Below, piece after piece: positions 1 to 64,000 of a stretch of DNA of 64,000 bases. Under the pieces are notes generated by a model. That model did not search any database and was not told where the DNA came from. It saw only the letters and a program-made list of their open reading frames with translations. A program made the translations under genes and the position numbers. Source of the stretch: Candidatus Altimarinota bacterium (GTDB lineage Bacteria; Patescibacteriota; Gracilibacteria; JBDHUY01); the NCBI GenBank assembly GCA_039809385.1, contig JBDHUY010000004.1, positions 32,001 through 96,000 of the forward strand. Reading direction: 5' to 3'. Within the stretch, counting starts at the first letter, position 1. Each line of letters starts with the position of its first letter.

Positions 1-16
1 TCTCAAGCGTTGTACT

Positions 17-1026
17 GTGCTTGATATAGCAATCGGTGCGCTCAATGCTTACTGTCCCGAAGAAAACTTCTTTTTCCCGTATCTCGATACCAAAAGTATC
101 AACTTTCACGGGATAATTAAATCTCCAATTAACAGTAAAAACAACGGAATCTTGTTTCATCACCTCTGGCTTGAGGAAAAAGACTTATCGAGACCTGGAT
201 TCCTCCCAGTATGTATGAAGATTACATAAAATTACTGCAGTATGTCAGCACGGCTTTTTTACATCAACCGGAAGCCTATTATTCGGAAGCTGTCGAGCTG
301 GTGGCGGGCTTGCATTATTATTTTCAGGCATTCCAAAAAGGTATTTTCTCGGGCAACCGGGAGTAAGATTTTCATCTTTCGCTTAATGAAGGTCTTTTAC
401 AATGTAGCGTACCGGAAACTTCTCTGAATTTTGAACTACCTTTTCGCTCATCCTCGCAAGTGTTTCTGCCCGACTGCGGACTGGCGGAGCAAGAACATAT
501 GCCATTTATGAAAGTTGCCGCTGCCGGAGGGGCCGAGTTTGTTTTGACCAGTCCGAATCGGTTTACCGCGCGTCTTTTGCAAGTACTAGCAGATCTTCAT
601 GCTATACCAAATTTTGCGGTCCATCCTTCCTTCCATCAGGAACAACCGCAACTTCCCTTGACATCCCCAATCGATATTGCGATCTTTTCCAAACTTTACC
701 AGACACACGAAACCGTATGTGCCGATACCGTACAGCGTCTTGCTCGTGGCATGTCTTCTGGGGCACACATCCTCTTGCAAGCTCCCGGCAAGGGTGATAT
801 TTCCGTTAGTGAAACAAGCATCGATACTCTGTTGCGATTCTTTCGTCAGAGCGGATTCGAACTCGTACGTGCACATGAGATGCGCAGACAAAAGAAGCCG
901 TTTTCTCCTCCCGAGCTCTCGCGCCGTTTCTCGATCCCGGTCGAGGAGTATCTGGCCTTTGCCCGCGGCGACTCTTATGCACAACAAGAGAAGAAAATGG
1001 TCGTTGCATTACTCAAGAGGCAGTAA
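17..1026 (+). pseudogene. Fragmented hypothetical gene; the last piece (460-1026) may be a methyltransferase-like fold
   Basis: Three consecutive + ORF pieces. 17-229 and 242-427 share a frame and are separated by an in-frame TAA. No clear family motif. Confidence 0.3.
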
Positions 1027-1152
1027 ACTGTCTTCACTTTTGTATAGGGGAACCTCTTAACTTAAAACGTTTTTTACACTGATTGGAAGAAAAGAATTTG
1101 AAAATCACAACGATTTTCCTCCCTTCTCCTAACTCCGATCTCCCAACTTTTT

Positions 1153-1911
1153 TCACGAATGTTCCACGGACACCCTTGTCAGATCATTCGGATCATATTT
1201 TACATAGACTTCACAACCGGGCTGGTATTTGGGAATCGAACTTTCCATGATAGCCGCCTTGGCGGTTGCCTGAAATTTGGCACTTCCTTCAGGGGTGACT
1301 TCCAGTAATAACTGCACGAACGGATTATTGCCATTCACGTTGATCCCGAGCGGGGTACATTGCAGTATCTTGGCTTTGGCGCTTGTTCCCGTAGCAATGA
1401 TCTGCTGGTTCATCGCATCGATGTCCATCAGCATCTTCTGTAATCCTTCCTGCGAGGCCGTGCCTGCCGCCCCGCTCCCCACCACCGCTACTTTCATCGG
1501 ATCTGCCTGATCTACCATCACGGATACTTCCATGCCGGGTTGGTACATAGATGTTTGCAAGCGTGAAATAATTGATTTGGCTTCGGCCTGGTATTTCGGA
1601 TATCCTTTTCTTCGCACTTCCAGGGTCATCTTTATCTGAGGGTTCTCGTTAACCGTTACCCCTGTATCTTGCAAACTTAGAATCGTCGCCGTAGCCGGTT
1701 CGCCGGATTTCATCAGTCGCGCGGCTTCAAACATCGGTTTCATGATCGGACGGACGACAAAGAAGAATACCGAACCGAAAATACCGATGAAAATAACCGC
1801 GAAAATGGAACCCATCACCGGATCGGCCCAGATACCGGCTGTTAGTCCGGCCAGGCCGCCCAGGATACCGAGTACTACACCGATTTTGGCACCGATGGGA
1901 ATTTTGGTCAT
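1153..1911 (-). CDS. Membrane protein: two N-terminal TM helices and two tandem DUF3592-like beta domains
   Basis: Hydrophobic N-terminus; duplicated motif A.A.IL....G..VN..P.....LEV...YQPG.EV.V..D..D...V. Confidence 0.75.
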   Translation of the reverse strand: MTKIPIGAKIGVVLGILGGLAGLTAGIWADPVMGSIFAVIFIGIFGSVFFFVVRPIMKPMFEAARLMKSGEPATATILSLQDTGVTVNENPQIKMTLEVRRKGYPKYQAEAKSIISRLQTSMYQPGMEVSVMVDQADPMKVAVVGSGAAGTASQEGLQKMLMDIDAMNQQIIATGTSAKAKILQCTPLGINVNGNNPFVQLLLEVTPEGSAKFQATAKAAIMESSIPKYQPGCEVYVKYDPNDLTRVSVEHS

Positions 1912-1966
1912 AGGGGGGAGGGGGAAAGGTATAAAGTATCTGGTATACAGTATTTAGTATGGGGCA
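1912..1966. repeat. Family-A heptamer arm (GGGGAGGGG-(AGTATNN)n-GGGCA); its pyrimidine strand abuts the ATG at 1911
   Basis: aggggggagggggaaaggtataaagtatctggtatacagtatttagtatggggca; closely matches 29041-29094. Confidence 0.8.
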
Positions 1967-2192
1967 TCTTGGCTATGTTGATATAGTGCAATCATTTTGA
2001 CTGCCTGTTGGATGCGTTTGACGCGGGTGTCTGTTTTTTTCGCGTCCTGGATGGCTTTCAGGTATTCCCGCTGGTGGCCCGGCGGTATATTCCCAAATTT
2101 GTTTGTAAGAGCCGCCTGATCAAGCGCTGCGCGGAAGTCTGCAGGTAATACCGGTTTTGCGGATGTTGTCGACGCCCTATCTTTGTTGGCAT
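1954..2192 (-). pseudogene. YdeI/OmpD-associated (bacteriocin-protection) family fragment
   Basis: Hand translation PVLPADFRAALDQAALTNKFGNIPPGHQREYLKAIQDAKKTDTRVKRIQQAVKMI; no in-frame start (the ATG at 2192 is out of frame). Confidence 0.7.
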
Positions 2193-2309
2193 TATGATAT
2201 TTTACAAATCTGCTTCTATCCTAATAAACACTGACAGAAAAGGCGAATGGTTTTTATAAAACGAATTTCTGGTTGGGATTTTGCCGGGCAGGTATTACAA
2301 TGATAATCG

Positions 2310-2510
2310 AATGTTGGGAATGAAACGTACATGCCTACCATCCTGAACCCCCTAGCCGGGGGTAAGGAGGCTACTGTCCATGCTTGCCGGGTGCTGGTCA
2401 GGAAAACAGCATCATTGTCCCTACGCTGAGAACAACGTTACATTTATCCGCCCTACTGTAACGGGCAGCTTCACTTGAGGACAAGCATGACACGTATGGT
2501 TTTGTGTTCT
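2310..2510 (+). ncRNA. Candidate structured RNA upstream of the polA half-gene
   Basis: No ORF. Complementary segments catgcttg/caagcatg, ccccc/ggggg, ggtgctg/cagcatc, cgttaca/tgtaacg. Possible promoter TTGGGA-17-TACAAT at 2273-2301. Strand uncertain. Confidence 0.3.
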
Positions 2511-2641
2511 ATGTTTTCTGACTGCTGACAGCTATTGGCTGACCGCCCGGCAGGTATGGCTCCACTTCTCCTGGGCAGAGATATAGGGCTGCCACTACGG
2601 TTGTCTTCTAATTTCGCACTTTTTACTTTGAATTTTCCTGT

Positions 2642-4123
2642 ATGTCCTACCCCTATTTCGATACGATGATCGCCGAGTATCTGCTTGATTCGGGCAGCCG
2701 GCGTTATGCGCTCTCCGATCTGGCTTTAAAATACCTCGACTACACCATGATCGAGTACGAGGAAGTCACCGGCAAAGGCAAAGACCAAGTGACGTTTGAC
2801 CAGGTTGATGTGGAAAAAGCTACCCAGTACTCGGCCGAAGATGCCGAAATCGCGCTTTCTTTACAGCAAATTTTGATGGAAAAACTCAAAGAAGAGGACC
2901 TGTACGAATTGTTCACGACGATCGAAATGCCGTTGGTACCGGTTCTGGCACGTATGGAGGAGCACGGAATCAAAATAGATGTTCCTTTTTTGGCCGAGCT
3001 TTCCCGACAGTTTCAGGCAGAGATGAACCGCTTGCAAACGGAAATTACGGAACTGGCCGGCGGGCCTTTTAACCTCAATTCTCCCAAACAGTTGCAGGTC
3101 GTTCTGTTTGAAACGCTCAAGTTGCCGATCAAGAAAAAAACTAAAACCGGTCCGTCGACCGATATTACCGTGTTGGAAGAACTGGCCAAAGAACACCCCT
3201 TGCCGGCCAAAATGGTCGAGTACCGCGAATATCAAAAGCTGAAATCGACGTATGTCGACGCATTGCCTCAAATGGTTAATCCCGATACTGGGCGAGTCCA
3301 TACCTCGTATAATCAGACGATTGCCGCGACCGGGCGCCTTTCTTCTACCAATCCGAATTTACAGAATATCCCCATCCGGACCGAACTGGGGAAACAGCTC
3401 AGAAAAGCTTTTATCGCTTCAGAGGGGCATGTGCTTTTGTCGATCGATTATTCCCAGATCGAGCTGCGTATCTTTGCCCACATAGCCGATGAAACCGGAT
3501 TGATCGAAGCTTTTCAGCGGGGCGAAGATATTCATACTTCAACCGCATCGCGTATCTTTAATTTGTCTTTGGCCGAGGTGTCTAAAGAACAGCGCCGGTA
3601 TGCCAAGACGATCAACTTCGGGCTGATGTACGGCATGGGGCCGTTCCGCCTTTCCAACGAGCTGGGTATTACTATGGACGAGGCCAAACAGTTTATCGAA
3701 CAGTATTTTGCTTTTTTCCCCAATATCAAAGCCACGATGGATCAGATCATCGAAGAGACAAAATCAAAGGGTTACACGACAACGCTGTTTGGGCGTAAAC
3801 GCTATATTCCCGAGATTAACAATCTGAACCGCAACCTGCAAGAAGCCGGAAAACGCGAAGCGGTCAACAGCGTAATTCAGGGAACCAATGCCGATGTTAT
3901 CAAAATTGCCATGATTCGGCTTGACGAGCTCTTCAGAGCGCAAAACGTGCGAACGCGGATGCTTCTGCAAATTCACGACGAACTGCTCTTTGAAGTGCCT
4001 GAAAACGAGCTGGATATGATGAAAGAACTGATTCCGCCGGTGATGGAATCGGTAATCGACCTGAAAGCTCCGCTTAAGGTAGAGTTGGGCACGGGAAAAA
4101 ACTGGCTGGAAGCGCACGAGTAG
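2642..4123 (+). CDS. polA: DNA polymerase I, C-terminal part only (second half of the 3'-5' exonuclease plus the polymerase domain)
   Basis: FDTMIAEYLL, ExoIII YSAEDA, motif A DYSQIELR, motif B RRYAKTINFGLMYG, motif C QIHDELL; 5'-3' exonuclease and ExoI/II absent. Confidence 0.93.
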   Translation: MSYPYFDTMIAEYLLDSGSRRYALSDLALKYLDYTMIEYEEVTGKGKDQVTFDQVDVEKATQYSAEDAEIALSLQQILMEKLKEEDLYELFTTIEMPLVPVLARMEEHGIKIDVPFLAELSRQFQAEMNRLQTEITELAGGPFNLNSPKQLQVVLFETLKLPIKKKTKTGPSTDITVLEELAKEHPLPAKMVEYREYQKLKSTYVDALPQMVNPDTGRVHTSYNQTIAATGRLSSTNPNLQNIPIRTELGKQLRKAFIASEGHVLLSIDYSQIELRIFAHIADETGLIEAFQRGEDIHTSTASRIFNLSLAEVSKEQRRYAKTINFGLMYGMGPFRLSNELGITMDEAKQFIEQYFAFFPNIKATMDQIIEETKSKGYTTTLFGRKRYIPEINNLNRNLQEAGKREAVNSVIQGTNADVIKIAMIRLDELFRAQNVRTRMLLQIHDELLFEVPENELDMMKELIPPVMESVIDLKAPLKVELGTGKNWLEAHE

Positions 4124-4330
4124 GGGAATCGAAACTCTTTCCCGTAGGGATCTATAACATCGTAGAAGAGCAGACAGGGATCTCTAAATCTATGAGTCAG
4201 ATGCCCTATACCAAATACCTGAAACTTACTACTTGTTTTATCGTTTCTTGTCTTCGGCTCTTTTTGCCATGTATTTAAAAAAATCAAGCAACGGATTGCT
4301 TGATTCCGGTCGTTTGATTCTTCCGGATTT

Positions 4331-4519
4331 TCAGGCCAAAGTAAGTCGCTTGGCAGCCCGGCGCTGGGTTTGTTTTGTAACACGTAATGGGCTTTGAACT
4401 GCACCCGGATCCTGGTAGCTGCAGCCGCTACAGCTGGCACTTTCCAAAAACTCGCCGCAGTTGGGGCAGGGGGTGTCGGCAAGGTTTGATTCCATCCAGA
4501 TCGACGAATACAGTTTCAT
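4331..4519 (-). CDS. Small putative zinc-ribbon protein
   Basis: CPNC...CSGC; preceded on the minus strand by TTGACA-18-TAAAAT (4583-4554). Confidence 0.5.
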   Translation of the reverse strand: MKLYSSIWMESNLADTPCPNCGEFLESASCSGCSYQDPGAVQSPLRVTKQTQRRAAKRLTLA

Positions 4520-4834
4520 AGTTTTTTATATGTGATTTTTGAATGCTGTTAGTATTTTACGACACATAAAGCATAAATGTCAATTATTTTTTCTCGTCGC
4601 TCCCAAAGAGGAGTACCCGAATTTTTCAACAATGATTGGTAATCTCCCGTGCCTATTCTTTTTTGCCCCAAAAAATGAGAGGTTTTGTTGAGTCGTTGTA
4701 CGAACAGAGGAAGTATGCTATAGTCATCCTCGCTTTTTTAAGGAACCTTACAGTTGCTGTCTCCCTCATGCGTGCTTCCTGTTTCCTAATTCAAGGCACG
4801 AAGACCTAAAAAGGTTTAGGATGAACGTTTCGTT

Positions 4835-4867
4835 CCCATACCTACTACTTTATACTTCATACTTCCC
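4835..4867. repeat. Family-A heptamer arm abutting the gltX ATG
   Basis: cccatacctactactttatacttcatacttccc-ATG. Confidence 0.75.
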
Positions 4868-6322
4868 ATGGTCCGCACCCGTTTTGCGCCCAGTCCCACC
4901 GGTTATCTGCATATCGGAGGTCTTCGTACCGCCCTTTACTCGTATTTATTTGCAAAGAAACACGACGGACAGTTTATCTTACGTGTCGAAGATACCGATC
5001 AGAAACGCTATGTGGAAGGAGCGATCGAGGCTATCACGCGCGGCATGCACTGGGCCGGAGTCCTCTACGACGAGGGCCCCGATAATGGTGGTCCCTATGC
5101 CCCGTACATTCAATCGCAGCGCAAAGATAAATATCTGCCCTATGCGCTTTCGCTCATCGAGAAAGGACATGCCTATTACTGCTTTTGTACTCCCGAACGC
5201 TTGCAACAGATGCGCGAAGAACAGCAACAAAAACATCTTCCTCCCAAATACGACCGTCATTGCCTTGTTTTATCGGAAGAAGAAAAAAAGACCAGACTTC
5301 AGAATGGGGAGGCCCATGTAATCCGCATGAAAGTTCCCGACAATCGTGAACTCGTGCTGGAAGATTTGGTCAAGGGACCGGTTAGTTTCAATACCAAAGA
5401 CGTCGATGATCAAGTTCTTATCAAATCGGACGGCTTGCCCACGTACCAGCTGGCGGTGGTGATCGACGACCATCTCATGGAAATATCGCATGTTATCCGG
5501 GCCGAAGAGTGGCTCCCCAGCAGCCCCAAACAGATGCTCTTGTTCGAATACTTCGGCTGGCAGTTGCCTCATTTCGCTCACGTGTCGGACGTGCTGGCTC
5601 CCGGAGGGGGTGGCAAGAAGCTCAGCAAACGCGACGGCGCTGTTTCTCTGGACGAATTTGCCGCCCAAGGCTATTTGCCGGACGCGACCATGAATTATAT
5701 AGCTTTCGTCGGCTGGAATCCGGGTACGACCCAGGAATTCTTCAGCATGCCGGAATTGATCGAAGCTTTCTCGCTCGAACGTTGTCAGAAAGCCGGGGCG
5801 ATTTTTGACTATAAGCGGTTGAACTGGATGAATGGTCAGTACATTCGTAAAAAAAACGTTCAGGAATTGAGCGCACTGCTTAAACCGTTTCTTCAGGATC
5901 AGTCGTGGTATCGTGAGGACGATGCTTTCTTGGAAAAAGCGGCTGTCGAGGTACAGGCCCGGATGGAGACTCTCGTGCAGGGACGCGAAATGCTCGAGTC
6001 CTTCTATACCCGGGTTGACTATGCAAAAGATCTGATTCTGAACGAAAAGATGAAAGTTTCCGAGCCCATAGGACAGACTAGCCTGAAGCTGATTCTGGAA
6101 AAACTCACGCTTCAGGAAATCTGGGAAAAAGAATCGTTGCAACAGACCCTGCAGCAGATCGTCGCACAAAACGGTCTGACGAACGGACAAGTATTCTGGC
6201 CGCTGCGGGCGGTACTTTCCGGTAAACCCGCTTCTCCGGGTGCTTTTGAAATGGCGTATGTGCTGGGAAAGACCGAAACGTTGGCGCGCATTGAGCAGGG
6301 ACTCTCGAAAATGGGGAAATGA
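4868..6322 (+). CDS. gltX: Glutamate--tRNA ligase
   Basis: RTRFAPSPTGYLHIGG, LRVEDTD, KLSKR. Confidence 0.98.
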   Translation: MVRTRFAPSPTGYLHIGGLRTALYSYLFAKKHDGQFILRVEDTDQKRYVEGAIEAITRGMHWAGVLYDEGPDNGGPYAPYIQSQRKDKYLPYALSLIEKGHAYYCFCTPERLQQMREEQQQKHLPPKYDRHCLVLSEEEKKTRLQNGEAHVIRMKVPDNRELVLEDLVKGPVSFNTKDVDDQVLIKSDGLPTYQLAVVIDDHLMEISHVIRAEEWLPSSPKQMLLFEYFGWQLPHFAHVSDVLAPGGGGKKLSKRDGAVSLDEFAAQGYLPDATMNYIAFVGWNPGTTQEFFSMPELIEAFSLERCQKAGAIFDYKRLNWMNGQYIRKKNVQELSALLKPFLQDQSWYREDDAFLEKAAVEVQARMETLVQGREMLESFYTRVDYAKDLILNEKMKVSEPIGQTSLKLILEKLTLQEIWEKESLQQTLQQIVAQNGLTNGQVFWPLRAVLSGKPASPGAFEMAYVLGKTETLARIEQGLSKMGK

Positions 6323-6378
6323 GTTCAAAGTTCAAAGTTCAAAGTTCAAAGTTCAAAGTTCAAAGTTCAAAGTTCAAA
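6323..6378 (+). repeat. Perfect tandem repeat (GTTCAAA)x8 directly after the gltX stop
   Basis: Counted directly; the following tcaatactccttagtg recurs at 41161-41176. Confidence 0.95.
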
Positions 6379-6396
6379 TCAATACTCCTTAGTGAT

Positions 6397-6451
6397 TGCC
6401 CCCATACCAAATACCAAATACCAAATACATACTACTATTGTTCCCTCCCCT
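6397..6451. repeat. Family-A heptamer arm (ATACCAA repeats)
   Basis: tgcccccataccaaataccaaataccaaatacatactactattgttccctcccct is the reverse complement of the 1912/29041 consensus. Confidence 0.75.
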
Positions 6452-6521
6452 ACTTTTCTCTTGAAGATTTTTAGAAAAAATTTATAGTGGGATTGTCACT
6501 CTTGTTCCTTTTTCCATTACA

Positions 6522-6845
6522 ATGAAATATCATCAACTGAAGCATATTCTGAACGCTATCAAGCATAATACTCGCTGTCCGCAGTGTACCAAAATGTACC
6601 CCCTGGACGAGGTCGATTTGATCGATTTGTTTGAAAACGAGGGCGTGATCGATTTCTTTTGCCCTACTTGTAAATTGGGAATGTCTCTGAATATCCAGCT
6701 GGAAGAATTTCATCCCGGCAATGCCGAGGAAGTTGTGTCGCGTTTTACCAAATCCGAGATCAGCGACGGCGAAGTACAGAATTTCTCGCTGTTGCTCAAG
6801 AATCATCGCGGCGGTTTGGAGGATTTGTTTAAGCCTGTAGAATAA
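6522..6845 (+). CDS. Small zinc-ribbon hypothetical protein of a CPR-type family
   Basis: CPQC and CPTC pairs; C-terminal IS.GEV..FS..LK.H.G.LEDLF. Confidence 0.75.
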   Translation: MKYHQLKHILNAIKHNTRCPQCTKMYPLDEVDLIDLFENEGVIDFFCPTCKLGMSLNIQLEEFHPGNAEEVVSRFTKSEISDGEVQNFSLLLKNHRGGLEDLFKPVE

Positions 6846-6867
6846 ATTCCGATTTTTTTCGTCTTCT

Positions 6868-7155
6868 ATGATCGTTCCGGATCGGACTTTTGTGGCTCGT
6901 ATGCTTTCCGTGGTTGTGATTGGTCTGATCGTGGTTTCCCTCTCGGGCTGCAGTTTCTTTGGCGATGCCGGGAAAGAGGCCCAAAAACAAGCCGAGTCCG
7001 CCCAAAAGACGTTTAACGAGACGGTGGATAAGGCGAATAGGACGATCAACGATGCTAAGAATAAAGTTGAGAATGTACAAAAAGCTGCCGGCGACCTGCA
7101 AAAGAGTGTGAACGATCTGGGGAATTGGGGGCAGGGAAACGGCAATGCCAAGTAG
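6868..7155 (+). CDS. Small coiled-coil lipoprotein
   Basis: Hydrophobic leader with lipobox LSGC. Confidence 0.7.
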   Translation: MIVPDRTFVARMLSVVVIGLIVVSLSGCSFFGDAGKEAQKQAESAQKTFNETVDKANRTINDAKNKVENVQKAAGDLQKSVNDLGNWGQGNGNAK

Positions 7156-7302
7156 AATCTTCAGTTGTTAAAAAAATGATAAACTGTTTTTCTAAAACAG
7201 CTTTTTTCCTGTAATCTGTCAATCCCTGATTGTCCTGCTTTTTGGTTTTGTCAATAATATTTTGAAGCTTGATAGAGAGCAACTGCCCGGAAGGGTTGGA
7301 CA

Positions 7303-9450
7303 GTGGGAGGAGGCGGTGCTAAATTCAAAAAGCATTTTAATACCAAAAATCGTATGGTAACACTCGGACCCGAGTTACCGGGGATAGAAAATGGCGAAAC
7401 AGATACAAATAAACTCCGATTAACAATTGAGGGAATAATGCAGAGCATCATGGTAGACTTTCTTGATGCTATTTCCAGAGAGGGGAAGAATCATCTTTTT
7501 GAGCATACAATCTCTTTTGACCGAGAACATGTCGGTAGAAAGGACATGACTACCCTAAAGATACCTGCACTTGAGGATGAAGGGGCAGGAAATCCATCAG
7601 ATATCCAATCAGTCCCGGTATTAAATTCGCTCGATCAAGCTGTAAAGCTCAGAAACGCTAATAATCATGCGGCAAGTCTTGAAAATATTGCCCGGATGGT
7701 TGCTCAACAAGAAGATATACACCACATTTTTCTGGCACTTCATTACTTCATACCCGAACAAATCGATCAATTGGGAGACACTGCGCTCGATCTGCTAAAT
7801 AGGGTACTTCAATCAGTGAGAAAATCTATTTCTTCTGTCAAAGATCCTATAGAACGGAGTTCCATGACGAACCGAATCGATGTTTTTTATAACGAGCTCA
7901 ATGCTATTAACGTGCGCGGCGATTTCACTATTACCGATTTAATGAAGCAGGAAATTTATTTCAACGATTATCCCGATACGCTCGGTATTATGCTCTATAA
8001 AAGAGAGCTTTTTGCTCCTGCATTGCAATACCTTCGTAAGGCTATTGATTTGTTAGAAAATGCTTATTCAAGAGAATCGGATTTTTATAAAAAATTCTCC
8101 ATTGTATTACGACTGAGCCATATCTTGAACGTTCTTGGAGCTGCAGAGATGCGCAGTGGAAAGAGCATTTCAAAGATTCAACCGATTATTCGTGCTTCGC
8201 AATCAGTACATACCTCCTTGAATAATCCTGTGGAAGCCGCACGACGTTCCGTCAATCTGGATTTTATGAATCTCCACGATCACCCTACCGATGTTTATCA
8301 TACCACCTTGACTAGTGGTAACCTTGCCGTGAACTTCTCGCAAATCGCCACTTCCATGGAGGTTTCGAAGAATATTTTCGAAGTGAATAAAAGTCACAAA
8401 AGTCTAATACGAGTTACCCTGAACCTTGGTATTCTTTATTGCTATGAAGGAAAATCTCTCCAGGGTGCTAATTTAACGAATATGAGTATTCAAAAATATG
8501 AAAAAGCTCTTGTGTATTTGCAGAATGCAAGTAATCTTTGTCAACGCCATAACATTATGAATGATTATGTTGAAATACTGAATTATATGTCTATGGTTCA
8601 GGCTATTATGGGATCCCGCCAATTTGCTTTGCTCAATAATGAAGCGGCACTGCGTATTTTGGACAATGCTGTGATCAAGAATAAAAATGAACGGAAGGTT
8701 CAAAAGATCATTGCCAACTTGGTCTCAATTTTTATTAATTTTGGCAACGATATAAGAAATCCCGAGGTGGTAAAACAAATGAATGTTAAACTGATCGAGT
8801 TGTTTAGAGAAATATTTTCAATAGATTTATATACTTTTCAACATAGTGATAACACGGGACTTTTGCTGAAATTCTCAGGAGAACCATTCATTCAGGATTT
8901 CAAGTCTACTTATCCCGAGCTTGCGGGAATTTCACCGGATGATTTATACATAGTCGGGCTTTTTCATGATTTAGGAAAAATGGGCATACTTCCTAGTATC
9001 TTGTATAAACCTGATAAACTTACAAAAGAAGAGCAAGAAGAGATGCAAGAGCATCCTATGATGGGCGTTCGGTATTTGCAAAGGTTGTTCTTTTTCATGT
9101 CTAATTTTCCAATTGAACTTATCAAGCGCGGAATTTCTGAGCACCATCGCTGGTATAAAGGTGGTAACGGAAAAGGTTATCCAGCCTCATCCGATCTGCT
9201 TTATCCCGAAACTCATGTTATCTCGCAGCTTCTTACAATTTGCGATTTCTTCGATGCATTGCGGCAGAGAAGGCCATATAGAGCTACCAGTTATTACCCC
9301 GAAGATATATTTCGTTCCTATGTAGAGGATAGAGAGAGTACTTCACAAGAGAAGAAATTTAATCCAGAATTAACAAGCTACTTTATGGAATTATTCAAAG
9401 AACCCGAAAAACGAGATTACATTGATAGTCTCTATAATAGATCAAACTGA
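7303..9450 (+). CDS. TPR-like helical protein with C-terminal HD-GYP phosphodiesterase domain
   Basis: HDLGK, HP..G, HH, GKGYP, D.FDAL...RPY; AT-rich; start uncertain (alternative 7354). Confidence 0.85.
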   Translation: MGGGGAKFKKHFNTKNRMVTLGPELPGIENGETDTNKLRLTIEGIMQSIMVDFLDAISREGKNHLFEHTISFDREHVGRKDMTTLKIPALEDEGAGNPSDIQSVPVLNSLDQAVKLRNANNHAASLENIARMVAQQEDIHHIFLALHYFIPEQIDQLGDTALDLLNRVLQSVRKSISSVKDPIERSSMTNRIDVFYNELNAINVRGDFTITDLMKQEIYFNDYPDTLGIMLYKRELFAPALQYLRKAIDLLENAYSRESDFYKKFSIVLRLSHILNVLGAAEMRSGKSISKIQPIIRASQSVHTSLNNPVEAARRSVNLDFMNLHDHPTDVYHTTLTSGNLAVNFSQIATSMEVSKNIFEVNKSHKSLIRVTLNLGILYCYEGKSLQGANLTNMSIQKYEKALVYLQNASNLCQRHNIMNDYVEILNYMSMVQAIMGSRQFALLNNEAALRILDNAVIKNKNERKVQKIIANLVSIFINFGNDIRNPEVVKQMNVKLIELFREIFSIDLYTFQHSDNTGLLLKFSGEPFIQDFKSTYPELAGISPDDLYIVGLFHDLGKMGILPSILYKPDKLTKEEQEEMQEHPMMGVRYLQRLFFFMSNFPIELIKRGISEHHRWYKGGNGKGYPASSDLLYPETHVISQLLTICDFFDALRQRRPYRATSYYPEDIFRSYVEDRESTSQEKKFNPELTSYFMELFKEPEKRDYIDSLYNRSN

Positions 9451-9489
9451 TACATTTAATGTGCTTGTTTTGGAAAATGGGAATGTATA

Positions 9490-9517
9490 TTGACTAAACA
9501 GGTAAGTATTCTATAAT
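9490..9517 (+). promoter_or_regulatory. Sigma70-like promoter with no clear downstream CDS
   Basis: TTGACT-16-TATAAT, followed by the inverted repeat aatatggttga/tcaaccatatt. Confidence 0.55.
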
Positions 9518-9615
9518 AAATATGGTTGAAATAATAGATCAACCATATTATTTCCTTTAACAATCAGTCCATGGACGTATAAGTTCAGGTTGGTTGTCGG
9601 AGGACAAAAACCAAA

Positions 9616-9653
9616 ACAAAAGGCACACTCCCTCGGGAATCGTGCTTTTTTGT
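9616..9653. terminator. Bidirectional intrinsic terminator
   Basis: acaaaaggcac...gtgcttttttgt, just downstream of ftsK. Confidence 0.65.
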
Positions 9654-9675
9654 TATGCGGTCTTAAACGAACTTT

Positions 9676-11916
9676 TTATTCCTCATCGCTGCTACCGCTA
9701 CCGGTTTCATGATCGATAAAGATCTCGCGGGGCTTGCTCCCCATGACCGGCCCTACCACACCTTGTTCTTCCAGCATATCCATGATACGGGCCGCCCGGG
9801 CATAGCCCAGCTTCAACCGACGCTGAAACAGCGAGGCCGAAGCCTTGCCGGTAGCGCGGATCACCTGAATCGCCTGATCGACCAGCTGGTCGTCGGACAT
9901 ATCTTCTCCGCCTGCCACCGCATTGCCGGGTATATAGTCGGTAATCGGAACCTTTGCTACCTCGATTACATCCGGCAGGTAGTCCGGTTCGACGGTCATG
10001 CGGATATGGGTTGTCACTTTTTCAATCTCGGCCGGACTCACATAGACCCCCTGGACGCGCATGGGTTTGGTAACTGTGGTTGAAATATAGAGCATATCTC
10101 CTTTGCCGATTAAATCTTCGGCCCCGATGCTGTCCAGAATCGTACGGCTGTCCACCGCCGATACCACTGCGAAAGCGACGCGGGACGGGATATTGGCTTT
10201 GATCAGACCGGTAATAACGTCCACGCTGGGCCGCTGGGTGGCCACGACCAGATGAATACCAACAGCGCGGGCCATCTGGGCGATGCGGCAGATCAATGTT
10301 TCCACTTCCTTTTTCATGCTGGTCATCATCAGGTCGGCCAGTTCGTCGATCACAAAGACCAGATACGGCATTTTCTGTTCGGGCTCGACTTTCTGGTTGT
10401 ATTCGTCGCGGTTGCGCACCCCGGCGCCCTGTAATTCCTTGTAACGGCGTCCCATCTCCGCCACGGTCCAGCGCAGTGCGTTGATGGCTTTGTCGGGATC
10501 GGTGATCACCGGCGTTAGCAGATAGGGGAGTGCGTTATACCCCGAGAGTTCGACGCGTTTGGGATCGACCAGGATCAGTTTCAGCTCAGCCGGCGAGTTC
10601 TGGTAAAACAGGCTTAGGAGCAAACTGTTGATGGCTACCGACTTTCCCGACCCTGTGGCTCCGGCGATCAGCATATGCGGCATAAAGTTCAAGGCATCGA
10701 TGATCGGCTTGCCGGCTACGTCCCGGCCCAGCGGAAAGCGCAGCGTCGATTTGACATCGTAGAACTCTTTGCTTTCCAGAATCTCTTTGACATGCACGAC
10801 CATGCGTTTATCGTTCGGTATCTCGATCCCGACCAGCGACTTGCCGGGGATAGGCGCTTCCATCCGGATCGACTTGGCCGCCAGCGCTAGCGCCAAATCG
10901 TCCTTTAATCCCGTTATTTTACTGAGTTTGATCCCTTCGTCGGGCTCGAAGGCATATTGCATCACCGTCGGACCGACGTTGACGTCTTTCATCGTCACCG
11001 GAATATTGAACTGCGACAATTTATCTTTTATCTTTTCGGCATTTGCTTTGAGCAAAGCTTCGTCCAGTATCACTTCGGAGGAACCTTTTTCCAGCAGATC
11101 GAGCGGCGGAAATTCCCAATTGGTCAGGTTTTTGGCTTTGATCTCGTTCTGGATGAAATCGGTCTTGGCGTTTTTGTCGCCGCCGGGCGCGTGTATGACC
11201 ATGCCATCCGACTTTTTGGCAGCCGACTCGGCTTTTTTGATCTCGTGGACGCCCTTGATCTTGAATTCTTCTTCGTGTTTTTCGCTCATCTCTTTGCGGC
11301 TGCGCCGCGCGGGTGGAGCTGTTTCTTCTTCTTCGCGCTCTTTTCTGGCAAATACCTGTTTGATCGTTTCGACGATCGATTTCTGAAATAAGAGCAGAAT
11401 CGATATCAGAAATACTCCGAACAAGACGATCCTGGCGCCCATATCGCCCAGAGCCGGTTTGAGCAACAGTGAAACGAAAAAACCGACATAGCCGGCCAGA
11501 CTATGAATGATGATCTCCCGGTCTGCGATCAGTTCGATATCGCCGTACAGGCCGATGTAGCCCAGGAACGAAAGAAAGAGCAGGGATATGGCGAAGTATT
11601 TGGTGAAATTGAGAGTAAACTCTTTTTCCAGCAGCATGGTGACGACCAGGATGCCCATAAGTGCCAGTAGCAGGTAGATGCCCCATTGTCCGATAACGTT
11701 CAGCAGGAACGAATGCCAGGCATTGCCGACAAATCCGACGGCGCCGCTGCCGCTGATAATAGTGAGAATGATAAAGACGCCCATCCCGATCAGACTGACC
11801 TCCCGGGAGATGCTGCTTTTCATTTCAAGTTGCGGGCGGTTGTGGCGCAGGAAGCGTTCGAATTTTTGGACCGTTTTGGCGGCGGAGGCGTTGCCGCGCG
11901 TTCTTTTTCGGCGCAT
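9676..11916 (-). CDS. ftsK: DNA translocase FtsK/SpoIIIE
   Basis: N-terminal TM helices, PHMLIAGATGSGKS, IDELADLM, ATQRPSVDVITG, gamma domain SLFQRRLKLGYARAAR. Confidence 0.97.
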   Translation of the reverse strand: MRRKRTRGNASAAKTVQKFERFLRHNRPQLEMKSSISREVSLIGMGVFIILTIISGSGAVGFVGNAWHSFLLNVIGQWGIYLLLALMGILVVTMLLEKEFTLNFTKYFAISLLFLSFLGYIGLYGDIELIADREIIIHSLAGYVGFFVSLLLKPALGDMGARIVLFGVFLISILLLFQKSIVETIKQVFARKEREEEETAPPARRSRKEMSEKHEEEFKIKGVHEIKKAESAAKKSDGMVIHAPGGDKNAKTDFIQNEIKAKNLTNWEFPPLDLLEKGSSEVILDEALLKANAEKIKDKLSQFNIPVTMKDVNVGPTVMQYAFEPDEGIKLSKITGLKDDLALALAAKSIRMEAPIPGKSLVGIEIPNDKRMVVHVKEILESKEFYDVKSTLRFPLGRDVAGKPIIDALNFMPHMLIAGATGSGKSVAINSLLLSLFYQNSPAELKLILVDPKRVELSGYNALPYLLTPVITDPDKAINALRWTVAEMGRRYKELQGAGVRNRDEYNQKVEPEQKMPYLVFVIDELADLMMTSMKKEVETLICRIAQMARAVGIHLVVATQRPSVDVITGLIKANIPSRVAFAVVSAVDSRTILDSIGAEDLIGKGDMLYISTTVTKPMRVQGVYVSPAEIEKVTTHIRMTVEPDYLPDVIEVAKVPITDYIPGNAVAGGEDMSDDQLVDQAIQVIRATGKASASLFQRRLKLGYARAARIMDMLEEQGVVGPVMGSKPREIFIDHETGSGSSDEE

Positions 11917-12007
11917 AGTAATGAGTATTTTTCCCAGAGGATTCGGAAATATTTCTCTTAGAGTATACATTTTTTGTTCACTCGTGCAATAGGAAGTGGG
12001 GCAGCCA

Positions 12008-12088
12008 GGCGGTTAGCGATTAGCGATCAGCGGTCAGTAAAGGCAGAGTGCAAATTGAATCCGTCGCGGCGGACAAAATGTAAAGTTG
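12008..12088. repeat. Heptamer arms (TTAGCGA type, and AAAATGT type with an embedded CCG-CGG hairpin) upstream of ftsK
   Basis: ggcggttagcgattagcgatcagcggtcag; complementary copy at 52171-52211 and a degenerate copy at 2518-2545. Confidence 0.7.
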
Positions 12089-12220
12089 GAGGCAGTTATC
12101 TTTCTGTTGATACGCCCCGTTTGTCTCGTTTCCCCTGATAAGGGGGTTAGGGCGAGTATCAAACCTCATTAGATTGCAAACGACAAGCCTCGATCATAAT
12201 TCATAATTTATGCTTTTCCT

Positions 12221-12273
12221 TGCCCAATACTTTATACTTCATACCTACTACTTTATACTCTGCCCCTCTTCCC
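12221..12273. repeat. Family-A heptamer arm upstream of the rpsT promoter
   Basis: tgcccaatactttatacttcatacctactactttatactctgcccctcttccc. Confidence 0.8.
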
Positions 12274-12275
12274 GA

Positions 12276-12305
12276 TTGACAATGCCCGACATTTCCCGAT
12301 ACAAT
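12276..12305 (+). promoter_or_regulatory. rpsT promoter
   Basis: TTGACA-18-TACAAT. Confidence 0.65.
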
Positions 12306-12345
12306 GAGCACCGATCTTATTTTGTTTTATTTTTCTCCATATATT

Positions 12346-12612
12346 ATGCCGGTTATCAAATCCGCTGCCAAACAGCTGCGCCAGAGTATCAAGGCTCGCG
12401 AACGTAATCTCTCTTACAAGACCAAGGCTCGCCAGGCGTTGAAGCAGGTTGAAAAAAACGTGAAGGCGAAAAATACGGAGGGTGCGAAGGATATGCTGAA
12501 GGATGCGTATTCGAAGATCGATACGATGGTAAAGAAGAATCTGATTCACCAGAACACGGCGGCGCGCCGCAAGTCGAAGGTAATGAAGATGGTGAATAAG
12601 ATGGCGAAATAG
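12346..12612 (+). CDS. rpsT: 30S ribosomal protein S20
   Basis: MPVIKSAAKQLRQS...IHQNTAARRKS. Confidence 0.97.
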   Translation: MPVIKSAAKQLRQSIKARERNLSYKTKARQALKQVEKNVKAKNTEGAKDMLKDAYSKIDTMVKKNLIHQNTAARRKSKVMKMVNKMAK

Positions 12613-12867
12613 TTGATAGAAACTTGGGAGTAGGAGCTGGAAGCTGGGGGAATGCCAAAGAGACTCTGTGTAATATTCCTGGCTTCTCTCTTCTTATCCC
12701 CTTGCTTCTTTTGCGGTTTAGAGATCTTGTTTGAAAAGAGTCAACGTAGTTCAACTATTGTTTTTCCCTAGCTCCTTTCTGCTAGCTTCTAGATTCTTCT
12801 GCTTTTCCGGGCCCGTAGTCCGCTGCGGCGGATCGCAGGTTCAGGATCGTGAGCTCATTACAAATGA

Positions 12868-12943
12868 GGGCCCATAGCTCAGTGGTTAGAGCAGTCGGCT
12901 CATAACCGATTGGTCGCAGGTTCAAGTCCTGCTGGGCCCACCA
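12868..12943 (+). tRNA. tRNA with CAT anticodon, most likely tRNA-Ile2 (lysidine type)
   Basis: Full cloverleaf GGGCCCA...TGGGCCCACCA, anticodon loop CTCATAA; body resembles Ile2 rather than fMet. Confidence 0.92.
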
Positions 12944-13197
12944 GAAATATCTATCCAAAAAGGAGGGATTTTTGTTTTGTGGAAAAATGGCTTGTTTACT
13001 GTATTTGTTAGCGGTTTTGTTGGGATTGGGTGGGTTCGAACTTGAGCGACACCATTTGGCTCGTTTGAGGAAATTGTGAAACGAAAACGGCTTAGACTGG
13101 AGAGAAAAGACCTTTTGGTTCGCGGTTCGAATCAGTGCTAACTATAGTATGTAGAACTCTAGTTAGCGAATTTATATACTATAGTTAGCCCCTCTCT

Positions 13198-13575
13198 GGT
13201 TCCAAGTTAGACTTGGAACCTCGCTGTCTTGCACATTATCCTCATTGAGTACCAAAACATCAAAGTTCCATGTACAACATGGAACTAGATAAATGATTCC
13301 GATTTCAGTCGATGCAGAGTCCAGGCTTCATACGAACGGCCGACTGAATATTTCCGAATTATCGCGCTATCTCGGTTTTTTCTTTTCCCGAAATAGTACA
13401 GACGGCATTTAGTTGAAAAACATTGAAAGTCTATCGAGTCAAACGTCAGGGATCAACAATCATATGGTATGATTGAGACGAAAATTCTTTTTTTCCTCAG
13501 GTTCCAAGTCCCACTTGAAATCTTACTGTCTCGTGTATTATCCTTATTAGAATACCGAAACATCCGAGTTCTAGA
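13198..13575. repeat. Two diverged direct copies (13198-13286 and 13500-13575) of a REP-doublet-like element
   Basis: ggttccaagt..acttggaacc hairpin followed by similar spacers (ctgtct...attatcct...tacc.aaacatc..agtt). Confidence 0.65.
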
Positions 13576-13580
13576 AACAT

Positions 13581-14594
13581 ATGCAGCACCCCTTAGCCAA
13601 AGTAGTAAAAGTTAATTTTCCCTGCACGGAAGTAAAAATCCTGGAAAAAATCGATCTTGGGTATTTAACGGAAAATTATAAAGTCTCATTGGACGGCAAG
13701 GTGTTTTTTTTGAAATGCTATCGGCAGGAGAATCAAGATCAAATCGATGAAATTCATAGAGCGAAGCATTTTTTTGCCGACGGAGGAATTCCGGTTATTT
13801 TACCAATCAAGAATAACGTTGGTATACCCTATTTCTCTCATAAAAATAGGTTCTTTGCTCTCTTCCCTTTTATCCAAGGAATTATTATTGCCAGGGATGC
13901 ATTAACGGATACTTCCATAAAATCACTGGCTCAGATGCTGGCAAAAATACACTTGGCAGGAGAAAATGCAGCCGATGGTTTTATTCAAACAAAGATGAAA
14001 CCGTGGGATCGGGAGAAATTCATGACCGACTCTTTGCAAATAATTCCGAAAATTGTTGAGAACCTGAACAATAGAAATGATTTTGATCTCGAAGCTTTGG
14101 AAATTGTAATGTTTAAACTTTTACGAGTACTCAAAGAATCAAAAATACTGTCTGATTTTGATCTGGGTACATATCAATTGATTCATGGAGATTATCACGA
14201 GAAAAATGTTTTCTTTGATAATCATCATGAGGTTACACATGTGTTTGATTTTGAAAAAGTAGTGATGGCGCCCCGAGTTACCGAGATAATCAGAACGATC
14301 GATTATGTATGTTATCGAAACAATAATGCCAATTGGGACTATGATTTGATTGAGGTCTTTTTGTATGAGTATAATCGACTTTTCCCTGTATCAAAGAGTA
14401 AAATAATCAATGCTTTCAGCGCATATTGGATAAGAAGCTTTCATTCCTTGTGGCTTGAAAAAGAACATTATCTGTTAGGAAATCATCGTATCGATCCTTT
14501 GTATGCCGGATATTATCAAAGATTAAAATCTCTTGAGCATAATAGAAATCAATTTCTTCGAAAGATCAAATCATTCACGTGGCTCGAGAAATAA
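13581..14594 (+). CDS. Aminoglycoside phosphotransferase / type II homoserine kinase family
   Basis: LIHGDYHEKNV, VFDFE. Confidence 0.9.
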   Translation: MQHPLAKVVKVNFPCTEVKILEKIDLGYLTENYKVSLDGKVFFLKCYRQENQDQIDEIHRAKHFFADGGIPVILPIKNNVGIPYFSHKNRFFALFPFIQGIIIARDALTDTSIKSLAQMLAKIHLAGENAADGFIQTKMKPWDREKFMTDSLQIIPKIVENLNNRNDFDLEALEIVMFKLLRVLKESKILSDFDLGTYQLIHGDYHEKNVFFDNHHEVTHVFDFEKVVMAPRVTEIIRTIDYVCYRNNNANWDYDLIEVFLYEYNRLFPVSKSKIINAFSAYWIRSFHSLWLEKEHYLLGNHRIDPLYAGYYQRLKSLEHNRNQFLRKIKSFTWLEK

Positions 14595-14668
14595 ATATCG
14601 CGTAGCCAATCTTCAAATCACAAATCGGATTTGAAAACCTGCTGACTGGTAAAATCGTATCAACTTCT

Positions 14669-15289
14669 ATGCTCAACAATATCCAAAACTACGATCGTTT
14701 CTACGCCGAATCTTCGGAGCATGCCTACGGCACACCGAACCCCATCGTAAGAGCGGTTTTAGATTTTACGTCTCATGGAACCGTCCTCGATATCGGAGCC
14801 GGCGACGGCCGCCATGCCATATTTTTGGCCAAACACGGATTTCAGGTCACCGCCCTCGATACTTCTGCAGTGGCGCTCGATAAGCTTGAACACCTAGCCG
14901 CCCAACAACAAGTAGCTGTCACGACGATTCAGACGGATATCGCCCGCTGGTCTTTTGAGAACTCCTATGACGTGCTGATCGCTACTTCGATTTTTCAACA
15001 CCTCCACCACAACGACGCACTCACATTGCTCGAAACGATGAAGCAATGTACAAATCCCCAGGGGATTCACGCGATAGCTCTGTTTACGCAAGAAGGCGAC
15101 CGCTACTTGCTTGACCGGCAGGAAGATCCCGAAGCGTTTTATCCCGCATCCGGCTGGTTACGTGGTTTCTATCAAAAGTGGAAAGTGCTGCATGAAGAGC
15201 GCAAGGAAGCTACCCTGATTCGCAGGAACCGCGCCGACGGAACCCCGATGAAGAGTATTGTTGAGACCTTGCTGATCCGCAAAACCTAA
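14669..15289 (+). CDS. TehB-like class I SAM methyltransferase
   Basis: VLDIGAGDGRHAIFLA..GFQVTALD. Confidence 0.9.
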   Translation: MLNNIQNYDRFYAESSEHAYGTPNPIVRAVLDFTSHGTVLDIGAGDGRHAIFLAKHGFQVTALDTSAVALDKLEHLAAQQQVAVTTIQTDIARWSFENSYDVLIATSIFQHLHHNDALTLLETMKQCTNPQGIHAIALFTQEGDRYLLDRQEDPEAFYPASGWLRGFYQKWKVLHEERKEATLIRRNRADGTPMKSIVETLLIRKT

Positions 15290-15307
15290 TACTATCTCCC
15301 GATCCAG

Positions 15308-15357
15308 AAAAAAACCGAGTCGTTTTTAACCCAATCCAAACGGTTCGATTTTTTTTC
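15308..15357. terminator. Possible intrinsic terminator
   Basis: A-tract, imperfect stem cgagtcgttt/aaacggttcg, T-tract. Confidence 0.45.
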
Positions 15358-15509
15358 TCCTCAGACTTCTAGGAGGGGAGTACAATCGGACTGATTATTT
15401 GTTATACTGAAACTTCAAGGTGATTTTTCTGTTTTTTTTATTTGTCTATAACTTTGAGTATATAATGGAGTATATAATGCCTTCTGACAATCATGTAAAA
15501 AGTTCCATT

Positions 15510-15767
15510 ATGAACTCTCGTATCATCCTCTATCAAACCAATGACGGAGAAACCAAAGTCGAGGTCAACATGGACGGAGAAACCGTGTGGCTGACTCAAA
15601 ACCAGATGGCCGAGCTCTTTGAAAAGTGACGTTCAACGATCGCGGAGCATATTATCAACGTTTTCAAAGAACGAGAATTGGAAGAAAAATCAGTTTGTCG
15701 GGAATTCCGACGAACTGGGACGAATCATAGAGATTATCCTGTAAAATACCAAATAACATTCTTTTAA
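15510..15767 (+). pseudogene. RhuM/virulence-protein family N-terminal fragment
   Basis: IILYQTNDG...ETVWLTQNQMAELFEK*RSTIAEHIINVFKERELEEKSVCREFRRT; in-frame TGA at 15627; truncated. Confidence 0.85.
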
Positions 15768-15768
15768 C

Positions 15769-16242
15769 ATGCAAACACTCTATGATTCTATCATCGGTCT
15801 TTTGCAAAAATATGACATTGGGTACCAAGAATACGACCATCCGCCAATCCTGAACTACGCCGATGCCGAACGCGAAAAACAGCGTCTGAGCTGGCAGGGG
15901 ATAGAAAGCAAGAATGTCTTTCTGTCAGGCTCCGATGGAAACTTTTATCTCTACGTAACAGTTAAAGGTACGAAAGTCGATTTTCCCAAGCTCAAAGAAC
16001 TGTTGGGAGTAAAACTGTCGATTGCGTCCGAGAATGAAGTCAGAAATCTCATTCACTGCGTGCCCGGCTGTGTGGTACCTTTTGGTTTTGATGCAGCTAT
16101 AACGGTTTTGCTCGACCGCTCCATTTTTCAGTACACCGATTATCTGTTTTCTCCCGGCATTACCACCAAGACGATCCAGACGAATCTCCAAGATCTGAAG
16201 AAAATATTTCAGAACTTGCCCAACAGGCTTATTGAAATCTGA
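15769..16242 (+). CDS. YbaK/ProX aminoacyl-tRNA editing domain protein
   Basis: HPP...SKNVFL...PGCVVPFG. Confidence 0.88.
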   Translation: MQTLYDSIIGLLQKYDIGYQEYDHPPILNYADAEREKQRLSWQGIESKNVFLSGSDGNFYLYVTVKGTKVDFPKLKELLGVKLSIASENEVRNLIHCVPGCVVPFGFDAAITVLLDRSIFQYTDYLFSPGITTKTIQTNLQDLKKIFQNLPNRLIEI

Positions 16243-16373
16243 TACTCCTTCGCTTTCTATCTGAGACTATCCCGTCCCCGGGGGGACTACGAAGCATTAC
16301 AGAGTAATTGTTTTATAGAAAGCTATTCTCAAAGCTTCGGAGTATTGGTATCGTTTCGATTGCGAAGTAGTAT
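16243..16373. repeat. ~130-bp dispersed palindromic element, copy 1
   Basis: Shares tactccttcgctttctat, actacgaagcatt, tatagaaagc and ttctcaaagcttcggagta with 41192-41331. Confidence 0.8.
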
Positions 16374-16441
16374 GATCTGCGGTTTCGGCCAAGTTTGCGG
16401 GCAATACCTTCGGTCGCTCTATTCTCTTTCTCATAACTCCT

Positions 16442-16888
16442 ATGAGCTCCAATACCAAAGATTCATATTTCGTCGCGGTAAAACTTTTTCTCAAAAAAGA
16501 CGGCAAACTGTTGATTTTAAAAGATAACTTCAACGACTGGGACTTGCCCGGCGGCCGTATCAAACCCGACGAATTCGAGGTCTCGCTGGAGAAAATCCTT
16601 GAACGCAAGATCAAAGAAGAACTCGGCGACGCAGCAGTGATCTCGGTCTCGCGTATGCCCGTCGTCTTTATGCGCCACCAGCGTGTCGAACAAACCGAGG
16701 GAAGTCCCACTGTGCGTATCTTCGCGCTCGGGTATGAAGGAGAGCTTGAAAGCGGAGAGATCAGGCTTTCTCCCCGCCACACCGAACAGGTGTGGGTTGA
16801 TCCGCATGATTTCAAGCCGGAAGAATATTTTAGCGGCGGATGGCTCAAGGGGGTCCAGGACTACGTGCGTCTAGTTCCACAGCAGTAA
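16442..16888 (+). CDS. NUDIX hydrolase
   Basis: WDLPGGRI...LERKIKEELG. Confidence 0.88.
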   Translation: MSSNTKDSYFVAVKLFLKKDGKLLILKDNFNDWDLPGGRIKPDEFEVSLEKILERKIKEELGDAAVISVSRMPVVFMRHQRVEQTEGSPTVRIFALGYEGELESGEIRLSPRHTEQVWVDPHDFKPEEYFSGGWLKGVQDYVRLVPQQ

Positions 16889-17719
16889 CGACTCTCCGGC
16901 GCCTCGATAGCCGACAAAGGTTTGCATCGAGATCCGGTCGGTGCTGCTTCCCTCAAACAGAGTCGTGGCGTGGGGGTGACGCGTATTAAACAGGATCAGA
17001 TCACCGGCCTCTGGATGAGCTTGTACATACGTTTCTTCTTCAAGCGTTTTTTTGATAAAAACCTTTTCGTCTCCGCTGTGCGATGGATCGTACAAAGGAC
17101 CTTGCCAAACGCGCAGATCGCCGCCGGACAAAGGAGCACTCAGGATCATCAGGGCACTGAATTGCTGGCGTATATGTCGGAACGTTTCCAAAGATTCGTC
17201 CCGGATTAAGTCGATGTGCGGCTGTTCAACCATAGGCGTGCTGCCCGGTTCGGTTCCTCTCAGAATTCCGCTCATGCAAGGACGTTCGTCGATGTCAGCA
17301 AGACGGGCACCGGCTAAATGCACCCTAGCCAGGACTTCTTGCAGGGTCCTTACCGGCGATTCCAGGGGGCCCAGAGCTTGCGTGATGGCGCTGCGGGTAC
17401 GTTCTGTTTCTTGAAAGTATGTCTCCAGCCGCTGCTTCCTTTCGGCGGTATCGGTTACGCCAAACAGAGTATTCAGCGCCGGGCCGATCCGCCAGACGCC
17501 ATAGTCTTGATATTTGGTAACGCCCCGGTCGGAAATATCGTTGATATAGGGAATGCGGGGTGTTTTGCCGGCAAAATCCAGTAAAACTTTCCGAACCTCT
17601 TCCTTTACAAAATTGTTCACGACCACGATGTGAGTCTGATCTGCGAGTAATGCGTCAAAATCTTCGGCTTGCAGGATAGTGTTTTTGCGAAGAGAGGAAG
17701 CTGGAGAGTGGATAGACAT
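16871..17719 (-). CDS. 2OG-Fe(II) oxygenase, resembling the proline hydroxylase type
   Basis: HID, GGDL.VW, PEAGDLILFNTRHPH, RIS. Confidence 0.85.
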   Translation of the reverse strand: MSIHSPASSLRKNTILQAEDFDALLADQTHIVVVNNFVKEEVRKVLLDFAGKTPRIPYINDISDRGVTKYQDYGVWRIGPALNTLFGVTDTAERKQRLETYFQETERTRSAITQALGPLESPVRTLQEVLARVHLAGARLADIDERPCMSGILRGTEPGSTPMVEQPHIDLIRDESLETFRHIRQQFSALMILSAPLSGGDLRVWQGPLYDPSHSGDEKVFIKKTLEEETYVQAHPEAGDLILFNTRHPHATTLFEGSSTDRISMQTFVGYRGAGESLLLWN

Positions 17720-17885
17720 AAGGATAAAGCTTATACACGAACTGCGTACTTTAAGAGGAGAGGGGATGATACTAAAAATTAAAATGCTGTCAATATGCCG
17801 TTGGCTAAAAATAAACGTTTCTCTACCGCAGGGAGGCGTTGATACTCTCGTCAAAATAACGTATTATAAAGAGACAAATTCTTTT

Positions 17886-19970
17886 ATGAAGCCCGTTCCT
17901 CCTCGCATGACAGTATTGGGGCGTATTACCATAGATACTCCCCCGGATCTCCAAAAAGCGACTCAGGCAGTGCCATCCGCCAGCGAGGTTGTTTGGAAGT
18001 TGCCCGAGGGCAGATCTGCCGAGTTTTTAACTTCCGACAATCATGCTTTTTATATCGGAAAAATGTTTGCCACAACACTACTCGAGACACTGGCAAAGAT
18101 AATCCCTTTTATCAACTTTACCGCCGACGAGCGATTTTACACTCCCGAATTTCTCAAAAGCGCGCTCGAATACATGTTTGGCAAAGTTCGTCCTACCTCT
18201 CGCGAAAAGCCGTGTATTGTCATCATTCCGGATCTGAGCGCTCTGATTAACGGTGTTCCTCCGAATGGGGATAAAGTGCTGAGTGCGGCAGAACAAAAAG
18301 AACTTATCCGCAAACTTGCTCTCCAGCTCGGATATGCTGCGGAAGATGTCACGGTGCTCGATGCGGCCGAGATACCGTTTCATCAGAGACTCTTTACGAC
18401 TCTCTGGGAGCATCATGCGCAGAATGCGGATACATTTTTGGATAATTCTTTGGGAAACGAAGCCGACAGAATACAACTCTCTCCAGATTCCGACAGTCTG
18501 GCTATCGCTTCCTACTTATACCGAAAAGTCGCGCAGGATCCGGTCTTTGAAAAAGATTTCAATTCTACCATTCCCCGCAACAAAGAGCAGTATGAAGGGG
18601 AATTCCAACGACTGCGCAACTACGGCTTACTCGAAATAGCTATCCGGCTGACCGATATCCTGCATGGCCGTCATATCCACGGCGGCGCCAAGCGCCAGCA
18701 AGTCTACGATAAAATCATTTGCCGTATTCTCGGACAGGTGCGCGAGGAAAAAAATAAACAGAAACAATCGCTGGAGAAGAAAGAAATAGACTACTATATC
18801 CAAAACATGCCCGAGCTCACCCGCTTGTTTTCAGAAAGACAAATCTCGGCCTTTTACCTGGATACGAATGAAAATGTTTTTTTTCGAAAGATGGAGCGTT
18901 TTTATGCGCGTGTTAGGCTCGCAGTCGCTCTTGCTCTCAGCGTAACCATAGCGGGAAGTCTGGTCGAAACCGGTAGACAGTCTGGACTCGCTGAAGAACG
19001 TAAACAAAAGGAAATGGTGACTCGCGAGATAGATAAAGAATTGAAGAACTACTCTTTTATGGGATATGGCAACTGGACGAGGGGAGTGAAAGAGGCTCGC
19101 GATACATTTGATCAAGTAATTGAAGACGTACGTGATGTTTTGCGCTACCGATATGATATACCGGATGACAAGCTTGATCAGATCAAACCGACGCTTCAGC
19201 AGTTTGCACTGCGCCATAAAGATGATTTACTCAGAGAATATAAATACAATCATGATAATCCCATACACTTGGCTGATCTCTTCGTTATTGAAAATAAAGT
19301 TTTATGTGCCGATCTGGGAATAGCACAAAAGATGCCTTATGCCTATATTGTAGCAAAAATAGAAGACCCAAGTATTCAAAAAGTCGATGATCCCGACCTC
19401 CTCTTCTTTCGCAATCCTACGTATACATATGATATCTTCGAAAAGAAAGATGGAACAAACACTCAAGTAGGTTCTGTCAGTTCTCTCTCATTCTCTTCGA
19501 TTGGAAAATTTGATCGTAAGAGTCTTTATCCGGAGTTATTTACCGTCGAATATAAGGGCAAGAAATACTTGGTTGGTCCACTTGATGACGGCAAAAAAGA
19601 ACCTTTCAGACCCGTCTATACAACCTGGGCTGGAAAATATGGGTATACCTGTTTGAAAGACAGTATTCGAGTGAGGAGTCTGATGGAAACATTTCCGTTG
19701 GATCAGTATTTTAGAACACATTCCTCGGCCTCTACCTTGGATATTAAAGTGCCGGCGTCCGAAGTTCGGGAAATTTTACCTTTGAAAGATCCTTTTCAAG
19801 AATACAATCTAGAGGTTGGGGTATATACATTTTATCCTCAAAATGGCGGCAAGAAAGAGACAGTACTTGTTGCTCGTGCTCCGGGTGAAGATGCTTTTTC
19901 AACCACTAGAGCCGAACAAGCAAAAGAGATCTATCGTAAAGTAAAACGGGAGGCAGATTTCGGAATGTGA
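17886..19970 (+). CDS. Hypothetical single-pass membrane protein; N-terminal domain has cyclodipeptide-synthase-like motifs
   Basis: NFTADERFY, IIPD, QDPVF, NYGLLEIA; TM segment LAVALALSVTIAGSLV; family assignment is by eye. Confidence 0.6.
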   Translation: MKPVPPRMTVLGRITIDTPPDLQKATQAVPSASEVVWKLPEGRSAEFLTSDNHAFYIGKMFATTLLETLAKIIPFINFTADERFYTPEFLKSALEYMFGKVRPTSREKPCIVIIPDLSALINGVPPNGDKVLSAAEQKELIRKLALQLGYAAEDVTVLDAAEIPFHQRLFTTLWEHHAQNADTFLDNSLGNEADRIQLSPDSDSLAIASYLYRKVAQDPVFEKDFNSTIPRNKEQYEGEFQRLRNYGLLEIAIRLTDILHGRHIHGGAKRQQVYDKIICRILGQVREEKNKQKQSLEKKEIDYYIQNMPELTRLFSERQISAFYLDTNENVFFRKMERFYARVRLAVALALSVTIAGSLVETGRQSGLAEERKQKEMVTREIDKELKNYSFMGYGNWTRGVKEARDTFDQVIEDVRDVLRYRYDIPDDKLDQIKPTLQQFALRHKDDLLREYKYNHDNPIHLADLFVIENKVLCADLGIAQKMPYAYIVAKIEDPSIQKVDDPDLLFFRNPTYTYDIFEKKDGTNTQVGSVSSLSFSSIGKFDRKSLYPELFTVEYKGKKYLVGPLDDGKKEPFRPVYTTWAGKYGYTCLKDSIRVRSLMETFPLDQYFRTHSSASTLDIKVPASEVREILPLKDPFQEYNLEVGVYTFYPQNGGKKETVLVARAPGEDAFSTTRAEQAKEIYRKVKREADFGM

Positions 19971-20012
19971 ATTTTTGATATACCTCCACCTCGCATAAGG
20001 GAGACGGATGGT

Positions 20013-20744
20013 TTATTTTCTATGCAGTAACCATTCCCGCTCAAAAATCATCTGTTCCATTTTGACGAGTTCCGGGTTGTGAATCCGTATGCCGGATATA
20101 CTGTCCGACGGGTCAAAAAAAGTAATGTTATTTCCGTAAAGAAAGCAGCTGGTGATAAAATTCTGACCTGAGGCAATCAAAACGGTTTGACGCAGATTCT
20201 GTTTATCTTCCTTTTGAAAGCTCTGTGCCAAGGGAGAATTCATCATAATCAATCGGGCGTATGTTTTTTGCTGTACCCGCTCTCTCGTCCAGTTTGTTTC
20301 TCGTACCGGATCCAGACCTGTATAAAACGTATCCAGATTCATCCACGCACAGATCTCTTTGGTTTTGGCGCGCAGGATATCCTCGTACATTTCGCGGAAA
20401 CCCTCTAAGCCGCGGTAATAGTGAACCTGGATTCCCTGCGAATATTTTTGCTGCTCTTTCAGCTGCCGTACCAGCTGTTCGGAGACGTGCAGGCGCTCTT
20501 TTTCATATAAGTACAGCTTGTTGATATCGTCGATCGCGAAATAGGTGTAGGTATTCTGCCGAAAGGACACGATCAGATTTTTTTCCAGCAGCACATTCAG
20601 AATATCGTACACCGAGGTCCGTTTGATCTGGGTGAGCCTGGCCAGCGTCGAAGCCGGCGAGGGGCCCATTGTATGCAGCGCCAGGTAGATGTCGGTCTCT
20701 TTTGGCGAGAAGCCGAGCCGTGAAAAGTATTCGGGTGACAACAT
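20013..20744 (-). CDS. TrmB-family transcriptional regulator
   Basis: LGFSPKETDIYLAL..GPSPASTLA..T.IKRTSVYDIL..L; YRGLEG. Confidence 0.92.
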   Translation of the reverse strand: MLSPEYFSRLGFSPKETDIYLALHTMGPSPASTLARLTQIKRTSVYDILNVLLEKNLIVSFRQNTYTYFAIDDINKLYLYEKERLHVSEQLVRQLKEQQKYSQGIQVHYYRGLEGFREMYEDILRAKTKEICAWMNLDTFYTGLDPVRETNWTRERVQQKTYARLIMMNSPLAQSFQKEDKQNLRQTVLIASGQNFITSCFLYGNNITFFDPSDSISGIRIHNPELVKMEQMIFEREWLLHRK

Positions 20745-20770
20745 AGCATTGTTGGAAATGTGAGTATACT

Positions 20771-20788
20771 TGTCGAAAAATATCGACA
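20771..20788. promoter_or_regulatory. Putative operator palindrome between trmB and the Cys-rich array
   Basis: TGTCGA-N6-TCGACA; another TGTCGAC at 20848. Confidence 0.5.
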
Positions 20789-20909
20789 CACAAAATATAC
20801 ATGATACTTAGCCAAGAAGCAATGATACGCCTATGATGAATTTGATCTGTCGACGATAATCCGGTATAAGTTGCACCTTCACTCCTTTATACCTTTTACT
20901 TTCATCCCT

Positions 20910-22595
20910 ATGTCTCTTGTCAACACCTGTTCCGCCTGCGCGAACCCCTTTACCGTTTCGGATGCCGACCTGGCTTTTTACCAGAGAGTATCTCCGCGGA
21001 TTGGAAATAAAATCTTCTCGGTTCCGCCTCCTACGCTATGTCCGGACTGCCGCAAACAGAACCGCGTGCTGTTTCGCAACGAGCGGTCGCTGTATAACCG
21101 CAAATGTTCGGTTTGCCGCAAGGATATGATCTCGATGTACTCGCCGGATAAAGAGCTCAATGTGTATTGTTTGCAGTGTTATTTCGACACCGACAGGTGG
21201 GACCCGCTCGCTTCGGGGGTGGATATGGATTTTTCACAACCCTTTAGCGTTTCGTTGCAGAACGTATTTCGCAAAGTTCCCCTGGCAGCGCTCTTTATCA
21301 GCGGCCACAACGAGAACAGCGACTATACCAACTGCGCCGGATATAACAAAAATACCTATCTGTCCTTCAATTCGGGATACAACGAGGATTGTTCGTATTC
21401 ACGCGGCCTGGGGTACAGCAAAAATTGCATGGACATCTATTGCGGCAATCACAACGAATATTGCTACGAATGTGTCAACTGTACCGGCAGCTATGCGCTT
21501 TTTTTCTCGCAAAACTGCAACCAGTGCTCCGAATCTGCTTTTTTATACAACTGCTCGGCGTGTTCCAATTGCTTCGGGTGTACGAACCTGTACCGCAAGC
21601 AGTACTACATTTTCAACCAACCTTATACCAAAAAGGAGTATCAGGAAATCATGGGCAAGCTTGGTTCCTATGCCTCGCTCCAGGCCGCGCGGGAAAAGTT
21701 TACCGAGCTGGTCCGGTCCTCGCTGCATCGGTCTACCCAAAATGTAAATGTCGAGGGTTCGACTGGCGATTATCTCACCAATACGAAGAATTGCCTTGAT
21801 TGCTTTGAAGTGAACGAATCCGAAGATTGTCGCTTTTTGGATTCGAGCAAAAAGGCCAAGGACGGCTATGACATGTTTGGCCACGGATACTTTTCCGAGC
21901 TCTTTTACCAGACGGTCGGGACCGGCCACGGCAATTCGGTGATCGGGGGACTGAATGTCGACAAGTGCTCCAATACCTACTACTCGATTGACTGCAGTTC
22001 GTCGCAAAATCTATTCGGCTGCGTGGGGGTGCGCAACAAGCAGTATTGCATTCTGAACAAACAGTATACGAAGCAAGAATACGAAACTCTGGTTGCCCGC
22101 ATCATCGAACATATGACCGCAGGCGGCGAGTGGGGGAACTTTTTCCAATCCCACTTTTCGCCGTTCGGGTATAACGAAACGCTGGCACAGGAATATTATC
22201 CGTTAACCAGAGAGGTCGTGACCGAGAAGGGGTTTGCCTGGTCGGACTACCAACCTCCAAAACCCGATGTGACGAAGGTTATTCCGGCTGCCAAGCTGCC
22301 CGACGATATACGACAGATCCCGGATGAGATCCTGCAGTGGGCCATCGAGTGCGAAATTACGCATAAACCGTTCCGAATTACCAAGTCCGAACTGGCTTTC
22401 TATCGCCAGCATAATCTGCCCGTTCCGCGGCGTCACCCCGACCAGCGGCATAAAGACCGGGTTGCATTGAAGAATCCTTCCAAATTATGGCAAAAACAAT
22501 GCCCGCAGTGCCAAAAAGAGATGTCTACCACCTATGCGCCGGATCGTCCGGAAAAGGTATATTGCGAAGACTGTTATGTGAAAGAGGTGTACTGA
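20910..22595 (+). CDS. Cys-rich repeat/zinc-ribbon protein, copy 1 (subtype A)
   Basis: PTLCPDCR, C..CFGC..L, K.YCILNKQY, RRHPDQRH, VYCEDCY. Confidence 0.9.
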   Translation: MSLVNTCSACANPFTVSDADLAFYQRVSPRIGNKIFSVPPPTLCPDCRKQNRVLFRNERSLYNRKCSVCRKDMISMYSPDKELNVYCLQCYFDTDRWDPLASGVDMDFSQPFSVSLQNVFRKVPLAALFISGHNENSDYTNCAGYNKNTYLSFNSGYNEDCSYSRGLGYSKNCMDIYCGNHNEYCYECVNCTGSYALFFSQNCNQCSESAFLYNCSACSNCFGCTNLYRKQYYIFNQPYTKKEYQEIMGKLGSYASLQAAREKFTELVRSSLHRSTQNVNVEGSTGDYLTNTKNCLDCFEVNESEDCRFLDSSKKAKDGYDMFGHGYFSELFYQTVGTGHGNSVIGGLNVDKCSNTYYSIDCSSSQNLFGCVGVRNKQYCILNKQYTKQEYETLVARIIEHMTAGGEWGNFFQSHFSPFGYNETLAQEYYPLTREVVTEKGFAWSDYQPPKPDVTKVIPAAKLPDDIRQIPDEILQWAIECEITHKPFRITKSELAFYRQHNLPVPRRHPDQRHKDRVALKNPSKLWQKQCPQCQKEMSTTYAPDRPEKVYCEDCYVKEVY

Positions 22596-22610
22596 CCTAT
22601 TTATCTTTTC

Positions 22611-22640
22611 CGTAGAGATGCAATGCATTGCGTCTCTACG
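22611..22640. repeat. GTAG-type REP hairpin
   Basis: cgtagagatgcaatgcattgcgtctctacg. Confidence 0.85.
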
Positions 22641-22658
22641 CGGAACATTCATTTTTTT

Positions 22659-24308
22659 ATGAACAAAATCTGTCGTCTCACCGGAAAACCATTCACAATT
22701 TCGCCCGCAGAACAGGCCTACTGCGAACAAAACAATATTCCCCTGCCAACTCTTCACCCGATCGAGCGCCTGCGCCAGATGATGGTTTTCAGAAATCGCA
22801 TTTCTTTGTACAACGCTACCTGCGGGTTTTCGGGAGAATCCATATTGAGCAGTATCGATCCCAGAAAAGGTTTTATGGTCTATGATGTAGACATCTGGGA
22901 ATCGGAAAAATGGGACCCCCTGGAGTACGGTCGCGAATACGATTTCGGTCGTCCCTTTTTCGATCAGTTTGCCGAGCTTATGCATGCTGCTCCGTGGCCC
23001 AATCTGTTTGTGATTCGCTCGACCATGGAAAACAGCGACTATACCAATGGAATCACTACCGCGAAGAACTGCTACCTTCTTTTCGGATCGATCGAAAACG
23101 AAGCTTGCATGTTCAGTCATTCTTTATGGCGCTGCCGGGATGTAGTCGACTGTGTCTATACCAAAGACAGCGAGCTGTGCTATGATTCGCGAAACGTCCA
23201 CGGCTGTTATAACCTGCGTTTTTCCGAGAACTGCCAGAATTGCTCCGATTCGTATTTTCTGTATAACTGCCAGAGTTGCAAGAACTGTTACGGTTGTATG
23301 AATCTCAGTAATAAAGAATTCTGCATCGGCAACAAGCAGTATACCAAGGAAGAATATTTAAAGCGGATCGCTTCGTTCGAATTGGGTAGCTCTGGGAATC
23401 TGAAAAAGCTCAAAGCCGATTTCGCGAAATATAAAGAAAATTTTCCGATCAAGTATCTGTTTGGCAAAAATAACGAGAACAGCAGCGGCAACTTTTTGAA
23501 CAATACGAAAAATGTACGAAACAGTTTTTTTGTATCAAATGGTGAAGATCTGGAATATTGCCTGTATCTCGATAAAGCCAAAAGCTCGTTTTTTCATTCG
23601 ATGTACGGCAGCAACTCCGAACTGGTTTACAATTGCCAAAGCTGTGGCGATAACGCCTATAACCTCAAATTCTGCGTGGACTGCTGGCCCAACGCCAGTA
23701 CCCTGGAATACTGCATGTTCGTCGGACAAGGATCCGCGGATTGTTTCGGGTCTTTTGGTCTGAAAAAGAAGCAGTATTGCATTTTAAACAAACAGTATGA
23801 CAAGCAAACCTATGTTAACTTGTTGGCCAAGATCAAAGAACAAATGCGGAAAAATGGCGAGTACGGACAATTTTTTCCGGCTGCATTGTCGCCGTTTTAT
23901 TACAACCAGTCGGATGCCGATTATTTTTTCCCGCTGGCCAAAGAGGACGCTTTGCAAAATGGTTTGAGCTGGAATGACGAGCAGATCGAGCCCTTTGAAA
24001 GCACCTATTCAATCCCCGATCATATCAAAGACGTTGGCGACGATATTCTCGATCAAACGCTGAAATGCGAACAGACGGGCAAAAAGTACAAGATCATCAA
24101 ACAGGAACTCGAGCTCTACCGGCGCATGCAGCTGCCGATCCCGCGCGTGGCCCCGCTGGAACGCATCAAAGACCGCCTGGGCATTTTCGCTATTCGCGAA
24201 CCTCGTGCTGGAACGTGCGGGAAATGCGCAAAAAATATTGAGACGGTGTATGACACGGACGACCAAAAAGTGTATTGCGAAGAATGTTATCTGAAAGAGG
24301 TTTATTAA
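22659..24308 (+). CDS. Cys-rich repeat protein, copy 2 (subtype B)
   Basis: Paralogue of copy 1: WDPLEYG, ENSDY, CYGC, YCILNKQY, VYCEECY. Confidence 0.9.
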   Translation: MNKICRLTGKPFTISPAEQAYCEQNNIPLPTLHPIERLRQMMVFRNRISLYNATCGFSGESILSSIDPRKGFMVYDVDIWESEKWDPLEYGREYDFGRPFFDQFAELMHAAPWPNLFVIRSTMENSDYTNGITTAKNCYLLFGSIENEACMFSHSLWRCRDVVDCVYTKDSELCYDSRNVHGCYNLRFSENCQNCSDSYFLYNCQSCKNCYGCMNLSNKEFCIGNKQYTKEEYLKRIASFELGSSGNLKKLKADFAKYKENFPIKYLFGKNNENSSGNFLNNTKNVRNSFFVSNGEDLEYCLYLDKAKSSFFHSMYGSNSELVYNCQSCGDNAYNLKFCVDCWPNASTLEYCMFVGQGSADCFGSFGLKKKQYCILNKQYDKQTYVNLLAKIKEQMRKNGEYGQFFPAALSPFYYNQSDADYFFPLAKEDALQNGLSWNDEQIEPFESTYSIPDHIKDVGDDILDQTLKCEQTGKKYKIIKQELELYRRMQLPIPRVAPLERIKDRLGIFAIREPRAGTCGKCAKNIETVYDTDDQKVYCEECYLKEVY

Positions 24309-24323
24309 CCTATTTATATTTCC

Positions 24324-24365
24324 CGTAGAGACGCAATGTAGAGACGCATTGCCATGCGTCTCTAC
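24324..24365. repeat. GTAG-type REP hairpin with duplicated left arm
   Basis: cgtagagacgcaat-gtagagacgcattgccatgcgtctctac. Confidence 0.85.
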
Positions 24366-24394
24366 AATAGATCATATATATTTTTCTTTTATCT

Positions 24395-26035
24395 ATGCAA
24401 TCCATCTGCTCCCGCACCGGCCAGCCGTTTGAGATTTCTCCTGCCGAAGTCGAATTTTGTCGCAAAAACGAGATTCCTTTTCCCACGCTGGCTCCATCTG
24501 AGCGCTTGCGCGATCTGGTTTACTTTCGCAATCGCATTTTTCTCTACAATACCACCTGCGCTTTTACCAATAAATCGATTCTAAGCGGCATACCGCCTGA
24601 AAGCGGTCACGTTATCTACGATATCGAAGCCTGGGAATCGGACGCCTGGGATCCTCTTTCGTACGGCAGACCCTATGATTTCAACCGGCCGTTTTTCGAC
24701 CAGTTTGCCGAGATATTTAAAGCTATTCCGCTGCCGAATCTGAGTACGATTCGTTCGACCATGGAAAACAGCGACTATGTTAACGGCGCTTTATGGCTGA
24801 AAAACTGTTACCTGGTATTTGCTTCGGTTCGCTCGCAAGACAGTTTGTTTTCCCGCAGCGTTATCGACTGCAGTTCGGTAGTGGATTGCGTGATGGCCCA
24901 TAATTGCGAGCTGTGCTACAGCAGCCGGGACATCGATCATTGTTATAATCTCAAATATGCCGAATCCTGTATCGGTTGTTCCGATTCGGCTTTTTTATTT
25001 AACTGTCAGAGTTGTAAGAACTGTTTCGGCTGCGTCAATTTACAGAACAAAGAATACTGTTTTTTTAACCAGCAGCTCACCAAAGAAGAATATCAAAAAC
25101 GAATCGCCTCGCTCGATACCGGCAGTTGGTCAAATGTACTAAAAATACAGGAAAAGTTCGACCTGTTTAAACAAGAGTTTCCTATCAAATACTACCGGGG
25201 CAAAAATAACGAAGAGAGTTCGGGCAACTACATCATACATTCCAAGAACTGCCAAAACTCCTATTTCATTACCAAGTCTCAGGATATCGATCATGGTGTC
25301 TTTCTGACCAACTGCAAAGACAGTCTCTTTTTTATTACCGGTGTCGACAGCGAGCTGTGCTATAATACCTGTTCGGGAGATAACTATAACGTGAAGTTCT
25401 GTGCCGAATGCTATGGAAAGGTGACCAACCTTGAATATTGTTTGTGGTGTACCAGCGCGACCGCCGATTCTTTTGGCTGCATCGGACTAAAAAAGAAAAG
25501 TTATTGTATCTTAAACAAGCAATACACCAAAGAAGAATATTTCGAACTTTTACCGCGAGTCAAAGAGCATATGCGCTCTACTGGCGAATACGGTCAGTTC
25601 TTTCCCCAAAGACTCTCTCCCTTTTTCTACAACCAGTGTGAAGCGATCGACTATTTTCCTTTGTCCCGCGACGAAGCCTTGCAAAAGGGGTATAAATGGC
25701 ATGACGAAAACATCGAACCGATGCAGGACTCGTATGTTATTCCTGATCATATCAAAGAGGTCGACAATACGATTACGTCGCGTCTCCTGGTTTCTAAAAA
25801 GACCGGCAAACAGTACAAGATCATCAAGCAGGAATTGGAATTTTATCGCAAGGTCAATGTTCCCTTACCGCGCATTGCACCGCTGGAGCGAATCAAGCAA
25901 CTGAGCAGTATTCTGCAAGTCAAACCACTAATGTCGCAGACATGTTCTAAATGCCAAAAACCGCTTGAGACGACCTATACGGGAGCTCCCCAGCCGGTTT
26001 TATGCGAGGAATGCTACTTGAAAGAGGTCTATTGA
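24395..26035 (+). CDS. Cys-rich repeat protein, copy 3 (subtype B)
   Basis: Close paralogue of copy 2 (IRSTMENSDY, GK.YKIIKQELE, APLERIK). Confidence 0.9.
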   Translation: MQSICSRTGQPFEISPAEVEFCRKNEIPFPTLAPSERLRDLVYFRNRIFLYNTTCAFTNKSILSGIPPESGHVIYDIEAWESDAWDPLSYGRPYDFNRPFFDQFAEIFKAIPLPNLSTIRSTMENSDYVNGALWLKNCYLVFASVRSQDSLFSRSVIDCSSVVDCVMAHNCELCYSSRDIDHCYNLKYAESCIGCSDSAFLFNCQSCKNCFGCVNLQNKEYCFFNQQLTKEEYQKRIASLDTGSWSNVLKIQEKFDLFKQEFPIKYYRGKNNEESSGNYIIHSKNCQNSYFITKSQDIDHGVFLTNCKDSLFFITGVDSELCYNTCSGDNYNVKFCAECYGKVTNLEYCLWCTSATADSFGCIGLKKKSYCILNKQYTKEEYFELLPRVKEHMRSTGEYGQFFPQRLSPFFYNQCEAIDYFPLSRDEALQKGYKWHDENIEPMQDSYVIPDHIKEVDNTITSRLLVSKKTGKQYKIIKQELEFYRKVNVPLPRIAPLERIKQLSSILQVKPLMSQTCSKCQKPLETTYTGAPQPVLCEECYLKEVY

Positions 26036-26043
26036 TTCCTCTC

Positions 26044-26072
26044 CGTAGAGACGCATTGCAATGCGTCTCTAC
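26044..26072. repeat. GTAG-type REP hairpin
   Basis: cgtagagacgcattgcaatgcgtctctac. Confidence 0.85.
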
Positions 26073-26143
26073 AAAGAAGGCAATGGAGACACGACCTTTT
26101 TAAATATATGTGGTTCTTCTCAATCAATAATGTCATTACATCC

Positions 26144-26654
26144 ATGACCAAGACGTGCCACTGGTGCTCTATTGCATGCGAAATAACTGCTGCCGATTTT
26201 GCCTTTTACGACAAAGTCTTGCCCGTATTCAACGGGAAGAAATACCCGATCCCGCCGCCAAACTTATGTCCCGCATGCCGCGAAAAACGCCGATTGGTAC
26301 TTCGGAATGAGCGAACCCTGTACGGAGACACCTGTGATTTATGCCATAAAGAGATTATTTCGCATTATTAAGCCAGAATTACGTTTTTATCGTCAGCACG
26401 ATATTCCTTTCCCCCACAGGCATCCCGATCAGCGTCACCAAGATCGTATGACCTTGAGAAATCCTAAAAAATTGTGGCAAAGACAGTGCAATTGTGAAAA
26501 CACCAGCCATAAACATGTAGTAGAGACGCTCTGCGGCGGGGTGTCTCCACAAAGCATGGTAGCCAGATGCTCTACAATATTCCAGACAACGTATGCACCT
26601 GACCGACCGGAAAAAGTATATTGCGAAGAATGTTATCTGAAAGAGCTTTATTGA
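26144..26654 (+). pseudogene. Cys-rich protein copy 4 (subtype A), internally deleted and frameshifted
   Basis: N-terminal ~75 aa joined out of frame at ~26360 to the C-terminus FRIIKPEL...HPDQRH...VYCEECY. Confidence 0.88.
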
Positions 26655-26777
26655 ATAAATCTAAGATATTCTCTTGTTGTCCAATGTAACCGGCGCTCTT
26701 TATTTTCAGATGGTTCATAAAATCCCTACTCGCATACGCCCAAAGTATGCTATACTCGCGATACATGCATCGCTTTT

Positions 26778-29042
26778 ATGCCCCAAACGACAACCACTGG
26801 TAAGTCCAATAAAACCCTTCTGATCCGCATTGCACAGGGAGATTCAATCGCGAAAAAGGAAAAAACGTTTGAAGAGTTTTTGATTGCTCTCAGAAAATCG
26901 CTCAAAACCCGTAAGATCTCGCTCGAAATCATTGCTTACCGCCAGCATATTTATTTCTATCTGCATATCCCGGCAGATTTGATAGAACTGGTAGAAGGCC
27001 AGATTTATGCCGTCTATCCCGACTGCGAGATTGTCGATGTCCCAGATTATGCCGACGAACGAGTGCTGGAGCATTTGCATATAGTGGGTACCGATCTGAA
27101 ATTGTCGCGTTCGGATATCTATCCGATCAAGATGTATCCCGCGTTTGAAGCCGATGCGCTGGCGGGTGCTTTTTCGGTACTTACTAAAGGAGAAAAACAG
27201 GATCAGGCCTGGATCCAGTTTGTGATTACTCCGCTGCCGGACGACTGGCTGCTGAATTTTAAACGTTCCTGGAAGATCCGGGTCAGAGGGGTAAAAAATA
27301 TGTTCCGCATTAAAAATCTTTTTAAGGCTACTGATGTTTCCAAAGTCGAGAAAGAAGCTATTTTGGCCAAATCCAAGAAAGATTATTACGATGTCAGTAT
27401 CAAAATCGCCTATCTGACCGACGACAAGAGTAAAGCGATTCAACGCTTGAAAGCCTTGACCGAAGCTTTTTCTCAGTTTGGTACCGCCGATTTGAATTCG
27501 TTCAAAACCGCCGGAATTGTGGCCGGAAGATCCTATTTACAACGCTATAAAGCCCGGCGTCCCGGTATTTCGTTTCAACTGACCACCGAAGAACTCGCCA
27601 CGGTTTATCATTTTCCCAACCCGGACGTCGTTCCGCATATCGTCCATGTGCTGGCGCGCAAAGCGCAACCGCCCTTGGATCTCCCCGTCAAAGGAACCGA
27701 CGATGATAAAAATATCTGTTTTTTCGGAACGACCAACTACCACAATCAGAACAATATTTTCGGGATCAAGCGGCGCGACCGACAACGTCACCTCTATGTC
27801 ATCGGAAAGAGCGGCGTGGGGAAGAGTAAATTGCTGGAACTGTTTATCAACGAAGATATTGCCGACGGTCACGGAGTCGGCGTGCTCGATCCGCACGGCG
27901 ATCTGATCGATAATATTATGCGGCGTATTCCCGAGAATCGGGTCAAAGATGTGATCTATTTCGATCCTTCCGATACCGAATTTCCCGTAGCGTTCAATCC
28001 GCTCGAACAGGTCTCGCCAGAGCTAAAGATGCGTGTGACGATCGGATTTATCGAAATTTTCAAAAAACTCTTCGGCTCCAACTGGACGCCTCGTCTGGAA
28101 CACGTTTTGCGTTATACGACACTGGCGCTGCTCGATTCTCCCAACACGACCGTGCTGAGTATTTTGAAAATGCTGACTGATAAAAATTACCGCCAGCGTA
28201 TCGTGGCCCGTATCGAAGATTCGGTGGTTAAAAATTTCTGGGTCAACGAATTTGCCGGTTGGAGCGAGAAGTTCGACAACGAGGCGATCATGCCGGTCTT
28301 GAACAAAGTCGGTCAGTTCGTTTCTACCGCGCTCATTCGCAATATGGTCGGCCAGCCCCTGAATAAGCTGAATATCCGGAAAATCATGGACGACCGCCAG
28401 ATCCTGTTGATCAAACTTTCGCGCGGGCTGCTGGGTGATGAAAACAGTAATCTGCTGGGAGCGATGCTGATTACCAAAATGCAACAGGCGGCCATGAGCC
28501 GGGCCGATATCCGCGAAGAAGATCGTAAGGATTTTTACTTGTATGTCGATGAGTTCCAAAATTTTGCCACGGATACGTTCGAGCAGATTTTGTCTGAAGC
28601 CCGTAAATATCGTCTCAACGTGACCCTGGCACACCAGTTTATGGCCCAATTATCACCGGCGCTCAGGGCTACGGTATTTGGAAATGTCGGTTCCTTGATC
28701 AGTTTCCGGGTGGGTGCCGACGATGCGGCTATTTTGGAAAAAGAATATACCCCGGTCTTTAAAGTCCGCGATATTATCAATCTGGGAGTGCAGGAGTTCT
28801 ATGTCAAAATGTCGATCGACGGCGAAACCCGCGACGCATTTTCGGGAAAAACCTTATCGATCCAGTACCCGGAGCGCGATTTTACTCAGGAAATTATTGA
28901 AAATTCGCGGCGCCATTTCGGCAAACCGCGGCCCCAAGTGGAAAAAGAACTGGCAGCCTGGGACGAGAGCGGGGGAGCTGACCAGAAAGGCCCGGCTTTG
29001 CCAGCCGCCGATGAAGAGGAGTTTGCCAAGCCGGTGGTGTAG
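26778..29042 (+). CDS. TraD/TrwB/HerA-like ATPase (type IV secretion coupling-protein-like, CPR type)
   Basis: GKSGVGKS, DPHGDL, YVDEFQNF, LSEARKY. Confidence 0.9.
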   Translation: MPQTTTTGKSNKTLLIRIAQGDSIAKKEKTFEEFLIALRKSLKTRKISLEIIAYRQHIYFYLHIPADLIELVEGQIYAVYPDCEIVDVPDYADERVLEHLHIVGTDLKLSRSDIYPIKMYPAFEADALAGAFSVLTKGEKQDQAWIQFVITPLPDDWLLNFKRSWKIRVRGVKNMFRIKNLFKATDVSKVEKEAILAKSKKDYYDVSIKIAYLTDDKSKAIQRLKALTEAFSQFGTADLNSFKTAGIVAGRSYLQRYKARRPGISFQLTTEELATVYHFPNPDVVPHIVHVLARKAQPPLDLPVKGTDDDKNICFFGTTNYHNQNNIFGIKRRDRQRHLYVIGKSGVGKSKLLELFINEDIADGHGVGVLDPHGDLIDNIMRRIPENRVKDVIYFDPSDTEFPVAFNPLEQVSPELKMRVTIGFIEIFKKLFGSNWTPRLEHVLRYTTLALLDSPNTTVLSILKMLTDKNYRQRIVARIEDSVVKNFWVNEFAGWSEKFDNEAIMPVLNKVGQFVSTALIRNMVGQPLNKLNIRKIMDDRQILLIKLSRGLLGDENSNLLGAMLITKMQQAAMSRADIREEDRKDFYLYVDEFQNFATDTFEQILSEARKYRLNVTLAHQFMAQLSPALRATVFGNVGSLISFRVGADDAAILEKEYTPVFKVRDIINLGVQEFYVKMSIDGETRDAFSGKTLSIQYPERDFTQEIIENSRRHFGKPRPQVEKELAAWDESGGADQKGPALPAADEEEFAKPVV

Positions 29043-29094
29043 GGGAGGGGGACAGAGTATAAAGTATCTGGTATTAAGTATAAAGTATAAGGCA
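29041..29094. repeat. Family-A heptamer arm overlapping the stop codon
   Basis: aggggagggggacagagtataaagtatctggtattaagtataaagtataaggca. Confidence 0.8.
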
Positions 29095-29164
29095 CTTACT
29101 CTGATGGTTGAGAGGGGACTTTTTTTGAAATGGCTACTTGTCACTCAGTGTGTTAAAAACGTTT

Positions 29165-29245
29165 TCCTGCGTCTTCGGATTCTGGACGAGTCAGGATGAC
29201 CATTTACAAGTGTCCCGTCACTCCGGCTTGCCCGGAGTCCGTGGA
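29165..29245. repeat. Degenerate GTCA-type palindromic element
   Basis: ggattctggacgagtcaggatgac ... gtcactccggcttgcccggagtcc. Confidence 0.5.
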
Positions 29246-29528
29246 TGAGAGTCGCTATGCAAGCGAACGTACTGGCTCTTTATTTTTGGAACAGAGTGGG
29301 GCCGGGATCATCTTTCAATGAATTGGCAGGATTTTGTGCCTTTGTTTTTCTTGTTTGTCTAATCGAGTAAACGGAAGGTCCTGTTTCAGAAAAATAACCC
29401 GTTAGAGGTACATCACTGAGTCTCTATGTCTTATTGCTCCAAATTCTGGACAATCTCATTATTTGTCGTATATACTTAATTCGGTAAGGATGTAATTTTG
29501 CTAATCAAAAAAACATGTATGGGTACTA

Positions 29529-30146
29529 TTGAATCACTATCTCCATAAGGAGGATGAGAAGAGAAATACCAATAATTCACAGAACAATCTGCGTAATCCG
29601 AGGAACATTTTCCTGACTGGTTTTTTAATAGCCGCGGGTATTCTTCCGAGTATTCCGTATACTACAAAAGCGGCTGATGGTTCGAAAATAAAAACCTCTG
29701 ATGGGAGTGTTGTTGCGAAACAGCTTGAAGGATCGGAGGCAGAGACAGCCCTTTCAGAAACGGAGCATCTTTCATTGCAGGTTACACCAGCTGAAATTAG
29801 TTATCCTGATGACTTTACAGGGAGAGACACTTTGACAGTTACTACACAGCTTACCCTACGTTCTCCAAAAGACTCAGTTCAACGTGATTTTCCGGTAACA
29901 TATAAGACAAAATCTAACCATCCGAGTGTTGATAATGGGAAGCCAACGATTCATTCCAAAGTAAGTTTTAATCAAACCCCGGGAACTATTACTTTTCCGA
30001 GCACATTCTCGAGCGATACTATTAAAAATCTGATCGGAAATAAGGGAGAATCAGTAAGTATTATAGCTATAGTCACATATACTGATCCAAAAACGGGCCT
30101 ACAAAAAAACGAAAAGGTTCAGGTAAAGATTCTAATCAAACAATGA
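29529..30146 (+). CDS. AT-rich hypothetical exported beta-rich protein
   Basis: Hydrophobic segment IFLTGFLIAAGILP followed by Thr-rich strands; start uncertain. Confidence 0.6.
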   Translation: MNHYLHKEDEKRNTNNSQNNLRNPRNIFLTGFLIAAGILPSIPYTTKAADGSKIKTSDGSVVAKQLEGSEAETALSETEHLSLQVTPAEISYPDDFTGRDTLTVTTQLTLRSPKDSVQRDFPVTYKTKSNHPSVDNGKPTIHSKVSFNQTPGTITFPSTFSSDTIKNLIGNKGESVSIIAIVTYTDPKTGLQKNEKVQVKILIKQ

Positions 30147-30296
30147 ATATTGAAAATTCGTTTTGATGAATACTGTCAGAATGCGAATTTATTTCTGTTC
30201 CTTTGTGTTACCGGATAAACTTCTTTCGATTCGATAGTAGATTTATTGTTCCATTTAAACACATCCTATGGTAAAATAATCTGATGTTCTTTTTCC

Positions 30297-33296
30297 ATGC
30301 GCAAAAACATATACAAAAACATAGTGGCGGCTCTTTTTCTGGCGCTGGGAATCTTCTCCGCAGCGGGTCCGGTCGTGGCCCAGCAGCAAAATGGCAATGC
30401 TGCTTCATCCAAAGTGCCGCCGCTCAATATCTTCGTCCATAAAAACGATCCCTATAGTACGCTGTGGGACGAGGTGGATCAACAAATGAAGATTACGTAT
30501 TTCAGAGATGATCAAAAGCTGGGAGAAACCTACTATCCTCCCAACTTGTTGCGACCCGTCAACGGAAATGCGAATGCTGCGCCGCAGCTAATAACCGAAG
30601 CTTTTGTTTCTCTGGATATTGTCACGCAGCCCGGTACCTACCGCGCCGTCATCGAGGCGGGTGCCGACGGAGCTATTCCGCGGTATAAAACGGATCAAAG
30701 CGGTACCACGGTGCAGGAAGGGACGATCGATATCTACCAGTGTATCGAAAATCCTTTGTTGCCGTTGAAAGCGCGCTGCGAATACAGTATCCAGATTTCA
30801 GAACAAGATATTCTCAACCGGACCAGACGCAACGAAGCTTTTCGCCTCGATCTGGTGGTAATTCCCAAAGAACTTGCCCGCGAGCCCGATGTCGAAGATA
30901 CGCTGATCGAAGGGAAAAATTCCGAATACGACCAGCTGGTTACGTTTGTCGGACGCTTTGCCGCCCGTATTCAAAGTCTGCTCAACTGGAGTCTGGCGAT
31001 CACCCAGGAAAGCTTTGCCAATCCGACCATCGAGCGCGTATTTTCGCGTGTGCTGAATATCGTCAACGGTTTTTTCATTGTCGTACTCCTGGCAATCGCC
31101 TTCATGTGGAATTTGTCGATCGTCATCCCGAAGAAATATCTGAGAAAGATCGTCATTATTTTCTTTTTCGCCGCGATTTTGGTGAACTTCGCTCTGCCGG
31201 TAAATCGTTTGCTGATCAATATTACCAATTCGGTACAAAACAGTTTTCTGGTCAAAGACGTCCGGACTGAAGAAGGTATTCGAAAACAACGCATTACCTC
31301 CCAAGATTTACTGATGATCTACGGGGTCGAGTACGGCGATTTCGTGGGCGAGTCGAAAGCCGATTATCTCGATAAACGGTACCCTGACGACAGTATTCCG
31401 CCTTCCTTTCCTCAAGGGGAAAAGCTTAATGAATTTGGCGAACTGCAAGATCGTTTCGTCAACCGTAATAAAGAACCGATCTATTTCAATATTGCTCTGG
31501 TGGCTTTGGGCAGTATCGGGCAACTTCTGATTGCCTTGCTGATTATTCTGCGGATCATCATTTTATGGTTTCTGCTGATTTTGTCGCCGTTTTTGTTTTT
31601 GCTCTTTACGCTTAACTTTCTCAAACAATTTTTTCGTTACTGGATCTGGTTTTATTTCCGATGGCTCTTCATCGGCCCGATCTTGGCTATGTGTCTCTAT
31701 ATTATTGTCAATATCTGGTCCCTGACCGGTGTCCCTATCGAAAGTACGGCTCCGTTGCCGGGAGGATTGTCATTTGATAATGCAACGAATCTCTATCTGG
31801 CCGCTCCGGGAGTTTTCTCAGGTTTTTTAAACACGCCCCGCGAGGTCATGAAATACTTGGCCGCGTTGCTCATGTTATACTTGTCCGTCTTATTGCCATT
31901 CTGGCTTACCCGCAGGATCGGGGGAGGAGAATGTTGTATGGATCAAGGGCTGTTGTCCAAACTTAGAACCTCTACCAAAATTTCTCCCGGCAGTACGCGT
32001 ACCACCAGTTCGGTTTCGCCTGTCGTCCCTTCTCCTCAACCTCCTTCGCTCGGTGACGGACTGGCGGTTAAGCCCGGCAATACGGTCTCTACCGATACCC
32101 AACTGAAAAATCTTAACATCGAAGCATTGCGTCCCGAGGGCGAGGGGTTTGAAATTGGACAGCTCACTGGTCGCCTTGGCGAATCTTCAGCTACTGCTAC
32201 TACTGCTCGTACCGAAGAAAGAACTGCCGATGGCACTCGCTCCGGTCAGGCCGAGCAAAGTAAAGACCAAAGTCAGTTGCAAGAGCAAACCCAGTCTCAG
32301 ACAAGCAGCTCTGCTCAGGAGACGATTCAATCCAGTAGTAGCCAAGCTCAATTACAAACTGAAACCGATACGACCCAACGGAGTGGCGCTTCGACCGAAA
32401 GCGGTGCCCGGACGGGTAGTTTTACCGAACGGGATAGTCTGCTGGATACCCGTTCATTGCTGCAAAAAGTCAATCTTGCGCCTATTACCAATCCGAGCCG
32501 TAACGAGGTGATCGATCGTCTGTCTAAGCGTGAAACCGTCGCAAGTACTGCTGAACGCGCTACGTTGAATGCGCTTTACCGCGAACTTGATAAACGGGCT
32601 CAGGGAGGTGATCGTCTGGCCCAGCAGGCTATCAACGATGTGAAACAGGCTGAGCGATTTGCCCGCGAAGAAGGCGTTTCGAGTCAGAAGGGGGAACGCT
32701 TACAGGGGGTCGACGATACGCAACAAATACGTACAAATGAAACCGGCGATCTTGCTTCGACCACCGGCAGTGTTGAGCAGGCTGCCGCTGCGTTGCAGGG
32801 ACAAAATGTTTCACAGGAACAATCAACCCGACTCTCCCAGGGCGATGAAGTGATGCAACTGAAAGAAGAAGTTGTCGGGGCTCTTACTGCGGGCGAAAAC
32901 AAAGAGAGTGTCAAAGAGGAGGTTGAATCCTCAATTGAAAGAGTAGACCGTTCCGATCATGTCGAAGTAAAAGAAAAAGTCATGATGGCCGAGCTGGACG
33001 ATCCCGACACGGCCCGCTTGGAAGCGGGTGAAGAAGAAGAGGACAAGAATAAACGGGAAGAACAGAAGAAAGACGAGGAAAAGGACGAGGAGGGAGAAGA
33101 AGCAACTACCGAGGAGAATCAGGATAAGGAGGAGAATGAAAACGAGCTTGAAGCCGGGGAAGAAAGCGAAGAACTCGACGATCCGAACCAAGACCCGCGT
33201 CTGGGCGCTGCCGAGATACGCGACAAAATAGCTAAAAAGCCCGATCCCAAAGAGATCGATACCCCCGAAGATCAGACCCCGTTGCTCCCGGCCTAA
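30297..33296 (+). CDS. VirB6/TrbL-like polytopic membrane protein with long S/T/Q-rich and acidic tail
   Basis: Signal peptide; AAILVNFALP and LRIIILWFLLILSPFLF TM motifs; near the TraD-like gene. Confidence 0.7.
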   Translation: MRKNIYKNIVAALFLALGIFSAAGPVVAQQQNGNAASSKVPPLNIFVHKNDPYSTLWDEVDQQMKITYFRDDQKLGETYYPPNLLRPVNGNANAAPQLITEAFVSLDIVTQPGTYRAVIEAGADGAIPRYKTDQSGTTVQEGTIDIYQCIENPLLPLKARCEYSIQISEQDILNRTRRNEAFRLDLVVIPKELAREPDVEDTLIEGKNSEYDQLVTFVGRFAARIQSLLNWSLAITQESFANPTIERVFSRVLNIVNGFFIVVLLAIAFMWNLSIVIPKKYLRKIVIIFFFAAILVNFALPVNRLLINITNSVQNSFLVKDVRTEEGIRKQRITSQDLLMIYGVEYGDFVGESKADYLDKRYPDDSIPPSFPQGEKLNEFGELQDRFVNRNKEPIYFNIALVALGSIGQLLIALLIILRIIILWFLLILSPFLFLLFTLNFLKQFFRYWIWFYFRWLFIGPILAMCLYIIVNIWSLTGVPIESTAPLPGGLSFDNATNLYLAAPGVFSGFLNTPREVMKYLAALLMLYLSVLLPFWLTRRIGGGECCMDQGLLSKLRTSTKISPGSTRTTSSVSPVVPSPQPPSLGDGLAVKPGNTVSTDTQLKNLNIEALRPEGEGFEIGQLTGRLGESSATATTARTEERTADGTRSGQAEQSKDQSQLQEQTQSQTSSSAQETIQSSSSQAQLQTETDTTQRSGASTESGARTGSFTERDSLLDTRSLLQKVNLAPITNPSRNEVIDRLSKRETVASTAERATLNALYRELDKRAQGGDRLAQQAINDVKQAERFAREEGVSSQKGERLQGVDDTQQIRTNETGDLASTTGSVEQAAAALQGQNVSQEQSTRLSQGDEVMQLKEEVVGALTAGENKESVKEEVESSIERVDRSDHVEVKEKVMMAELDDPDTARLEAGEEEEDKNKREEQKKDEEKDEEGEEATTEENQDKEENENELEAGEESEELDDPNQDPRLGAAEIRDKIAKKPDPKEIDTPEDQTPLLPA

Positions 33297-33350
33297 AGAC
33301 AATAGTATTGTTGTATAAATAAGGTCTGAGGTCCACTAACTATTTCTCGG

Positions 33351-34256
33351 ATGAGCATAGAAAATCTTAAAGTTAATGAGTTAATCAATAAAGTTAGCAA
33401 TACATTTAGAGAGCCATGGAAGTGGCAAACTCAATATATTAGAAGCCTCATATTAGCGGTCTTGATCAGTATAGCAAAAAATGATCCTGCCAATGCTGCC
33501 TTCGATCCAACTGCCCTATCGTATGAGCCGGATATTCATCATATTCAACAGATAGATCCTGATAATTCTAAAGCTCAACATGGTAAACTTGATTTAAAAT
33601 ATGTAATCCCAAAAAGCAGTCAACATTTTTCTCATACGGCACTCCATAATTCAGACCTTGAACCAAATGTAAGATCAGGTAATTGGAACGTACTATCTCA
33701 ATCCCATCATCGATTACAACAAGATGAAGCGTTATCATCCCTTATGGCTGGAATACAAGAATCACTGAAAGAACATAGAGCGCAGCTTGCACAAGTACCG
33801 AGAATAAGGACTTCTAAATTCCACGAAGTCATTATGTGGGACGGAAGTAGTATCTCAAAGGATAAAGATGATCAAGATGTTAAAACGATTAGAACTGACG
33901 CACTTGCTGGATGTATTTGTACAGTATTAAGCCTAGAAGATGAAGCGGGAACTCAAAAGGTTATCATGACGCATTATCCACCTACGGATATTCCTGAGAA
34001 CCTTACGCACTTAGAATCACTCATCGGAGATTTTAAGGCTTCAAAAGCCAAAGCTTTAATTCTAGGCAAGCATCTATCAAGCAAATTTATCCCAAAATCT
34101 TTGGTAATTGAGCTTCGATTGAAGTCTCTTTTTTCGGGAAATATTGGTATAGAGAGTTTGGATTATGAGGGAAATGAAGAATGTACTGTCGTCATGCAGA
34201 ATGATCGAAAAGTTACCTATAAAACTCGTTTTTATGAAGGAGATTTGACAGCGTGA
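33351..34256 (+). CDS. AT-rich hypothetical protein with CheD/CNF1-like Cys-His motif
   Basis: IRTDALAGCICTV...VIMTHYPP. Confidence 0.55.
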   Translation: MSIENLKVNELINKVSNTFREPWKWQTQYIRSLILAVLISIAKNDPANAAFDPTALSYEPDIHHIQQIDPDNSKAQHGKLDLKYVIPKSSQHFSHTALHNSDLEPNVRSGNWNVLSQSHHRLQQDEALSSLMAGIQESLKEHRAQLAQVPRIRTSKFHEVIMWDGSSISKDKDDQDVKTIRTDALAGCICTVLSLEDEAGTQKVIMTHYPPTDIPENLTHLESLIGDFKASKAKALILGKHLSSKFIPKSLVIELRLKSLFSGNIGIESLDYEGNEECTVVMQNDRKVTYKTRFYEGDLTA

Positions 34257-34260
34257 TAGA

Positions 34261-35142
34261 TTAACGTCCAACAATCTCCTCCAGAAACTTCCGTAATTCC
34301 GGCCCAATCTCTGGATTCTTCATTGCGAAATCAATATTGGTCTTTAAATATTCCAGTTTATTGCCGCAATCGTAATATTTCCCGTTTTCCACTTCGCAAG
34401 CATGCAAAGGAATACCTTTGGCCTGCAAGCGGTTGATCGAATCGGTCAGCCATATCTCTTCGTCTTTGCCGGGTTCCAGTCGTCCCAATTCTTCAAAAAT
34501 TTCGGGAGGTAAAATATACGCTCCCAGCAACGCCAGATTCGAAGGAGCTTGGTCGGGATCGGGTTTCTCGACAATTTGGTTAATCCGATAAATGTTGTTC
34601 TCGATCGGCGTAATATCGGCTACTCCGTAGCGTTTCAGTTTTTCTTTCGGCTCAATCCGTATGCCCGAAATCACGATCCCGCCGAATTTATTATAGACCT
34701 CGATCATTTGAGCCAGCCGCGGCGGAGTCGCATAGATAAATTCGTCGCCCCACATGACGGCAAAGGGCTCGTTACCGACGATGTCTTTGGCGTTGAGCAC
34801 CGGCGTTCCGTTGCCGTAGGGGCCTTTTTGGCGTACATAGATGAAGTTGGCCATATCGGCGATATCTTTCACCTGCTGCCTGAGTTCTTCTTTGCCTTGC
34901 TTTTTCAGCCAGTTCTGGAGTTCGTGGTTATAGTCGAAATGGTCTTCGATCGCGCGTTTGCTGGCTCCGGTCACGATCACCACGTCTTTGATCCCCGACG
35001 CCACGGCTTCTTCAACCACATACTGGATAATGGGCTTGTCCACCACCGGCAGCATTTCCTTTGGTTGGGCCTTAGTAGCCGGTAAAAACCTGGTACCCAG
35101 GCCCGCGGCCGGGATGACGACTTTGCGAATAGGGGAGGGCAT
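34261..35142 (-). CDS. galU: UTP--glucose-1-phosphate uridylyltransferase
   Basis: VIPAAGLGTRFLPATKAQPKEMLP, VEKP. Confidence 0.95.
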   Translation of the reverse strand: MPSPIRKVVIPAAGLGTRFLPATKAQPKEMLPVVDKPIIQYVVEEAVASGIKDVVIVTGASKRAIEDHFDYNHELQNWLKKQGKEELRQQVKDIADMANFIYVRQKGPYGNGTPVLNAKDIVGNEPFAVMWGDEFIYATPPRLAQMIEVYNKFGGIVISGIRIEPKEKLKRYGVADITPIENNIYRINQIVEKPDPDQAPSNLALLGAYILPPEIFEELGRLEPGKDEEIWLTDSINRLQAKGIPLHACEVENGKYYDCGNKLEYLKTNIDFAMKNPEIGPELRKFLEEIVGR

Positions 35143-35620
35143 GGAAATGAAAAGTATAAAATGTAAAGTGAAAAGTGAGCGTTAGGCGACTGTAGTCTTT
35201 TTTGTTTTTCGGATCGTCGAAAGAATAGCTCCCAATATCTTTGCAAGCTCTCGTACTTCTTTTAATAACGATACCAGTAATGTGTTTGTGCTAATTGATT
35301 TATTCTCTTTAAAAAGAAGCAACCAAAATGCAGATTCGTTCGCCGATTTTAGGGCGTGATTTATGAAATTGGCAAAATCTTTTTTTGTTGGGCTTGCTTG
35401 TGCTTCCATGATATTGGCGCCCACCGATGTAGCGCTTCTGATAAATTGCTTTCCGATAGTTTGAAGTGAAATGCTTTTTGAAGGAAGTTGGTCGACAAGT
35501 TCCATTGATCTTACTGCAAAATCGAAACTTCTTCTCAGTAATCTTTGTCTAAATTCTTTGTTATCCATAATCAAATTTGTACTAAAAAACTTTACATTTT
35601 GCACTTTTCACTTTTCATTC
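35143..35620 (-). mobile_element. Four-helix-bundle cassette bounded by inverted heptamer arms (mobility inferred)
   Basis: 35148-35169 tgaaaagtataaaatgtaaagt matches the reverse complement of 35589-35610 (tgaaaagtgcaaaatgtaaagt) at 20/22. Confidence 0.6.
35182..35568 (-). CDS. Four helix bundle protein (23S rRNA IVS-protein-like family)
   Basis: QFIRSATSVGANIMEA...KKDF...ALKSANES.FWL. Confidence 0.93.
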   Translation of the reverse strand: MDNKEFRQRLLRRSFDFAVRSMELVDQLPSKSISLQTIGKQFIRSATSVGANIMEAQASPTKKDFANFINHALKSANESAFWLLLFKENKSISTNTLLVSLLKEVRELAKILGAILSTIRKTKKTTVA

Positions 35621-36058
35621 TTCGTTGATCGGTATAATCCTTTCTTTTACCTCAAAAATCACCGGTATCGTCAGAGCCAGGACACCGTTTTTGAGCGCGG
35701 CGTGGGCGTGGGAGACGTCGACTTTGGCGGGAAGGACGATCATGCGGGTGAAATTGCCCCAGAAGCATTCGCGTACCATAAATTCGCCGCCCGACAGGGG
35801 AGGAGGGTAACGGCGTCCGCTGATGACCAGCACGTTTTCGTTGATCCGGATCGACAGATCTTCGCGCTTGCAGGCCACTACGCCGATAATGGTGATCGTA
35901 TCGTCGGTCCGATAGACGTCGACCGGCAATTCGCCGTTTTCTTCGGTTACCTGTTCGCCTTCTTCGATGCGATTGATGATGATTTCTTCACTGACCGGGT
36001 GGGACATACAATGGAGGATAACGTGGCTAACCATACCACGCCCCTGCTTCTTTTTCAA
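35615..36058 (-). CDS. Hsp20/alpha-crystallin small heat shock protein
   Basis: ELPVDVY, ECFWGNFTR...LP, A.LKNGVL.LTIP; start may be the downstream MSHPV. Confidence 0.9.
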   Translation of the reverse strand: MKKKQGRGMVSHVILHCMSHPVSEEIIINRIEEGEQVTEENGELPVDVYRTDDTITIIGVVACKREDLSIRINENVLVISGRRYPPPLSGGEFMVRECFWGNFTRMIVLPAKVDVSHAHAALKNGVLALTIPVIFEVKERIIPINEE

Positions 36059-36135
36059 TGGCTGCTTTTTGTTGTCGATTAGGAAAGTGTTATTTTGGTT
36101 GACAAGATTATTTTTGGTCCTAAAATTATCAAAAT

Positions 36136-36375
36136 TTGTTTTTTATGAAACAACCATCCATTCCTGATCTTTCTTTGGAAAACGGACATTATGATTCCAA
36201 CTTCGTTGCCCCCAGCGTTTATCCACATCTAGATTTCAGTCATGGCCGCTGCTACCTGTGCGGATGCGAATTTATGCCTTCAGGAGACTGCGAGAACGGA
36301 TGTAAAGATAACCATTTTACTTTGACGCGGTATACCAGCTCTATCGGAAAAAAGCTAAAAGATCATTTGCAGTAA
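36136..36375 (+). CDS. Small hypothetical Cys-containing protein
   Basis: CYLCGC...C.NGC; fills an intergenic gap. Confidence 0.4.
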   Translation: MFFMKQPSIPDLSLENGHYDSNFVAPSVYPHLDFSHGRCYLCGCEFMPSGDCENGCKDNHFTLTRYTSSIGKKLKDHLQ

Positions 36376-36468
36376 GGAAGAGCGGGTTATTTCGTACGTA
36401 TTCTAATACCAGTTCCATTTCAAACCGAAGCGACAATTATAAAGAACAGATTGCCACAGTGTGTAGAA

Positions 36469-36765
36469 TCAATATTGTAGCTTTCGAAACGAGCTTTCGA
36501 TTGAATCGTCGAGTTCTTGTTCAAGATGATAGTAGCGGGCTATTGCGAGCGCACAACGTAAAACGTCTTGAACCTCTTTGGCCATTTTCATCTTATTCGG
36601 TGCCCCGTGTTTCTGCGCCTTTACGCCCGAAGCTTCGAAGTGATTGACCTGTTGGGCCAGTTCGCCGGCTTCTTCGAGCAGTCTGGTCATGATCTGAAAC
36701 GGATCATTCCCCTGAGGAAAACGTTTATTGAGTCCGTCGACGATCGTGTAGAGTTTGTCCAGCAT
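36469..36765 (-). CDS. MazG-like nucleotide pyrophosphohydrolase domain protein
   Basis: RLLEEAGELA...KEVQDVL. Confidence 0.8.
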   Translation of the reverse strand: MLDKLYTIVDGLNKRFPQGNDPFQIMTRLLEEAGELAQQVNHFEASGVKAQKHGAPNKMKMAKEVQDVLRCALAIARYYHLEQELDDSIESSFRKLQY

Positions 36766-36792
36766 GATGTGTGTACAGGATAAAAAAATGAG

Positions 36793-36818
36793 CGGGGACA
36801 CGACGTGTCGCGTCCCCG
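36793..36818. repeat. REP-like hairpin after trpS
   Basis: cggggacacgacgtgtcgcgtccccg. Confidence 0.6.
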
Positions 36819-36825
36819 TATAGCC

Positions 36826-37797
36826 TCATAACAACCCTACTTTTTTTCGTACATCCTTCATCGTATCCGCTGCGATACTCCGGGCTTTTATCCCGCCTTG
36901 TTTGATAATATCCAATACATAGTCCGTATTGTTCTTCAAGTCCCGATAGCGATCGCGCAGCGGTTTCAGTTCCCGCAGCATGACCTCGAACAGCGCTTCT
37001 TTGGCTTGTCCGTAGCCAAAGCCTCCGTTCTTATATTTTTCCGTCATCATCTGCCTCTCGCTTTCCGTCGCAAATAGCTTGTAGAGCTGGAATACATTAC
37101 AGGTAGCGGGATCTTTCGGCTCTTCCACTCCCTTGCTGTCTGTTTTGATACTTTTCACTTTTTTGAGAATACTGTTTTCGTCTTCGAACAGCATAATCGT
37201 ATTATTGTAACTCTTGCTCATTTTCTCCCCGTCCAGTCCCACGACCGTTTCGGTCTCTTCGTCGATCACCGCATCGGGCAGCGGAAAGGTTTCTCCGTAG
37301 GTCGCGTTGAAAATTTCGGCGATGTCGCGGGCAATTTCCACATGCTGTTTCTGATCTTTACCGACTGGTACTGCTGCCGGCTTATACATCAAAATATCGG
37401 CTGCCATCAGCACCGGGTAGTCGAAAAGGCCGACATTTATTTCGCGGTTTTTGGCCACCGCGTCTTTATAGGCGTGGGCCCGGTTGAGCACTCCCAGCGG
37501 TGTCAGACAATTAAATATCCAGGCCAATTCGGTATGTTCCGGCACGTCTGACTGCAGGAAAATAACTGCCTTTTCGGGGTCTAGTCCGCACGCCAGATAC
37601 TCGGTCGCCAGTTCGATGGTTTGTTCCTCCAGTTTAGAACCGTCTTTTACGGTCGTAATGGCATGCAGGTTGGCTAGAAAAGCATACATTTCATAACTAT
37701 CCTGACGGTCAATCCAGTGTTTGACCGCGCCCAGATAGTTGCCAACGTGCATTTGGGTTCCGGTCGGTTTCACGCCGGAAAGAAGTCGTTTTTTCAT
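36826..37797 (-). CDS. trpS: Tryptophan--tRNA ligase
   Basis: SGVKPTG..HVGNYLG, YPVLMAADIL, VPVGKDQ, KMSKS. Confidence 0.98.
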   Translation of the reverse strand: MKKRLLSGVKPTGTQMHVGNYLGAVKHWIDRQDSYEMYAFLANLHAITTVKDGSKLEEQTIELATEYLACGLDPEKAVIFLQSDVPEHTELAWIFNCLTPLGVLNRAHAYKDAVAKNREINVGLFDYPVLMAADILMYKPAAVPVGKDQKQHVEIARDIAEIFNATYGETFPLPDAVIDEETETVVGLDGEKMSKSYNNTIMLFEDENSILKKVKSIKTDSKGVEEPKDPATCNVFQLYKLFATESERQMMTEKYKNGGFGYGQAKEALFEVMLRELKPLRDRYRDLKNNTDYVLDIIKQGGIKARSIAADTMKDVRKKVGLL

Positions 37798-37812
37798 AAT
37801 TGTATAAGAGGG

Positions 37813-38248
37813 TTAAACTTGCTTGCCACTTCTTCTCAAAATTGATAGAAATGTTTCGGGTAAGATAAAATTTGTTTTATAGTATTTGTTTAAGACTAAT
37901 AAATCTTTATCCCGTGTAATTAGGTAGTCTGCTCTGGCCTTGAGAGCGCAGGCGAGAATGATGTCGTCATTTGGATCTCTTACAATTTGTATGATCGGTA
38001 TCTCGGAAACGGTAGAGCAAATGGATCGTATGAGTTTTATGTACTCCTTATTCTCTGTATTCTTGGAATAACGAAATAATCGTTTTAATCGTGGATAGGG
38101 GAGAACTCTTTCCGTTTCTTTTATGATTTCATTACATACGAAACACTGAACTCCTTTCTTCATGATATATTCAAGAACCTGGCTGGCAACGCCATCGGGG
38201 TAGAGGAATGCGTTTACAAAGACATTCGTATCACAGACGATTCTTAGT
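37813..38248 (-). pseudogene. PIN-domain toxin lacking a canonical start
   Basis: Frame extends upstream to LRIVCDTNVFVNA; RDPNDDIIL.CA..A.ADYLITRDKDLL; no ATG/GTG/TTG before the DTN motif. Confidence 0.75.
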
Positions 38249-38593
38249 GTTTTTCTCTTTCTGTTCTCTTCTAAACTGTTTAATGATATCCGTGAGTTCT
38301 TCTTCTTTCTCGGTATTTGTCATCTTTCTGTGCAGATATCTCTCCTTTACTTGTTGCTGAATCAGTCGTAATTTTTGCCATGCTTTTTCTTGCTCACTCT
38401 CTTTTGCTCTTTCTATCGGATGTAAAGAGAGCGCCTGTTTTTACAAAGATACGCACACGTAACTGCCTTCTTTAATGCACCATTGTTTTCGTATATCACT
38501 TGGAAAGCTGGCTAAGAGTTGCTTTGTAATACGCATCGTAGGAACTGTCTTTTTCCCTTTTCTTTCAGCTGAGCGGGAGATCGATGCAATCAT
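38231..38593 (-). pseudogene. AbrB/MazE-like antitoxin with in-frame stop
   Basis: Hand translation MRITKQLLASFPSDIRKQWCIKEGSYVCVSL*KQALSLHPI; TAA at 38441-38443. Confidence 0.7.
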
Positions 38594-38681
38594 AGATCTT
38601 TGTAAGGAGAAAACACTTATCAGGATACATTCCCCTTAGCGTATGTCAACGCGAACCTACTTGTTTACAACGATATCTTCC

Positions 38682-39728
38682 TCACGTCGTATTCACGGGA
38701 TCGACGTCGATCCGCCAGCCCGATTTAGGAGTTACAAATTTAAACAGAAGGTCGGGATCGGGACCTTTTAGTAAAATATGGTAATGATACTTGTTATGTT
38801 GTTTGTAAACTAAGGCCGGTGCGCGCCGTACTTCTATATCGGCCTCTTTCAATTCCTCTTTATGCTCCAGCAGCCAGGTTATTTCATTATACAAATGTTC
38901 GGCCTCGTGGCGGACCCGCTCTTCTTTTTCGTGAACGTACATCAATTTTATCAACTTTCCAAACGGGGGATACCCGAAATTTTTTCGTTCCTCGATCTCC
39001 TGGGCATAAAACCCGGCATAGTCGGCTTGCGCGGCGAAGCGGATGGCGGGCTGTTCGGGCACATAGGTCTGGATAATCACTTCCCCCTGGCTTCCCAGGC
39101 GTCCGGTGCGGCCCGCGACTTGGGTCAAAAGCTGAAAGGTGCGTTCCGAACTGCGGAAATCCGGGATCTGCAGCCCGATGTCGGCCAGAATCACCCCCAC
39201 CAGTCCTACATTCTCGATGTCTAGTCCTTTCGCGATAATCTGGGTGCCGATCAGAATATCGGTTTGTCCGCTCTTGAAATCTTGATAAATGCGTTCGAAA
39301 CCGGCTTTTTGAGCAGTACTGTCGCGGTCGGCTCGTGCAATTTTGGCATTTTTGAAGGTATCTTCGGCAATCTCGGTAATCTTTTGGGTGCCTATCCCGA
39401 AAAAACGGATATAGACCGATGTACAGTTGGGACAGATCGGAGGAACTTTTTCTCTTGACCCGCAATAATGGCACAGCATGAACAGGTCTTTGGGACCGCC
39501 GCCTTTGTGATACGCCATCGAGATATCGCATGAACGGCACTTCATGGTAAAGCCGCACTCGCGGCAGGTCAGCGACGACGAAAATCCGCGTTTGTTCAAA
39601 AAGAGAATGATCTGCTTTTTTTTGGCCAGGTTTTCTTCAATTTTTCGTTGTAAAAGCCGCGAGAAGATAGAGCGATTGCCGGCTGCAAATTCCTTTCTGA
39701 GATCGACAATGTGGGTGGTAGTGGGCAT
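38682..39728 (-). CDS. priA: Primosomal protein N', C-terminal part only (helicase lobe 2, Zn ribbons, CTD)
   Basis: Starts MPTTTHIVDLRKE; ILFLNKRGF, four CxxC, GTQIIAKGLD, QVAGRTGR, IDVDP; Walker A and DEEH absent. Confidence 0.92.
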   Translation of the reverse strand: MPTTTHIVDLRKEFAAGNRSIFSRLLQRKIEENLAKKKQIILFLNKRGFSSSLTCRECGFTMKCRSCDISMAYHKGGGPKDLFMLCHYCGSREKVPPICPNCTSVYIRFFGIGTQKITEIAEDTFKNAKIARADRDSTAQKAGFERIYQDFKSGQTDILIGTQIIAKGLDIENVGLVGVILADIGLQIPDFRSSERTFQLLTQVAGRTGRLGSQGEVIIQTYVPEQPAIRFAAQADYAGFYAQEIEERKNFGYPPFGKLIKLMYVHEKEERVRHEAEHLYNEITWLLEHKEELKEADIEVRRAPALVYKQHNKYHYHILLKGPDPDLLFKFVTPKSGWRIDVDPVNTT

Positions 39729-39945
39729 AAATTTAGCAAATTCATTGTTATTCTCATAGTAAGGTGCGGGAGTTAAAAATGGAAGTGAAAGACAAAGATT
39801 TGTTATGTATGAATGATATCCGCCCGTCCCGGTACGGACGGGAATTATAAATGATACAAAGAGGACGGGAGTTTGTTTTTTGAGCAAAATTGACTTACAA
39901 TGGAGTCGGTTTTCAGCATCGATACTTTCATTGTTTTGACATCCA

Positions 39946-41091
39946 ATGCTGCTGGCAAAAATCGTCGTTTCATCTTTTCTGCTCTTGCTTCTAGCCTCGT
40001 GCACTCCGCTATCTGATCCTTCCGGTACTATTTCGCATATCTCCCATACCCCTGAACAAACCGCCCCTGTAAAACTCAAAATCGCCGACCTGCTCACCGG
40101 GCTCGATACTCCCTGGCAAATGGTCTTTGCTCCGGCCGGCCGGCTCTTTTTTACCGAACGACCCGGACAGGTTCGTACCTACCGGGATGGGCAGCTCACT
40201 ACCTGGCTCAAGATCGACGGTGTGCTGGAACGGGGCGAAGCCGGTTTACTCGGCATTACTCTGGATCCGGCGTTTGAGCAGAACGGGTATGTCTATATGG
40301 CCTATTCTTATGCGGGTAAAGGAGGTGCCGTTTTAAACCGTCTGGCTCGTTATAAAGAAGATCCGGCTACTCAAACGGGTATTTTCGACCGAGTTCTGAT
40401 CGATGCAGTACCCGGTAACGATAACCATGACGGCGGTTTTGTCGCTTTCGGGCCGGATGGAAAGCTCTACTGGGCCGTCGGAGATCGTTTCCAGGACGAA
40501 ACGGCCCAAGATACATCTTCGTTGAACGGTAAAATCTTGCGGCTCAATGCCGACGGTTCTATTCCTGCCGATAACCCTTTTGCCGGCTCATACGTCTATA
40601 GCTTCGGCCATCGTAACGTCCAGGGAATCGTCTGGGATCGGCTTTCCGGCTTTATGTATGCTACCGAACACGGTCCGTCGGGCGGACAGGGGTGCTGTAA
40701 TGACGAAGTAAACCGTATCGAGAAAGGTAAAAATTACGGCTGGCCGACCATCCGCGGGTTGGAAGAGAAAGAAGGACTTTTGTCTCCTCTGGCGACCAGC
40801 GGAGATACGGTAACGTGGGCTCCGGCGGGAATTGTCTACTTGACCGAAGGTCCCTGGAAAAACTCGCTTCTGTTTACTGGACTACGTGGTGCAGGGTTGT
40901 ATCGTGCGATGCTGGACGATACCAAAACCAAGGTGATCGGGGTTGAAAAATATCTTGATCAAAAATACGGCCGTCTGCGGGCCATTGCGCTTTCTCCAGA
41001 GGGAATATTGTATATAGGAACCAGCAACCGCGATGGCCGGGGGAATCCCAAAGAGGGTGATGACAGGATTCTGGTCGTGACGATGGAGTAA
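39946..41091 (+). CDS. PQQ-dependent sugar dehydrogenase family lipoprotein
   Basis: Lipobox LASC; GEAGLLG, HDGG..AFGPDG.LY, GHRNVQG, NYGWP. Confidence 0.92.
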   Translation: MLLAKIVVSSFLLLLLASCTPLSDPSGTISHISHTPEQTAPVKLKIADLLTGLDTPWQMVFAPAGRLFFTERPGQVRTYRDGQLTTWLKIDGVLERGEAGLLGITLDPAFEQNGYVYMAYSYAGKGGAVLNRLARYKEDPATQTGIFDRVLIDAVPGNDNHDGGFVAFGPDGKLYWAVGDRFQDETAQDTSSLNGKILRLNADGSIPADNPFAGSYVYSFGHRNVQGIVWDRLSGFMYATEHGPSGGQGCCNDEVNRIEKGKNYGWPTIRGLEEKEGLLSPLATSGDTVTWAPAGIVYLTEGPWKNSLLFTGLRGAGLYRAMLDDTKTKVIGVEKYLDQKYGRLRAIALSPEGILYIGTSNRDGRGNPKEGDDRILVVTME

Positions 41092-41176
41092 GAGTTCAAA
41101 GCTCAAATCTCAAAAGTCAAAAGCTTGTACTCTCGCGAAGCGAAAGCATCAAAGTTCAAATCAATACTCCTTAGTG
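41092..41176 (+). repeat. Degenerate GTTCAAA arm after the stop codon
   Basis: Ends with caaagttcaaatcaatactccttagtg, identical to 6368-6394. Confidence 0.75.
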
Positions 41177-41191
41177 CTCTTCCTCTCTCTC

Positions 41192-41331
41192 ATACTCCTT
41201 CGCTTTCTATTTATTTCACCGCGGCGAATTATACTACGAAGCATTCAATAGTAACTACTCTATCTATAGAAAGCTCTTCTCAAAGCTTCGGAGTAGTATG
41301 TGGTGGTATCGTTTTGATGGCGAAGTACTAT
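41192..41331. repeat. ~130-bp dispersed palindromic element, copy 2
   Basis: Matches 16243-16373; partial third copy near 43754. Confidence 0.8.
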
Positions 41332-41451
41332 CAGATTGACAAATCCTCACTCGTCATTCACTAATCCTCATCAATGCTTCTCCTTTTTTGATAGTTTTCC
41401 CGTAATACCGTATACTGAAGAGGCTCGTTTTTTATTTCCTTAGCAATTCGT

Positions 41452-42099
41452 ATGAAATTCGGCATTATCGGATCGGGTGACGTTGCACAGGCTATCGGTC
41501 ACGGACTAATTCAGACGGGTCATGAAGTTCTGCTGGGGTCTCGCCAGACGGGAAGTGAGAAACTGAAAGATTGGCAGGTCAAAAATGGCGAGCGGGCTCG
41601 GACCGGATCCTTTAAAGAAGCGGCCGATTTCGGAGAGGTCGTCTTTTTGGCTACCTTGTGGTCCGGAACAGAGAATGCGCTTTCCATGAGCGAAATACAT
41701 AGTTTTTCCGGAAAAATTCTGGTCGATGTGACGAATCCGCTCGACTTTTCGGCTGGCATTCCTCCAAAACTCTCTCTTGGCTTCTCAGACTCTGCCGGTG
41801 AAACGGTTCAGCGCCTTCTTCCCGATATCCGTGTAGTCAAAGCTCTTAATATAGTCGGTAACGGTCATATGTACAAACCGTCGTTTCCCGAAGGAGTTCC
41901 GACAATGTTTATTTGTGGCAATGACGATGAAGCCAAACAGACGGTGCGCGAAATTCTTACCGCTTTCGGTTGGGACGATATCGTAGATATGGGTAGAATC
42001 GAAAAAGCTCGTTTGCTCGAACCGCTGGCTATGCTCTGGATTGAGTATGGTTTCCTGACCAATACCTGGGGGCATGCTTTCAAGCTTTTGCGTAAATAA
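41452..42099 (+). CDS. NADPH-dependent F420 reductase-like oxidoreductase
   Basis: GIIGSGDVA, DVTNP, VVKALN. Confidence 0.9.
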   Translation: MKFGIIGSGDVAQAIGHGLIQTGHEVLLGSRQTGSEKLKDWQVKNGERARTGSFKEAADFGEVVFLATLWSGTENALSMSEIHSFSGKILVDVTNPLDFSAGIPPKLSLGFSDSAGETVQRLLPDIRVVKALNIVGNGHMYKPSFPEGVPTMFICGNDDEAKQTVREILTAFGWDDIVDMGRIEKARLLEPLAMLWIEYGFLTNTWGHAFKLLRK

Positions 42100-42247
42100 T
42101 TATATCCGCGGAATGTTTTTGTTTCGGTTTGATGCACATATACATTCTTTAGGAATAAAGCTTGCATAAGATATTAAAACATAATACCTTTTTAAATCAG
42201 AAGTGTAAATATTGTCGGTGAAAGAATTTAAAAAAACTACTCTTGTC

Positions 42248-42904
42248 ATGCTTCCAAATCGTGTCGAAGCCGGTCGCCTGCTTGCAAAAAAACTCCTCTC
42301 TCTGCCTCAACCCGCCGGATCGTGCGTCATTAGCCTGCCCCGCGGCGGGGTAGTGGTGGGCGATCAGATTGCCCGTGAGCTGGGACTACCAATGGATATT
42401 CTCGTGGTGCGTAAAATAGGTATGGCAGGCCATTCAGAATATGCCATCGGTGCCATTTCGGAGCATGGCGAAACATTTTTGGATAATGAAACTATCAAAG
42501 AATACCGTGTATCCTGGGACTATATCGAGCGCGAAATCCATCATCAGAAAGAACATCTGGAGGAGTATAAACAGTCGTTCTCGCTGGACCGTAAAAGACT
42601 CGATCTTGCCGCCCAGAATGTCATTATCGCGGACGACGGTCTGGCTACCGGCCATACGATGCGTGTGGCCATTCAGGATATCAGGAAACAAAGGGCTAAA
42701 TCGATTACGGTTGCCATCCCGGTCGGTCCCAAGGAAACGGTACTGGCGTTAAAGGCTCTGGTAGATCGGGTGGTCGTTTTGAATATGCCGCGTTTTTTTT
42801 TCGCGGTAGGGCATCATTATACCCATTTCCCCCAGGTGGAGACCGCCGAAGTTGTCGAGTTGCTTCGAAATGCCGACAAATCTTTACGTTCTGAACACTC
42901 CTGA
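42248..42904 (+). CDS. Phosphoribosyltransferase
   Basis: LPRGGV, VRKIG, DDGLATG. Confidence 0.9.
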   Translation: MLPNRVEAGRLLAKKLLSLPQPAGSCVISLPRGGVVVGDQIARELGLPMDILVVRKIGMAGHSEYAIGAISEHGETFLDNETIKEYRVSWDYIEREIHHQKEHLEEYKQSFSLDRKRLDLAAQNVIIADDGLATGHTMRVAIQDIRKQRAKSITVAIPVGPKETVLALKALVDRVVVLNMPRFFFAVGHHYTHFPQVETAEVVELLRNADKSLRSEHS

Positions 42905-42937
42905 GTCGCGCTTTTAATAATTGTAACTATCCCTATA

Positions 42938-43750
42938 ATGCTTTGCTTTGCCGCTATCGTTCCGCATCCTCCGATCATTATCCCCGAAATCGGACAAAAC
43001 GATCTATGCGGGGCCGAAAAAACAATAAATGCTCTTCTGCGTCTGAGCCTTCTGTTTTCGGCTGCCCGGATCGATACAGTGATTCTGCTATCCCCGCATG
43101 CGGTCATCCTGCACGACCGGATCGCTTTGGGGCATGCTTCGAGGGGCGAGGGAAGTTTTGACTTTCTAGGTTTTCCCGGGGTGGCTCAGCAGTATTCTAA
43201 TGATACCAGCCTCATTCTCGACATCCGTTCATATGCGGCCGCATCGAAAGTTGCCACTGAATTGTACCGTTCTCCCGAGCTGGAAGACGCGGTGAAGCTC
43301 GATCACGGCATATTGGTACCCCTGTATTATTTCCAAAAAGCTGTTCAAAGATCCTTTCAAATAGCCGTTTGCAGTATTTCCGATTTTACTGTCAACAAGC
43401 ACTTTTCTTTCGGAAAAGCACTCCGCTCGGCAATCGATGCGTATCCGGATAAACGGATTGCCGTTGTTGCCTCGGCCGATCTCTCGCACCGTCTGAACGA
43501 TCAAACACCCTACGGCTTTCATGCTGACGGCAAAGTCTTTGACGAAATGCTGCGTCATTTACTACTCGAAAAAAATCTCGAAAAAATCGTCCAGATCGAT
43601 CGGGATCTGGTGGAAAATGCGGCTGCCTGCGGCTACCTGCCGATCGTCACATTGCTGGGATGTCTCTCTTTTTCCGACTTTTCTCCCGAACTGCTCTCTT
43701 ACGAAGCACCGTGGGGAATCGGTTATGCTGTGATGAATATGGGACTGTAA
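42938..43750 (+). CDS. AmmeMemoRadiSam protein B / LigB-like dioxygenase family
   Basis: VPHPP, SPH, DHG, SADLSH, YEAPWGIGY. Confidence 0.88.
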   Translation: MLCFAAIVPHPPIIIPEIGQNDLCGAEKTINALLRLSLLFSAARIDTVILLSPHAVILHDRIALGHASRGEGSFDFLGFPGVAQQYSNDTSLILDIRSYAAASKVATELYRSPELEDAVKLDHGILVPLYYFQKAVQRSFQIAVCSISDFTVNKHFSFGKALRSAIDAYPDKRIAVVASADLSHRLNDQTPYGFHADGKVFDEMLRHLLLEKNLEKIVQIDRDLVENAAACGYLPIVTLLGCLSFSDFSPELLSYEAPWGIGYAVMNMGL

Positions 43751-43813
43751 GCCTCATACTCCTTTGCTTTCAAGCCGATACATTATCCGCCTGGGTGAAC
43801 CACATGGCAAAAG

Positions 43814-43936
43814 AAACCAAATGCTCAAAAACCAAATATCAAATCAATCTCTAATGACAAAACTCAAATTATTGACAATCCAGTCAGGTGATATTTGGTT
43901 TTTTACATTCTTTTGAACTTTAGCATTTGAACTTTT
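43814..43936. repeat. Inverted pair of degenerate heptamer arms between convergent genes
   Basis: aaccaaatgctcaaaaaccaaatatcaaat ... gatatttggtt...ttttgaactttagcatttgaacttt. Confidence 0.65.
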
Positions 43937-43984
43937 TGCCCCACGCCACGGGTTTCTCGATCATGTAAATTTGGAACAGGACTA

Positions 43985-45586
43985 TCACTCTTCTACTTCT
44001 ATTTTGATATTTTCTGGGATGGTCGGGAGTGTCGGTGTCCAGATCGGCCAAAGCGAAATGCGGGCTTCGTTGATTTCTTTGAGGTTGTCGATGTAGCGCT
44101 GGGCCTCGTCTTTGGTTTTTCCGATAATGTTATCGCGGATCTGTTTAACCAGCTCCAGTTTCGTATTTAAAAAATCGTAGGCCACAATCCCCTCGAGCGA
44201 TGTGTTCACTTTGACGCGGGGAATCTCGGGAGCTGTTTCGAGGATTTCATTAATCTGGAGCGAATTGTCCTGGACTTTTATAATCTTTTCCGTCGGTGAA
44301 ACATGCTTCAGAGTCAGATTGGTCAGCAGAATCCGTTCCAGATCGACTTCATTGTAATAAAAACCGTTGGCGCGCATCCGTCCGGTACTGTCGAATTCCT
44401 GCCGTCGCTCGTTCTCTTTGGCTTTGACTTCAGAGTTCAGCAAATTTTTTCCGATGAGTTTGTCGCTCCGTTCGAATAATTTGAGCGAAGATCCGTCGTT
44501 GGTCTGTTTTTTCGATATCTCTTTTTTCAGCTCGGCAATACTGCTGCTTTCCAGTTCCGCAGTAACTTTTTGGCGGCCGATATCCAGATCTTTTTTTGTG
44601 ACGAAGTACTCGTAGTCGTCGGTTCCGCCTTTGAAGGCGTCCTGGCTTGTGGCGAAAATCAGCTGCTGGTTGGAGCGTGACAGTCCGGGGAAGAAAAAAC
44701 GGCTGGGGCCAATATTCCCGCGCGCTCCGATATAGGCATCAGCGGCGTCTTTTTCGCGTGCGGTAACTTCCACTCCGATTTGGCCGGGACGCGCGGCCGA
44801 CCCGCCGGGAATCGTGACAAAATTACGCGTGAGAAATACCAATCCGTCGGAAGTCTGCAAACGGCTGTTGGCGACGATCGGACGGGGTTCCGAAGTAGTG
44901 TTGAGCAATGTTACCGTCCCGGTGCTGCGCTGACCTTTAAAAATGCGTCCTGTGGGGGTTAATTTGATGGTGCGTTCATACTCGATATTGACCGGATACA
45001 AAGGGATTACTTTGTCTTCGGCGCTAGTGATTTTCCCTATCCGGCTGGCTTCGACCAGTTCTACGTTGAGGCTGCTTTTTTGCAATTTGAGACTGGGTTT
45101 CAGATACACTGTAGCCGAGGGTAGCGCTATATAGAGTACCAGAAAAAACAGTACCGTACTAAACAGGATAAACAGAAACAGTGGTCCGCGGCTTGGTTTG
45201 TTAAAAATGTACGGTTTGCGGTTGTCGTCGTTTTTCGATCCGAAAAATTTTCTCCAGCGTTCTCCCAGTCCCGACTTTTTTGCCGTCTCTGTGCCGTCGG
45301 TCGGGTCTTTTTTTTGTGCGGGATCAAAGCTCTTGTCTTCGATAACCGGGAAACCGGACTGCTCGATCCGGGCAATATTGCGTTTTTCGCGCGTGATCAT
45401 CGTAATCGTTTTTTTCATCTCTTCGCTTTTTCGTTTGAGGATCTTCAGATTCATCAAACTACTGAGCAAAATCGCCTGTTTGGGAACAAACAGGTGGATC
45501 TCTTTGGCCCGGCTGCTTTTGAGTTTTTCGTAAATATCCGGTAATTCGTCGTCGACTTCTACGATGATGATATGTTTCTGATTCAT
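43985..45586 (-). CDS. CPR-type membrane-anchored protein with baseplate-J-like region
   Basis: Single TM followed by LPSATV; G.VT..N, T.DGLVF, V.IPG, GNIGP, F.GG; IWTPTLP. Confidence 0.75.
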   Translation of the reverse strand: MNQKHIIIVEVDDELPDIYEKLKSSRAKEIHLFVPKQAILLSSLMNLKILKRKSEEMKKTITMITREKRNIARIEQSGFPVIEDKSFDPAQKKDPTDGTETAKKSGLGERWRKFFGSKNDDNRKPYIFNKPSRGPLFLFILFSTVLFFLVLYIALPSATVYLKPSLKLQKSSLNVELVEASRIGKITSAEDKVIPLYPVNIEYERTIKLTPTGRIFKGQRSTGTVTLLNTTSEPRPIVANSRLQTSDGLVFLTRNFVTIPGGSAARPGQIGVEVTAREKDAADAYIGARGNIGPSRFFFPGLSRSNQQLIFATSQDAFKGGTDDYEYFVTKKDLDIGRQKVTAELESSSIAELKKEISKKQTNDGSSLKLFERSDKLIGKNLLNSEVKAKENERRQEFDSTGRMRANGFYYNEVDLERILLTNLTLKHVSPTEKIIKVQDNSLQINEILETAPEIPRVKVNTSLEGIVAYDFLNTKLELVKQIRDNIIGKTKDEAQRYIDNLKEINEARISLWPIWTPTLPTIPENIKIEVEE

Positions 45587-45662
45587 AGGAAAAACGGTTT
45601 TTTTATACGTTGAAAATGTATATGAGAAAAGGCGGATGCGCAAGTATGCTCTCCATATACTC

Positions 45663-46073
45663 TTACGTATCGAAAAAATAGTGGTACCATTTTTCGGGAT
45701 TCGACTTGTCTTTGTAGAGTTCGGCTTGCTCTTCACGCGGATTGGACGTACTTGGCGGGGGAGTAAACAGCTCCTTGTTCCGGTCGTCGTTGTGGAGCAC
45801 GATGACCTGTTCTCCCGGGTTTATTTGATTCATTGTTTCTTTTTTTTCTTTTTCCAGGACCAGGCGCAATCCGGTCCGCAAATACTCGTACAGTTTTAGT
45901 TTGTTTTGCTGTTCCAGTCGTTTATTTTCGACTTCGAACTGTTTGATCTTCTGGTCGTACTGATAGTTAGAATAGATCGTGTTGGCAAGTGAGAAAAGTA
46001 CGGCAAAAAATACGATAAAAAGCGTGACGATGGCAACCTGCGAACTGGTCGGAATTACCTGATTTTTTATCAT
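45663..46073 (-). CDS. Septum formation initiator (FtsB/DivIC-like)
   Basis: N-terminal TM, coiled coil, PGE.VIV, NPEKW..YFF. Confidence 0.7.
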   Translation of the reverse strand: MIKNQVIPTSSQVAIVTLFIVFFAVLFSLANTIYSNYQYDQKIKQFEVENKRLEQQNKLKLYEYLRTGLRLVLEKEKKETMNQINPGEQVIVLHNDDRNKELFTPPPSTSNPREEQAELYKDKSNPEKWYHYFFDT

Positions 46074-46082
46074 GGAGGCCTG

Positions 46083-46367
46083 TTATATGTTCAAAATCCG
46101 TCCGAGTACTTGTCTTTTTTTGATAACTCCCAGTTCTGCCGATCCTTCTCCCCACGATAGCGTGCTTTCCACTCTGAATCCTGCCGGGAGTACCTCCCGT
46201 ATACGTTTGACATAGATCCGCTGTCCAGAGTCCTGCCGGAATACGATGAAATCGCCGGCACGCTTCCTCGCGACCGAAGTGGCGAAGTATTTTTTCCCCG
46301 GAATAAGATGCGGCCAGCAGCTTTCACCGCTGACCTTCACGCGAAATAATAGATTGGGAAGTCGCAT
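46083..46367 (-). CDS. sodX: Ni-SOD maturation protease (S26-like)
   Basis: VSGESCWP.L.PG, GD.IVF, VKR; directly after sodN. Confidence 0.75.
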   Translation of the reverse strand: MRLPNLLFRVKVSGESCWPHLIPGKKYFATSVARKRAGDFIVFRQDSGQRIYVKRIREVLPAGFRVESTLSWGEGSAELGVIKKRQVLGRILNI

Positions 46368-46373
46368 GTTTTT

Positions 46374-46874
46374 TTAAAACAATTTGTCGGTAATCTGTTT
46401 GTACGCTTCAAACCGTTCGGGGGCTTTTTTGACCGTATAAAATATCTCGGCGATCCGGTCGACCAGTTCGCATAATTTTTCGGCCGCCTCCTGGTCGGCT
46501 TCCTGTTTATTCTTAGAACACAGTTTGAGACTTTTCCAGAAAAGGTCGTGAATTTCGGGATATTGTTCCAGGTGTTCGGGTTTGAAAAAGTCCGACCAGA
46601 GAATGGAGAGTTCCTGTTTGCAGAGACGTGCTTGTTCTTCTTTGATCCAGATCCGGCGCACCAGCATATTATGATAATGGGTCATGGCAGCTGGATCGCT
46701 ACTGTCTGTGTCTTTGGGTGGCGCGATCTCTTTGAGTTGCATGACCATTCGCAGTACGGTTTTGGCGGCGACTTTAGCAGCCGTGGGATCGTAAATGCCG
46801 CATGGAACGTCGCAGTGGGCTTCGGCGGTTATTGTGGAAAACATATCGAAAAATGAAGAAGTAGGTAAAATCAT
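46374..46874 (-). CDS. sodN: Nickel superoxide dismutase
   Basis: Ni-hook AHCDVPCGIYDP; ILWSDFFKP; start may be 46844. Confidence 0.95.
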   Translation of the reverse strand: MILPTSSFFDMFSTITAEAHCDVPCGIYDPTAAKVAAKTVLRMVMQLKEIAPPKDTDSSDPAAMTHYHNMLVRRIWIKEEQARLCKQELSILWSDFFKPEHLEQYPEIHDLFWKSLKLCSKNKQEADQEAAEKLCELVDRIAEIFYTVKKAPERFEAYKQITDKLF

Positions 46875-47170
46875 CTTCTTTATTGTAGATTTTTCTGTAC
46901 TAATGTCAAAAGCCGAGAATTGCACCCGGTGTTCTGGGTGCGGGGTTTTTCCGGCATCGATATTGATAGAGATATAGTACTGCGATTCGTTACAATACTG
47001 TTTGTAGCCGTTTTAAATCAACTTGAAAAATCCGAATATGCGTGTGACAAGAACGTGGTCGGGAGCAATGCAATCGGGAAGGGAACCATCTGTTAGATCG
47101 ATGAGTTGTTTGTTACTGATACTTCTGTTACTATTCTGGTTGTTCTTTTTATCTTCCTATATGTATTACG

Positions 47171-47557
47171 ATGAAAAAAATTCCTAAAATCCTCGGTGGT
47201 ATCGTCGTCGTCGTGGCGGTCATTGTCGGTATTGCGTTTACGCTGACCGCGGATCTGCCCAAATCGGCAGATGCCTTTTTTGCTTTGGTCAAGGACGGCA
47301 AGACGGAAGACGCTTACCAGTCGACCGCCAAAGCTTTTCAGGATGCTACGAGTATGGACCAGTTCACCACGTTTCTCGAACAGACCGGCTTGAACCAGTA
47401 CGCGTCGGCTTCGTATAACAGTCGCTCGTTTGAGAACGATCAGGGGCGTCTGGAAGGGACCGTGACGCTGAGTGACGGTACGAGTAAACCGATTCAGGTC
47501 GATCTGACGAAAGAAAATGGAACGTGGAAAGTGTTAGGGGTCAATACGAAGTATTAA
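47171..47557 (+). CDS. Membrane-anchored NTF2-like protein (DUF4864/DUF3887-like)
   Basis: N-terminal TM; AY...A.AFQ, KENG.WKV. Confidence 0.75.
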   Translation: MKKIPKILGGIVVVVAVIVGIAFTLTADLPKSADAFFALVKDGKTEDAYQSTAKAFQDATSMDQFTTFLEQTGLNQYASASYNSRSFENDQGRLEGTVTLSDGTSKPIQVDLTKENGTWKVLGVNTKY

Positions 47558-47671
47558 TGAGTTTTGGATCTGCTATTTTTCGGGACGAGGAAGTGGTGAT
47601 GTTCGGTGTAACGGAAATTGATCTGACTGCCGTGTATAAAGCAAAATGTATCTCTTTTTTTAAAAACGCTC

Positions 47672-48040
47672 ATGAGGAGCCGCGTATTGTTGCGGGAAGA
47701 TCTACTATGGGGGGTGCTGTTCTGGTTTGGATCTATTCTGTGGCTTGCGCTTTTTTTTGTGGTACCTGCTTTCCGAATCGGTTGGTATATTATGCCCGTG
47801 GGTGTGCTTGTGTCGCTCCTGGTTCTCGTGAAGAACATAAAAAGTACCGAGCTACCCTATTACCTGTGGCTCGGGATCATCTGGATGCGTATCGTGCTTG
47901 GGATGGATTATCTGCTGATCTTCCCATTGCCGCCCCCCTCCGGCGGCTATTATAAACTGGATGGTTATCTTTATTATGTACGTACACTCCTGCTGCCTTG
48001 GCTGGCGGGCTGGTGGAAAAAAACGGCATCATTTGGATAA
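47672..48040 (+). CDS. Small integral membrane protein
   Basis: Four hydrophobic segments. Confidence 0.55.
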   Translation: MRSRVLLREDLLWGVLFWFGSILWLALFFVVPAFRIGWYIMPVGVLVSLLVLVKNIKSTELPYYLWLGIIWMRIVLGMDYLLIFPLPPPSGGYYKLDGYLYYVRTLLLPWLAGWWKKTASFG

Positions 48041-48076
48041 AGTGGTGTTTTTTTATTTGTATTATATTCTTTTTTT

Positions 48077-48550
48077 ATGCCTATTACCGAGATGACTTTT
48101 GCTGCGCGTACCTATCTGGTTTGGCGTAGCGAGATTGCGATCGGCGATCTTACGAATCGCTCCATGTGGGATGCGGCTTTTGCGGCAGTGTTGCAGTATA
48201 TCCGTGAGCATAATCTGATTGCTACCGGGCCGGGGGCTGCGCTCTATTTCCGATGGGACGATGCGTTGGGGCGTACCGAGATCGGTATTGGTTTGCCTGT
48301 CGAGGGGGAGGGGGTTGAAGCGATAGAAGATCCGGCATTGTCTCTGGCGATAGTGCCGGCCTCAAAAGCGGCACATGTTCTGTTGCGGGGGGATTATGCG
48401 GGGTTGAAGGAGGTGCACGAGGCGCTGGGAGATTATGTCCGGAAGCATGCGCTGCGCAATTCTGTGGTGGTCGAGGAATATGCGGTTAATCCGTCGCAAA
48501 AGGCTGATCCGGCAGAATGGGAAACGAATGTGTATTATGTATACCAGTAG
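48077..48550 (+). CDS. GyrI-like small-molecule binding protein
   Basis: GDYAGL..VH.AL, EEY...P. Confidence 0.85.
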   Translation: MPITEMTFAARTYLVWRSEIAIGDLTNRSMWDAAFAAVLQYIREHNLIATGPGAALYFRWDDALGRTEIGIGLPVEGEGVEAIEDPALSLAIVPASKAAHVLLRGDYAGLKEVHEALGDYVRKHALRNSVVVEEYAVNPSQKADPAEWETNVYYVYQ

Positions 48551-48732
48551 ATTACGGCGGTTCTCGGAGGGGGATACAGTGCTTCTGCCGTATGTGTATT
48601 GGACAAAGTTATTGTTAATCAAGTAAACAAAAAAAGATCATTCGCTATGTCGAATTATTCCGCCAACGGTAGTTCGTTGCTAAAATTGAAAAATATCGCT
48701 ACAATGAAGGAAATATATAGTTACTCCGCAAA

Positions 48733-49467
48733 ATGAAAAACAAGAAAACACTCCTTGTTTCACTTATTGTTCTCTCAGTCGCAGTCGTCGCAGGATACTA
48801 CTCCTATAACCAGCCGACAAAGGATCTCCAGGGAAAGATCATTCCGGTTCCGCCTATTTCGGTCGGGGATATAAACCCAAATCTGAATATCCGGTTTACG
48901 GATAATAGCAATTATACTCCTCCTCTTTCGAACAACAACCGGAACGGGAATCCCAACAGCAACAACACGCTCGTGAACAACAACCGAAACGGGAATCCCA
49001 ATGGCAACAATACGCTTGTGAACAGTAACCGGAACGGGAATCCCAACAGCAACAACACGCTCGTGAATAATAACCGGAACGGGAATCCCAACAGCAACAA
49101 CACGCTCGTGAACAATAACCGGAACGGTAATCCCAACGGGAACAACACACTCGTGAACAGTAACCGGAACGGGAATTCCAACAGCAACAACACGCTCGTG
49201 AACAACAACCGGAACGGGAATCCCAACAGCAACAACACGCTCGTGAACAACAACCGAAACGGGAATCCCAACAGCAACAATACGCTTGTGAACAGTAACC
49301 GGAACGGGAATCCCAACAGCAACAACACGCTCGTGAACAACAACCGAAACGGGAATCCCAACAGCAACAATACGCTTGTGAACAGTAACCGGAACGGGAA
49401 TCCCAACAGCAACAACACACTCGTAAACAACAACCGGAATGGGAACTTTCCCAAGCTTGTGCGTTAG
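48733..49467 (+). CDS. Membrane-anchored/exported Asn-rich repeat protein
   Basis: Basic N-terminus, TM, DLQG, then (NNNRNGNPNSNNTLV) repeats. Confidence 0.8.
   Translation: MKNKKTLLVSLIVLSVAVVAGYYSYNQPTKDLQGKIIPVPPISVGDINPNLNIRFTDNSNYTPPLSNNNRNGNPNSNNTLVNNNRNGNPNGNNTLVNSNRNGNPNSNNTLVNNNRNGNPNSNNTLVNNNRNGNPNGNNTLVNSNRNGNSNSNNTLVNNNRNGNPNSNNTLVNNNRNGNPNSNNTLVNSNRNGNPNSNNTLVNNNRNGNPNSNNTLVNSNRNGNPNSNNTLVNNNRNGNFPKLVR
48931..49446 (+). repeat. 45-bp coding tandem repeat, 11 copies plus a partial copy
   Basis: Unit aacaacaaccggaacgggaatcccaacagcaacaacacgctcgtg, with mostly synonymous variation. Confidence 0.95.
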
Positions 49468-49617
49468 TTGATTCGCAGATTGCGAGCCAGTTTGAAACCT
49501 GCTGCACACGGTCAGAACAGAGCATGAGGCGGTTATGAACGGTAGTCACCTTATTCCTCTCGTTCCATGTTGTATCCGCCACAGTAAAACTTCATTGTTC
49601 GGTACTTGCCCTCTAGT

Positions 49618-49977
49618 ATGCCCACCTCCGAAAAAAACTTCGCCACCATCGACGCATACATCGCGACCTTTTCCGCTCCCGTTCAATTGATCCTCGAAAA
49701 GATCCGTAGCATTATCAAACAGGTCGCGCCGCATGCTCGGGAAACTATCAGCTACCAGATTGCCGCTTTTACGCTCGATGATCGCTATCTAGTCTATCTT
49801 GCTGCCTGGAAAAACCATATCTCGCTCTATCCCATTCCGGTTGGCAACAGCGCTTTCCAAAAAGAGATTGCACCCTACCTTCACGGCAAAGGCACGGTGC
49901 GCTTTTCCTTTGACCAGGCGATACCATACGACCTCATCAAAAAAATCGTGCAGTATCTTCTCGACGGCCACCAGTAA
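49618..49977 (+). CDS. DUF1801/YdhG family protein
   Basis: TIDAYIA, E.ISYQI, KNHISLYP, KGTVRF. Confidence 0.9.
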   Translation: MPTSEKNFATIDAYIATFSAPVQLILEKIRSIIKQVAPHARETISYQIAAFTLDDRYLVYLAAWKNHISLYPIPVGNSAFQKEIAPYLHGKGTVRFSFDQAIPYDLIKKIVQYLLDGHQ

Positions 49978-50468
49978 AGGGCAAAAAAGTATCAAAAAGC
50001 TTCCTAATGCTTTCTCGTCATTGAGGGGGAAGCAACTACGTATCTTGAAAGTAACAAGCTTGCTGGACGAAGCGATCCCTTACTTATTTGCTACATCAGT
50101 TAGAAATTGTTTTATCCTCAGCTCTTTTATTGCATTCCTCTTCGTCTCCCATAGAAAACTTTCCCGAACAAAGTCCCGATATTCAGGATTTTACCACCAC
50201 TCTCAATGACATTCTGCTCTTTGCCGATTTTGGCCAGTTGATGGATGAAGAGGCGGTTACTTTGATCGAAAAGACATTGTTTGAATTCTCCCAGCATCGG
50301 CATTTCGCGCTTCTGTTTGACCGACTTGATCCCGAGAGCTATCATTCCACGACCAACTGCTTTCACCCCGAGCCAAGACACGCTTGAGAGGTGCCCTCGA
50401 TAGATTAACAAACCGATTGCAGTCGACTGACTAGCTTTTCCCAAATTTATCCGGTAATTCTTCTTTCT

Positions 50469-51044
50469 ATGGGCAAAATATCCGTATTCAACCACGTCTC
50501 TGTCGACGGTTTCTTTGCCGGTACCAACGGCGAGATCGACTGGTTCAAAGCCATCACTCCCGACGACGAATGGTACCAGTATACCCACACGCAGGCCGAT
50601 ACCGATTCGACTCTCCTCTTTGGCCGTACTACCTATGAAATGATGAAGAGCTTCTGGCCTACCCAGGCAGCACGCGACATGGACCCCGGCATGGCCCATT
50701 CGGTCAATCACAGCCCCAAAATCGTTTTTTCCACCACGCTTACTGAGGTCGAGGAAAGTGACAACTGGCAAAATATCCGTCATTTTCAAGCAATCGATCC
50801 CGTACAACTACGACAACTCAAGCAAACCGAAGAGATCACCATCCTGGGCAGCGGCTCGATCATCCGGCAGCTGGCGACGCTCGGTCTCATCGACCACTAC
50901 ACGCTGGTCGTAGTACCGGTGGTACTGGGCAAAGGCAAATCGTTGTTCGAGGATCTTCCCCTTACCCATCTTTCTTTGGCCGAAGCGCGTACGTTTAAAA
51001 ACGGCCTTACGCTGCTTGAGTATGATCCCGTGAAGGATTCATAG
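50469..51044 (+). CDS. RibD-C/dihydrofolate reductase family
   Basis: SVDGF, LLFGRTTYE, GSGS, PVVLGKGK.LF. Confidence 0.92.
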   Translation: MGKISVFNHVSVDGFFAGTNGEIDWFKAITPDDEWYQYTHTQADTDSTLLFGRTTYEMMKSFWPTQAARDMDPGMAHSVNHSPKIVFSTTLTEVEESDNWQNIRHFQAIDPVQLRQLKQTEEITILGSGSIIRQLATLGLIDHYTLVVVPVVLGKGKSLFEDLPLTHLSLAEARTFKNGLTLLEYDPVKDS

Positions 51045-51094
51045 ATGTCTCGAACTTCACTCGAAGACTATCATCCCTTTTGACACTTGCATAT

Positions 51095-51814
51095 ATGTCG
51101 AAACTCTATAACGATCTGGCCGCAGAGTGGTATCCGCTGCTGACGCCGCTGTCAGAATATCGCGAAGAAGCCGACTTATATCACCGTATTTTCAACGATA
51201 CGGCTGTCCCGATTCAGACCATGCTCGAACTGGGCAGTGGAGCCGGACACAATGCTTATTACCTCAAACAGTGGTATACGATGACCCTGACCGATCTTTC
51301 TGACCAGATGCTTTCGATCAGTCGAAAACTCAATCCCGCTTGTGTTCATCACCAAGGAGACATGCGCTCGCTCCGACTTGCCCACACGTTTGACGCGGTC
51401 TTTATCCACGATGCCATTATGTATATGACCTCTCTGGAAGATCTACAAAAAGTCTTGGAGACCGCTTTTGTCCACCTGAAACCCGGTGGCGTGGTTCTGG
51501 TTACTCCGGATTTTGTAAGAGAAACCTTTCGGGAAAACACCGACCAGGGGGGCGAAGATGGCGAAACCCGCTCGCTGCGGTATCTCGAATGGATGAGCGA
51601 TCCCGATCCAACGGACAATACAGTGACGGTCGATTATATCTATGCGCTCAAAGTTCCCGACGGACATATCACGACCGAGCAGGATCGTTTCCTGGAAGGC
51701 TTGTTTAGCACTAGCCAGTGGCTCGAATTGCTGCGCTTGGTCGGCTTTACCCCTCAGGCTTTGGAAGATCCTCAATTTGACCGGATCAACTTTGTCGGCA
51801 AAAAGCCAGCGTGA
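51095..51814 (+). CDS. Class I SAM methyltransferase
   Basis: LELGSGAG, GDMR..RL..TFDAV, HLKPGG. Confidence 0.9.
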   Translation: MSKLYNDLAAEWYPLLTPLSEYREEADLYHRIFNDTAVPIQTMLELGSGAGHNAYYLKQWYTMTLTDLSDQMLSISRKLNPACVHHQGDMRSLRLAHTFDAVFIHDAIMYMTSLEDLQKVLETAFVHLKPGGVVLVTPDFVRETFRENTDQGGEDGETRSLRYLEWMSDPDPTDNTVTVDYIYALKVPDGHITTEQDRFLEGLFSTSQWLELLRLVGFTPQALEDPQFDRINFVGKKPA

Positions 51815-52170
51815 TCGAGGCTTGTTGAAAGAAGAACCAAGCTTTTGCTGGAGCAATCGTGTCGATTGCTTCTGTTGTTTCTCGTAGCGCTTATAGGTAT
51901 TTTTGAACGTACCGGAAACAATGTTTCGTAATCTTTTGGATGTATTTTCTGATCAAAGAGGTTCTGAGAAATGTTAAGGAGCAGACTGAAAGACTCCTCC
52001 AGCATTCAGGTATTTCAGAATTCGGAATCTAATGAAAAAGGCCGGTTGACCTTTTCAAAAAATGTAAACGATAGTATACTTTGACGCGATCAAACCTGCA
52101 GATAGTAGTTTAAGGCTTTGTCTTAATAATAAAAAAACTTGATTTGTGAAGAATTGTTCTATGATTTTGT

Positions 52171-52211
52171 ATCGCTAATCGCTAATCGCTTATCGCTGAC
52201 CGCTAATCGCC
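52171..52211. repeat. ATCGCTA heptamer arm upstream of the monooxygenase
   Basis: atcgctaatcgctaatcgcttatcgctgaccgctaatcgcc. Confidence 0.8.
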
Positions 52212-52260
52212 TCTTTGTTTTACAAAATACATCTTTTTCAGCCTTATAGTGTTTCCCATT

Positions 52261-53721
52261 ATGTCATCTTCTCACAAAATCTTTGAGGTCGCGATCATTG
52301 GTACTGGTTTCGGCGGTTTGTGCATGGCCATTCAGCTCAAAAAAACCGGTCAAAACGATTTTATCGTCTTTGAAAAAGGTACGACGGTCGGCGGTACCTG
52401 GCGCGACAATACCTATCCCGGCGCGGCCTGCGACGTGAAGTCGCATCTCTACTCTTTTTCGTTCGAACCTAAGGCCGACTGGTCGCATAAATATGCCCGC
52501 CAGCCCGAAATCCTGGACTATTTGGAGCACTGTGCCCGTAAGTATGAGTTGAATACTCATATTCGATTCAACACCGAGATTGCGCGGGCGGTGTTTGACG
52601 AAGCGGCCGGATCCTGGAATTTGCATACCGCTGCCGGAGAAATAGTTACCGCGCGGATGGTGGTATTTGCTTGCGGACAGCTGAACCGCCCGCTTATTCC
52701 TCAAATACCGGGGCTGGATCTCTATAAGGGAACGCGCTTTCATTCGGCGCGCTGGGATCACTCGTTCGACTACGCGCATAAAAAGATCGCCGTGATCGGG
52801 ACCGGCGCCAGCGCGATCCAGTTCGTGCCGGAATTGGTCAAAAAAGCGGCGCAAGTCTTCCTGTTTCAGCGCTCGGCGGCCTGGGTCATCCCTAAAAACG
52901 ATCGCCCCTATACCCCGTTTGAAAAAAAGCTCTTTGCCCATTTCGGCTGGATCCGCAAACTCTATCGCAGTTGGATTTACTGGAGTAGCGAGATCCGGTT
53001 TCTGGCGCTGAACCCCAACAGCCCGATTCATCGGGGGTTAACTCGCTTGGGGTTAAAGCATATTCGTGAGCATGTGTCCGATCCGGTCTTGCGGCAAAAG
53101 CTTACGCCCGATTATCCGGCCGGGTGTAAACGGATTCTTATTTCGAACAATTACTATCAGGCGCTGGCCCAGCCGCATGTTCAGCTACTTACCGGCCAGA
53201 TCGATTCGGTGACCGAACGCGGGGTGGTAATGGGAGGACGTGAGTATGAAGCCGATGCCATTATCTACGGTACGGGATTTCAGAGTACCGGTTTTCTGTC
53301 GCCTATCCGGATTACCGGCCGCCAAGGAGTGGATTTGAACGAAGCGTGGACTCAGGGAGCCGAGGCGTATCTGGGTATCACGCTGGCCGGTTTCCCGAAC
53401 TTTTTCATGCTCTACGGTCCCAATACGAATCTGTCGCACAATTCGATCGTTTTTATGATCGAAGCCCAGGTGCGCCATATTCTCCGCTGTATGAGTGCCG
53501 TGAAAGAGCGCCAAAAACAGACTATTGAGCCAAAGCGTGAGGTTCAGGCAAGTTATAATCGAATACTCCAGGATTCCCTCAAAAACGCGATCTGGTCGGT
53601 CGGCTGCCGCAACTGGTATATCGATAAGGGCGGGAAAAATACGAACAACTGGTCGGGTTTCAGTTTTTCGTATCGGAGAATGACGAGAAAAACAGGTATC
53701 GAGAAGTATGTCCTGGCCTAG
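52261..53721 (+). CDS. Flavin-containing Baeyer-Villiger-type monooxygenase
   Basis: GTGFGG, GGTWRDNTYPG, YKGTRFHSARWD, GTGASA. Confidence 0.95.
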   Translation: MSSSHKIFEVAIIGTGFGGLCMAIQLKKTGQNDFIVFEKGTTVGGTWRDNTYPGAACDVKSHLYSFSFEPKADWSHKYARQPEILDYLEHCARKYELNTHIRFNTEIARAVFDEAAGSWNLHTAAGEIVTARMVVFACGQLNRPLIPQIPGLDLYKGTRFHSARWDHSFDYAHKKIAVIGTGASAIQFVPELVKKAAQVFLFQRSAAWVIPKNDRPYTPFEKKLFAHFGWIRKLYRSWIYWSSEIRFLALNPNSPIHRGLTRLGLKHIREHVSDPVLRQKLTPDYPAGCKRILISNNYYQALAQPHVQLLTGQIDSVTERGVVMGGREYEADAIIYGTGFQSTGFLSPIRITGRQGVDLNEAWTQGAEAYLGITLAGFPNFFMLYGPNTNLSHNSIVFMIEAQVRHILRCMSAVKERQKQTIEPKREVQASYNRILQDSLKNAIWSVGCRNWYIDKGGKNTNNWSGFSFSYRRMTRKTGIEKYVLA

Positions 53722-53917
53722 ATTGCTCAGACTGCTACTGGCTCTACACAGATTATTGTTTGTGACAGAAAGTACTGTCATTGTTGAAGCTAATACAGAA
53801 GCTGCCTTTTTGTTAAATAAATTTTGATAGCTAAATAAATTTGACAGTACTCTGTAAAGTCGTATAGTAGGATCTTCGGTTTCTGCCAGTTTATTAATTT
53901 CGTAACGCCAATTATTC

Positions 53918-53955
53918 TTTTTCCGCCACCGCATTCTATCGGAGGGCGGAAAAAA
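53918..53955. terminator. Inverted repeat, possible terminator
   Basis: tttttccgcc...ggcggaaaaa. Confidence 0.4.
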
Positions 53956-53980
53956 TGAATCGGTATCAAAAACGTATAGT

Positions 53981-54565
53981 ATGCAAAATACACCTTCGTC
54001 CGATTATTCCGAGACTCTGGAACGATTACCCGAAAATTTCCAGGCTGACTGGGAAAGTCTGATTCGAGCTTCCGAACAGGCGCGTGAACGAAAAGTCAAA
54101 CAGCTTCCTTCTATACAAACCGGCAGCGGAGAAGTATTTGAGCAATCCTTATTTGCCGAAGCAACCCCCGAATTTCGAACGATACGGGTGGGGGCAATAC
54201 TCGAGGCTCCTGATTACACAGTCGCTTACTATTGCCGCTGTTTCAGCGGCTATCCCGCGGCTTATGGCGACATCATAGTAGCCGAACCGCATGTTGATAT
54301 AAAAGGAAAAGGAAGAAATATATCTCTCCCTGCCGATAAAAGCGGCCCCTTGGCTATGGAATTGAGTTCGAAATACGACACATATATTGTCCAAGCTGTT
54401 GCGAATGTGCTAGGTCAAAAAGTACTGCACACGATCGAAGTGGGGTATGAAGATAGTCCGCGCAAAAAGTCGTATCTCGAGCACGGATATGCTGTGAGAA
54501 GCGGATATCCGCAGGTGGTTGACAGAATATTTGAGCCGGTAAATAAAAATGGGACTCAAGTATAA
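53981..54565 (+). CDS. Hypothetical protein
   Basis: 194-aa ORF with no recognised motif. Confidence 0.6.
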   Translation: MQNTPSSDYSETLERLPENFQADWESLIRASEQARERKVKQLPSIQTGSGEVFEQSLFAEATPEFRTIRVGAILEAPDYTVAYYCRCFSGYPAAYGDIIVAEPHVDIKGKGRNISLPADKSGPLAMELSSKYDTYIVQAVANVLGQKVLHTIEVGYEDSPRKKSYLEHGYAVRSGYPQVVDRIFEPVNKNGTQV

Positions 54566-54598
54566 AAAAAGATCAGACTCTCTGTTCATCCTAAGGGT

Positions 54599-54928
54599 TT
54601 ATTTTTTCTTCTTCCCGGATTTTTGGGGCGGTGCAGCTTGTGTTTCCAATACCACTTCCAGCGCGCCCTCTCCGCCGCGATCCCTTCTGGCATCCACGAA
54701 ACTTCGTACTTCTTCCATCTTTGATAACATCGTTTCGATAAGCGGTTTTAGTACCGCTTTTTTGTCAGCCGAATGAATGCCTTTGCCCGTAATGATGAGG
54801 ACTCTCTGCAAACCCTTCCGTATCGCCTCCTGAATAAAGTTTCGGCATGCTGTCACAGCTTCTTCCTTGCTATGTTCGTGCAGGTCCAGTTCGGCTTGGG
54901 GGGCGGCAAGCGCGGCGTATTTATTCAT
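54599..54928 (-). CDS. Stand-alone Smr domain protein
   Basis: LDLH, IITGKG.HS, GG.GAL.V. Confidence 0.92.
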   Translation of the reverse strand: MNKYAALAAPQAELDLHEHSKEEAVTACRNFIQEAIRKGLQRVLIITGKGIHSADKKAVLKPLIETMLSKMEEVRSFVDARRDRGGEGALEVVLETQAAPPQKSGKKKK

Positions 54929-54944
54929 GACATCAAGATAGCGG

Positions 54945-57900
54945 CTATATCGTTAACTTTATACTTTTGATATGGGTGCCATTCAAAAAAAGAAGTCGCT
55001 GTTCAACCGAGTCAATCATTTGAAGAAGTTTTGAAAATTGCTGAATGATTTTTCTGACAGACGCGTCGATCCGAGGACTGCTGTTATTTTTATAGGATTG
55101 CAATTTTCCAAGGTGTTCGAGATAGGTCGTTATCTCCCGTTCCAGATCAATTTTCATACGCCGAGCTTCATCATCTTTTCCTACAGAGATAAGTTCCGAT
55201 ATCTGCATATGAATAATTTCTACCACACTCCGGGGACCTTTGACAATCTCCTGATCATTTATGCCGGTTTTTGCTCGCAGGATCCTCCGGCTACGATCTT
55301 CATAGGTTATCAGTTTCTGTTGTAATTGATCCACATCATGAATATCCAAAATGAGATGGTCCCCTTTGGTAAGAGTATACCCTACCTGGAAACCCCGTCG
55401 TAGAACAAAATCAAATTGTTGGCTGATTTTTTCAAAAGAATCGCGAGAATCAGTATAATTCTTTGCGGTCTGTATAAATAAATCGGTAAATTTCCTTTTG
55501 AGGAGATCTGCTGTATGGGTATTGCTCCAGTCTACCAGAGTGTAATCATCCCGGCGGTTTACCGAGCGTACTTCCACATCTTCAATCTGGAACTTAACAA
55601 CAGCCCATTGGTTGTTCGCTGCAAAACCCTTTTTCAGTGTTTCCTCAGCTCGGCGGCTGGATGAATAGATACGTGTTCCGATGCCGCCCCTGCCCAGTCC
55701 GAAAAATTTTTTACTATCGTCTCGAAATTCTAGGATGCGACGACGAATATCGGCGTCTTCTCCCACGGTACAGCGGGCATCAAATCCGCCCATACCGGCA
55801 TAGCTGGAAGCGCGCATGGCGCCGTTGGCTCCGGGAAAACCGCAACGACCGTGTATCGCCTCATATAAACAAAAAAGCAGCCATATCTTGGTTGACAGCA
55901 GCAACCAGGGATTACGGATAAATGATTCCACATCATAATCCAGATAGCCTTCAAAGGCATCGGTATTGGGGTGTTCTTGAAATTTTTTCAGGAATGTGGT
56001 GATATAGTGCCGGTCTACTCCATGATTGTCGGCATCGTTGTTGATCAGGATAAGATCACTTGCCTGTTTGCCCCGTTGATGGTGGCGGTAGAGTACGGTA
56101 TCGTGTAGTAGTTTGCGAATCCAGCCGATGCTTAGGTGCTCGCGGGGGAATGTTGCATAGATATACCGGAAATTTATTTCAGGGTGGTCCTTCTGAAATT
56201 TTTCGAATGCCAGGATACTCTCGTGATCCAGACCGGTAGACTGACCGTCTTTGTTATGTGTCGGATGGTTGAGAAAGGCGACTATTTCAAATGTACTAGC
56301 CTTAGCTGTTTGCGCGGTATAATGGTAGAGAGAATTGTCTAGATCGGGTTCTTGGAAGCCGGCTACCGGGATACAGATGGAAGCCTGGATAGACTCCTCC
56401 ATCGGTTCAATCTGACTGGCAAGTTCGACAATCATCTGTTGATACTCCTTGGTATGTTGTTTGAAGTATTCTTGCACTGTATTATAGGAATCGAACTTCG
56501 TATCGGGATCGTGTGATTCTTTGATAGCGTCAATTATATTTCCTTTGGTAAAAATCTCTTCTCTCCAGTCGAGATCGATGCGTGTGCATGGTTGATTCTC
56601 AACATCAGCTTTCTCCACAGGGGTAAACAGAGGGGCAAAGGCATACCCATTTTCTTCCAACTGTTTACGCTGGAGTCCATTAAAGATGGCTTTTTGCAGA
56701 CCTGAAATGACGACTTCTTTGTAGTTTTTTGATAGACTTCCAAGAACTCCCCTGGTCTGTTCTCGCACATTCCGGACCAGTTCTTCGCTCACATTATTTT
56801 TCCAGGTCTGGCCGGTTTTTTTCTCGTACATATTAAGCGCTTTTCGAGGATACTCGATGAGTTTTCGGATCAGACGGGTATAGTCGAGGATATAAATGAA
56901 AGGAACTTTCCTTCCTGTGTGATTGATTCTAAAATCCTCGATATAATCAATATGTAAGCGTGACAGAACCCTTTGTATGATTTTTCTACTTTGAGCATCT
57001 CCTTGTAGAAGATCATAAAAACATAGTGTTTCATTGATGATACTTTCCAGTTCGTTTTTGAAACGCAGTCTGTCTTTTTTGCTCGAAAAGTCATACTGAC
57101 AATGGTTAGTATTGTGGGGGTAGGAACGGATGAATTTACTGTCATAACTGATCGCTTTGTCATCGATAAACTGCATTACCGGAGCTAGTAACTGGTTCTC
57201 CAATGTATCGGCACCATGCCGGTTGGAGGTAAAGAGTTTGCTTTTTCCCCCCATATGTCTAATCGGAACAAGGGTAGGGGAGTCATTGCAGTATGTTCTT
57301 ATTCGATCTGAAAGGATCGAATCTTCAAGCCTGGTGGCTTTTTCGTCATACCCGCCAACTTTCCAGTAAGCTTCCAGCCGATAGGCACAGTTCGCACCTG
57401 AAAGCCCCAGTTTGCTTTTTTGCCCTTGTAAGTGTTCCAGATCGATATACTGAAACATCCTCGTCCCCACATGCAGCAGAGGATTTCTGATGTTTGATTC
57501 GATATCAAAATCGATCTTTCCGCCAATCGCCTGAATTTCGGGGTGCTTTGTAAAGGTTTCTACATAATTTTGCAAAAGCTGATTCGACATACCGTGGTTG
57601 TCCGCGTCGGCCATGATAATGGAAAAATTGGGATCGTTGATGCCACGCCGCAAATAGCGTACCAGTGTAATATCTGCCAAAATTTTTCGAATGGCGCCCA
57701 TTCGCAGCTTGTCAGGCGGCAAATATCCCATGATATGCTGAATGTTGATGTCCGGATAGGCGTATTGCAAGTGAGCCTTATCAAGGATATCTCCAAAACA
57801 GTCGTTATCCCAATCCGGGTTAAATATGTCCACTTCATCGGGCGTCATCAGGTCCTGTGGATACTGTTTTAGATTAGAAAATAGGAGTATTTCCCACTCT

Positions 57901-58283
57901 GCTGTTGGCAGGTTTTGAAATGAATAATTCTCAAGTGATGTATAAAGATAATTTTCCTGCTCCGCAGCGACCGGTATACAGATTACAGTTTTTATACCGT
58001 CTTTCATCTCAGTAACGTGGTTGTCAGCATATGTTGTATCTAACAGGCCATTAAGGTATTCCAAATAGGCTCTACTATGAAGCTTTAGATAAGCTTCCGC
58101 ACTCCTGGGGGCACGCGTTTTTTGCTCTTTGCGTAAAAGTTTATCCACAGGATTCTGTTTCTTTTTCTGCTGAAATGATTGGTTTTTCCACAACCACGGT
58201 TGTTTGGACCAGCTTATCCCGGCGCCATAGTCAAACTCTGGATCTTCTGTGTGATACAAGGGACTTTTTGATGGGGCTTTCAT
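54945..58283 (-). CDS. Large protein with two tandem GT-A (GT2-like) glycosyltransferase domains
   Basis: Twice: CIPVA..QE, G.IRK.L.D, DADNHG, GAN.A.R...Y...GG.D, ED. Confidence 0.8.
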   Translation of the reverse strand: MKAPSKSPLYHTEDPEFDYGAGISWSKQPWLWKNQSFQQKKKQNPVDKLLRKEQKTRAPRSAEAYLKLHSRAYLEYLNGLLDTTYADNHVTEMKDGIKTVICIPVAAEQENYLYTSLENYSFQNLPTAEWEILLFSNLKQYPQDLMTPDEVDIFNPDWDNDCFGDILDKAHLQYAYPDINIQHIMGYLPPDKLRMGAIRKILADITLVRYLRRGINDPNFSIIMADADNHGMSNQLLQNYVETFTKHPEIQAIGGKIDFDIESNIRNPLLHVGTRMFQYIDLEHLQGQKSKLGLSGANCAYRLEAYWKVGGYDEKATRLEDSILSDRIRTYCNDSPTLVPIRHMGGKSKLFTSNRHGADTLENQLLAPVMQFIDDKAISYDSKFIRSYPHNTNHCQYDFSSKKDRLRFKNELESIINETLCFYDLLQGDAQSRKIIQRVLSRLHIDYIEDFRINHTGRKVPFIYILDYTRLIRKLIEYPRKALNMYEKKTGQTWKNNVSEELVRNVREQTRGVLGSLSKNYKEVVISGLQKAIFNGLQRKQLEENGYAFAPLFTPVEKADVENQPCTRIDLDWREEIFTKGNIIDAIKESHDPDTKFDSYNTVQEYFKQHTKEYQQMIVELASQIEPMEESIQASICIPVAGFQEPDLDNSLYHYTAQTAKASTFEIVAFLNHPTHNKDGQSTGLDHESILAFEKFQKDHPEINFRYIYATFPREHLSIGWIRKLLHDTVLYRHHQRGKQASDLILINNDADNHGVDRHYITTFLKKFQEHPNTDAFEGYLDYDVESFIRNPWLLLSTKIWLLFCLYEAIHGRCGFPGANGAMRASSYAGMGGFDARCTVGEDADIRRRILEFRDDSKKFFGLGRGGIGTRIYSSSRRAEETLKKGFAANNQWAVVKFQIEDVEVRSVNRRDDYTLVDWSNTHTADLLKRKFTDLFIQTAKNYTDSRDSFEKISQQFDFVLRRGFQVGYTLTKGDHLILDIHDVDQLQQKLITYEDRSRRILRAKTGINDQEIVKGPRSVVEIIHMQISELISVGKDDEARRMKIDLEREITTYLEHLGKLQSYKNNSSPRIDASVRKIIQQFSKLLQMIDSVEQRLLFLNGTHIKSIKLTI

Positions 58284-58486
58284 AAATATGTCGGGCCGGA
58301 CTGGGAAATAGAATGAAGAACAAATAATAATCAACAAAAAATGGTTGTCAATGTCCGAAAAAATGACATAAGGAAATTTTCGTCCATCATAATTGAGCCA
58401 GGTGTATAGGGCGTATTAGATTGTTGTCGGTGCCAAATCCTGATATGATGTTTTTCAGTTTCTTTACCCTTTCACCGCATTTTCCT

Positions 58487-58966
58487 ATGCAGCAAAAGAT
58501 AACGCCTTTTTTGTGGTTCGATATGCAGGCCGAGGAAGCCGTGAACTTTTATGTGTCGTTGTTTCAGGATTCGAAAATAGTCAGTATCAAACGTTATGGC
58601 AACGAAGTTCCGGGCATGGAGGGAAAAGTTCTCACTGCGGTCTTTGAACTCAACGGTCAGCAGTTTATGGCGCTCGACGGCGGACCGATGTTCAAATTTA
58701 CCGAGGCATTCTCGATGTTCGTCGATTGCGAGGATCAGGCCGAGGTCGATCGCTTATGGGAAAAACTCACCGCCGACGGGGGAGAGGAGTCGCAGTGTGG
58801 CTGGCTCAAGGATAAATACGGCCTGTCCTGGCAGATCATTCCCCGCGAGCTGATGCAGCTCATGAGCGATCCCGACCCCGCCAAAGCGGGACGGGTCATG
58901 CAGTGCATGCTGCAGATGAGAAAGATCGATGTGGCGAAGTTAAGAGAAGCGTATGAACAGGACTAA
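58487..58966 (+). CDS. VOC/PhnB-like (3-demethylubiquinone methyltransferase family) protein
   Basis: KITPFLWF, CGWLKDKYGLSWQI. Confidence 0.93.
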   Translation: MQQKITPFLWFDMQAEEAVNFYVSLFQDSKIVSIKRYGNEVPGMEGKVLTAVFELNGQQFMALDGGPMFKFTEAFSMFVDCEDQAEVDRLWEKLTADGGEESQCGWLKDKYGLSWQIIPRELMQLMSDPDPAKAGRVMQCMLQMRKIDVAKLREAYEQD

Positions 58967-58975
58967 TGATTTTTT

Positions 58976-59677
58976 ATGAATATCAGCATCCAACGCGTTT
59001 ACGATACTTCTACAAAAAATGAAGGCGAGCGGTGGCTGGTCGACCGTCTCTGGCCGCGGGGTATTAGCAAGACTGACCTTCAGCTGGATGGCTGGCTTCG
59101 CGAGCTGACGCCATCTGACGAGTTGAGAAAATGGGCACATGCCGACAAGTCGGCCCGTCATGAGGAGTTTGTGCGCAAATATCGTCTGGAACTGGAAGCG
59201 AACAAAGAGCTTGCCCAGAAACTCTTGAAGGGAAAGAAGTCTCTCGTCCTTCTCACGGCGGTAAAAGATATCGAGCATTCGCATGTGCCGCTACTGGCCG
59301 ATTTTTTGCAGAGACTATCGAACTTTCCGAAACCGCTATATCCGATTCAGTGCCATCTCTGGACAAACGAAGTGGTAACGGAAAATGATCTTTCTGCTCT
59401 TGCCGTATGTAAAGTCTTGACCGATGAATCTCATTTTATTGTAAGTATCAAGGCATGTCAGGTCTGTGGCCAACTGTACCTTTACGTATTTTACGAGGAG
59501 ATCGATTGGGAAAAAGGCGAGGATCCGCAGTATCGAAGTTTATTTCCGGTGCAAACGATCGAGGAAGGCGAGATGCTGAGCCAAAAACATTATCTCGAAC
59601 TCCTCTCCTATTCCCCGCGTCTCGAGTGGAATTTTACCGACATCAAAACAGCTCCGACCTGGATTGGGAGGCCTTAA
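58976..59677 (+). CDS. DUF488 (YeaO) domain fused to an unknown Cys-containing domain
   Basis: RVYD, LVDRLWPRG, PSDELRKW; then CHLW...CQVCGQLY. Confidence 0.8.
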   Translation: MNISIQRVYDTSTKNEGERWLVDRLWPRGISKTDLQLDGWLRELTPSDELRKWAHADKSARHEEFVRKYRLELEANKELAQKLLKGKKSLVLLTAVKDIEHSHVPLLADFLQRLSNFPKPLYPIQCHLWTNEVVTENDLSALAVCKVLTDESHFIVSIKACQVCGQLYLYVFYEEIDWEKGEDPQYRSLFPVQTIEEGEMLSQKHYLELLSYSPRLEWNFTDIKTAPTWIGRP

Positions 59678-59982
59678 CTTCACAAAGCGTAATTCTTGCA
59701 GATCTGCGGTTTTTTTACGCAGCCTTTTTATCGGGCTTTTCCTGGTCATCGCTGCGAGCGACCAGGCCGTAGACGGCAAACATGGGTGCTGATTTCCCGT
59801 AAGGTATAGCTGTTTTGTACGCCTGGCCCTTGAGGTATCTGGTATATATTTCGTTATATTTTTAAAAAATATTGCTTTTTTTGGGCAAGTGATTATTCTC
59901 GTTTATCCTTTTTTTGGTGCTAATATTAAAAAAAGATAAATTTTTCTGACAAAAAATACTATCACTTCAAAATTCCTTCTCA

Positions 59983-61421
59983 ATGAACCAGCCGGCTACG
60001 CAATCAGAACTGAGCCAATCAGAGCTGCATATCCTCGATTCGTTTCCAACATCGGCGGTTGTATTTGATGATTCTAACGGTGATATTCTCTATACTAATA
60101 CTTCTGCTCGTACCTTATTCGGTCTCGAGGCGATGTCGTAGTTGGAAACAATACTGCAGTGTTACCGTGATCAGATTTTTAAACTTACTTCAGGCCAATC
60201 GATGGGGCCTTTTTCACAAACAGATCTCGTCCCACGTTCACCCGCATATCCGGAGGGCCTACGGTATCTAAACCATAGGTTTCATCGCTTGGAAAAAGAT
60301 ACGAATGGGTCGAGGGGTAATTTGGTGATTTTGTATACCGAGGATCTGACCCCGGCTAAAGTCGCTGCAAATGAGGCTGCTCTTGAGGCTCAATGGACGA
60401 TGTTCAGACGTTTGACGAAAATCTTTTCGCATAATATGAACAATATGTTGGGGGCGCTGGCAGGACGTCTCAAAAACGTTATGGAATTGCTGCCTGACGA
60501 GCCAGGTTTACTACAATCAATCTCTTTACCTTTGAATGAATTGATTCAGTATATTCGTAAACTGAATCAAGTAGTATCTTTGGATAATCTTCCCCAGAGT
60601 CCTTCAAACCTGACAGGATTTCTCGATATGTTTCTTGCTCCTCCCCACTGATTCATTCCATAAGGAAAAACAACGTAGTAGAATTTTCTGTAGAGAAAAA
60701 TCACCTTCCGTCCCTGATGCTTAGTCGAATAAATTGGTCTCAATTGGAGTATGTTTTGTCGGAATTGATCAAAAATGCATATGAATCTTTACAACAGCCA
60801 TCTCTTACTTTTAAGCCCGATAAAAAAATTACTCTTAGGGTAGGTATATCCGAATCATCGGTCGAAATATCCGTGATTGACAATGGAATTCGATTACCTC
60901 AGTCGGGTAACTACTTACAATTTTTCACCTCGGAAAAAGCTTCAGTCCGCGGTCATGGTCTGGGGCTTCCTATTGTACAACGGCTTGTTGCTCAAATGGG
61001 TGGAACATTTGTTCTTGGCCAGTCCCCATCCGGCGAGAAAACAGCAACCGTCACGCTCCCCATTGATCGCATAGAGAATATTTCCATCGAACAGATGCGC
61101 AGATCTCTCACTGTTGAGACTTTTAGTTTTGATGGCAATTCTTCGGACGGTCTTATGGGACAAATCGAGCAATCCTCAAAAGATATCATAGTCATAACAT
61201 TCCCACCCGAAAAATATGTAAAGCGGCTGTTAGAACTGACGAAACCAAAAGTTGTTGTGACGAATCTTCTATTATTGCATTCGCATCCCGATTGCCTCGT
61301 TATTTCGAAAGACGATATTGTGTGGATATCTAAACTGAATTATGTAGTTGATGATAAGATCATTCAGCTATATTTAAATTCTTCTGCAGATACGAGTACA
61401 GTAGCTAGAAAAATTGCGTAA
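59983..61421 (+). pseudogene. PAS-like histidine kinase, disrupted
   Basis: In-frame TAG at 60139 and frameshift near 60645; H-box SHNMNN, N-box ELIKNA, DNG, GHGLGL. Confidence 0.8.
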
Positions 61422-61579
61422 CAATGGCTGTTCGTAATGTAGCAATGTGCTGGTAGAAAGTTGTTAAGGTTCTTTTGGTTTTTCGAATATAAAATCCCAC
61501 CAGATTGCCTTGTTTTCTCCCGCAGTGTTGTATAATAAACGCATTCGTGTTTTTATTTATTCTTCCTTTGTTAAATTGT

Positions 61580-62311
61580 ATGAAAAAGAACACTTTGCTG
61601 ATTGCTCTGGGAATTTTGTTCCTCCTGACCTCCTGCCAAACGTCCCAGCCGAATAATCCTGCGCTCGTTCCGGCGACTCCCACGGGTACGAATAGAAATG
61701 CTGTCTCCAATGCGAATAAGAATGTATTGTCACAGAATGCCAATCAAGTCGTTTCCAACCCGAATGTCAATATAGCTCCGGCTATCGCAGATTTGGAAAA
61801 CCAGCCGACGCCCGAAGTGAAAAAAGTAGAGCGGGCGGAGGAAAAGGCCAAGCCTGCTACAACCACCACGAAGCTCTATTCCGGAGCCTGGTTTGACATC
61901 TCGTATCCGGACGATTTCGTAGCTCGCCCGACGACTCCCTTGCAAGACGGTACCGATACGGTTGATACCGATGAGGCTTTCTTTGCTTCTCCCGACGACG
62001 CTGTGGAATTTTTTGTCTATTCGCCGCTGTGGGGCGGGGATCCGCAGAATTATCTGACGGCTCAACCGAATGAAAAAATAGTGAGCGAGAAAACGGATGA
62101 AAAAGGGGAGGGAGAAGAAAAGGATGTGACGCGGTGGGTGACGTTCCAGGCGACCGACAGCTCGTATATGCGTTCCTACGTCTCGTCGAAGTATAACAAC
62201 GGCGAACTGCACCACGTATTTGGAATCAAGTACAAGGACGCGGCGGCCTATGAAAAATACAAAGCGGTCTATGCGGCTTTTAAAGGTTCTCTGACCCAGT
62301 ATGCGGATTAG
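61580..62311 (+). CDS. Lipoprotein with low-complexity linker and PsbP-like C-terminal domain
   Basis: Lipobox LTSC; GAWF.I.YP..F. Confidence 0.75.
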   Translation: MKKNTLLIALGILFLLTSCQTSQPNNPALVPATPTGTNRNAVSNANKNVLSQNANQVVSNPNVNIAPAIADLENQPTPEVKKVERAEEKAKPATTTTKLYSGAWFDISYPDDFVARPTTPLQDGTDTVDTDEAFFASPDDAVEFFVYSPLWGGDPQNYLTAQPNEKIVSEKTDEKGEGEEKDVTRWVTFQATDSSYMRSYVSSKYNNGELHHVFGIKYKDAAAYEKYKAVYAAFKGSLTQYAD

Positions 62312-62313
62312 TC

Positions 62314-62559
62314 CTACACACCGCCCCGGGCATCGATCTTGTATACCACGATGGTGTAGGCTTTTACGCTCAATGTTATGCGGTGTTCCCCAATGCGGAA
62401 TCGGTGCGTTGCCGGAAGCATATTTGTTAATGTCTTGGCAAAAAGCAATGGCTTCTCTTGAAGTAAAAACCACATCAGTTTTTTGGTGACGCGCTCCATA
62501 TCTTTGCGGGGCAGCTTTTGTAATTCATGCTCAGCGTTCCGGGGCAGCTCAAGCTTCAT
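62314..62559 (-). CDS. RelE/ParE-family toxin, possibly shortened by 2 aa
   Basis: A..ELQKL, RFRIGEHRI; ends GGV-TAG-GAC-TAA. Confidence 0.75.
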   Translation of the reverse strand: MKLELPRNAEHELQKLPRKDMERVTKKLMWFLLQEKPLLFAKTLTNMLPATHRFRIGEHRITLSVKAYTIVVYKIDARGGV

Positions 62560-62839
62560 GGATATTGGATGGTATATTTTTTCATAAAATTTGTCAAAGA
62601 TACTTTTCGGCCCTTTTTGAATTGTTTGGCTGCTTCCTGAATGTCCGTGTGGTACTCATCGGTTAGATGTCGTGCGGATCCCCAGCCTCCAATACAAAGG
62701 GGATCTTCCGTTCCCGGGTGACGGTTTTGAGAAATATTTCGAATGCGGTAGTGACGTCGAGTCCGATATCTTCGAGGACTTCGCGGGCCCGGTCGCGATA
62801 GGCGCGGCTAATGCGTGCTTGTACGAGTACTTTGGTCAT
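62556..62839 (-). pseudogene. RelB/DinJ antitoxin, frameshifted
   Basis: MTKVLVQARI...AREVLEDIGLDVTTAFEIFLK.V.RERKIPF stops at 62663; a second frame continues to an ATGA overlap with the toxin. Confidence 0.75.
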
Positions 62840-62971
62840 AATTTGTTATATAATATCCGGATCAAGTTATTCATTGTATTCTCAATAAAAATGTCAGTTG
62901 CTTTACAATAGTGAAGTTCTTGATACCATAAACGTAGAGTAGATTTTCCTAAGAGCAAGCACAATATACGT

Positions 62972-63436
62972 ATGCACAATAATGATTTTGATCAACGTTT
63001 ACAAATCGCGCTCCAATCCGGGGATAATATCGGGGCATGTATCCGGGTAGGGTGGCAGAACCGCTTTTTGTTACTCAGGCGTTCGGTTTCCGATCAGGCT
63101 TCCGGGATCTATGAGCTTCCGGGCGGCGAGGTTGATCCGGGCGAGGGGGTGACTCAGGCGGCGGTACGTGAGTTATTTGAGGAGTCCGGAATTAGGGTGT
63201 TGCCGGAAAATCTTGAACCTCTGGGGATTTTTGATTTTCATAACGAAGAGACCGGCAAACATAAGACCAAGTTTGCTTTTTCTGTAACGTTCAACGAAAA
63301 GCCGGAGGTCCGGTTAAGTCCGGATCACGACGATTTTGTGTTTCTTACCCGCGAGGAAATTGAAGCGCTGCCGCGACAGGGGAAACAAGAGGGGTATGTG
63401 TTGTGGGAGGATCATTATCGGATGCTGATGAGTTAG
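62972..63436 (+). CDS. NUDIX hydrolase
   Basis: PGGEVDPGE....AAVRELFEESG. Confidence 0.93.
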   Translation: MHNNDFDQRLQIALQSGDNIGACIRVGWQNRFLLLRRSVSDQASGIYELPGGEVDPGEGVTQAAVRELFEESGIRVLPENLEPLGIFDFHNEETGKHKTKFAFSVTFNEKPEVRLSPDHDDFVFLTREEIEALPRQGKQEGYVLWEDHYRMLMS

Positions 63437-63647
63437 CGGTATTCTTCTTCCGGTAGGTGCCCTAATCTATCGGGTGAAAGCCCGATTCTTCTTGTACGAG
63501 CAGTCAACGCAAAGCAACAGGATATGCTCCGGACAGCGAGATTCTGAAACGTACCTGAAATTATAGCATATACAAAAAAACAACTATCTCCTGTTGACGT
63601 TTGTATGTTTTTGATTATAATCCGGTACTTACCATGTAATCTACCCT

Positions 63648-64000
63648 ATGGGATTCAACAACATCGGTCGCGTTCTCACTACCAATGCTGTAGAAATCGA
63701 TACCGAGAGAGTAACGAAAAAATTCAACGACTTTGCACTGTCGATGTTATGGGGTTTTCTGGAACGAAAACCGTATCTTTCGGCACGATTCAGATACCAA
63801 CGTGAGAAAAAGCTCGTAACAAAATTTCAGAATAAACCAGATCTGACAACACCGACGCTTTTGGAGGCGGACGACAACGAACTGATTTTGATCTTTCGGA
63901 CACTCGGTCTGACAGATCTGGTTCGGGTATTCCAAGATCCGGACGTTCCTACGGATGATAAACTTCTATACTTGCAATTGGCACTGCAACAACTGCATGC
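63648..64000 (+). CDS. Partial ORF running off the window, possibly kinase-like
   Basis: Open frame MGFNNIGRV...LQLALQQLH; TTGACG..TATAAT promoter at ~63594-63621. Confidence 0.55.
   Translation, partial: MGFNNIGRVLTTNAVEIDTERVTKKFNDFALSMLWGFLERKPYLSARFRYQREKKLVTKFQNKPDLTTPTLLEADDNELILIFRTLGLTDLVRVFQDPDVPTDDKLLYLQLALQQLH

Follow-up and report, generated by a model that had tools for sequence, protein, structure and literature searches.

Known split and clamp-bound forms of Pol I

Bacterial Pol I is the textbook example of an enzyme in which three activities are carried on a single polypeptide chain, while eukaryotic and archaeal FEN1 is a flap nuclease with a PCNA-interacting peptide at or near its C-terminus. 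A family A polymerase encoded as two separate genes has been described in T7-like cyanophages of the S-SBP1 group, where it was called the first split seen in PolAs (2023, PMC10201439). According to that report, the phage gene underwent fission between the exonuclease and polymerase domains, the resulting genes are adjacent, the products are taken to associate with each other and the new termini are solvent-exposed. This domain-boundary split in T7-like phages is the sole printed split of a family A polymerase that we found. A literature search, with most subscription journals outside its scope, turned up neither a cellular polA in split form nor any clamp motif described for the proteins considered here.

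Direct contact between Pol I and the sliding clamp has been described for Mycobacterium tuberculosis, where cryo-EM, crystallography and binding experiments show an internal QLSLLDD peptide of the polymerase engaging DnaN (bioRxiv 10.64898/2026.09.19.751633). In that preprint, dated September 2026, the Pol I clamp motif is reported only in Mycobacteriales.

Here we describe a cellular polA that is present as two genes, with the cut falling inside the 3'-5' proofreading domain. We assign a probability of roughly 0.8 to the interpretation that polA was divided by gene fission at the surface loop that joins ExoII to ExoIII, and that the two separately expressed polypeptides re-associate to form a Pol I with proofreading, an interpretation that is drawn from comparative sequence analysis. 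A cellular Pol I that is cut inside a folded catalytic domain would have its proofreading site assembled from two gene products, and offers a natural test case for the complementation of protein fragments as well as for the fission of a gene and the later dispersal of its pieces.

The polymerase half and its upstream region

The window, meaning the whole stretch of 64,000 nucleotides that was analysed, covers positions 32,001 to 96,000 of contig C4 in a genome (G000) of 1.87 Mb that consists of 26 contigs and is 95% complete and 2% contaminated. The features at the locus, in window coordinates, are as follows.

1153–1911, minus strand: DUF3592 gene, the next gene upstream of the spacer (ORF list, Pfam)
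1912–2641: non-coding spacer without a polA remnant, 730 nt between the divergent minus-strand gene and the C-half
2609–2641, plus strand: T/C-rich leader of 33 nt, directly before the ATG, called an arm in the initial annotation
2642–4123, plus strand: polA C-half gene, 493 aa, ATG start, beginning MSYPYFDTM (ORF list, Pfam, NCBIfam)
2651–2887, plus strand: C-terminal piece of the 3'-5' exonuclease, residues 4–82 (PF01612 profile positions 101–172 of 173, E = 1.7e-10)
2828–2842, plus strand: ExoIII motif YSAED, residues 63–67 (motif location)
2990–4111, plus strand: family A polymerase domain, residues 117–490 (PF00476 profile positions 4–381 of 381, E = 4.7e-162)
3446–3469, plus strand: polymerase motif A (DYSQIELR)
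3593–3634, plus strand: polymerase motif B
3968–3982, plus strand: polymerase motif C (QIHDE)

The polymerase domain of the C-half is complete, with motifs A, B and C all in place by Pfam and motif location, and PF01612 is represented by the last third of the domain only, a whole-genome profile search extending the match slightly to positions 95–172. Structure comparison identified Taq, Klenow, the Bacillus fragment and the 908-aa Pol I 6vde as the nearest solved structures, and the homologues retrieved with the C-half were only ordinary polA from other phyla, at 42–50% identity.

The spacer contains 13 ORFs of 25–71 aa, the longest being 71 aa, and a tRNA search of 1912–2641 found none. The predicted fold of 2330–2641 is not unusual (z = −1.47, not significant). 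The first ~55 nt of the spacer have 10 other copies in the genome that are 76–93% identical, the rest of the spacer not being repeated. A scan of 1800–4400 for sigma-70 promoters and terminators gave results near the shuffle expectation. The initial annotation had described an intact frame of 493 aa that opens five residues ahead of FDTM and retains every polymerase motif, preceded by non-coding DNA and opposite-strand genes in place of the rest of polA, and this description agrees with the locus at each point.

The missing half on a second contig

It had also been proposed that the enzyme is naturally split, with an N-half elsewhere in the genome in a frame that ends just after ExoII. Such a gene was located.

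Contig C9, 2112–3395 (994–2277 of locus L001): N-half gene, 427 aa, encoding the 5'-3' exonuclease and the segment of the proofreading domain that bears ExoI and ExoII

The N-half matches PF02739, PF01367 and positions 1–94 of the PF01612 profile, and its PF01367 match is the only one in the whole genome. ExoI (DTETT) lies at residues 330–334 and ExoII (HNIKYD) at residues 392–397 of 427, after which the protein continues past the conserved sequence for ~23–25 residues, made up of a basic linker of ~20 aa and a C-terminal QMNLL.

The two proteins tile the full-length Pol I models exactly. On NF004397, the NCBIfam Pol I equivalog of 889 positions, the N-half covers 3–397 with 411 bits, under the cut-off of 720, and the C-half covers 399–889 with 732 bits; on TIGR00593 the corresponding ranges are 1–401 and 404–890. 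PF01612 is shared out in the same manner, with 1–94 in the N-half and 95–172 in the C-half, placing the cut at 94/95 of 173. To judge by these motifs the proofreading residues are complete across the two genes, with DTETT and HNIKYD in the N-half and YSAED in the C-half.

In common with bacterial Pol I, as represented by NF004397 and TIGR00593, the two proteins jointly cover the model, the 5'-3' exonuclease, ExoI to ExoIII and motifs A to C. The difference is that the three activities are not found on one polypeptide but on two unlinked genes, on contigs C9 and C4, with a cut inside the proofreading domain and an N-half tail that ends in QMNLL. The arrangement also departs from that of the phage enzyme (PMC10201439), since the polA described here is cellular, its cut falls inside the exonuclease domain rather than at a domain boundary, its genes are often far apart rather than adjacent and its N-half bears a clamp-like tail.

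No second polA was found, as PF00476 matches only the window gene across the 26 contigs of this 95%-complete genome. A third, weak hit to PF01612, on contig C13, was set aside; it belongs to an 804-aa protein with RNase_T and Helicase_C_2 domains, a DinG-like exonuclease-helicase with no polymerase.

Distribution of the split among relatives

The class was surveyed by searching 401 genomes with the uninterrupted 913-aa PolA of a relative, G015, and 313 weaker matches lie beyond those listed. Among the matches listed, about 66 rows are C-halves that start at query position at least 413; these come from families f1, f4, f5, f22, f29 and f30, with the N-halves listed separately, and many of the C-half frames in relatives are interrupted only by TGA. 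Uninterrupted polA is confined, among the matches listed for these 401 genomes, to G015 and G006, and most other genomes of the class give a single match, limited to the 5'-3' exonuclease part. Genome sizes and the TGA-interrupted frames suggest that the class is the recoded, Gracilibacteria-type group within the ultra-small-genome bacteria (candidate phyla radiation). The same cut was recovered in other families when 41 genomes were searched with PF01612, and in every locus read the C-half starts 1–8 residues ahead of the FDT/YDT motif.

The two halves are contiguous in G036 and G004, which give a full-length match with one internal in-frame TAA followed by an ATG 1–5 codons later. They are adjacent in G048 and also in G005, where they lie on one contig and are separated by a spacer of 211 nt with a long AT-rich palindrome. 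In G034, G188, G116, G242 and G132 they are 40–290 kb apart on single contigs, the distance being 79 kb in the single-contig genome G034.

A sample of 401 genomes from the phylum outside the class gave 149 listed matches, all with open frames of at least 601 aa, mostly 900–1000 aa (one of them, from the unpublished genome G547, is not needed for the conclusion), and 12 polA genes fetched from other classes (898–944 aa) have a short ExoII-to-FDTM loop without a break. As the phylum matches listed are unbroken and 12 of the 12 fetched genes are intact, the split is regarded as a trait of this class. On this comparative evidence the cut inside the proofreading domain is old and shared across families, a split state that would have been stable over several of them, including genomes with a changed genetic code. 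A tree of the polymerase domain (22 rows, built by a quick and a careful procedure) left the backbone unresolved, with one fission and several indistinguishable. One outgroup row in this tree has three stops and a very long branch. Halves of this kind are easily labelled as truncated or pseudogene polA, and surveys may consequently miscount Pol I in the group.

Re-association or independence of the halves

The fate of the proofreading residues in different lineages bears directly on whether the products of the two genes act as one enzyme. G000, G005 and five f22 genomes retain all three motifs, ExoI and ExoII on the N-half and ExoIII on the C-half, with ExoIII reading YSxED in G005 and the five f22 genomes. 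All three are lost or degenerate in G001, G048, G036, G004, G132 and G218. In 13 of 13 pairs the Exo residues of the two genes are concordant. The exonuclease N-piece is likewise present only in genomes with a C-half, the 33 N-halves being 380–449 aa long against ~298–328 aa for the 5'-3' exonucleases of 20 genomes in which no polymerase was matched.

The alternative that best withstands these comparisons is that the halves are independent, one being a flap exonuclease with a vestigial stub and the other a Klenow-like polymerase without proofreading, and that no heterodimer forms. Most of the class possesses a 5'-3' exonuclease of ~310 aa and no Pol I polymerase, and ExoI, II and III have been lost in several of the split lineages, both of which speak for this alternative. 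We nevertheless consider independence unlikely, because the three motifs survive on two genes in some lineages at an overall identity of 30–50%, are lost together in others, and the N-piece persists only alongside a C-half. Catalytic residues that are kept or lost together in every pair favour one reassembled enzyme, and the retention of a split proofreading site at this level of divergence suggests that the two proteins complete the fold by coming together.

In the re-associating enzyme that we favour, the N-half would provide the 5'-3' flap exonuclease, ExoI, ExoII, the basic linker and the QMNLL end, and the C-half would provide ExoIII and the polymerase. Joined by non-covalent contacts, the halves would complete the exonuclease domain divided between them and restore a Pol I with proofreading, and neither RNA nor protein splicing would take part. 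An AlphaFold2 model of the intact G015 protein (residues 291–913) has a mean pLDDT of 78.9, with the blocks after the cut at 83–97 and the 136 residues before the cut, where the alignment has only two rows, below 50, so that the model is informative for the part after the cut and not for the loop. Where the exonuclease site is dead, the co-varying residues carry no information on whether the halves bind today.

Integrity of the assembly

It could be argued that a single polA was broken in the assembly by misassembly, chimeric binning or a mobile element, given that this is a metagenome-type assembly of 26 contigs with the halves on different contigs. Both genes, however, have clean starts and stops and sit well within contigs that are 135 kb and 96 kb long, and the 5' edge of the C-half at position 2642 is bridged with 0–1 differences by Logan contigs X1 (2299–2993), X2 (2508–2781) and X5 (2551–2876), which come from three runs and two studies, one run possibly being the source sample. 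The same cut is moreover found in single-contig genomes such as G034 and G022, making an artefact of this kind highly improbable. A further X2 contig (1009–2379) spans the region upstream of the C-half. One X1 contig diverges before position 2340. A misassembly at about 2640, a separate full-length polA and the absence of any N-half had been named beforehand as outcomes that speak against a split gene, and none of the three was encountered.

Re-joining through RNA or an intein

A second route proposed in the initial annotation was re-joining at the RNA level through complementary arms, to which a split group I or group II intron may be added, with trans-splicing generating a single polA mRNA. 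In favour of this route, the N-half ORF does continue for ~25 codons beyond its conserved part, and the C-half is preceded by a long stretch of non-coding DNA. The T/C-rich stretch at 2609–2641 also adjoins the ATG as had been quoted, and its composition can be compared with that of other leaders in the genome. Shine-Dalgarno-like 4-mers occur upstream of 23 of 694 long ORFs in this genome, against 11.8% of background windows, and positions −15 to −1 over 606 ORFs average 64% pyrimidine and 11% G, compared with 23% G genome-wide. The same positions ahead of the C-half are 73% pyrimidine and 13% G. The C-half leader includes TACTTT, a hexamer that is enriched 7.3-fold upstream of genes in this genome, and similar leaders stand ahead of the N-half gene, dnaN and gltX. 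Judged by its sequence, the 33-nt stretch is an ordinary G-poor, pyrimidine-rich leader without a Shine-Dalgarno site, and not a pairing arm. A Bacteroidota-like TAnnTTTG promoter in the leader was considered and rejected, the motif not being enriched (14 of 605, or 2.3%, against a background of 1.8%).

The predicted complementary arm after the N-half failed to appear. The 33-nt stretch pairs with the N-half 3' flank at a duplex energy of z = −1.0, a value matched by 17 of 100 shuffles; for the 150-nt flank of the C-half z is −0.2, matched by 40 of 100 shuffles. Of 100 random pieces of the genome, 90 give pairing that is as good or better. No intron or other Rfam family was matched at E ≤ 1 in window positions 1–12,000 or around the N-half (L001), and at the loci of five relatives Rfam gave no intron family and two weak sRNA-like hits far below threshold. 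In G036 and G004, where the halves are parted by one in-frame TAA, there is no room for an intron, and the N-half tails are best read as translated sequence since they end in a conserved peptide motif. Trans-splicing of RNA is accordingly given very little weight. Of the two routes put forward originally, re-joining as a heterodimer fits the comparative evidence, and the RNA arm shows neither excess complementarity nor an intron. No RNA runs are listed as containing the window stretch.

Protein trans-splicing by a split intein, a device known from other replication genes, is the least credible explanation of all, as the ~23 residues after the conserved N-half sequence and the 5 before FDTM in the C-half leave no room for an N-intein (~100 aa) or a C-intein (~35 aa), and no intein domain is matched by Pfam in either protein.

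A clamp-binding-like tail at the cut

The N-half of the proposed non-covalent heterodimer ends in a free C-terminus that lies at the cut. Across relatives the N-half ORFs extend 3–35 residues past the conserved sequence, and this extension varies in length and sequence while its C-terminal peptide is conserved. With the pattern Qxx[LMIF][FLI] or a six-residue form, which fits the published clamp-binding consensus Q-x-x-[L/M]-[F/L] or its six-residue form as quoted in bioRxiv 10.64898/2026.09.19.751633, a clamp-like C-terminal motif is found in 26 of 33 N-halves, 19 with the five-residue form and 7 with the six-residue form. Examples of the N-half ends are given below.

G000: QMNLL (last five residues)
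G001: QASLL
Family f22: QMSLL(D), QMSFL, QVSLF, QMTLEL and others
Family f4: QMSIF, QLSLF(S), QPSLF
Family f30: QGSLF, QMGLF

The motif is missing in the remaining seven N-halves, namely five from f29, L064 and that of G005, which ends EQMKMC, so that the split as such does not depend on it. Exonuclease-only proteins (~310 aa) from other families also carry such a terminus, with 20 of 20 ending in QxSLF-type peptides. Among 1243 ORFs of G000, 8 end in a looser form of the pattern, where shuffled sequences give an expectation of 4.7, and this form also matches unrelated sites, such as a QVVLF-type peptide inside the polymerase thumb. The signal thus lies in positional conservation among orthologues that are related and not independent, and not in any one occurrence.

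We hold with moderate confidence that the free C-terminus of the N-half is a β-sliding-clamp-binding motif that serves as a clamp tether. The genome encodes a normal three-domain DnaN, and the tail would attach the flap nuclease directly, and the polymerase half indirectly, to DnaN at the ends of Okazaki fragments. The conserved Q-x-x-L-F/L tails are relevant to the question of whether Pol I and flap nucleases in bacteria use the sliding clamp, and if the tails do bind DnaN, clamp-tethered processing of Okazaki fragments would be a recurrent invention. Comparison with FEN1 provides a possible analogy, as both would be flap nucleases with a short, clamp-docking-like C-terminal peptide. The likeness is functional only, since the bacterial 5'-3' exonuclease and DnaN differ from FEN1 and PCNA.

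In the mycobacterial enzyme described in the preprint, a Q-x-x-L-L/F peptide similarly lies within the exonuclease-domain region, on a flexible stretch. In that enzyme the motif is internal, whereas here it would sit on a free C-terminus made by the split and its binding to the clamp is putative. Alignment with 6vde (QQQLSLLDDSD) places the mycobacterial motif ~35 residues C-terminal to the cut, in the next loop, and the two are therefore seen as independent placements.

A broader and more tentative scheme, to which we give somewhat less than even odds, is that the fission was no neutral event and created a clamp-tethered flap nuclease, like FEN1 on PCNA, together with a detachable polymerase and proofreading subunit that docks through the split exonuclease fold. 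Most of the class might then have passed through this state on the way to losing the Pol I polymerase altogether while keeping the clamp-tagged nuclease of ~310 aa, and clamp tethering could be general in the phylum. Among 12 intact PolA genes of other classes, 6 have Q[ST]xLF or QTDMF in the linker ~15 residues beyond the 5'-3' exonuclease domain, at the very point where the exonuclease-only proteins terminate, and the N-halves examined are without a motif at that site.

Fission of polA in a related family

The two halves of polA are contiguous and in frame in family f4 of the class, represented by genomes G036 and G004, with one TAA between them.

L040:2170-2260, polA half junction in G036, single in-frame TAA
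L041:2180-2270, polA half junction in G004, single in-frame TAA

In both genomes the TAA directly follows a Q-x-S-[IL]-F motif, and an ATG lies 1-5 codons 3' of it. This arrangement represents a minimal fission, in which the C-terminal half would perhaps be translated by termination-reinitiation.

Stand-alone exonucleases and the linker of intact PolA

Among the matches listed, the Pol I polymerase domain had no match in most of the class genomes sampled, where only the 5'-3' exonuclease was matched, a pattern drawn from a class-wide search together with families f7, f8, f9, f16, f18, f24, f26, f27 and f28 of the phylum sample. Exonuclease-only proteins from 20 such genomes without Pol I polymerase, belonging to other families of the class (loci L070-L089), are about 298-328 aa in length, and all 20 carry a QxSLF-type C-terminal peptide that resembles a clamp-binding tag, here on a bacterial flap nuclease. 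A Q[ST]xLF or QTDMF peptide occurs in the linker of intact PolA from other classes of the phylum (6 of the 12 proteins).

L137-L148, residues ~295-310 of intact PolA, Q[ST]xLF / QTDMF peptide, ~15 residues past the 5'-3' exonuclease domain

The site of this linker motif is the same position as the C-terminal end of the exonuclease-only proteins of the class. A DDE transposase of the source genome (PF01609, contig C5:21-1259) also ends in a motif of clamp-binding appearance, QLALFSS.

Gene leaders, repeats and neighboring features

Genes in the source genome are without Shine-Dalgarno sites: an SD-like 4-mer lies upstream of 23 of 694 long ORFs genome-wide, compared with 11.8% of background windows. 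The leaders, for instance those at window 2597-2641 and 4823-4867, are G-poor and T/C-rich, and ACTTTA, TATACT and TACTTT are enriched 7- to 11-fold upstream of starts.

In two different families, represented by the source genome and G005, the N-half gene is followed by a long imperfect AT-rich palindrome composed of AAATCC-type repeats.

L001:2321-2468, AT-rich palindrome 3' of the N-half in the source genome
L008:1939-2061, AT-rich palindrome between the G005 halves

Upstream of the C-half, a short stretch has 10 other copies in the source genome (76-93% identity) and could be a promoter or leader element that these sites have in common.

Window 1912-1967, ~55-nt recurrent stretch immediately upstream of a minus-strand DUF3592 gene

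Nearby, one contig of sequencing run X1 agrees with the window after 2340 and diverges before it (255 unlike letters), which may reflect a strain variant or repeat edge; an X2 contig spans this position uninterrupted (1009-2379).

Downstream, 744 nt (window 4124-4867) separate the C-half from gltX, and a small ORF in this gap possibly encodes a zinc-ribbon protein.

Window 4331-4519, minus strand, 62-aa ORF with two CxxC pairs

After gltX, one ORF reads SSKFKVQ three times consecutively (window 6319-6392), pointing to a short tandem DNA repeat.
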